From: Microcystis aeruginosa NIES-843
GTDB taxonomy: Bacteria > Cyanobacteriota > Cyanobacteriia > Cyanobacteriales > Microcystaceae
Length of the DNA stretch: 32,000 nt
Direction: 5' to 3'
Assembly (NCBI RefSeq): GCF_000010625.1
Contig: NC_010296.1
Location: 2,250,001-2,282,000 of the forward strand
The stretch's first letter is position 1; each line of letters opens with the position of its first letter. The notes below the pieces were generated by a model. That model searched no databases and had not been told where the DNA came from. It saw nothing but the letters and a program-made list of their open reading frames with translations. Shown piece after piece: positions 1-32,000 of the stretch. A program made the position numbers and the translations under genes.

Positions 1-1
1 A

Positions 2-493
2 AGTCCCTTACCCGACGGTCTTTTTTTTAGTTGGTTATTGCAGATGCAGCGTATTCATCGCTTAGGAGAAGACAATTTACTGCTAATTTCTGTGGATATT
101 CAGTTAACCCCCAATAGTCTGTTAGCTTCAGAACAGTTCGTCATCGGTGGTGGACAATCCCTGCGAGGATATCGGCAAAATGTCCGCTTTGGGGATAATG
201 GTTTTCGTTTCAGTATTGAAGATCGCATTGCACTGGTAAAAAATGAAGTTGGCAATGCAGTCTTTCAGATTGCTCCCTTTGCAGACATTGGTCAGGTCTG
301 GAATAATCCTGACAATCCTGTTACGCTTCCTTCCCAGACGTTTTTAGCAGCTATTGGAGTCGGCTTACTGTGGAATCCGGTGAAACAAGTAGCAGTACGC
401 TTAGATTTTGCCCTTCCTTTCGTCAATTTGAAGGATAGGGGCAATAACATACAAGACAATGGCATTTACTTTAATGTTATTATACGCCCTTAA
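2..493 (+). CDS. C-terminal part of a ShlB/FhaC/HecB-type (TpsB, Omp85-superfamily) outer-membrane transporter; the 5' end lies outside the window
   Basis: Frame 2 is open from the window edge, with no stop before the listed TTG at 38. The sequence looks like beta-barrel strands and carries GGGQSLRGYRQN and LDFALPF motifs typical of this family. Confidence 0.6.
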   Translation, partial: SPLPDGLFFSWLLQMQRIHRLGEDNLLLISVDIQLTPNSLLASEQFVIGGGQSLRGYRQNVRFGDNGFRFSIEDRIALVKNEVGNAVFQIAPFADIGQVWNNPDNPVTLPSQTFLAAIGVGLLWNPVKQVAVRLDFALPFVNLKDRGNNIQDNGIYFNVIIRP

Positions 494-549
494 CGACTCC
501 ATTTCTTACTGTTCTTCCCTAACAACTTAGTTTTTGATGCAAGATTTAA

Positions 550-1152
550 CTACATCCCAACCACCTCAAAGGTAATCGACATAGCCGCCATCTGTCGGGT
601 ATCAATCTGACGCACCTCCGCAAAAGAAGTTGTCCCACTTCCCCGACTTCCCTCATCTAAATCATCCAGAAGACTAAAAATTGCCTCATCTAGTTGGGGT
701 GAATTAATCGGCGTACCTCTAGCACTTTCTCCTCTATCTGCTGCTAAAGTTCTCAACAAATCAATTGCTTTTTTAAGAGGAGTTGTACTAGCAATAACTA
801 AAACTTCAGCCAACCCTAGATCACCGACAACTTTAAAAAACCGATAATGATCCCCTCTATCAACATCAGGAATATTAATAGTTTCTTGAGGAGCAAGTGG
901 AGGTAAATCTTCATTTCCCTGGGATGGAGAAAGAACCATTAAACCACCATCTACACTAACAAGTAATACACAGATATAAAGGGGAAAAGATTCATTATTT
1001 TGAACAATGAGTCGAATTAATGTTCCTAGTTTAATTTTTTGAGCATTGGTAGTTAATCCCCTCACTCCTCTGGTTTGACTGATGGGGGTTATTGTCGCAC
1101 CTCGTACAGTAAAAGATTCTGCTACTAATTGACTACCATCTACCGTTTCCAT
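550..1152 (-). CDS. hypothetical protein, DUF4384-like
   Basis: 200-aa ORF. An in-frame TAG lies 14 codons upstream of the ATG, so it is not an extension of the caspase gene. The pattern KIKLGTLIRLIVQNN..PLYICVLLVSVDGGLMVLSP...INIP...GLAEVLVIASTTPL matches my memory of the DUF4384 consensus, a domain often fused to or found next to bacterial caspases. Confidence 0.5.
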   Translation of the reverse strand: METVDGSQLVAESFTVRGATITPISQTRGVRGLTTNAQKIKLGTLIRLIVQNNESFPLYICVLLVSVDGGLMVLSPSQGNEDLPPLAPQETINIPDVDRGDHYRFFKVVGDLGLAEVLVIASTTPLKKAIDLLRTLAADRGESARGTPINSPQLDEAIFSLLDDLDEGSRGSGTTSFAEVRQIDTRQMAAMSITFEVVGM

Positions 1153-1291
1153 TGCCGCAGCTACACTCAGAAGGGAAGAAGTATTATTAAGTACCTAAGC
1201 AAAATTAATTACACATCTAAGCCACTACTCCGTCAGACTTCTGGTGTGAGGAAACAGTGAACTGAAAACTCAAATCCGATCCCTAATAGCT

Positions 1292-1350
1292 GTCTCCCGT
1301 CTCGGAGTCTCCCGTCTCGGAGTCTCCTGTCTCAGAGTCTCCTGTCTCGA
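1292..1350. repeat. 15-nt tandem repeat (GTCTCCCGTCTCGGA-like) x4
   Basis: Read directly: gtctcccgtctcgga gtctcccgtctcgga gtctcctgtctcaga gtctcctgtctcga. It sits between the caspase stop and the DUF4384-like start. Confidence 0.9.
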
Positions 1351-1372
1351 CTAGGAAATTAATTTTGCACGA

Positions 1373-3016
1373 CTACTTAAGGGTTAACTTGACTAATCTT
1401 GCTGCTAATAATGATTTTAACTTAGGGCGTAATCGCTCAACGGCATCTGTTACTTTTTCCTCGGCAATTCCAGACGAATCGGGAATCAAATCCAATGCAG
1501 GAGAAAATAAAGCAATGCTGCCGACTTCTGGCAATTTTTTAACTTTTAATTGCTGTAATTGCTGATGATAAATGGGGGAAATTCGCCCTAGAATATAGTG
1601 AAAGTTGGTTTGCTCTAAAGATACCACTTCAATGCGTTTAATCGCTTCTAAAGCTTGTTTAGCTTGCTGTAAAGAAGCATCTAAACCAATTCGGAGAGTT
1701 AAATTACCGGGAATTGCCCGCGATCGCTCTTGAAGTAGAGTTCCGGAAGCAATATTATCTCTTGTCCGCATCAGTTTCCCCTTAGCTGTCAACTCTTGAC
1801 GGGACTCTATCTGAACTTGACCTCGTTCTTTTCCTTCCCCATCCACTAAAGTTAAAATTGCCCCCCGACCGAATGCTGCTAAGGTACGCGGATCGATCCC
1901 TCCCAAAAACAGATCCACCCGATTTCCCTGCACTTGAGTGACCACAGCTTCAGCAGGGATTTTCTGATCTGGTTTGAGAAAATAAACCGCTTGCTGGCTG
2001 TTGTTACTTCCCTCCCTAGTATTAAATTCCGGTTGCTGTAATAAACCAGCCGTCGGGAAATATTCCCGTAAAATGCGATCGGTAGTAGCCGTCGCACTTA
2101 TCATTACTTGACTAACTGAATCGCCTCCGGTTTGCTGCCAGAGATAGCGAGTCAAGGTATATGTAAAGATACCGGCAGCCGTATCGCCAAAGGAAGCATC
2201 GATCGCCGCTTGGTCATTTCTAGCAGCCGCGAGCATTATGCCTTTGGGAACGCCTTTTTTTCGCTCTGTGGCCAAGTCTGAAGCGGTCAAGTTGAGTCTG
2301 GACATCAGTTGTTTTTGATATTCCTGTTCCTGGGGACTTGCTAACAGTTGGATGTTAGAGTTTTCAGTCCGGTTTAACTCCTTTAACTCCCGATTTCCAG
2401 GGCGAGATCGCACTGTTAAGATGCCTTTTCTTGCCCCTCCAGAGTGACAACTATCCAGAATAAAAGTGACATTTTCTGTATTAATTGCTTGCATTAACAA
2501 CCACAAAGTATGACCTGTAATATCATTAACTTTTCCTCCTTTATTGGGATAACCTGGAGGCAGAATGCTATCAACAGGAACAATCGTGCTAACTTGCCCA
2601 TCTTGAAAAATTTGATCGGGATCAAAAACTTGAGAACCATGACCAGAAAAGTGAAAAACTACCACATCACCGGGTTGCGCCCATTGAATTAAATGCTCTT
2701 CAAACGCTTGTAGGATATTCTCACGAGTTGCTTCATGATCAGTTAAAAGCAAGATTTGATCGGACTGAAATCCAAAACGGTGAATGAGTAATTCCTGTTG
2801 TAGTTTGACATCATTGACTGCGCCTTCAAGGGCTATCCATCTAGTATCGGGGTAATTATTAACACCCACTAATAATGCCCGTTTACGAGGTGTATTCTCT
2901 GCCAGTACGCTACGATAAAGAATGGCTCGCTGTTTCAATTCCAACTGGCTCAATCCTAAAGTTGCTAATAAAGAACCAGTCAGGGATAGTAATTGCCTAC
3001 GCTTAATTCTAGTCAT
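1373..3016 (-). CDS. caspase-family peptidase C14 (orthocaspase/metacaspase-like) with a twin-arginine signal peptide
   Basis: The His-Cys dyad motifs VVFHFSGHGSQ and FILDSCHSGG are present. The N-terminus MTRIKRRQLLSLTGSLLATLGLS has a Tat-type RRxLL motif followed by a hydrophobic region. 547 aa. Confidence 0.85.
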   Translation of the reverse strand: MTRIKRRQLLSLTGSLLATLGLSQLELKQRAILYRSVLAENTPRKRALLVGVNNYPDTRWIALEGAVNDVKLQQELLIHRFGFQSDQILLLTDHEATRENILQAFEEHLIQWAQPGDVVVFHFSGHGSQVFDPDQIFQDGQVSTIVPVDSILPPGYPNKGGKVNDITGHTLWLLMQAINTENVTFILDSCHSGGARKGILTVRSRPGNRELKELNRTENSNIQLLASPQEQEYQKQLMSRLNLTASDLATERKKGVPKGIMLAAARNDQAAIDASFGDTAAGIFTYTLTRYLWQQTGGDSVSQVMISATATTDRILREYFPTAGLLQQPEFNTREGSNNSQQAVYFLKPDQKIPAEAVVTQVQGNRVDLFLGGIDPRTLAAFGRGAILTLVDGEGKERGQVQIESRQELTAKGKLMRTRDNIASGTLLQERSRAIPGNLTLRIGLDASLQQAKQALEAIKRIEVVSLEQTNFHYILGRISPIYHQQLQQLKVKKLPEVGSIALFSPALDLIPDSSGIAEEKVTDAVERLRPKLKSLLAARLVKLTLK

Positions 3017-3337
3017 AAAATTTCCCTACCTATTTAATACTACCAAATCTTGATACTGAAAGCATTTATTATTGTGATTTTGGGGGAATTTGCCCGGCCG
3101 TTAAGGTGACAATTTAGCCATCTTTTAAAATGCTGATAGACTCTCCTAGATCGCTATTCTCACACCAGCATCGATTTTCTGATGCAGTTCTGTTAAGGTG
3201 GATTCAGTCATTTGAGTTACAGATAGATAATCCAAGTATCGCATAAGGGTAAATACAACTGGGTCACGTTAATAAGCTAAGACGCATTTAAACCGCTTAT
3301 TCTTAGATTAGCCGAACCTCCCCCAATCCCTTTACTG

Positions 3338-3365
3338 TTGCCTTTTGCCTCTTGCCTTTTGCCTC
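3338..3365. repeat. short tandem repeat (TTGCCTTTTGCCTC-type); the reverse complement recurs at 13836-13866
   Basis: ttgccttttgcctcttgccttttgcctc is read here, and ggcaaaaggcaagaggcaaaaggcaaaaggg is read at 13836-13866. Confidence 0.8.
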
Positions 3366-3380
3366 GTCTCAACAAGCAAT

Positions 3381-3461
3381 TTAAATTACGAACAGCTTAC
3401 GTCCCCGCTCATAACGACGACGAACCACATCTTCGGGAATATTATGCCACTGGCTACCTTT
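3381..3461 (-). pseudogene. 27-codon relic resembling the C-terminus of zeta-toxin/AAA-kinase-like proteins
   Basis: Minus-strand translation gives KGSQWHNIPEDVVRRRYERGRKLFVI*, preceded by an in-frame TGA. It recalls the GGHxIPEDVIRRRYxRG C-terminal motif of that family. It is only a fragment. Confidence 0.3.
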
Positions 3462-3624
3462 CTGTCAACTCTCTCTAAAGACTGATGATTTCCTCCTCTT
3501 CTTTTGTGTGTACTTTGTCCGCCTAAATCTTTTAAACTAGAAACATCGGAACTCAATACTGGAGAAACTTCTTATGTCGGAAACCTCTTATCTTTAATTC
3601 CACCCACTTACTTAGGAAATCACC

Positions 3625-4467
3625 ATGGAACTTGAGCAACGAATAGCCGATTTTTATGACTCCTCTAGTGGACTGTGGGAAAGGATTTGGGGCGAACATA
3701 TGCACCATGGTTACTACGGTCGCGGCGGCAAGATTAAACTCGATCGCCGTCAGGCACAAATTGATTTAATAGAAGAATTATTAACTTGGGGTGGTGTCAC
3801 CGGCGCTAATCAGATTCTCGATGTCGGTTGTGGCATTGGTGGCAGTAGTCTTTATCTGGCCGAAAAATTTCACAGCCAAGGGGTGGGGATTACCCTTTCC
3901 CCGGTACAAGCCGCTAGAGCCAGCCAAAGAGCGCAAGAGTTCAATTTAGAAGAAAAAGTCAGTTTTCTTGTGGCTGATGCCCTAAAAACCCCCTTTCCTG
4001 ACGATAATTTTGATCTGGTCTGGTCATTGGAAAGTGGCGAACATATGCCCGATAAAAGGCAATTTCTGCGGGAATGTTATCGGGTTTTGCAGCCCGGGGG
4101 CACTTTTTTGATGGCCACTTGGTGTCATCGTCCCACCACTTCCCTGGCCGGTAATCTAACGGAAGGGGAGATTAAACTATTAAACGAGATTTATCAGGTT
4201 TATTGTCTCCCCTATGTGATTTCTTTGCCAGAATACGCCGATATTGCCCGTGAAATTGGCTTTCAAGACCTAAAAACCGATGATTGGTCCCTATCGGTGG
4301 CCGCTTTTTGGGATGTGGTGATTGACTCGGCCCTAACCACAGATGCGATCGCTGGTTTGTTAGCAAGCGGTTACACTACTATCCAAGGAGCTTTATCTTT
4401 AGGGTTAATGCGGCGCGGTTACGAGTCGGGTTTAATTCGTTTTGGCTTACTGCAAGGGAAAAAATAA
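3625..4467 (+). CDS. SAM-dependent methyltransferase, gamma-tocopherol methyltransferase type (Synechocystis slr0089-like)
   Basis: FYDSSSGLWERIWGEHMHHGYYG, RRQAQIDLIEELL, the SAM motif LDVGCGIGGSSLYLA, WSLESGEHMPDK and YCLPYVISLPEY all match the gamma-TMT family as I remember it. Confidence 0.8.
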   Translation: MELEQRIADFYDSSSGLWERIWGEHMHHGYYGRGGKIKLDRRQAQIDLIEELLTWGGVTGANQILDVGCGIGGSSLYLAEKFHSQGVGITLSPVQAARASQRAQEFNLEEKVSFLVADALKTPFPDDNFDLVWSLESGEHMPDKRQFLRECYRVLQPGGTFLMATWCHRPTTSLAGNLTEGEIKLLNEIYQVYCLPYVISLPEYADIAREIGFQDLKTDDWSLSVAAFWDVVIDSALTTDAIAGLLASGYTTIQGALSLGLMRRGYESGLIRFGLLQGKK

Positions 4468-4524
4468 AGGCCGATCTCTCCATTTCCTTTTAACAAAACT
4501 TAACAATTATTGGCAAAATTTTGC

Positions 4525-4553
4525 TTGCTTTTATCGGGAGATTTTGAGATAAT
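4525..4553 (+). promoter_or_regulatory. sigma70-like promoter motif inside the duplicated unit (second copy at 4804-4832)
   Basis: TTGCTT (4525-4530), a 17-nt spacer, then TGaGATAAT (extended -10, hexamer at 4548-4553). The region is AT-rich, so this could be chance. Confidence 0.25.
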
Positions 4554-4947
4554 ATTTTTAAAAGATTTTATTCATAATGGTAATCTTGGCACTTAACTCA
4601 ATTTCCACAGATTCCCATTATAAGAAAAGCATAGCGCAAACCGCCGCCCAAGTCAAGTCCTTTCCCATACTTATGGGTGCGAATTTCCTGGAATCAAAAA
4701 AAGGGCTTTGGTGGGGTCTGGTGTTGGGGAGATTTTTGCTGGGTTCAGGGAACGAGATATATTTCTTTTTAACAAAACTTAACAATTATTGGCAAAATTT
4801 TGCTTGCTTTTATCGGGAGATTTTGAGATAATATTTTTAAAAGATTTTATTCATAATGGTAATCTTGGCACTTAAGCTGATTCGCACAGGTTACCATTAT
4901 AAGAAAAGCATAGCGCAAACCGCCGCCCAAGTCAAGTCCTTTCCCAT

Positions 4948-5157
4948 TAATTAGGGTCTGCTGAAAAAGTTTTTCCTGGGGGCAGGGTGTGGGGTGTGGG
5001 GTTTTACCGGTTTTGAGGTGGCCAATTACCTAATTTTCAGGGAAAAAGTCCCGGAATTTTCCCCCTGATCACTCCCATGCCAGGGACTTTTTGATTGACA
5101 AAAAGTCTAAAAGTCTTACCCAACAAGGTTTTTAGATTTATTCAGCCAACCCTAATT
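4948..5157. mobile_element. MITE with terminal inverted repeats TAGGGTCTGCTGAAAAAG / TTTATTCAGCCAACCCTA
   Basis: It is present in copy 2 of the duplication and absent from the equivalent site in copy 1 (cccatacttatggg), which gives a filled versus empty site comparison. The same TIR family occurs at 20001-20212, and a fragment at 7743-7797. Confidence 0.8.
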
Positions 5158-5309
5158 ATGGGTGCGAATTTTCAGGAATCAAAAAAGGGCTTTGGTGGGG
5201 AACAGTGATCAGGTAGAACCCGAAGGGAGCGTTCCCAGGTTCTACCTAGGAACGAGATAAAAAGCAAAATTTTGTATTTCTAAAATTCTACACTTAGGTT
5301 TTCCGAAAA

Positions 5310-5383
5310 TGGCTCAGGGCAGATTTGAACTGCCGACCTTGGGCTTATGAGTCCCCTGCTCTGACCAACTGAGCTACTAAGCC
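5310..5383 (-). tRNA. tRNA with CAU anticodon (elongator Met or lysidine-modified Ile2)
   Basis: The reverse complement GGCTTAGTAGCTCAGTTGGTCAGAGCAGGGGACTCATAAGCCCAAGGTCGGCAGTTCAAATCTGCCCTGAGCCA folds as a 74-nt cloverleaf. It has a 7-bp acceptor stem, GCTC/GAGC D stem, GGCAG/CTGCC T stem with a TTCAAAT loop, a CTCATAA anticodon loop and discriminator A. G1-C72 is paired, so it is not an initiator. No CCA is encoded. Confidence 0.85.
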
Positions 5384-5434
5384 GTTGTTTACACAGTTAT
5401 CAATCATAACACACAATCACCCAATTGCACAAGA

Positions 5435-5463
5435 GCAAAAAAGGGAAGAAAAAATCTTCCCTT
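5435..5463 (-). terminator. rho-independent terminator after the LysM/M23 gene
   Basis: The minus strand reads aagggaaga-ttttt-tcttccctt followed by ttttgc. This is a 9-bp stem plus a U-tract, 12 nt after the stop codon. Confidence 0.7.
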
Positions 5464-5474
5464 TGCGGGCATCT

Positions 5475-7328
5475 TTAACGTCTGCCTGGCAGGAAAGCCA
5501 TGGGATTAACTGCGCCCTGGCCGGAGGGGTGAACCTCGAAATGTAGGTGGGGGCCGGTGCTAAAACCGGTGCTACCCATCTGGGCGATTGGCTCGCCTTG
5601 CTGAACAGTTTGGCCGCGACGCACCAGCAGACGGCTGTTATGGGCATAGAGAGTGGTGCTACCATCGGGGTGACGCAGTTTCACCAGATTGCCATAACCG
5701 CCCGAATTCCAACCGGAGGCGATTACTTCACCGGCGGCCGCCGCCACAACTGGTGTACCCACTGGACCGGCGATATCGATGCCGCGATGAGGTCTGCCCC
5801 AGCGCCAACCGAAACCGGAGGTTAACACACCTCTAGTGGGCCAGATAAAGCCGGTAAAAATCGGGGCGGGATTGGGTAAATACTCATCGGGATTAGTGAG
5901 GGGAGGAAGGGAAGGTTCTACAGTTTCGCCGACGGGGATTCGTAGGCGATCATTATATTCTTCCACATTAGTAGGAGCCGAACCGATAATCTGGGGGGGG
6001 GTGCTTTGGTTAGAACGCGAACGAATGGCAGTCCATTGGGGATTAGGGGTTATTTGCGGCTCATCGAGGGTTTCTGTGGGATTATCGACGGGAATAGCGA
6101 TACTTTTCTGGGTTTCCGAAAGATTAGTTTCTCGCAGATTAGCCACCTCTTGGCGCAATCTTTCCCGATAGCTGCCAGTGATATTTTCGGGGAAGTCTTC
6201 CGTCCTCGTGGTGGCAGTTTCCGGGGGCAAATTTGGTCGATTGCTGGGGTTAAAGGAGAGTCTAGCGCGATCGCCGACCAAGGGAGTAAGATTTTGATTA
6301 ACTCTAGCGTTGGCAGAACGGTCGGGAATTACTAGGGTTTGATTAACTTTAATCTGGTTGGGGTTGTCAATGCCGTTTTCCCTGGCTAATTCGGAAGGGG
6401 TGATGCCGAGAACACGAGCGATCGTGTTTAAGGTATCCCCTGGCCGAACCCGATAAACTTGGTTTTCTGGGGGAACTATGACCCGAGGATTGGGAACGGC
6501 GGGAATTTCAGTCACAGGAGCCGGATTTCGTAGGGCAACGCTGGGAATTTCCGGTCTGCTTGTCAAGGGAGGATTAACGGCAATTGTGGCTATCGGGCGA
6601 TCGCTTTCAGGGGTGGGAACGGGAATCGGGATCACCTGGCTGGTTGGTCGGGGGGATTCTTCGGGAGCAATAACGGGAATCTCGACGCTAGTTGGCGAAT
6701 TATCGGGAACGAGAGCGGTAGTTTCGGTGACGATTACTGTTTCCCCGGAATCGGACTGATGGGGGATTTCCTCGGTCCGTAGGGCGGCCAAACTTTCTTG
6801 GAGACGTTGACGGGTTTGACGCAGACTAGCAGAGGAACTATCCAACTGCTCAGGAGTTGCTGCCGGGGCTGCCGGGGGCAACTGCTCAGGAGTGGGAATT
6901 TTTAAGGTTTGTCCGATAATCAGATCGGATTGGGGGGGGAGATTATTGCGGGTAGCGATCGCTGTGGGGGTGGTTTGATAGGTGTCGGCTAAACTCCAGA
7001 GGGATTCTCCCGGTTTTACCTGATGCTCAACCACTGATGTGGCGATGAATTTGACGGTAGCAAGTGCTTGGGATTGGATTATTTGCGGTTCTTTTAGTTC
7101 TTTACCCGCACCTTTTGCTTTTTGGGACAGGTCAATTACTTCCCATTCTAAGGGTACAGAATTGGCGGCCTGGGCTGATTCTGAGGTGGAGTTGAGAATG
7201 CTAGGTACTCCCAGAGAGAGTGCTAATCCCAGCAGGGCAACTGAGTAACGGACTCGGTTAGACTCAGCAGTGCAATTCTGTTCCGGGGTAGCGGATGTCA
7301 TGGGGTTGTGGATAAAAGTCTCTTTCAA
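5475..7328 (-). CDS. LysM domain-containing M23 family metallopeptidase (peptidoglycan endopeptidase)
   Basis: There are two LysM repeats (VKPGESLWSLADTY...GQTLKIP and YRVRPGDTLNTIARVL...NQTLVIP), a Pro-rich linker, and a C-terminal M23 domain with HRGIDIAGPVGTPV and GSTGFSTGPHLHFEV. Confidence 0.9.
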   Translation of the reverse strand: MKETFIHNPMTSATPEQNCTAESNRVRYSVALLGLALSLGVPSILNSTSESAQAANSVPLEWEVIDLSQKAKGAGKELKEPQIIQSQALATVKFIATSVVEHQVKPGESLWSLADTYQTTPTAIATRNNLPPQSDLIIGQTLKIPTPEQLPPAAPAATPEQLDSSSASLRQTRQRLQESLAALRTEEIPHQSDSGETVIVTETTALVPDNSPTSVEIPVIAPEESPRPTSQVIPIPVPTPESDRPIATIAVNPPLTSRPEIPSVALRNPAPVTEIPAVPNPRVIVPPENQVYRVRPGDTLNTIARVLGITPSELARENGIDNPNQIKVNQTLVIPDRSANARVNQNLTPLVGDRARLSFNPSNRPNLPPETATTRTEDFPENITGSYRERLRQEVANLRETNLSETQKSIAIPVDNPTETLDEPQITPNPQWTAIRSRSNQSTPPQIIGSAPTNVEEYNDRLRIPVGETVEPSLPPLTNPDEYLPNPAPIFTGFIWPTRGVLTSGFGWRWGRPHRGIDIAGPVGTPVVAAAAGEVIASGWNSGGYGNLVKLRHPDGSTTLYAHNSRLLVRRGQTVQQGEPIAQMGSTGFSTGPHLHFEVHPSGQGAVNPMAFLPGRR

Positions 7329-7742
7329 ACAGACCTCCTGTGGTGTAAAGAGTTAGCCAGAGCCAGTCGATTAAGCCGATGATTCTAGCTTTCAGCATTA
7401 GCCTTGAGGCTAGAGTAGAAGTTAGGCAACTTTCTTTTTAGTCAAAATACCTAAAGGTGACTTTTAGGAGAGATTAACTTAGATTTTGAAATTGTGCAAG
7501 TCTCCCTCTGACTATTAGCATCGGGATCACGGCAAGTTGGTGACATTTTGAATGTCCAGATTGACGATGCTCTATCTCAGATGTTCCAAGCTGATCAGCA
7601 TTTTTCGTCTTGCCAATTTTTGCCAGTTTTTTCATAGAAATTTTTTATCTGTTTTGCAATTTACAAAGAAATTATTAATCATTCGCCGCTCGACAGGAAA
7701 CAAGGGGCAACGATGGCTATTCAAGGTCAATACCGGATAAAT

Positions 7743-7797
7743 AGGGTTCGCCGAAAAAATTTTTTCTGGGGGCAGGGTGTGGGGTGTGAGGTGTCGG
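7743..7797. mobile_element. truncated left end of the GGGTCTGCTGAA-type MITE
   Basis: agggttcgccgaaaaaattttttctgggggcagggtgtggggtgtgaggtg aligns with 4953-5003 of the intact MITE. No right end is present. Confidence 0.6.
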
Positions 7798-7861
7798 TCG
7801 TCCATAGCAAATTAGGTGACACTTCGTCTTGATGAGAAAAAGGCTGTCAGCATTTCCTTCG

Positions 7862-8289
7862 CTAATTCAAGGATGGTGAGCGCCTGTTCCTTATCGAAAA
7901 TTTGGGTTGAAAACCCCGCCCTTTAGCGGAGCGGAGGGCGGCTTGATTACTTTAACTTTTGGCTCTAACGAACCTGTCATGTAAAACTATCAACAACTTA
8001 TGCTTGTAAAGCTTGTACACTAAGCCTTTAAGTTTTTGTTAGATTGATATTTATCAACTTTAGAGCATTGCTGTGTTGTAAATAGGCTACAATGCCAGCA
8101 GACCAAAGGCAACCTCCTTTAAGTTAAACCGCCCGTGAGTGGTATAAAAAACACAAGTAGGAAAGGCTAGTGGTTGGGCTTCTTTGCACAGAGGTGCGGA
8201 TAACCTCTTAAAAACGCATGGACTCTAACGAGTACCGAAAACTATACTTTGCACGGCTATAACTTGCATTTTTTCCTCAAAGACAATAA
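7862..8289 (-). pseudogene. tnpB: degenerate C-terminal part of an IS200/IS605-family tnpB (IS1341-type RNA-guided nuclease gene); continues at 10984-11150 across the IS630 insertion
   Basis: Minus-strand frames give fragments such as FTTQQCSKV...CTSF (compare the YTSQxCSxCG...CxxCG zinc-finger region of TnpB) and a terminal NQAALRSAKGRGFQP tail over a hairpin, with several stops and frame changes. The segment is far shorter than an intact tnpB. Confidence 0.45.
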
Positions 8290-9065
8290 TATAGTTTAAG
8301 AGTCATAATTAGAAGCAAAGCACTCATTGAAAACATGATTAACCTAGAATTCACCGAAGAAGAAAAGAACTCACTGTATTATGAAAGATTTCATCATCCT
8401 CATCCCCGGGTTCAACTTAAAATGGAAGTTCTTTGGTTAAAGAGTCAAAAGATACCGCACCAAAAAATTTGTCAGTTAGCAGGAATCTCGCCAAATACCT
8501 TATTAACTTATCTTCGAGATTATCAAGAAGGCGGAATAGAAAAATAAAAAGAAATCAACTTCTATCGCCCTAAAAGTGAATGAGAGTCTCAAAGAGAAAC
8601 GCTCAAAAAATATTTCGATAAAAATCCACCAGCCACAATAAATGAAGCTGTATACAGAAGAGAAGAATTGACAGGAATAAAAAGAAGTCCCACCCAAGTA
8701 AGGAAATTCTTGAAATCAATGGGAATGAAATGTATAAAAGTAGGTTCTCTTCCTTCTAAAGCTGACCGGGATGAACAAGAAGACTACAAAGAAAAAAAGC
8801 TAGAACCAAGACTAAATGAGGCGAAAGAAGGAAAAAGGGCTGTTTTTTTTTGTTGATGCCGCTCACTTTGTTATGGGAGCTTTTCTCGGTTTTGTTTGGT
8901 GTTTTGAGAGACTTTTCGTTAAGTCACCGAGCGGGCGTAAACGCTTCAATGTTTTAGGAGCATTAAATGCGATAACTCATGAAGTTATTATGGTAACATA
9001 TGACACTTATATTACAGCAGCTCAAGTCTGTGAACTTCTTAAAAAAATAGCTGCTTTAGGAATAA

Positions 9066-10660
9066 GGGACTTCCAAAAAATAAACTATTCATGCTCAAGA
9101 ATAATAATCATTCTCGGAGTGTAGGAGGTAGGGGTCGATGGTTGCCTCCTCCTTCCAATTTTGTAGTAGAATTAATCCTGTACATTATTAATCAAGTTTT
9201 TCTTTGTAAGTGTATATGGAATTAACTGATTCCCTCAAGAAATTGCTCAGTGAAACTGCACTTCAATTAAAAGGTGCAGCTAAAAGAAGATTCATGGCCC
9301 AAACAGTCTTAGAATTAGGCTATGGGGGACAAACCCTTGCTGCACAGGAGTTAGGCTGGAATCGAACTACTATTCGTAAAGGAATTAAAGAACTAAAAAG
9401 AGGTATTATTTGTGTTGATAATCATTCAGCTAAGGGGCGGAAAAAAGCAGAAGAACATTTACCTTTTCTATTGGAAAACATCAAAAGTTTAGTGGATTCT
9501 CAAAGCCAAACTGACCCAAGTTTTAAAAGCCAAAGGCTTTATGTGAGACTGAGTGCGGCCGAAGTCCGAAAGCAATTAATCTCTAAATATGGGTACAGTG
9601 ATGAGGATTTACCGAGCGAGGAAACTATTCGGGTTAAATTAAATAACTTAGGTTATCGTCTGAAAAGAGTCGCTAAAGTTTTACCTCAAAAAAAATTCCA
9701 GAAACCGAGGCAATCTTTGAGGAATTAGCTAACATTAATCGGGAAGCGGATGAAGACCCTACGATGTTACGTCTTAGTTTGGATGCCAAAGCCCGTGTTA
9801 ATATTGGACTATTTGATCGAGGAGGTAAGAATAGAATAACTGTCGAAACAAACGATCATGATTTTAATCCGAAAACAACCCTAACCCCTTACGGAATATT
9901 TATTCCAGAATTTGATGAGTTGTTTTTGTATTTCACTGCCTCCACAGTCACCAGTGACTTTATTGTTGATATATTAGAAGATTTCTGGGAGTCGGAAAAA
10001 TCTCGTTTTGAGAAAATTAAAACTTTGATAATTAATCAAGATAATGGACCAGAAAATAATTCGAGACGAACTCAGTTCATGAAACGTATAGTTGAGTTTT
10101 CCCAAAAATATCAAGTTAATATACGTTTAGCTTACTATCCCCCTTACCATAGTAAATATAATCCTATTGAACGAACCTGGGCTGTGTTAGAAAACCCTTG
10201 GAATGGGAGTATTTTAGATGAAATCGAAACGGCTTTGAAATTCGCCCAAACTATGACTTGGAAAGGAAAACACCCGATTGTTAAGTTGATTACTGAAACT
10301 TATGAAAAAGGAGTAAAGCTTACTAAAAAAGCCATGGAAAAAATCGAAGAAAAAATCGAACGTCTCACAGAATCAACGAATCAAGACTTTCCCGATTTGG
10401 GACAATGGTTTATTGATATCTATTATGATAAGACCTAGTTTGTAGTTAACTAAGATGGTTAGCTAAAAACTGTCTTTGATTCTTTAACTTGTCCTTGTTA
10501 TACTCGAAAAAGCTCGGAAGTATAAGAGTTTGTGCTGCCTATTTTTTCGGAAAAATAGGTTGTAATGGGAGACTCTTTGTTTTCCTAGACAAAAATAATT
10601 ACTTTTTCAAAAAAACACTTTTCTATTTTTTTGTTGGGTATTTTATTCTCTGGAAGTCCC
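9066..10660 (+). mobile_element. ISAzo13-like insertion sequence nested inside the IS630 transposase gene
   Basis: The TIRs are GGGACTTCCAAAAAATAAACTATTC and GGGACTTCCAGAGAATAAAATACCC (reverse complement of the right end). A 3-bp TAA duplication sits at 9063-9065 and 10661-10663. Removing the element plus one TAA restores the IS630 reading frame (KKIAALGI-TIPITLVLDNARYQ). Confidence 0.85.
9210..10438 (+). CDS. ISAzo13-family (Rhodopirellula-type DDE) transposase in two frames joined by a -1 shift at an A8 run
   Basis: ORF 9210-9728 (frame 0) and ORF 9764-10438 (frame 2) carry the family's LSLDAKARVNIG and YYPPYHSKYNPIERTW motifs. Reading ...PQKK then slipping -1 in AAAAAAAA (9688-9695) gives the continuous sequence IPETEAIFEELANINREADEDPTMLRLSLDAK. 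Confidence 0.7.
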
Positions 10661-10983
10661 TAACTATTCCCATCACTCTAGTATTAGATAATGCCCGCTA
10701 TCAAAAATGTAAAATTGTTGAAGAATTGGCTCTTTCTTTGTCAATAGAGCTACTCTATTTGCCGTCTTATTCGCCTAATCTAAATTTAATTGAAAGGCTG
10801 TGGAAATTTGTCAAAAAGAAATGTTTGTATGGTAAATATTATGAAAACTTTTCCGACTTTTCTTCAGCTATTTATGAATGTCTGAATGATGCCCATCTGA
10901 AACATAAAAAAGAACTGGATTCCTTGCTCACTCTACGATTTCAGAAGTTTAATAAATCTCAGATTATGAACGTCTAAAGTATA

Positions 10984-11150
10984 GCTAGTACCGCACAAAG
11001 CTTTTGGAGGTCATTACGGGTTGTTCCTTGATTGGACCGCCAATAACGAACACAAGAATTACGCACAAACTGAGAAGTTTTGATAGCTTCATCAAGCTGG
11101 TGATATTGCTCTGGTGTTCCGTTTTTTAACTTGGCTTCTACGACTAGCAT
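10984..11150 (-). pseudogene. tnpB: N-terminal 55 codons of the IS200/IS605-family tnpB, cut by the IS630 insertion
   Basis: Minus-strand translation from the ATG at 11150 gives MLVVEAKLKNGTPEQYHQLDEAIKTSQFVRNSCVRYWRSNQGTTRNDLQKLCAVLA. This is the characteristic cyanobacterial TnpB N-terminus (MLVxExKLxG..EQYxxLDEAIRTxQFVRN). Confidence 0.75.
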
Positions 11151-11314
11151 TGATTAATCCTCGACCATTGGATAGTTTAATGATAACACAGTTTACCCAT
11201 AGATGGTAGTATTAAAATCGTGCTTCGCAGTTAATATCCTGGTCGGATTTCATCCCCCGCAAAGGTTGATGTCTTGTCGAAAAATTTAGCGGGGGCATTC
11301 ATCCGACATTTTAG

Positions 11315-11827
11315 GTAAAGGTTAAGCCGTCATCACTACTTCTGAATCAGCACCGCAACGGGAAAGAAAGACGAGAGACTTGGTTATTTAAAACCAAAGA
11401 TGGGTTTCAATTATGGAAACACAACTGGACTCCAATCGTCAGACATACCCTAGTACGCCCCGACGCTTCACCTTATGACGGAAATTGGACTTACTGGGCG
11501 AGCAGACGAGGACAAGCAATCGACACACTGACGAGAGTAGCCAAACTACTTAAGAAGCAACAAGGCAAGTGTAACCGATGTGGGCAGTATTTCACCCCAT
11601 CGGATTTAATTGAAGTTGACCACATTCACCCTCTAAGCTTAGGCGGAAAGGATGAATATAAAAACCTTCAATTACTACACCGCCACTGTCACGATGAAAA
11701 ATCGGCATCTAATGGAAGCCTAGAATCATCTGATTTGACATCTTTGGCGGAATTTGTCAATCTAGATGATACAGGGTCAACCAAAAGAAGTCAAGCTGTA
11801 TCCTTAACAAGGGAACAGTCGAACTAG
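11315..11827 (+). pseudogene. C-terminal relic of a group II intron-encoded protein (end of maturase/X region, DNA-binding region and HNH endonuclease domain); the RT domain is missing
   Basis: A start-less 170-codon open frame reads ...GFQLWKHNWTPIVRHTLVRPDASPYDGNWTYWASRRG...RVAKLLKKQQGKCNRCGQYFTPSDLIEVDHIHPLSLGGKDEYKNLQLLHRHCHDEKSA. It lies immediately upstream of intron domains V and VI. Confidence 0.8.
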
Positions 11828-11904
11828 GAGCCGTGTGAGGTGAAAGTCTCATGCACGGTTCTGAATGGGAGGGGAGGTCGGTGACGACCTTCTCGACCCC
11901 TAAT
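11828..11904 (+). ncRNA. group II intron domain V (11828-11861) and domain VI, up to the putative 3' splice site
   Basis: GAGCCGTGTGAGGTGAAAGTCTCATGCACGGTTC is a canonical 34-nt domain V, with the AGC triad, a GAAA tetraloop and a 2-nt bulge. It is followed by the hairpin GGGAGGGGAGGTCG-GTGA-CGACCTTCTCGACCCC and a terminal TAAT. Confidence 0.8.
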
Positions 11905-11911
11905 ATCCTAA

Positions 11912-13615
11912 TTGCGAGGAAAGCCTATCGATACCATCTTCGGCAATACCCAGGGACTGAAAGCCAGTCAGATGAAACAGCTACAAAGGCTGTACCATGA
12001 ACGCTTGCCTATTGATACTCTCACCACCCCAGAATTCGCCCAAAGACTGGCGGCTATCAGTACCGATATCCATCAACCCCTCTGCACCTATATCAACCGT
12101 CGCGGCCAGGTAATTCGTGTGGGAGTGGGAACCCCCCGACAAACCCAGTTTTCTCTCTTGGAACTACCCCGCTACGGTTCCGAACGTCTTTGCGGAATTC
12201 GTTGCATCGCCACGGAAATCAAGCAGGAACCGCCAAAAGAATCCAGTTTAACCGCCATGGCTTTGCAAAGATTAGACGCACTGGTGATCTTAACATTAAC
12301 CGGTACAGGCATGATCCGTCGCGGTGGTGGGGCGACCGGTTATGTGGAGCAAGTCTATCTGGCGCATCTTATACCACAAAGTCAAACAAATGTCAATAGT
12401 AATATATACTGGTCTGTCTCCCCTCCCTTAAATCTAGAGGATTTAAGCAAACAGGACTTTTTAGAGTTAGTGGAAGGACTAGAGGCGGAGTTTCAGCGAG
12501 AATTTACCGCTATAACCGTTGATACAGCCGAAGATCGGGTGCTATTGGTTGGTTTAATCACCGACGGTATGAGCGATCGCCAGTTCGAGGACGGTTTAAG
12601 CGAATTAGAACGTTTAGTTGATACCGCCGGGGGCAAAGTTTTGCAAGTCACCCGACAAAAACGGGATCATCCCCATCCTCAAACAGTGATCGGTTCGGGA
12701 AAAGTGGCAGAAATCGCCCTACAGGTGCAAACTTCGGGGGCTAATTTAGTTGTATTCAATCGCGACCTTTCTCCCGCCCAAATTCGCAATCTAGAGAACC
12801 AAATCGGGGTGAGAGTGGTCGATCGCACCGAGGTGATCCTGGATATTTTCGCCCAACGGGCCCAATCCCAAGCGGGTAAACTACAGGTAGAATTAGCCCA
12901 ATTAGAATACACTTTACCCCGTCTCACCGGGCGCGGATTAGCCATGTCGAGATTAGGGGGAGGAATTGGCACTCGCGGACCGGGGGAGACAAAATTAGAA
13001 ACAGAACGCCGAACTATTCAACGTCGTTTATCCCGTCTCCAGGATGAGGTGGATCAACTGCAAGCTCATCGTTCCCGTTTACGCAAACAACGGCAAAAAC
13101 AAGATGTAGCCAGTGTGGCGATCGTCGGTTACACCAATGCGGGAAAATCTACTTTAATTAATGCTCTCACCGCTGCCGAAGTTTATACCGCCGATCAACT
13201 GTTTGCTACCCTCGATCCCACCACCCGACGCTTAACTATTACCGATCCCCTCAGCCAAGTCTCTCACACCCTTTTACTAACTGATACGGTGGGTTTTATC
13301 CATGAATTACCCCCCTCGCTGGTGGATGCTTTTCGGGCAACTTTAGAGGAAGTAACGGAAGCAGAAGCATTACTCCATCTGGTGGATCTGTCCCATCCAG
13401 CTTGGGAAAGTCAGATTGCCTCGGTATTAAAAATCCTCTCGGAGATGCCGATTCAAACCGGTCCGATGTTAATGGTGTTTAATAAGTTGGATCAGGTAAA
13501 AAGCGAGGATTTGGAAATAGCTAAGGAAAAATACCCCCAAGCTGTTTTTATCTCGGCTATTCGTCGGCTAGGATTGGAAACTTTAAAACAAAAGTTAATC
13601 GATTTAACCGCTTAA
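11912..13615 (+). CDS. hflX: GTPase HflX
   Basis: The N-terminus has the HflX motif GNTQGLKASQMKQLQRLY. The GTPase motifs GYTNAGKSTL (G1), DTVGF (G3) and NKLD (G4) are present. The start is uncertain; TTG at 11912 is the only start upstream of the conserved N-terminal motif. Confidence 0.9.
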   Translation: MRGKPIDTIFGNTQGLKASQMKQLQRLYHERLPIDTLTTPEFAQRLAAISTDIHQPLCTYINRRGQVIRVGVGTPRQTQFSLLELPRYGSERLCGIRCIATEIKQEPPKESSLTAMALQRLDALVILTLTGTGMIRRGGGATGYVEQVYLAHLIPQSQTNVNSNIYWSVSPPLNLEDLSKQDFLELVEGLEAEFQREFTAITVDTAEDRVLLVGLITDGMSDRQFEDGLSELERLVDTAGGKVLQVTRQKRDHPHPQTVIGSGKVAEIALQVQTSGANLVVFNRDLSPAQIRNLENQIGVRVVDRTEVILDIFAQRAQSQAGKLQVELAQLEYTLPRLTGRGLAMSRLGGGIGTRGPGETKLETERRTIQRRLSRLQDEVDQLQAHRSRLRKQRQKQDVASVAIVGYTNAGKSTLINALTAAEVYTADQLFATLDPTTRRLTITDPLSQVSHTLLLTDTVGFIHELPPSLVDAFRATLEEVTEAEALLHLVDLSHPAWESQIASVLKILSEMPIQTGPMLMVFNKLDQVKSEDLEIAKEKYPQAVFISAIRRLGLETLKQKLIDLTA

Positions 13616-13696
13616 GTATAGCAGTAAGCTGTCAGTATTCAGGAGACAGGACACAGGAGTTAGGAGTCAGTATTCAGGAGATTATTTTTATTTATT

Positions 13697-13760
13697 CTTC
13701 CCACTTCCTAATTCCCACTTCCTAATTCCTAATTCCTAATTCCCACTTCCCACTCTCCCA
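13697..13760. repeat. tandem CTTCCTAATTCCCA / CTAATTC-type short repeats
   Basis: Read directly: cttcccacttcctaattcccacttcctaattcctaattcctaattcccacttcccactc. Confidence 0.85.
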
Positions 13761-13915
13761 TACCTTTTAAACAGGATTTTGTATCAGTTATTCAGTTATA
13801 CTAAATCTGTTGAGTATAGGCTACTTGTGAGGACAGGCAAAAGGCAAGAGGCAAAAGGCAAAAGGGGGAATAAATAATCAGTTTTTAATAACCGGATTTA
13901 TTATTATTATAACTA

Positions 13916-14818
13916 TCATCTATTAGCGCCAAGATAAATTAACTCGGTATCGGGAAGCTTACCAAAGATTTTTTCGGAATAGTGTAAAAGCTCATCATTT
14001 TTGATTAACTTCAAAAACTCGTCATTGTCAAGAAATAGTTTCCAGCGATTAGTCACATCCATCTGTTGAGCATTGCCAGTAAAGTTCTGCTGTTCAAAGG
14101 AACTGCCACCACCATAACTACTAACATAATTTAAGCCAGCATCAGAAAACTCTAGATTAAGAGCGGCGGAAATTTTCTGGCGATAACTAATATCAGAAAA
14201 CCATAGATTGTAATTAATCACAACCTTGTTATTGCTTAGATAGCTAGTTTCTTCAAGGAATTCTTTGGCGTATTCAATCCACATATCAGTCAGAGACATT
14301 CCTTTTGTCTTGACAGATAAAAATCCCTTTTTCAAACGACTGGCAATCAGATTAAACGGATCTCTGAGTAAAAGTACATCATACCTATGACTGGTTTTCC
14401 CTACATAAAGATCATGTTTTTTTTCATATTTTGGCTCAGTTATTTTGGCAATACTATGATCTTCGTAGCTATACAAAAAACAGTTTTTAGTCTTGAAATT
14501 ACCCCAAGCTTCCTCTCGAAAACCTTTGTGGGGGAAGTGTAGATGAAAATGCCTAAAAGGACTGGTACTAACATTGACACTATTCAGAAAATAATGGTCT
14601 TGTTCTTGCGCTCTAATCCAATTTAACACCGCATGATTACCACTACGTTTCAAACCGATAAAACGAATTTCTCTTTGATTGATGACTTTTTCTAGTTGAT
14701 CTTTTTGAGTTAGAGTACGCCAGAAATCCCAGGCATCATAGACTAAATCACGCTTGACTTTTCTTAAGTTATATAGTGAATACTTGGCTGGTTTTGAACG
14801 CTCATTTATCTGACTCAT
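13916..14818 (-). CDS. hypothetical protein with sulfotransferase-like motifs
   Basis: 300-aa ORF, 28 nt downstream of and co-directional with the DegT-family gene. IGLKRSGNHAVLNWI resembles a 5'-PSB loop and LLLRDPFNLIASRL resembles the RDPxxxxxS 3'-PB motif of PAPS-dependent sulfotransferases. It is more AT-rich than its neighbours by eye. Confidence 0.45.
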   Translation of the reverse strand: MSQINERSKPAKYSLYNLRKVKRDLVYDAWDFWRTLTQKDQLEKVINQREIRFIGLKRSGNHAVLNWIRAQEQDHYFLNSVNVSTSPFRHFHLHFPHKGFREEAWGNFKTKNCFLYSYEDHSIAKITEPKYEKKHDLYVGKTSHRYDVLLLRDPFNLIASRLKKGFLSVKTKGMSLTDMWIEYAKEFLEETSYLSNNKVVINYNLWFSDISYRQKISAALNLEFSDAGLNYVSSYGGGSSFEQQNFTGNAQQMDVTNRWKLFLDNDEFLKLIKNDELLHYSEKIFGKLPDTELIYLGANR

Positions 14819-14846
14819 TAGTTCAATCCTCGGCTAAATCATCAAT

Positions 14847-15959
14847 TTAAAAACTATGCAAACAATCTTTCAGCGCATAGGCTACCTGTTGTTGTTCCTC
14901 GCAGCTTAAATCGGGGAACATAGGTAAAGATAACACTTTTTCACTGGCCAATTCAGCCACGGGTAAATCGCCTTTTTTATAGCCTAAATACTGATAAACC
15001 GGCTGTAAATGCAGAGGAATCGGATAATAAACCATGGATAGGACATCTTTTTCCTGCAAAGCCGCCCGAATTTGGTCACGATTTTCCGTTAGGATTGTGT
15101 ACTGATTCCAAACGTGCTTACCTCCGGCTAAAGCGGCAGGTAAAGTGATATTAGGCAAAGGTTGCAGTAATTCCCGATAACGTTGGGCAATCTCGATCCG
15201 TTGATTATTCCAAAAATCGAGATATTTCAGCTTAATTTGCAAAATAACCGCTTGAATGGCATCTAAGCGGCTATTGACACCGATTACCTCATGGAGATAA
15301 CGCTCCTTGCTGCCGTGTTCTTTAATCATGCGAATTTGTGCCGCTAACTCGGGGTTATTGGTGGTAATTGCGCCACCATCGCCACAACCGCCTAAATTTT
15401 TGGTGGGAAAGAAGCTAAAACAGCCAATATCGCCGATACTCCCCACTTTCTGCCCATGCCATTCTGCTCCCGTTGCTTGAGCGCAATCCTCAATCACCAA
15501 TAAATTATGGGAACGAGCGAAATTTACCACCTCAGACATATTGACAGATTGCCCAAAAAGGTGTACTGGGATAATCGCTTTAGTCTGGGGAGTAATCGCT
15601 TTTTCCAACAGTGCCACATCGAGGTTAAAAGTATTGATATCGATATCGACAAAAACCGGTGCTGCCCCGACTAAATTAATCGCTTCGGCGGTGGCAATAA
15701 ACGAAAAAGTAGAAGTAATTACTTCATCCCCCGCTTGAATACCGAGGGAGCGCAGTGCCAGATAAAGGGCATCGGTTCCCGAATTACAGGCGACACAATC
15801 GCTAACACCGTGATAGAGGGCAAATTGTCGTTCTAATTCGCTCACAGCTTCGCCACCAATATAGCGCCCAGAACGGAGGATTTCTAAAACGGCATGGTTA
15901 GCTTCTTCGCTGATGACTTGGTATTGACGGGATAAATCGACGGGGGGAATTTTACTCAC
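14847..15959 (-). CDS. DegT/DnrJ/EryC1/StrS-family PLP-dependent sugar aminotransferase
   Basis: The N-terminus has PPVDLSRQY, followed by NSGTDALYLAL. FSFFPTKNLGGCGDGG carries the PLP lysine, and SRLDAIQA is present. 370 aa. Confidence 0.9.
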   Translation of the reverse strand: MSKIPPVDLSRQYQVISEEANHAVLEILRSGRYIGGEAVSELERQFALYHGVSDCVACNSGTDALYLALRSLGIQAGDEVITSTFSFIATAEAINLVGAAPVFVDIDINTFNLDVALLEKAITPQTKAIIPVHLFGQSVNMSEVVNFARSHNLLVIEDCAQATGAEWHGQKVGSIGDIGCFSFFPTKNLGGCGDGGAITTNNPELAAQIRMIKEHGSKERYLHEVIGVNSRLDAIQAVILQIKLKYLDFWNNQRIEIAQRYRELLQPLPNITLPAALAGGKHVWNQYTILTENRDQIRAALQEKDVLSMVYYPIPLHLQPVYQYLGYKKGDLPVAELASEKVLSLPMFPDLSCEEQQQVAYALKDCLHSF

Positions 15960-16187
15960 GCGCTTTCACTCAAATTAGAGACTAATCGGGATTTGTCGGC
16001 GAAAAGAAGGAATAACGAAGGCAGGAGGCAGGAGGCAGTTTTTGTAACGGGGCATAAATCCCCTTTACAAAAACTTTTCGCCTTAAGGCGAGGTTTTAGA
16101 GCCGATTTTTTTGATAATTAGTCAAAAATAATTATAAACTTGCTATTTATAGATGAAGTATCCTTGTAATTTGTTTCTTTTATTTTT

Positions 16188-16964
16188 ATGGATGGATTAG
16201 TAGAACTAAATCTGGTGGATTTGGGTTGGGCTTTGGGGATGATGGGCATTTGTTTACTCCTCTCCCGTTGGTCAAATTTAGCTCTAGAGGGACAATTATT
16301 ATTAGCGACCGGTCGATCGATCCTGCAATTATTAGTGGTAGGCTACGTTATCGCCGTTATTTTTTCCCTTGATAATCCTCTAGCTGTGCTGGGGATTTTG
16401 GCAGTAATGATGACTATCGCGACTATTGTTGCTAAAAATCGCATTGATAGCCGAGATCAAGGCTTATTACCCCTAGTTTTCGGCTCTTTATTGATTAGTA
16501 GCTGTCTAACTTTAGGTTATGCGATCGCCTTAATTATTCAACCAGAACAATGGTACTCACCCCAATACTTGATTCCCTTGACGGGGATGGTGTTAGGGCA
16601 AGCGATGAATAGTGCCTCTTTAGCCGGGGAAAGATTAAGCAGTACGATTAAAAGTCACCGTTTGGAAATCGAAACCCATCTTTGTTTGGGGGCAACCCCG
16701 CAACAAGCGATCACAGCTTACCAAAAAGAAGCGATTCGAGCTAGTTTAATCCCCACCCTCAATCAGATGATGGTAGTGGGTTTAGTCAGTTTACCCGGAA
16801 TGTTCACCGGACAGGTATTGGCAGGAAGTGAACCTTTAAACGCCGCTTCCTACCAGATACTGATCCTGTTTATGATTGCCCTAGCTAACCTAATCACCGC
16901 TCAATTGGTGACAGAGGGAATCTATCGGCGCTTTTTCGGTGAGAATTTATCACTGATCAGTTAA
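16188..16964 (+). CDS. UPF0014/YbbM (FetB-like) ABC-type permease
   Basis: 258-aa polytopic membrane protein. The length and motifs (GRSILQLLVVGY, LTGMVLGQAMNS, MVVGLVSLPGMFTGQVLAG) match the FetB/YbbM family as I remember it. No partner ATPase lies adjacent. Confidence 0.65.
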   Translation: MDGLVELNLVDLGWALGMMGICLLLSRWSNLALEGQLLLATGRSILQLLVVGYVIAVIFSLDNPLAVLGILAVMMTIATIVAKNRIDSRDQGLLPLVFGSLLISSCLTLGYAIALIIQPEQWYSPQYLIPLTGMVLGQAMNSASLAGERLSSTIKSHRLEIETHLCLGATPQQAITAYQKEAIRASLIPTLNQMMVVGLVSLPGMFTGQVLAGSEPLNAASYQILILFMIALANLITAQLVTEGIYRRFFGENLSLIS

Positions 16965-17009
16965 CAGTTATCAGTTAACAGTTATCAGTTATTAGTTATT
17001 AGTTATCAC
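16958..17009. repeat. heptamer tandem array CAGTTAT/CAGTTAA/TAGTTAT
   Basis: Read directly: cagttaacagttatcagttaacagttatcagttattagttattagttatcac. The array begins inside the last codons of the preceding gene, whose TAA stop (16962-16964) is part of the first unit. Confidence 0.9.
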
Positions 17010-17079
17010 TGGCCACTAACCACTCCTGACTCCTAATTAACGCCCACTGTTCACTGATTACTGTTTACTGATAACTGAT

Positions 17080-18096
17080 TTAGCCTTTCCACTTGCTGGC
17101 AACGACTTCAGCGAGATCAACCACGCGTTGAGAGTAACCCCATTCATTATCGTACCAAGCGATAACTTTCACCATATCGCCACCCATCACCATCGTTAGA
17201 CTAGCATCGATGATCGAGGAGGCATCAACACCGCGATAATCAGAGGAAACGAGGGGTAAATCATTATATTCGAGAATTCCTTTCAAAGAATTTTCCGCAG
17301 CTTCTTTGAGGACTTCGTTTACCTGTTCCGCGATCGTGCTTTTTTCCACTTGTGCGACTAAATCCACCACAGAAACGTTAGGAGTGGGTACACGCAGGGC
17401 GATCCCGTTAAGTTTCCCTTTCATTTCGGGGATAACTAAGGCTACAGCTTTAGCGGCACCGGTGGAGGTGGGAACGATGTTAACGGCAGCGGCGCGAGCG
17501 CGACGGAGATCCCGGTGACTAGCATCAAGAATGCGTTGATCACCAGTGTAACTGTGGGTGGTGGTCATCGTCCCTTTGATGATGCCGAAGTTTTCGTGAA
17601 TCACTTTGACGACAGGAGCAAGACAGTTGGTGGTACAACTGGCATTGCTGATGACATTGTATTTATCGTGTTCGTATTCGTGAGCGTTGACACCGACGAC
17701 ATAGGTTCCCACACCCGAACCTTTACCCGGTGCGGTAATGAGGACTTTTTTAGCTCCTGCGACAATATGCTTAGAAGCGCCCTCTTCATCGACGAAAACA
17801 CCAGTAGCTTCGATCACTAGATCTACACCCCATTCTGCCCAGGGCAGATTGAGGGGATTGCGATCGGAATAACATTTAATGGTTTTACCGTTAACAATTA
17901 AAGAATTATCATCGGCATCGATATTAGCGTTAAGTTTGCCTAACATCGAATCATATTTGAGCAGGTGAGCGTTACTCCGGGGATCGGATGTATCATTGAT
18001 CCCCACTACCTCCAAGCCACTATTAGTCCGTCCTAACCAACATCTTAGGAAATTACGTCCAATCCGTCCGAAACCATTGATCGCTACTCTAATCAC
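17080..18096 (-). CDS. gap2: glyceraldehyde-3-phosphate dehydrogenase (Gap2 type)
   Basis: [13 protein letters not shown], the catalytic [12 protein letters not shown] and WYDNEWGYS are present. I place the start at the GTG at 18096 (giving [10 protein letters not shown], 338 aa, the usual N-terminus) rather than the upstream ATG at 18153 listed in the ORF track. Confidence 0.9.
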
Positions 18097-18216
18097 TGCT
18101 GCTTGCCCTCTACGTTTTAGTGCAATACATAAAAAAATAATTAATGTTCCCAATCATACCTTAAAGGTTGAACTTTACGATCCCGATCGAAAATAATTTA
18201 TTACATCACCATTCAG

Positions 18217-18270
18217 GAGACTCCGAGACTCCGAGACTCCGAGACTCCGAGACTCCGAGACTCCGAGACT
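18217..18270. repeat. octamer tandem array GAGACTCC x ~6.75
   Basis: Read directly. It lies in the divergent gap2/murC intergenic region and is related to the reverse-complement units GGAGTCTC at 1292-1350. Confidence 0.9.
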
Positions 18271-18285
18271 ATTTTTATTGATTCT

Positions 18286-18352
18286 CCCCACACCCCAAAC
18301 CCCACACCCACACCCACACCCCACACCCCACACCCACACCCCAAAAAAAAGG
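18286..18352. repeat. C/A-rich degenerate array (CCCACA/CCCCACA units) ending in A8
   Basis: Read directly. The complementary GGGGTGTGGGG motif occurs inside the MITEs at about 4985 and 7775. Confidence 0.85.
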
Positions 18353-18497
18353 AATTGGGAGAAAAAATTTTAATTCTGCGTCAAGGATTTTGCAAGGCAA
18401 CTGGGCAACATTTGGGAATTCTGCTCAAATGCCCCTATCATGAAGTTGACTTTACTACCGATCGAGTTTAAAACTTATATAATCGTGGCTCTGAGGA

Positions 18498-19934
18498 GTG
18501 AAAACAGTGAAAAAAGTTAATTTTAACGGCCAACCTTTCCATTTTATCGGTATTGGCGGTATTGGGATGTCAGCCCTCGCTTATATCTTAGCCGAGCGCA
18601 ATTTACCTGTGTCTGGCTCGGATTTACGTCCTACTCATATCACCCAACGGCTACAGGGAGCGGGAGCGCACATTTTCCACCGTCAAGAGGCAAATAATTT
18701 AGCTTTATTTCATTCTCCGGGCCCTCAAAACAGTAGCCAAACAGTTCCGCAAGTAATCTGCTCCACGGCGATTAATGACCATAACAAGGAATATCAAGCG
18801 GCCAGAGACTTAGGATACCCAATTTTTCACCGTAGCGACGTTTTAGCTGCTTTAATCGCTGATTACGACAGTATCGCCGTCGCCGGCACCCACGGAAAAA
18901 CCACCACTAGCAGCCTAATCGGTTACGTTTTGTTAGAAGCGGGATTAGACCCCACGATCATTGTCGGTGGTGAGGTGGATGCTTGGGAAGGTAACGCTCG
19001 TCTTGGTCAAGGTCGTTTTTTAGTGGCAGAGGCCGATGAGTCCGATGGTTCCCTAACCAAGCACGCCCCGAAAATCGGCGTAATCACTAATATTGAGCTA
19101 GATCACCCCGATCATTACCAGAATTTAAGCGAAGTTATCGATACTTTCCATGAATTCGCCCATCAGTGCCAGATTTTAGTCGCTTGTTTAGATTGTGACA
19201 CGATCGCCGAGCATTTCCGTCCCACGATTAGTTATAGTCTCGATCCCGAAAAAGGTGCCGATTACACCGTCAGCGAGATTATCTATGAACAGGGAATGAT
19301 GAAAGCTTCCGTCTGGGAAAAAGGCAGTTATTTGGGACAAATGGAAGTGAAAATCCCCGGGCAACATAATATTAGTAATGCTTTGGCAGTGGTGGCCATC
19401 GGACGTTATCTCGGTTTAGAATTTGCCGTTATTGCCGATGCGATCGCTACTTTTGCCGGGGCAAAACGCCGTTTTGAACACAAGGGAGAGGCAAACGGCA
19501 TTACTTTTATCGATGATTATGCCCACCATCCTAGCGAATTGTTAGCCACTTTAGCGGCGGCAAAATTGAAGGTAGAAGGCAAACAGTACCAACGTTCGAT
19601 CGCTATTTTCCAACCCCATCGCTACAGTCGCACCACTGCCTTTTTGGAGGAATTCGGCTCCGCTTTCAGTTCCGCCGATGTGGTAGTCTTAACGGATATT
19701 TATAGTGCCGGGGAAGTGAATATCAATCACGTCACCGGGCAGCAAGTGGCCGAACAGGTGAGAAAACACCATAAAAATGCCTACTATCACCCCGAATTGA
19801 GTTCTTTAGGTCAATTCCTGCTAGAAATTCTCCAACCAGGGGATCTAGCTCTGTTCCTCGGCGCTGGCAATCTCAATCAAGTTATCCCCGAAATGCTCTC
19901 TCTTTACCGCGAACAATTAGCAGTTAGAGTATAG
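18498..19934 (+). CDS. murC: UDP-N-acetylmuramate--L-alanine ligase
   Basis: FHFIGIGGIGMSALA, the P-loop-like GTHGKTTTSSL and DDYAHHPSE are present. 478 aa, with a GTG start. Confidence 0.92.
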   Translation: MKTVKKVNFNGQPFHFIGIGGIGMSALAYILAERNLPVSGSDLRPTHITQRLQGAGAHIFHRQEANNLALFHSPGPQNSSQTVPQVICSTAINDHNKEYQAARDLGYPIFHRSDVLAALIADYDSIAVAGTHGKTTTSSLIGYVLLEAGLDPTIIVGGEVDAWEGNARLGQGRFLVAEADESDGSLTKHAPKIGVITNIELDHPDHYQNLSEVIDTFHEFAHQCQILVACLDCDTIAEHFRPTISYSLDPEKGADYTVSEIIYEQGMMKASVWEKGSYLGQMEVKIPGQHNISNALAVVAIGRYLGLEFAVIADAIATFAGAKRRFEHKGEANGITFIDDYAHHPSELLATLAAAKLKVEGKQYQRSIAIFQPHRYSRTTAFLEEFGSAFSSADVVVLTDIYSAGEVNINHVTGQQVAEQVRKHHKNAYYHPELSSLGQFLLEILQPGDLALFLGAGNLNQVIPEMLSLYREQLAVRV

Positions 19935-19938
19935 GAGT

Positions 19939-19969
19939 CAGTTATCAGTTATCAGTTATCAGTTATCAG
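19939..19969. repeat. heptamer tandem array CAGTTAT x4
   Basis: Read directly, immediately after the murC stop. It uses the same unit as 16958-17009. Confidence 0.9.
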
Positions 19970-20000
19970 ATTTGAGTTTTTAAGTGAGCAGTATTAAATA

Positions 20001-20212
20001 GGGTTTGCTGAATAAATGTGAAATGTAGGCAAGGTAGGGGTTTTGTGGCTTTTCTTGCGAAACAGGTGTAAGATTTTGAGAGAATCGTCGTTCAAAACCT
20101 TGCGTCTTCATCGGCCCGCGTCCTGTAGGGGCGAAGCATTCGGGCAATAACCTATCGGTGAAACCGCAGATTTTCTATCCGAATGCTTCGCCCGTACTTT
20201 TTCAGCAGACCC
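20001..20212. mobile_element. MITE of the same TIR family as 4948-5157, in opposite orientation and with a different core
   Basis: The ends are GGGTTTGCTGAATAAA ... CTTTTTCAGCAGACCC, flanked on both sides by TAAATA. The core contains a perfect 15-bp palindrome, gggcgaagcattcgg (20128-20142) paired with ccgaatgcttcgccc (20178-20192). Confidence 0.8.
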
Positions 20213-20357
20213 TAAATAAGTAACATGATCGTTGGGTTTCATGCTTCAACCGTTCGGCAAAAGCTCACGGCCGAAGCCCAACCTACGTTCTGCTCCTCAT
20301 ATCCCCAATTCATAATTTATAATTCATAATTTATAATTCCCAACCCCCTAAAACCCT

Positions 20358-21236
20358 ATGATTAAATCCTCTGTTTCTCTAGCTGAGTTCACTTCCTACC
20401 GGGTGGGGGGAAGAGCGCAATGGTATGCCGAACCAGTTAATCTAGAGGAATTAAGAGAATTGTTCGCTTGGGTGCGATCGCAAGGGTTGCCCTTGACTGT
20501 TTTGGGGGCTGGTTCAAATTTACTAATCAGCGATCGAGGTTTACCCGGACTTGTCCTCAATACTCGCCATCTGCGATCGAGTTGTTTTGATGCCGAAACT
20601 GCTACGATTACAGCAGCGGCGGGGGAACCCCTGCCAAAAATAGCTTGGAGAGCGGCAAAACGGGGCTGGAGGGGCTTAGAATGGGCGGTGGGTATCCCCG
20701 GTACGGTGGGGGGGGCTGTGGTGATGAATGCGGGCGCACATACCTCCTGTGTGGCGGATCGATTAGTGCGGGCGCTGGTATTAAATCCCGATGGTCAGTT
20801 AGAAACTTTAAGCAAAGAAGATTTAAATTATAGTTATCGCAGTTCTTCTCTGCAAGGGGATCAACGTTTAGTTGTCGAAGCCACATTTCAGTTAGAAGCT
20901 ACCGATAATCACGAGGAAATAATGGCAATTACTACCCATAATTTACGCCATCGCAAAAATACCCAACCCTATGATCGTCCTAGTTGTGGTAGTGTTTTCC
21001 GCAATCCTAAACCGCAATTTGCCGGGGCTTTAATTGAGGGAATGGGATTAAAAGGTTATCAAATTGGTGGGGCGCAAGTATCAGAATTACACGCTAATTT
21101 TATCCTGAATATTGGTTCAGCAAAAGCCTCGGATATTCTGCGTTTAATTCGTCATGTGCAGGAACAAGTGTTCGATCGCTGGTCCCTCTGGTTAGAACCA
21201 GAGGTGAAAGTTTTAGGGGAATTTGACGGTATTTAA
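20358..21236 (+). CDS. murB: UDP-N-acetylenolpyruvoylglucosamine reductase
   Basis: The FAD-binding region reads TSYRVGG...LGAGSNLLISD. GIPGTVGGAVVMNAGA, SYRSS and CGSVFRNP are present. 292 aa. Confidence 0.92.
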   Translation: MIKSSVSLAEFTSYRVGGRAQWYAEPVNLEELRELFAWVRSQGLPLTVLGAGSNLLISDRGLPGLVLNTRHLRSSCFDAETATITAAAGEPLPKIAWRAAKRGWRGLEWAVGIPGTVGGAVVMNAGAHTSCVADRLVRALVLNPDGQLETLSKEDLNYSYRSSSLQGDQRLVVEATFQLEATDNHEEIMAITTHNLRHRKNTQPYDRPSCGSVFRNPKPQFAGALIEGMGLKGYQIGGAQVSELHANFILNIGSAKASDILRLIRHVQEQVFDRWSLWLEPEVKVLGEFDGI

Positions 21237-21337
21237 TTATTTTTCTCGATAACGGTTGAACTCAGCCGCGATAGGCTGGAGTGCGACGGCAAATATTTTT
21301 ATAATCCTCTAGCATGGTGCGTTCCCCAAAAATCTAT

Positions 21338-21385
21338 TGGTGGAGCAGTAGAACTTGCATTAGGGAACGCACCCTACAGCGATGG
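21338..21385. repeat. partial copy of the island repeat (GGAGCxGTAG...CATTAGGGAACGCACCCTACAGCGATGG) forming a hairpin with 21317-21327
   Basis: It aligns with the right half of the 84-bp repeats at 22950-23033 and 24173-24256. ggtgcgttccc (21317-21327) is the exact complement of gggaacgcacc (21363-21373). Confidence 0.75.
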
Positions 21386-21422
21386 GGATCGTACTGACAG
21401 TGGGAGCAGTGTAACGGTCTAG

Positions 21423-21968
21423 TTATGCCGTCTTCGCTTGTGAGGTTAACTTAAGCAGTTCATTAAGCTTATTTTTTAAGTTTTGGGATGCCATAAGCGG
21501 ATTGTAAACTTCTCCTGCGTAGGGTTGCCAAACATAACTAGAACTAAAGGGGCGCAATACTGGCAATATTCCTAGCTCTTGTTCGAGTGGTTTTGCTAAA
21601 ACCAGTCCTGGGATAGATAAGTTAGATGATTCTTCGAGAAGCTCGCTGTAAGTTCTAAATTCATCGACTTCAACACCAACCAGTGCATAACGGAATGGGG
21701 GAGCAAATCGTAGGGACTGATATAGTAAGATACCTAACTCTGTCATTGAATATGCACTTTCAGGGCTGTCTATTCCCACTTCGCTAAGATTACTTGGTGA
21801 AACACGACACCACCAATTTTCTTCTATGTCTTGGAATATATCTGTGTGACACTGGCAATGGCGACCAGTTGACAGCAACCATGATACTCCCTCAAAATGC
21901 TGAGCAAATTTATGGGCGTTGCTCTCATCCGAACCACATTCTGCCGATAGACTAAATATCCATGCCAT
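21423..21968 (-). CDS. hypothetical acidic protein, candidate immunity/antitoxin partner of the upstream gene
   Basis: ATG at 21968 is preceded by GGGAGG 8 nt upstream, inside the 3' end of the upstream gene. An alternative GTG at 21998 overlaps that gene's TAG stop. 181 aa, with no family I recognise. Confidence 0.6.
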   Translation of the reverse strand: MAWIFSLSAECGSDESNAHKFAQHFEGVSWLLSTGRHCQCHTDIFQDIEENWWCRVSPSNLSEVGIDSPESAYSMTELGILLYQSLRFAPPFRYALVGVEVDEFRTYSELLEESSNLSIPGLVLAKPLEQELGILPVLRPFSSSYVWQPYAGEVYNPLMASQNLKNKLNELLKLTSQAKTA

Positions 21969-21997
21969 TTTGATAGCCTCCCATTGTGTGTATGCCA

Positions 21998-22444
21998 CTA
22001 ATCAACCTTTTCCCAATATTTTTGGGTGTTTGCCAATGCTGCCTCGTACTTTTCTAGAGCCATTGTAACTCTTGGCATGATGCTAACGTGAGTCGGGCTA
22101 TCTTGGACAGCCTGTAAATCCCCTGTGATATGGCTATCGTCAATTTGCCATAAAGGGTCTTTGCCAGTTCCACCAAAACTGGCAGGTTTGCGAAATGCTG
22201 GTAAACCTTCAATGGATAGGGCAACAGACATTCCCTTTGTGTCCCTAATGGCAACCGTTACAAGATCGCCATGCAACTTACGCTGTGGCTCTGGTAACAA
22301 ATAGCTTTGTTCATCTAGGCAACCTACTGGCATTTGCTGAATGTTTATATCGATATTAGGTCTAACCCCTAATAATCTGGCACTACGACCAATTTTGGGT
22401 CTGTCGTTTTGCTCTGCCATGCCACGATAGTAGAGTTTCGCCAT
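21998..22444 (-). CDS. hypothetical protein, candidate Tse2-like (ADP-ribosyltransferase-fold) toxin
   Basis: 148 aa. LYYRGM lies near the N-terminus and KGMSVA is central. The C-terminal GDLQAVQDSPTHVSIMPRVTMALEKYEAALANTQKYWEKV resembles the Tse2 toxin family as I remember it. This was not searched. Confidence 0.5.
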   Translation of the reverse strand: MAKLYYRGMAEQNDRPKIGRSARLLGVRPNIDINIQQMPVGCLDEQSYLLPEPQRKLHGDLVTVAIRDTKGMSVALSIEGLPAFRKPASFGGTGKDPLWQIDDSHITGDLQAVQDSPTHVSIMPRVTMALEKYEAALANTQKYWEKVD

Positions 22445-22473
22445 CACCCACTACTTGTATTTTACCTTTAGCT

Positions 22474-22806
22474 TCATTGTACCTGAAGCACCAACATAAA
22501 CTCAATTGGGACACCATCAACGTCTGAAGATAGACCAACACCAGCTTTCTGAGACATTGTAATCTCTATTTCATCAACACCATTTTCTTTTCCTGCTCGA
22601 ATAATGTCGATCGCTACTTTTCTTTGTTCTGCAATCTCTTTTTCGTTAGCACCTGATGTAAGAAGGGAAATACCGTCCAAAACAAGTGCTACTGGAAGCG
22701 CCAAAGGCACCATTGCAAGCCAACTATTCTGCGACAAGAAGGTAAGCGCTTTAAGCCGTTTTTCTGGCGTTGTGATGTCAAACTCGTTGGATTCACTCAT
22801 ACTCAT
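22474..22806 (-). CDS. hypothetical small protein with one predicted transmembrane helix
   Basis: 110 aa and first gene of the trio. It has a hydrophobic stretch WLAMVPLALPVALVLDGISLL followed by a soluble tail. No family recognised. Confidence 0.45.
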   Translation of the reverse strand: MSMSESNEFDITTPEKRLKALTFLSQNSWLAMVPLALPVALVLDGISLLTSGANEKEIAEQRKVAIDIIRAGKENGVDEIEITMSQKAGVGLSSDVDGVPIEFMLVLQVQ

Positions 22807-22949
22807 TGGCTGGGTTCTATATAGCTAAGCTAAACGGCTTTTACTTCGGATCACTGATATAGACTCCAAAAGGGTTATAGCTATTGGATCATGCAGGTTA
22901 AATGCCGTTTAGCTTATCGATTAACGAAGTGTTGGAATACAAACACAGA

Positions 22950-23033
22950 ATATCACGCCCAAAAGCGTGTTAGCCAGATTAGCCTACTGCTAGTGGAGCG
23001 GTAGGAGCCACATTAGGGAACGCACCCTACAGC
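22950..23033. repeat. 84-bp island repeat, copy 2
   Basis: atatcacgcccaaaagcgtgttagccagattagcctactgctagtggagcggtaggagccacattagggaacgcaccctacagc matches 24173-24256 at 81 of 84 positions. Confidence 0.9.
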
Positions 23034-23197
23034 TAACGTTGCCCATCACCCGCCGCAGATAACCTTGAACTCTAACCGATAACCTTTCGTCGGTCGGTGT
23101 GCATTGGGGTTGTTAGACCGCGCTGCTACGGCAATGCATTCTTATTAAGAGTTAGAATTGCTGTAAAAACTAACCCTTCTAATTCTAGAATCGTCTA

Positions 23198-24013
23198 ATG
23201 GATATTCATTACATTAATCAAGGAAAGCGTGGAAAAAAAGGTCTTTGCAATATTTGTAAACAATCAGCTTCTCTAAGCTGGGATCACGTCCCACCAAAGG
23301 GAGGTATTGATTTGAAGCCTGTTGAGCAGATCACGATTTTACAACGTTTGGCTGGCAACCCTGAAGAACAGAAACCTCGTATTTCACAGAATGGTGTGAA
23401 GTATCGAACCCTTTGCAAACACTGTAATGAACGCTTGGGGCATCGCTACGACCCAGTTCTTAATAGCTTTGCTCTTGGAGTAGGCAGGATTCTTAAATCA
23501 ATTGTGGAAGTTCCACCAATGATTCATTACAAGACGCAACCAGCAATATTGATTAGAGCTATTCTTGGTCATTTAGTTGCAGCGAAGGGAGTTATAGACC
23601 ATAATGTTGTTGATCAGAAAATACGCGAATTTCTGTTTGATGATCAAGCTCAGATCCCTGAAGAAATTAAAATTTTTTACTGGATTTATCCATAGGAAGA
23701 AATTGTGGTTGTTCGTGATGTCATTATGCCTGCGGTCAGAGGAAACTTCAGTGAATTTAGTGAACTTGGAACCTTTAGCGGCATCCTTAAATATTTTCCA
23801 GTAGCTTACGTGGTTTGCAATTTAGAACAATATGAAGGGCTCGACGAATTAACAACCTATCGTGATCTCAAGCTAGAAGAGACTGTTGAGATTCCAATTC
23901 GCTTAACTGACACAAAACATTCTGCATGGCCAGAGATGACTGATGAGGGAAACTTTATGATAGGCGGATTGAATCTAAACAGTTCTGTTCACGCTCGTCC
24001 AAAAAAAGCATGA
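23198..24013 (+). pseudogene. HNH-like nuclease-motif protein interrupted by a single in-frame TAG (23693-23695)
   Basis: ORFs 23198-23695 and 23705-24013 are in the same frame, giving 271 codons if read through (...IFYWIYP*EEIVVVRDV...). The N-terminal CNICK...SWDHVPPKGG...CKHCNERLG follows a CxxC...DH...CxxCN HNH-type arrangement. Confidence 0.6.
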
Positions 24014-24172
24014 CTTCCCCACAAACAACTTTTGCATACTGTCTCAACCGAGAATTGGCGGTCTAACTACATAATATACGGAAAATTTCCGTATAACACT
24101 CCTGAAAGTAATGATATGGGTCAACTTTCGGCATATCACCCCATTTAGGCGCGATCTCCAGAACTTTTCCGT

Positions 24173-24256
24173 ATATCACGCCCAAAAGCGTGTTAGCCAG
24201 ATTAGCCTACGGCTAGTGGAGCGGTAGGAGCCACATTAGGGAACGCACCCCACGGC
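24173..24256. repeat. 84-bp island repeat, copy 3
   Basis: Direct repeat of 22950-23033 with 3 mismatches. Like copy 1, it extends as gcgatgg. Confidence 0.9.
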
Positions 24257-24341
24257 GATGGCTACCACACCAATTTATATACTAGACGGATTTTTTCCAT
24301 ACAACACCCCAAATACAGATTTTCTGGCTCTTCGTTACTTG

Positions 24342-24614
24342 TTATGGTTCGATAGGGTGGCATAAATAAACTAAATCCTTATCTGGCAAGAGATTTAATT
24401 GATTAGTTCGCTCTAGATCAAAAACAATTGACAAAAATCGCCAAACGTTTTTCTCTATAAGGGTTCCGTCCCTTATAACCCCCGTAGATTGCATAACACA
24501 AACCGAAGAACCCATTTTCGTCGCCGTGCCTAGAATTTTATTGTCTAGTACAGCATCGCTACCATAGCACGATCGATTTAACTTGACTGGGAATGGATAA
24601 AGGCAAATAATCAA
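24342..24614 (-). CDS. hypothetical 90-aa ORF (weak)
   Basis: It has a TTG start, no recognisable motif and no obvious ribosome-binding site. It lies in the island between repeat copy 3 and the ABC operon and may be a gene fragment. Confidence 0.25.
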   Translation of the reverse strand: MIICLYPFPVKLNRSCYGSDAVLDNKILGTATKMGSSVCVMQSTGVIRDGTLIEKNVWRFLSIVFDLERTNQLNLLPDKDLVYLCHPIEP

Positions 24615-24713
24615 TTAATCGATCGAGATCAAGACTCAATGTCTGATAACTTGTTATTGGTGGGGTAGGGAATCACCTAAGTCACCCTGTTGAATTATTG
24701 ATTGTCATTAAAA

Positions 24714-26447
24714 ATGTTTAAGCGATCGCTTTTCTTGCCCCTGTTAATTTTATCCCTTAGTTGTACGCTGCTTTTTAGTGCTTGTCATCAACAAACAGCT
24801 AATAATCCCCCAGCAACGACCAATAGTAACACAGAAACTTTAAAACTTTTATATTGGCAAGCACCGACGATTTTAAATCCCCATCTCTCCACGGGATTTA
24901 AAGACTCAGAAGCGAGTCGCATTACCTTAGAACCTTTGGCTAGTTTCGATGAAAAAGGGGAATTAGTTCCTTTTTTAGCGGCAGAAATTCCTACTATTGA
25001 AAATGGGGGAGTTGCCCGGGATGGTAAATCGGTGACATGGAAGCTAAAAAAAGATATTAAATGGTCAGATGGTACTCCTTTTACTGCCAAAGATGTCATC
25101 GCTACCTATAATTTTATTACCAATCCGAAAACTGGTTCTACTAGCGCTGGCAATTATGAAATAGTTAAAACTGTGGAAGCGATCGATCCCCATACAGTTA
25201 AAATAACTTTTAAGCAAGTTAATCCCGCTTGGTCATTAGTTTTTGTGGGAACAGAAGGGATGATTTTACCCGCTCATCTCTATGAAAAGTATAGCAATGA
25301 AACGGCACGTCAAGCCCCTGCTAATTTATTACCGGTGGGAACGGGTCCCTATAAAGTGGTAGAATTTAAACCGGGAGATACGGCGGTTTATGAACCAAAT
25401 TCTTTCTTTCGAGAAGCGGATAAATTAGGTTTTCAAAGAATAGAATTAAAAGGAGGAGGTGATGCAACTTCGGCGGCAAGAGCGGTTTTACAGACACAGG
25501 AGGCGGATTATGCCTATAATTTGCAAGTAGAGGCAAGGGTTTTAAGTGATTTAGAAAAAGTGGGTCGGGGTCAGTTAATATCTAGTTTCGGTTCTTTGAT
25601 TGAACGAGTTTTATTTAATTTGAGCGATCCTAATCAAGCTACTCCTGAAGGTGAGAGGTCTAGTATTAAGTTTCCCCATCCTTTTTTGAGTGATGTGAAA
25701 GTAAGAGAAGCTTTGTCGTTAGCCGTTGATAGAGATACTATTGCCACGCAACTTTATGGTATTACTGGGAAAACAACTCCTAATTTTATTGTGATGCCAT
25801 CAGAATATAATTCGCCCAATACTCGCTATGAATTTAATCTAGAAAAGGCTAAGAAATTACTAGATGATGCGGGATGGAAAGATAGTAATGGTGATGGTAC
25901 TAGGGATAAAAATGGGGTAGAAATGAAATTAGTTTTTCAAACCACTGTCAATCCTCTTCGTCAGAAAACCCAAGAAATTATCAAACAAAGTTTACAAGCG
26001 ATCGGGGTAGGAGTAGAATTAAAAACTATTGATGCCAGTATTTTCTTTTCCAGCGATCCTGCTAACGATGACACGGTAGAAAAGTTTTATGCTGACCTAC
26101 AAATGTACACTACTGGTAATAATAGTCCCGATCCGAAAGCCTATTTTAAAACCTTTACCTGTAGTGAAATTCCCCAAAAAGCTGATGGTTGGGCTGGGGA
26201 TAATTATGCTCGTTATTGTAATCCTGAATACGATAAATTATGGCAAGCTTTTAGTCAAGAATTAAACCCAGAAAAACGTCGAGAAATAGTGATTAAAATG
26301 AATGATATGTTAATTAATGATTTTGTGATTATTCCCCTAGTTCATCGTGCCGATGTGGTGGCAATTAGCAATAGTTTGTCAGGGTTTGAATTAACTCCCT
26401 GGGATAGAAATACTTGGAAGATCAAAGACTGGAAGCGTAGTAAATAA
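24714..26447 (+). CDS. ABC transporter substrate-binding lipoprotein, family 5 (peptide/nickel, DppA/OppA-like)
   Basis: MFKRSLFLPLLILSLSCTLLFSAC is a lipoprotein signal with a lipobox. Family-5 features include LLYWQAPTILNPH, WSDGTPFTAKDV and GTGPYKVVEFKPGD. I prefer the ATG at 24714 to the TTG at 24702. Confidence 0.85.
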   Translation: MFKRSLFLPLLILSLSCTLLFSACHQQTANNPPATTNSNTETLKLLYWQAPTILNPHLSTGFKDSEASRITLEPLASFDEKGELVPFLAAEIPTIENGGVARDGKSVTWKLKKDIKWSDGTPFTAKDVIATYNFITNPKTGSTSAGNYEIVKTVEAIDPHTVKITFKQVNPAWSLVFVGTEGMILPAHLYEKYSNETARQAPANLLPVGTGPYKVVEFKPGDTAVYEPNSFFREADKLGFQRIELKGGGDATSAARAVLQTQEADYAYNLQVEARVLSDLEKVGRGQLISSFGSLIERVLFNLSDPNQATPEGERSSIKFPHPFLSDVKVREALSLAVDRDTIATQLYGITGKTTPNFIVMPSEYNSPNTRYEFNLEKAKKLLDDAGWKDSNGDGTRDKNGVEMKLVFQTTVNPLRQKTQEIIKQSLQAIGVGVELKTIDASIFFSSDPANDDTVEKFYADLQMYTTGNNSPDPKAYFKTFTCSEIPQKADGWAGDNYARYCNPEYDKLWQAFSQELNPEKRREIVIKMNDMLINDFVIIPLVHRADVVAISNSLSGFELTPWDRNTWKIKDWKRSK

Positions 26448-27404
26448 ATGCTGAAATACTTTCTGAAAAGATTATTATTTTCGATTCCCACTCTTTTAGC
26501 TATTAGTATGGTGGTTTTTGGCATTTTGGCCCTAGCGCCGGGGGATCCGATGGGAGAATTTGCCGCTAATCCTGCTATTACGGAAGCGGTGCGAGAAAAT
26601 ATTCGCAAAAGTCTCGGATTAGATCAACCCCTTCCCGTGCGTTATGTCAAGTGGTTGTTAGCATTTCTTCAAGGAGATATGGGCTATTCTTTCACCAGTC
26701 GCAGCCCAGTTTTTACCCTCATTTGGCAGCGTTTACCCACAACCCTCTGGATTGTCGGTATTGCCTATATTTTTGGGGTTTTAATTGCTTTTCCTTTAGG
26801 CGTAATTTCAGCAGTCAAGCGCTATTCTTGGTTAGACAAAATCATCTCTACTTTTTCGATGCTTGGCTTTTCTTTACCCACCTTTGTAACGGGATTATTA
26901 TTAATTATTATCTTTAGTGTGCAGTTAAACTGGCTACCATCTTTTTATAACAGTACCCTAAAAATCAGTGATTTTAATAGTTTGATCGAGCAGGTTAAAC
27001 AGTCAATTATGCCCGTAACTGTATTAAGCTTATATCAAGGGGCGATGTTGATGCGTTTTGTGCGTTCTTCCGTAACTGAAGAAATTCACCAAGAGTACGT
27101 TAAAACTGCCTTAGCGAAGGGACTAACTAATTTTTCTGTCCTCACTAAGCATATAGTTCGCAATGCTTTAATCCCCGTTGTCACCCTGATTGCTCTCGAT
27201 ATTCCCTCAATTTTTACCGGTGCTTTAGTTACAGAACAAGTGTTTCGTGTGCCGGGTATCGGTGCTTTATTAATCGATTCTATTTCCCGCAGTGATACCC
27301 CCGTAGTGATGGCGATTACCTTTATCTATGGGATTTTAATTGTTATCTTTAACTTAATTGCCGATTTAACCTATAGTTGGCTCGATCCGCGAGTCAGATA
27401 TTAA
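26448..27404 (+). CDS. ABC transporter permease (DppB/OppB-like)
   Basis: The ATG directly follows the stop of the binding-protein gene. It has the N-terminal MLKYFLKRLLFSIPTLL typical of DppB-type permeases, and an EAA-like loop region KTALAKGL...ILTKHIVRNALIPV. Confidence 0.85.
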   Translation: MLKYFLKRLLFSIPTLLAISMVVFGILALAPGDPMGEFAANPAITEAVRENIRKSLGLDQPLPVRYVKWLLAFLQGDMGYSFTSRSPVFTLIWQRLPTTLWIVGIAYIFGVLIAFPLGVISAVKRYSWLDKIISTFSMLGFSLPTFVTGLLLIIIFSVQLNWLPSFYNSTLKISDFNSLIEQVKQSIMPVTVLSLYQGAMLMRFVRSSVTEEIHQEYVKTALAKGLTNFSVLTKHIVRNALIPVVTLIALDIPSIFTGALVTEQVFRVPGIGALLIDSISRSDTPVVMAITFIYGILIVIFNLIADLTYSWLDPRVRY

Positions 27405-27406
27405 CT

Positions 27407-27769
27407 ATGAACATTACAGAATCCTTACACACGGCGATTTTAGTCACCGATCTAGAAAAAGCTGTTAACTTTTACGAAAATGTTCTAGGATTGACTAGAA
27501 TTGATCGCCCTTTTCAATACGATGGGGTTTGGTATCAAGTGGGAGATTATCAAATTCATTTAATTGTCGATACCAATTATCAAAACTACCGTCCCAATCC
27601 CCAAAAATGGGGACGCAATCCTCATATTGCCTTCGCTATTGATGACGTGACGGCCATGGGTAAGTATCTAGAAAGTCAAGGTTATACAATTCAAATGAGT
27701 GCATCGGGTAGAAAGGCCTTATTTGTCAGTGATCCCGATGGTAATATCCTAGAAATGAGCCAAATTTAG
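27407..27769 (+). CDS. VOC (glyoxalase/bleomycin-resistance/dioxygenase) family protein
   Basis: The protein starts MNITESLHTAILVTDLEKAVNFYENVLGL and ends HIAFAIDDV...DPDGNILEM. I prefer the ATG at 27407, because the listed TTG at 27377 overlaps the permease gene. Confidence 0.8.
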   Translation: MNITESLHTAILVTDLEKAVNFYENVLGLTRIDRPFQYDGVWYQVGDYQIHLIVDTNYQNYRPNPQKWGRNPHIAFAIDDVTAMGKYLESQGYTIQMSASGRKALFVSDPDGNILEMSQI

Positions 27770-27787
27770 CCTGAAAAATTCCCCAAT

Positions 27788-28516
27788 ATGTTAGACCAAT
27801 TACAGACTCAACTCTATCACCTTGAACAATACGCCGATCGCTTAGTGACTTCCCAACTAACTCACCTTAGTTTTGTCAGTATTGCCGTGATTTTTCTAGC
27901 CGGTTTACTTACCAGTCTTACCCCCTGTATGCTGTCGATGTTGCCGATTACCGTCGCTTATATCGGGGGTTACGAAAATCAAGGTCGTTTAGCGGCTTTT
28001 TGGCAGTCCACATGGTTTTCCCTGGGATTAGCCACCACCTTAGCGGGATTGGGACTAATTGCCGCTACTTTAGGAAAAGTCTATGGACAGGTGGGGATCG
28101 GTTTACCAATTATCGTCAGTGCGATCGCTATTTTGATGGGGTTAAACCTCTTGGAATTATTACCCCTGCGCTTCCCCTCCCTTGGCGCTACCGATTGGAT
28201 TACCGGCGATTTTCCCCCGATTTTGCGGTCCTATCTTCTCGGTTTAACATTTGGTTTAATCGCCTCTCCTTGCAGTACACCTGTTCTAGCAACTCTATTG
28301 GCATGGGTGGCAAATACGGGAGATTTAAGCTTAGGAGGGGGATTATTGTTATCCTACACTGGCGGTTATGTTTTACCCCTAATTATCGTCGGTTCTTTTA
28401 CTGCCTCGCTGAAAAGCTTTCTTTCTCTGCGTCAATGGTCCGGGTGGATTAATCCTGTCAGTGGGGTTTTATTAATCGGTTTTGGAGTTTTTTCTTTATT
28501 ATCCCGTCTGCTGTGA
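27788..28516 (+). CDS. ccdA: cytochrome c biogenesis thiol-disulfide transporter CcdA
   Basis: 242-aa polytopic membrane protein with the two conserved Cys motifs LTPCMLSMLP and ASPCSTPVL. Confidence 0.85.
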   Translation: MLDQLQTQLYHLEQYADRLVTSQLTHLSFVSIAVIFLAGLLTSLTPCMLSMLPITVAYIGGYENQGRLAAFWQSTWFSLGLATTLAGLGLIAATLGKVYGQVGIGLPIIVSAIAILMGLNLLELLPLRFPSLGATDWITGDFPPILRSYLLGLTFGLIASPCSTPVLATLLAWVANTGDLSLGGGLLLSYTGGYVLPLIIVGSFTASLKSFLSLRQWSGWINPVSGVLLIGFGVFSLLSRLL

Positions 28517-28539
28517 TGGTGGAGAGTTATGATAGATAA

Positions 28540-29910
28540 TTGGCTAGAATTGCAAAACTTTTAACTATGACTATATCGGAAACTTCCTCAAATTTAAAGA
28601 ATACACCGCCTCAATGGGGACGGAAATTTATCCAGACTATTGCCGATCTACGATTGGCAATTATCCTCTTACTTTTAATCGCTATTTTTAGCATTTCTGG
28701 GACGGTAATCGAACAGGGTCAATCTCTATCTTTCTACCAAGCTAATTATCCTGAAAAACCCGCTTTATTTGGCTTTCTGACTTGGAAAGTTTTATTACTA
28801 TTGGGATTAAATCATGTTTATAGCACTTGGTGGTATCTATCATTATTAATTCTCTTCGGTTCCAGTTTAACCGCTTGCACCTTCCGACGACAATTACCCG
28901 CTTTAAAGGCGGCCAGAAACTGGCAATTTTATCAACAATCTCGCCAATTTCAAAAACTAGCTTTAAGTGCCGAATTAGAAACTGGTTCCCTAGAATCTCT
29001 CACCCCCTTGTTAGAAAAAAAAGGCTACAAAGTTTTTCTAGAAAATAACAGTCTTTATGCTCGTAAAGGTCTGATTGGTAAAATCGGTCCGATTATCGTT
29101 CATGCAGCCATGTTAATTATTTTAGCAGGAGCGATCTGGGGAGCGTTAACGGGGTTTTTCGCTCAAGAAATGGTAGCTAGTGGCGATAGTTTTCAGGTTA
29201 AAAATATTATTGAAGCTGGACCCTTATCTAAAAATTCTCTCCCTAAGGATTGGGGGATTAAAGTTAATCGTTTTTGGATTGATTATAGTCCTAAAGGTGA
29301 TATAGAACAATTTTATTCTGATTTGTCGGTGATCGATAATCAAGGACAGGAGATCGATCGCAAAACTATTCAAGTTAATCAACCTTTGCACCATAAAGGG
29401 GTGACTTTTTATCAAACCAGTTGGGGGATTGCTGGGGTAAAAGTACAGGTGAATAATAGTCCGATCCTACAGCTACCGATGGCTAGTTTAGACACCAAAG
29501 GTAATGGACAAATCTGGGGAACTTGGATTCCGACTAAAACCGATCTTAGTGAGGGAGTTTCTCTTTTAACCAGAGATTTACAAGGTACGGTAATTGTCTA
29601 TGATGCTCAGGGAGATTTAACCTCTGCTGTACGAGAAGGAATGACGATTCCCATCAATGGAGTTAATCTAAAAATAGTCGAATTAGTGGGCAGTACAGGT
29701 TTACAAATTAAGGCAGATCCGGGAGTACCTATCGTCTATTTAGGTTTTGCTTTATTGATGATGGGAGTGGTAATGAGTTACTTTTCCCATTCGCAAATTT
29801 GGGCTTTACAATCGGGCGATCGCTTTTATATTGGTGGTAAAACTAATCGCGCTCAAGTCAGTTTTGAACGGGAAATAATTGATACCATTGAAAGGCTAAA
29901 GTTAAAGTAG
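28540..29910 (+). CDS. ccs1: cytochrome c biogenesis protein Ccs1/ResB (system II)
   Basis: The TM segments ([23 protein letters not shown]), the large soluble loop, the C-terminal TM and the adjacency to ccdA all fit the family. The start may instead be the ATG at 28567. Confidence 0.85.
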
Positions 29911-29960
29911 AATTGACCTTAATCTGGTGTCGTTTCCCGATGAAAAGTTCTGTTTATCTA

Positions 29961-29989
29961 CTGACTCCTGACTCCTGACTCCTAACTCC
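29961..29989. repeat. octamer tandem array CTGACTCC x3.5
   Basis: Read directly: ctgactcctgactcctgactcctaactcc. Confidence 0.85.
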
Positions 29990-30025
29990 ACCAACAAACT
30001 TTTTCAGTAAACCCCAATTACTTAT

Positions 30026-30883
30026 ATGCCAGAATTGCCAGAAGTAGAAACGGTGCGTCGCGGATTAAATCAAGTTACCCAGGGCCAAAAAATTATCGGT
30101 GGGGAAGTATTATTACAGCGTACCCTAGCCTATCCTAATTGCGAGGCAACTTTTCTGCAAGGAATTGCTCAGACCACGATTACCAATTGGCAGCGCCGAG
30201 GCAAATATCTCCTCGCCAATTTAGATAATGGTAGCAGTATCGGGGTTCATCTGCGTATGACTGGACAATTGCTCTGGGTAAAAGATACCACTCCCCTGCC
30301 GATTCATACGCGCTTACGCTTCTTTTTTGCCAATCAGCAAGAATTGCGCTTCGTCGATACCCGCACTTTCGGGAAAATTTGGTGGATTGCCGCCGATAAA
30401 ACCCCAGAAAGCGTGATTACTGGTCTCAAAAAACTGGGATTGGAACCCTTCGATCGCAATTTTACCGCCGATTACCTCTATAGTCACTGTCAAAAAAGTC
30501 GTCGTCCGATTAAAACTTTTCTCCTCGATCAAAATGTAGTCGCAGGAATTGGCAATATCTACGCAGATGAAGTTCTTTTTAAAAGTGGCATCCATCCCCA
30601 AACTGCCGCTAATCTCTTGAAAATTGAGCAAATAGACTTATTGACAAAAAACATTATTTCTGTATTGGAAACAGCGATCGCTGAAGGCGGAACCAGTTTT
30701 AGCGATTTTCTCCACGTTACGGGAGTTAATGGCAATTATGGGGCGATGGCCTGGGTTTACGGTCGTAATGGCGAAAATTGTCGCCTTTGCGGTGCAACTA
30801 TTGCCAGAATTAAATTAAGTGGGCGCTCGGCTCATTTTTGTCCCCAGTGTCAAGTCTCAAGGGGAGAAGGGAGAAAAAGCTGA
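30026..30883 (+). CDS. mutM: formamidopyrimidine-DNA glycosylase
   Basis: The N-terminus is MPELPEVETVRRGL. The H2TH region reads LLDQNVVAGIGNIYADEVLF, and the C-terminal zinc finger reads CRLCG...CPQCQ. Confidence 0.92.
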   Translation: MPELPEVETVRRGLNQVTQGQKIIGGEVLLQRTLAYPNCEATFLQGIAQTTITNWQRRGKYLLANLDNGSSIGVHLRMTGQLLWVKDTTPLPIHTRLRFFFANQQELRFVDTRTFGKIWWIAADKTPESVITGLKKLGLEPFDRNFTADYLYSHCQKSRRPIKTFLLDQNVVAGIGNIYADEVLFKSGIHPQTAANLLKIEQIDLLTKNIISVLETAIAEGGTSFSDFLHVTGVNGNYGAMAWVYGRNGENCRLCGATIARIKLSGRSAHFCPQCQVSRGEGRKS

Positions 30884-31714
30884 TCACTGATTAGGGGCTG
30901 TGGCTTCAATTTTGTTATTTTCGTCGGCTAGGGTCTGAATCTCCTGTCTGTAAGCAAAAGGAGCGCGACTGAGAGCATCTTGAAAGAGGGGTTGAGCCTC
31001 TTGATTTTTGCCCTGTTCTTTCAGTACGATCGCCGCTGCCAAAATCGGTCGGAAATCGTTAACATCCATCTGTTGAGCTTGTTTATAGGCGTTTAAAGCT
31101 TCCGGATAATTTTGCTGCTCGAAATAGATTTTGCCTAAAAGTAACTGAACGGAAACGATATCGATTAAACTAGCAGGATTATTGGGATCGGCAGCAGCTT
31201 TTAAAGCGCGATCAAGCGTATCTTTGACCAGACTAATCGCCTCGATCGGGCGGTTTTGGCTAAGAAATAAATTAGTTAATCCGGTCAAGGCCCGCAGCTC
31301 TTGGGGATGGGAGGCTAAAAGAGCGCGATAACTGGCTGTGGCTCCTGCATAGTCCTCTATTTGCTGTTTCGCTTCTGCCAAAAGTAGTAGATAATCGGAT
31401 TGTTGGGGGTTAAGTTGCGCTAATTTTTCTAAAGGTTCGATCGCTTGCTTTAAATCGCCCTGCTGTAAGCGAGTATCTAATAATCCCCGCAAAGCCGTCT
31501 GATTATCGGGTTCGCGCTCTAAAACCATCTGATAACCCAGTGCTTGACTGGCTAATTCCTCTTGTTTGACTGCGGACAGATGACTCTGGCCCGAGTGCCG
31601 CTCACTCTGGAGAATAGAAGTCAATAGCGGCATCATCGAGAAAGACAGCAAGGCAAATAACATCAGCACGAGACCGATGGACAGCCAACGACGGTGAGAG
31701 AGAGAAGCTTTCAT
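30884..31714 (-). CDS. TPR repeat-containing membrane-anchored protein
   Basis: The N-terminal helix is WLSIGLVLMLFALLSFSMMPLL, followed by several TPR-like A/L/Y-rich 34-residue repeats (e.g. AIEPLEKLAQLNPQQSDYLLLLAEAK). Its stop abuts the mutM stop. Confidence 0.75.
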   Translation of the reverse strand: MKASLSHRRWLSIGLVLMLFALLSFSMMPLLTSILQSERHSGQSHLSAVKQEELASQALGYQMVLEREPDNQTALRGLLDTRLQQGDLKQAIEPLEKLAQLNPQQSDYLLLLAEAKQQIEDYAGATASYRALLASHPQELRALTGLTNLFLSQNRPIEAISLVKDTLDRALKAAADPNNPASLIDIVSVQLLLGKIYFEQQNYPEALNAYKQAQQMDVNDFRPILAAAIVLKEQGKNQEAQPLFQDALSRAPFAYRQEIQTLADENNKIEATAPNQ

Positions 31715-32000
31715 AGACTGGGGTGCGAGGGGACAGACAAGAAAATGTTATGGAAATCTGGAGATTTGATGAGGGGATCGATCGAATTGGCCGCTCTTTA
31801 TTAAGTACAATGGGCAAACGGTCAAGACTCAAAAGGGTTTTGACTGGGTTGACAGTCAAAAGATCATGGTTCTTAATATATTAGATGCCAGTAGAGTCGC
31901 CCTAGAGGGTTATTGTAACCCCCCAGATCGCGCTTTTGACTTGCTTGATTACTAATTTACTATGTGTCTCCGCCGCTAGGAGTGTGATATGAATCGTCCT

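Follow-up and report, generated by a model that had tools for sequence, protein, structure and literature searches.

The genes designated here as gene 2 and gene 3 of Microcystis aeruginosa NIES-843 (Table 1), which lie within a 32,000-nt stretch of DNA analysed as a whole (hereafter the window), probably constitute a self-contained, bicistronic toxin-immunity cassette resembling toxin-antitoxin (TA) modules. The 148-aa product of gene 2 is, judging by its sequence, a full-length Tse2-family toxin domain, and the acidic 181-aa product of gene 3 is a putative cognate immunity protein or antitoxin from a family without an earlier name. A sequence-only reading of this DNA had proposed a compact operon of three minus-strand genes; all three open reading frames are present in the window where that reading placed them, and the gap between gene 1 and gene 2, estimated at about 26-29 nt, amounts to 29 nt. 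The comparison of homologous loci indicates, however, that the functional unit is the two genes for toxin and partner, not all three. The arrangement had also been considered apparently undescribed; this agrees with the literature, in which no paper on the cyanobacterial pair or on the partner family was found, but not with public databases, which already name cyanobacterial proteins "Tse2 family ADP-ribosyltransferase toxin". Searches for the locus tags of the pair returned neither expression data nor literature, and PADLOC, NCBIfam and PHROGs contained no meaningful match for any of the three proteins.

Table 1. Features of the toxin-partner locus and its surroundings (positions in the window)
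Feature	Position	Strand	Remarks
Gene 1	22474-22806	minus	110 aa; small acidic protein; probable lineage-specific accessory
Gene 2, predicted Tse2-family toxin	21998-22444	minus	148 aa; start ATG 22444
Intergenic spacer	21969-21997	minus	29 nt; contains Shine-Dalgarno GGGAGG (21982-21977); sequence reading
Gene 3, partner; putative cognate immunity/antitoxin	21423-21968	minus	181 aa; pI 4.78
Cassette-boundary repeat, short copy	21340-21385	plus	core pairs with 21316-21329 as a 14-bp hairpin
Cassette-boundary repeat, long copy	22950-23033	plus	~84 nt; between toxin cassette and HNH-like cassette
HNH/EndoVII-like gene of the neighbouring cassette	23198-24013	plus	split, 165 + 102 aa; outside the toxin module
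Cassette-boundary repeat, long copy	24173-24256	plus	96% identical to 22950-23033; distal end of HNH-like cassette

Relationship of the 148-aa protein to Tse2

The 148-aa protein matches the Pfam model PF18648 (ADPRTs_Tse2) with 58.2 bits (E = 1.8e-15; curated cut-off, 26.6 bits), and its residues 10-141 cover profile positions 4-134 of 137; the genuine Tse2 of the Pseudomonas aeruginosa H1-T6SS (PDB 5AKO) scores equally on this model, with 57.7 bits. Neither the single protein nor profiles built from 16 and 47 sequences retrieved Tse2 in sequence searches of the PDB; the link to the prototype needed an hhalign comparison of the 47-sequence family profile (A4) with the Tse2 sequence, which was confirmed to be identical to 5ako_C (Tse2 = PA2702). 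This alignment has a probability of 86.9% (E = 4.2e-6) and 34% identity across 82 columns; it pairs GGMSV with GGTSV (T79/S80 of Tse2), and QDS..TH..I.P..M...W with the region around H122, so that both proteins share the motifs GG(M/T)SV and TH..I.P..M as well as the R/S/H residues of the predicted pocket. In the window toxin these pocket residues are R7, S73 and H119, corresponding to the predicted R14/T79/S80/H122 pocket of Tse2, for which a T79A/S80A allele has been published as non-toxic. The matching motifs are LYYRGM and LYRAV (R7), GMSV and GTSV (M72/S73), and THVSIMP and THYTIMP (H119); the equivalence of R7 and R14 was assigned by inspection and lies outside the block aligned by hhalign. 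The 47 diverse relatives of the family profile show no variation at S73 and H119, and the conservation of R7 among them reaches at least 90%; the position of Tse2 T79 is occupied by methionine throughout this family. The resemblance to Tse2 noted in the sequence-only reading is borne out by the PF18648 match, the hhalign comparison and the conservation of the pocket. Unlike Tse2, the cyanobacterial toxins carry a clade-specific insert of ~25 residues between the DI.I and GMSV motifs.

In the AlphaFold2 run for the toxin one of five models converged (pLDDT 68, pTM 0.67), and a Foldseek search of the PDB with this moderate model placed 5ako_C at rank 24 (E = 3.5, TM 0.27); the same entry had the top probability (0.25) and the top identity (26%) in a list that contained no significant match. 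Foldseek comparison of an equally moderate partner model (pLDDT 64) with the PDB and a viral library gave nothing significant, with weak ferredoxin-like matches only. Since both models are of moderate quality, the lack of Foldseek matches is no evidence for a new fold. An antisense reading frame within the toxin gene is conserved in 31 loci; it was dismissed, as the strong conservation of the gene on the sense strand would produce it anyway.

Tse2 was among the earliest T6SS effectors to be characterised; ADP-ribosyltransferase activity was reported by a 2018 review, and its mechanism is still unknown according to a 2025 review. In relatives of the window toxin the Tse2 domain forms the C-terminal tip of Rhs, PT-HINT or SpvB proteins or is attached to eCIS_core (DUF4157) proteins, as in relatives P0300 and P0340; these carriers give the domain a toxin pedigree. 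They also represent the architecture of polymorphic toxins, in which a C-terminal toxin tip of an Rhs/YD-repeat or eCIS_core protein is followed by an immunity gene. The window toxin, in contrast, consists of the Tse2 domain end to end; the Pfam scan found no carrier, pre-toxin or eCIS_core domain, and the protein has no signal peptide (maximum Kyte-Doolittle value 0.84).

The acidic partner and its association with the toxin

The partner has a net charge of -10 in addition to its low pI, in agreement with its earlier description as acidic, and its homologs are uniformly acidic as well (median pI 4.51); the binding surface of Tsi2, the immunity protein of Tse2, is likewise acidic. Members of this family measure 175-181 aa, are predicted to adopt a mixed alpha/beta fold, and share the invariant blocks NWWCRV, MTELGI, FRYALVGVEVDEFRTYSEL and GE.YNPL. 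No match to the partner was found in Pfam, NCBIfam, PADLOC, PHROGs or the PDB, and the Pfam, NCBIfam and PDB sequence searches revealed no homology to Tsi2, which is much smaller and dimeric.

All homologs of gene 3 begin at MAWIFSLSAECG, which identifies ATG 21968 as the true start. The GTG at 21998 that overlaps the TAG stop of gene 2, previously suggested as an alternative start, does exist; as a start codon of gene 3 it is ruled out by the homologs and is not used. Similarly, the GGGAGG motif is located 8 nt ahead of the ATG as described, but in the 29-nt spacer past the stop codon and not within the end of gene 2. Translational coupling by overlap, as first envisaged, finds no counterpart in this layout; the two genes are close and non-overlapping. 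Scans for promoters and terminators at the locus remained at chance level, and an Rfam search of positions 21000-24800 returned no match.

The order of toxin and acidic partner holds well beyond the window. A search of 185,579 species genomes returned 146 relatives of the toxin. The 80 best of these 146 come exclusively from cyanobacteria, and in these a partner gene follows downstream without exception (80/80), as it does in an additional locus (L104) beyond this set. The two small genes are thus always adjacent and co-directional; in 64 of 65 measured loci a gap of 19-34 nt with a GGAG-type Shine-Dalgarno sequence separates them, and in the remaining one they overlap. Within 6 kb on either side, the partner is the sole conserved neighbour of the toxin across the 80 loci. 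Loss appears asymmetric: a toxin without partner occurs in none of the 80 loci, which were ascertained through the toxin, whereas one Microcystis variant (L134) has retained an intact partner (98.9% identity) next to a toxin gene of which a deletion has spared only the final ~33 nt. Two further candidates for orphan partners (L177 and L183) were discarded as cut by contig ends, which leaves L134 as the only true orphan.

The partner family also tracks Tse2 domains that are fused to carriers. A homolog with 57% identity (E = 2e-73) follows an eCIS_core-Tse2 fusion (L225), and a second homolog (45% identity, E = 7e-35) follows another N-terminally extended Tse2 toxin (L227); other Tse2-like toxins (L102, L226) each precede unrelated small acidic proteins. 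The occurrence behind extended toxins and the survival of the orphan in L134 fit with the putative function of a cognate immunity protein.

These features invite comparison with TA systems, which include toxin-first type II modules such as HigBA, and modules with ADP-ribosyltransferase-type toxins such as DarTG and ParST. Like these, the cyanobacterial pair is a two-gene, addiction-style cassette that varies among strains and sometimes occurs in multiple copies; it is found among VapBC, HigBA and MazF cassettes and can leave an orphan antidote after toxin loss. Outside Microcystis, PIN is the most frequent neighbour family, which fits the same picture. Its distribution is that of a patchy accessory element among TA modules, though no copies were found on plasmids or phages, against which a tblastn search of the toxin gave no match. 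The window toxin has no sequence relation to DarT or ParT; and the partner, unlike typical type II antitoxins, lacks a recognisable DNA-binding domain, as HTH, RHH and AbrB domains were absent from all 20 homologs examined. The absence of a DNA-binding domain, of plasmid- or phage-borne copies and of a PADLOC match speaks against the TA-like interpretation, as does the predominance of housekeeping genes among the neighbours in genera other than Microcystis.

With Tse2-Tsi2, the cyanobacterial pair shares the bicistronic order of toxin and immunity gene and an acidic partner, neutralising in Tsi2 and putatively so here. It departs from this prototype by its unrelated and larger partner, by its existence as a patchy cassette that in Microcystis sits among TA cassettes, and by having no T6SS or Hcp linkage. 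Deployment without a T6SS, as had been supposed, is in accordance with the gene neighbourhoods: no secretion-system family is conserved as a neighbour within 6 kb on either side in the 80 loci, and the 25 most frequent of the 185 neighbour families matched there include no Hcp, VgrG, PAAR, Rhs or eCIS component. These observations also bear on the strongest competing interpretation, in which the toxin would be exported against competitors as eCIS cargo, in vesicles or by lysis, and the partner would protect the producer and its kin. The prototype Tse2/Tsi2 is exactly such a pair, the gene order is that of polymorphic toxins, and both the carrier fusions of related toxins and the partner homolog behind an eCIS_core-Tse2 fusion point in the same direction. 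Yet this view does not easily accommodate a protein that consists of the toxin domain alone, lacks both signal peptide and carrier, and has no secretion genes among its conserved or frequent neighbours; the Microcystis copy is lodged among classical TA cassettes; and toxin and partner evolve under purifying selection (dN/dS about 0.12-0.13) instead of the diversifying selection usual for competition toxins. Export against competitors is a possible but rather unlikely role.

The murB hotspot and the inheritance of the cassette

The toxin-immunity cassette occupies an island between murB and the gene for an ABC substrate-binding protein. That this island between murB and an ABC operon is bounded by repeats had been noted before and is confirmed by three repeat copies (Table 1); the content of the island varies among strains. 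The 17-mer CATTAGGGAACGCACCC of the repeat occurs three times where no occurrence is expected. The hairpin of the short copy lies ~40 nt 3' of the partner stop codon (DNA fold z = -3.4), and folding of the repeat is weak in general (z = -0.9 to -3.4). The HNH/EndoVII-like gene in the neighbouring cassette (HNH_5 at 24.9 bits, below the cut-off; phrog_21495 at E = 2e-17) is intact in another strain (L082), where it codes for 272 aa.

The three genes are not a core syntenic group of all relatives; the pair comes and goes even among Microcystis strains with identical MurB, which at this site carry the pair, or VapBC, HigBA or DUF433 modules, or none of these. Where copies of this repeat enclose a cassette, it mostly belongs to a TA or restriction-modification family. 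The repeats are co-oriented in all 46 of 46 multi-copy loci at a median spacing of 1190 nt; each lies nearer the 3' end of its cassette, the one- or two-gene cassettes mostly share one orientation, and such arrays, each of them short, are spread across many places in the genome. Co-oriented repeats ~1.2 kb apart, located towards the 3' end of small cassettes that mostly run in one direction and include many TA genes, recall integron arrays or attC clusters without integrase. The differences are equally evident, since the Microcystis repeat folds weakly whereas attC sites are long imperfect palindromes, the arrays are short and scattered, and no integrase gene adjoins the murB array; the scanned ORFs of the window and the gene tables of the murB hotspot contain none. 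As a speculative extension with a rather small chance of being correct, Microcystis could possess a previously undescribed cassette-array system, in which co-oriented repeats of ~48-85 nt delimit cassettes of the TA, restriction-modification and toxin-immunity types in many places on the chromosome and may act as recombination sites, by way of some recombinase or homologous exchange, that shuffle cassettes between strains and even from Pseudanabaena-like cyanobacteria; the pair would then be one captured cassette, and the 175-aa partner would stand for a new immunity family common to stand-alone and injection-system-borne Tse2 toxins.

The company of restriction-modification and TA cassettes in a strain-variable hotspot, within a genus that PMC5780444 describes as unusually rich in defence genes, raises the question of an abortive-infection or other anti-phage function, in which phage infection would deplete or displace the partner and the freed toxin would stop the infected cell. 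Such a function would be a role of the same TA-like mechanism and not a separate mechanism. The PADLOC models match none of the three proteins, neither a phage-sensing domain nor a phage-encoded homolog was detected, and in other genera the pair is surrounded mostly by housekeeping genes; altogether, an anti-phage module is an unlikely description of the pair.

Phylogenetically, copies of the pair cluster mostly by taxonomy and appear to be inherited largely vertically within clades, while some genomes contain two divergent copies. The Microcystis copies nest among those of Pseudanabaena and Tumidithrix at dS values of 0.27-0.62, which suggests that the pair entered Microcystis horizontally from a Pseudanabaena/Tumidithrix-like lineage. 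Base composition carries no foreign signature (~42-44% GC in the island, 42.9% in the window), and the case for horizontal transfer consequently rests on phylogeny and dS. Pairwise dN values of toxin and partner are correlated (r = 0.82), a relationship that is confounded by their shared phylogeny.

Conservation of the pair (70-90% identity across cyanobacterial orders, dN/dS ~0.12) exceeds what is usual for TA or immunity pairs and, together with largely vertical inheritance, would fit a domesticated cellular function too. In that case the Tse2-like protein would serve the physiology of the cell as an ADP-ribosyltransferase-like enzyme under regulation, and the partner would be no antidote but would act as its regulator or as a substrate adaptor; the long invariant blocks of the partner and the housekeeping neighbours in many genomes are compatible with such a role. 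Domestication is hard to reconcile with the patchy distribution of only 146 relatives, with presence and absence among strains of identical MurB, with horizontal transfer into Microcystis, with the orphan left behind after toxin loss, or with partner homologs behind carrier-fused toxins, and it is regarded as improbable.

Gene 1, mode of action and significance

Gene 1 is, on the available comparisons, an optional lineage-specific accessory outside the conserved module. Its product (pI 4.43) combines one variable hydrophobic segment with a conserved C-terminal domain of ~75 aa, and only 38 homologs were found. In the window a single-T deletion near 22496-22500 (TTTATTG>TTTATG) has shifted the frame, replacing the conserved C-terminus IVGASGTMKLKVKYK by MLVLQVQ; gene 1 is also frameshifted in L082. 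The case for gene 1 as a membrane protein lies in a hydrophobic stretch at residues 30-48 with a Kyte-Doolittle value of 2.07; this stretch is the least conserved part of the family and is weaker in homologs (1.15-1.9), so that the protein remains a candidate membrane protein only.

Gene 1 is invariably the next gene upstream of the toxin in Microcystis and some Pseudanabaena, and intact copies end (TAG) 3-6 nt ahead of the toxin ATG. The proposal of a tripartite or membrane-gated system, or of a toxin-antitoxin-chaperone unit, draws on this proximity and on the highly conserved C-terminal domain, but is barely credible given that just 5 of the 80 loci, from Microcystis and a small number of Pseudanabaena, have gene 1 beside the pair, that the gene is damaged in two genomes and poorly conserved in its hydrophobic segment, and that its distant relatives precede cassettes without any Tse2 gene (a PIN-like pair, a HicB-like gene and an unknown 159-aa gene).

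For the two-gene toxin-immunity cassette, the following mode of action can be proposed. The 148-aa protein would be a cytoplasmic toxin of the Tse2 family with an ADP-ribosyltransferase-like fold, and might act as the prototype does, which arrests growth via a broadly conserved target. The acidic partner, presumably translated from its own Shine-Dalgarno sequence 29 nt downstream of the toxin, would bind the toxin and block the R7/S73/H119 pocket; retention of the toxin would then oblige a cell to retain the partner as well, and such addiction would account for the persistence of the pair as one unit. The cassette would be a chromosomal element, patchily distributed in cyanobacteria and probably acquired by Microcystis from a Pseudanabaena/Tumidithrix-like lineage, where it may fill one slot of a repeat-delimited TA and restriction-modification array beside murB; gene 1 would be an optional, lineage-specific add-on, damaged in the window.

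Stand-alone relatives of Tse2 appear to form a large and strongly conserved clade in cyanobacteria, with the R/S/H pocket preserved, and comparisons within this clade could show which residues and surfaces matter. With no relation to Tsi2, the partner would represent a new family of inhibitors; as it also accompanies eCIS_core-fused Tse2 toxins, structural and mechanistic studies could use it as another natural inhibitor besides Tsi2, and the cyanobacterial pair could help in the search for the target of Tse2. The pair would also illustrate how the domain of a secreted toxin can be maintained in a TA-like cassette, independently of a T6SS. In Microcystis blooms, a strain-variable cassette of this kind could play a part in strain incompatibility, phage defence or cell death, and repeat-delimited arrays of TA cassettes may account for part of the well-known genome plasticity of Microcystis.

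Relationship of the 148-aa protein to Tse2

The middle protein of the trio, which the sequence-only reading had likened to the Tse2 family, matched the Pfam model ADPRTs_Tse2 (PF18648; cut-off 26.6 bits) over nearly its full length (E = 1.8e-15, 58.2 bits), equal to the level reached on this model by genuine Tse2 (57.7 bits). Since a Pfam family name alone is no proof of homology to the prototype, the link to Tse2 was tested directly. Tse2 was out of reach for plain HMM searches of PDB sequences; hhalign comparison of a 47-sequence toxin-family profile with PA2702 (Tse2; checked to be identical to chain 5ako_C) gave E = 4.2e-6 at a probability of 87%, with 82 columns aligned at 34% identity, and the earlier assignment is thereby borne out. 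The alignment places the family motif GGMSV onto GGTSV of Tse2 (T79, S80), and QDS..TH..I.P..M...W onto the segment with H122; the T79A/S80A allele of Tse2 is non-toxic (PMC3325213), its predicted catalytic pocket consists of R14/T79/S80/H122 (bioRxiv 10.64898/2026.06.15.732508), and how Tse2 itself acts is, according to a 2025 review (PMC12133291), still not known. The window protein carries R7, S73 and H119; the last two never vary across diverse relatives, and R7 is almost invariant. The AlphaFold2 model had a pLDDT of only 68, and Foldseek returned 5ako_C at rank 24 (E = 3.5), though with the top probability and identity of the list.

An exhaustive search collected relatives in 524 clusters at 50% identity. 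In many of them the Tse2 domain forms the very C-terminal end of a Rhs/YD-repeat, PT-HINT or SpvB protein or follows an eCIS_core (DUF4157) domain; such carriage clearly points to a polymorphic-toxin pedigree of the domain.

The toxin-partner pair and its neighbour

The three minus-strand ORFs lie exactly where they had been read, with 29 nt between genes 1 and 2 (about 26-29 nt had been proposed). The Shine-Dalgarno site of gene 3 does stand 8 nt 5' of its ATG, but in the 29-nt spacer past the gene 2 TAG and not within gene 2. A GTG overlaps this TAG as described; its use as an alternative start is ruled out, since all gene 3 homologs begin MAWIFSLSAECG, and the ATG is therefore the true start. 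A metagenome-assembled contig (L001, SFCA01000263) is 99% identical to the window and has the same murB...ABC-transporter synteny.

Coordinates of features in the window and in compared loci
Feature	Position	Strand	Remark
Gene 1 ORF	22806-22474	minus	110 aa
Gene 2 (toxin) ORF	22444-21998	minus	148 aa
Gene 3 (partner) ORF	21968-21423	minus	181 aa
Gene 3 Shine-Dalgarno site	21982-21977		GGGAGG
Single-T deletion in gene 1	~22496-22500	minus	TTTATTG>TTTATG
Repeat copies	21340-21385, 22950-23033, 24173-24256		common core GGAGCCACATTAGGGAACGCACCC
HNH/EndoVII-like gene, split in two ORFs	23198-23695 and 23705-24013	plus	phrog_21495, E = 2e-17
Caspase-domain protein and adjoining DUF4384 protein	550-1152 and 1373-3016	minus, minus	Peptidase_C14, E = 1e-23; metacaspase/orthocaspase type
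Three consecutive ORFs with DDE transposase fragments	9210-10977	plus	ISAZ013-type, DDE_3; probably an insertion sequence, decayed or frameshifted
Short tandem heptamer run, murC-murB intergenic region	19938-19971		TCAGTTA repeated
Distant gene 1 relatives and the cassettes downstream of them	L095:4001-4665, L097:4001-5146, L099:592-1437		HicB-like antitoxin gene; 100-aa + PIN-like 150-aa pair; 159-aa protein of unknown family
Natural variant with orphan partner, Microcystis contig	L134:344-1541
Tandem Tse2-like units, metagenome contig	L102:2277-3762

The conserved unit is the pair of toxin and partner. Close homologs numbered 800 for the toxin and 612 for the partner, and among the matches listed all homologs of both (70-99% identity) were cyanobacterial, from many orders; 146 relatives occurred in 185,579 species (one genome each), the best 80 of the 146 being all cyanobacterial. 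The partner gene followed the toxin directly in 80 of 80 loci. The gap, measured only in the 65 loci where automatic placement of both starts worked, was 19-34 nt in 64 and a 1-nt overlap in the remaining one, and a GGAG-type site was present in this spacer. Clustering of all flanking ORFs yielded no conserved neighbour other than the partner; in a Pfam scan of the 105 nearest neighbours housekeeping families predominated, the commonest single family was PIN (6/105), and none of Hcp, VgrG, PAAR, Rhs or eCIS was among the 25 most frequent of 185 neighbour families matched. Purifying selection acts on both genes (median dN/dS 0.12 and 0.13), whose pairwise dN values are correlated (r = 0.82).

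The partner is acidic, as had been read (pI 4.78; median 4.51 over 120 homologs), contains long invariant blocks and is unrelated to Tsi2; it had no match in Pfam, NCBIfam, PADLOC, PHROGs or PDB sequences, and its moderate model (pLDDT 64) gave weak, ferredoxin-like Foldseek matches. The homolog of Planktothrix sp. PCC 11201 (P0127, 224 aa) has an internal insertion of ~49 residues, apparently a tandem duplication of the NWWCRV...MTELGI segment. Three kinds of loci support immunity or antitoxin function for the partner. First, partner homologs occur downstream of a 403-aa eCIS_core-Tse2 fusion (L225; 57% identical, E = 2e-73) and, with a 4-nt overlap, after a 245-aa N-terminally extended Tse2 protein (L227; 45% identical, E = 7e-35), so that the partner family tracks this subclade of toxins irrespective of delivery context. 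Second, the Microcystis contig L134 has lost gene 1 and all of the toxin ORF except its final ~33 nt, and the partner (98.9% identity) is intact with its own Shine-Dalgarno site, fused directly after a HigB/HigA cassette; the reverse, a retained toxin with the partner lost, was never seen. Third, Tse2-like toxins of other lineages are each followed by an unrelated small acidic protein, for example in the two tandem units of L102 (both acidic proteins pI 4.66) and in L226, where a 79-aa protein (pI 4.85) comes after an Rhs-tip toxin; such swapping of immunity proteins is typical of polymorphic toxins. The two acidic proteins of L102, a high-GC (72%) contig, have a common C-terminal tail; neither is related to the cyanobacterial partner.

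Gene 1 is a modular, optional neighbour of the pair, and the tripartite system proposed earlier finds no support. The 110-aa product has only 38 homologs, and of the 80 loci of the pair just 5, from Microcystis and a few Pseudanabaena, include its gene; there, intact genes end 3-6 nt short of the toxin start (NIES-298 and L002: TAG 6 nt before the ATG); a single-T deletion common to the window and the murB context L082 frameshifts the 3' end and costs the conserved C-terminal strand. Distant family members, all in TA-rich islands, stand immediately upstream of unrelated cassettes, which suggests that the gene serves various cassettes as a modular leader; conservation within the family is lowest in the hydrophobic segment.

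Repeat-bounded cassettes at the murB hotspot

The murB locus is a strain-variable hotspot, and the pair in it is variable. Among eight contexts returned by look-up of the identical MurB protein, one (L082) has the same trio; L081 and L083 combine the pair with DUF433 and HigA-type HTH genes, a HigB-like remnant being present or absent; L085 has a PIN/VapBC module in place of the pair, and four (L084, L086-L088) are without it altogether. The HNH/EndoVII-like gene, split in the window, is intact in other strains (272-273 aa; 272 aa in L082) and forms its own repeat-bounded cassette in the orientation opposite to the toxin cassette.

The flanking repeat is Microcystis-specific and has a ~48-nt conserved core (long form ~85 nt), which occurs in the 32 kb only in the three tabulated copies. 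All hotspot variants have this core between cassettes and in a single orientation, and none of 78 non-Microcystis loci contains it. At least 120 further stretches, at many genomic sites, came from a metagenome scan, the murB hotspot accounting for only 16 of 80 fetched loci (L105-L184). Copies were co-oriented in 46 of 46 multi-copy loci (median spacing 1190 nt), 84 of 93 inter-repeat ORFs shared one orientation, and the repeat lay nearer the cassette 3' end (median 78 nt past the last stop vs 249 nt before the first start). The layout of co-oriented, repeat-separated cassettes recalls an integron array; however, folding of the Microcystis repeat is weak, and no integrase turned up close to the murB array. 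The one- or two-gene cassettes belong mostly to TA and restriction-modification types, with mainly DUF3368, DUF5615/DUF433, PIN, HigB/HTH_3, DUF2442/DUF4160, PemK, BrnT and EcoRI-type R-M genes; the Tse2 pair in Microcystis thus fills a slot of the type also taken by classical addiction modules. No published description of the repeat or its cassette arrays was found.

A distance tree built from the concatenated pair grouped the copies mostly by taxonomy, with Microcystis nested inside a Pseudanabaena/Tumidithrix group; dS between the window and copies of this group is 0.27-0.62, most between-order comparisons being near saturation. Nesting and low dS point to horizontal acquisition of the Microcystis pair. 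Several genomes hold two divergent copies; the base composition of the island is not distinctive, and no copies were found on plasmids or phages.

Function of the pair

Database names already include "Tse2 family ADP-ribosyltransferase toxin", and the earlier "apparently undescribed" does not extend to the domain assignment; it stands for the cyanobacterial stand-alone pair and the partner family, for which no published description was found, nor was one linking this family to eCIS_core-fused toxins. The main rival to a toxin-immunity cassette is an effector that is secreted, with the partner as its immunity protein, made plausible by the relatives of the toxin domain and by the occurrence of the partner family behind an eCIS_core fusion; yet the window protein lacks both a signal peptide and a carrier domain, no secretion gene is linked among the conserved or most frequent neighbours, selection on the pair is purifying and the gene is located among TA cassettes, so that we consider an effector unlikely. 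An anti-phage role would employ the same mechanism as a toxin-immunity cassette for another purpose. The unusually high conservation suggests a domesticated enzyme, against which stand the patchy, polymorphic distribution and the orphan partner. A self-contained toxin-immunity (TA-like) cassette is the best-supported reading and probably the correct one, with toxicity, binding and enzymatic activity as predicted properties; a cytoplasmic Tse2-family toxin would be neutralised through direct binding by its acidic cognate partner, and the two would be maintained as one unit.
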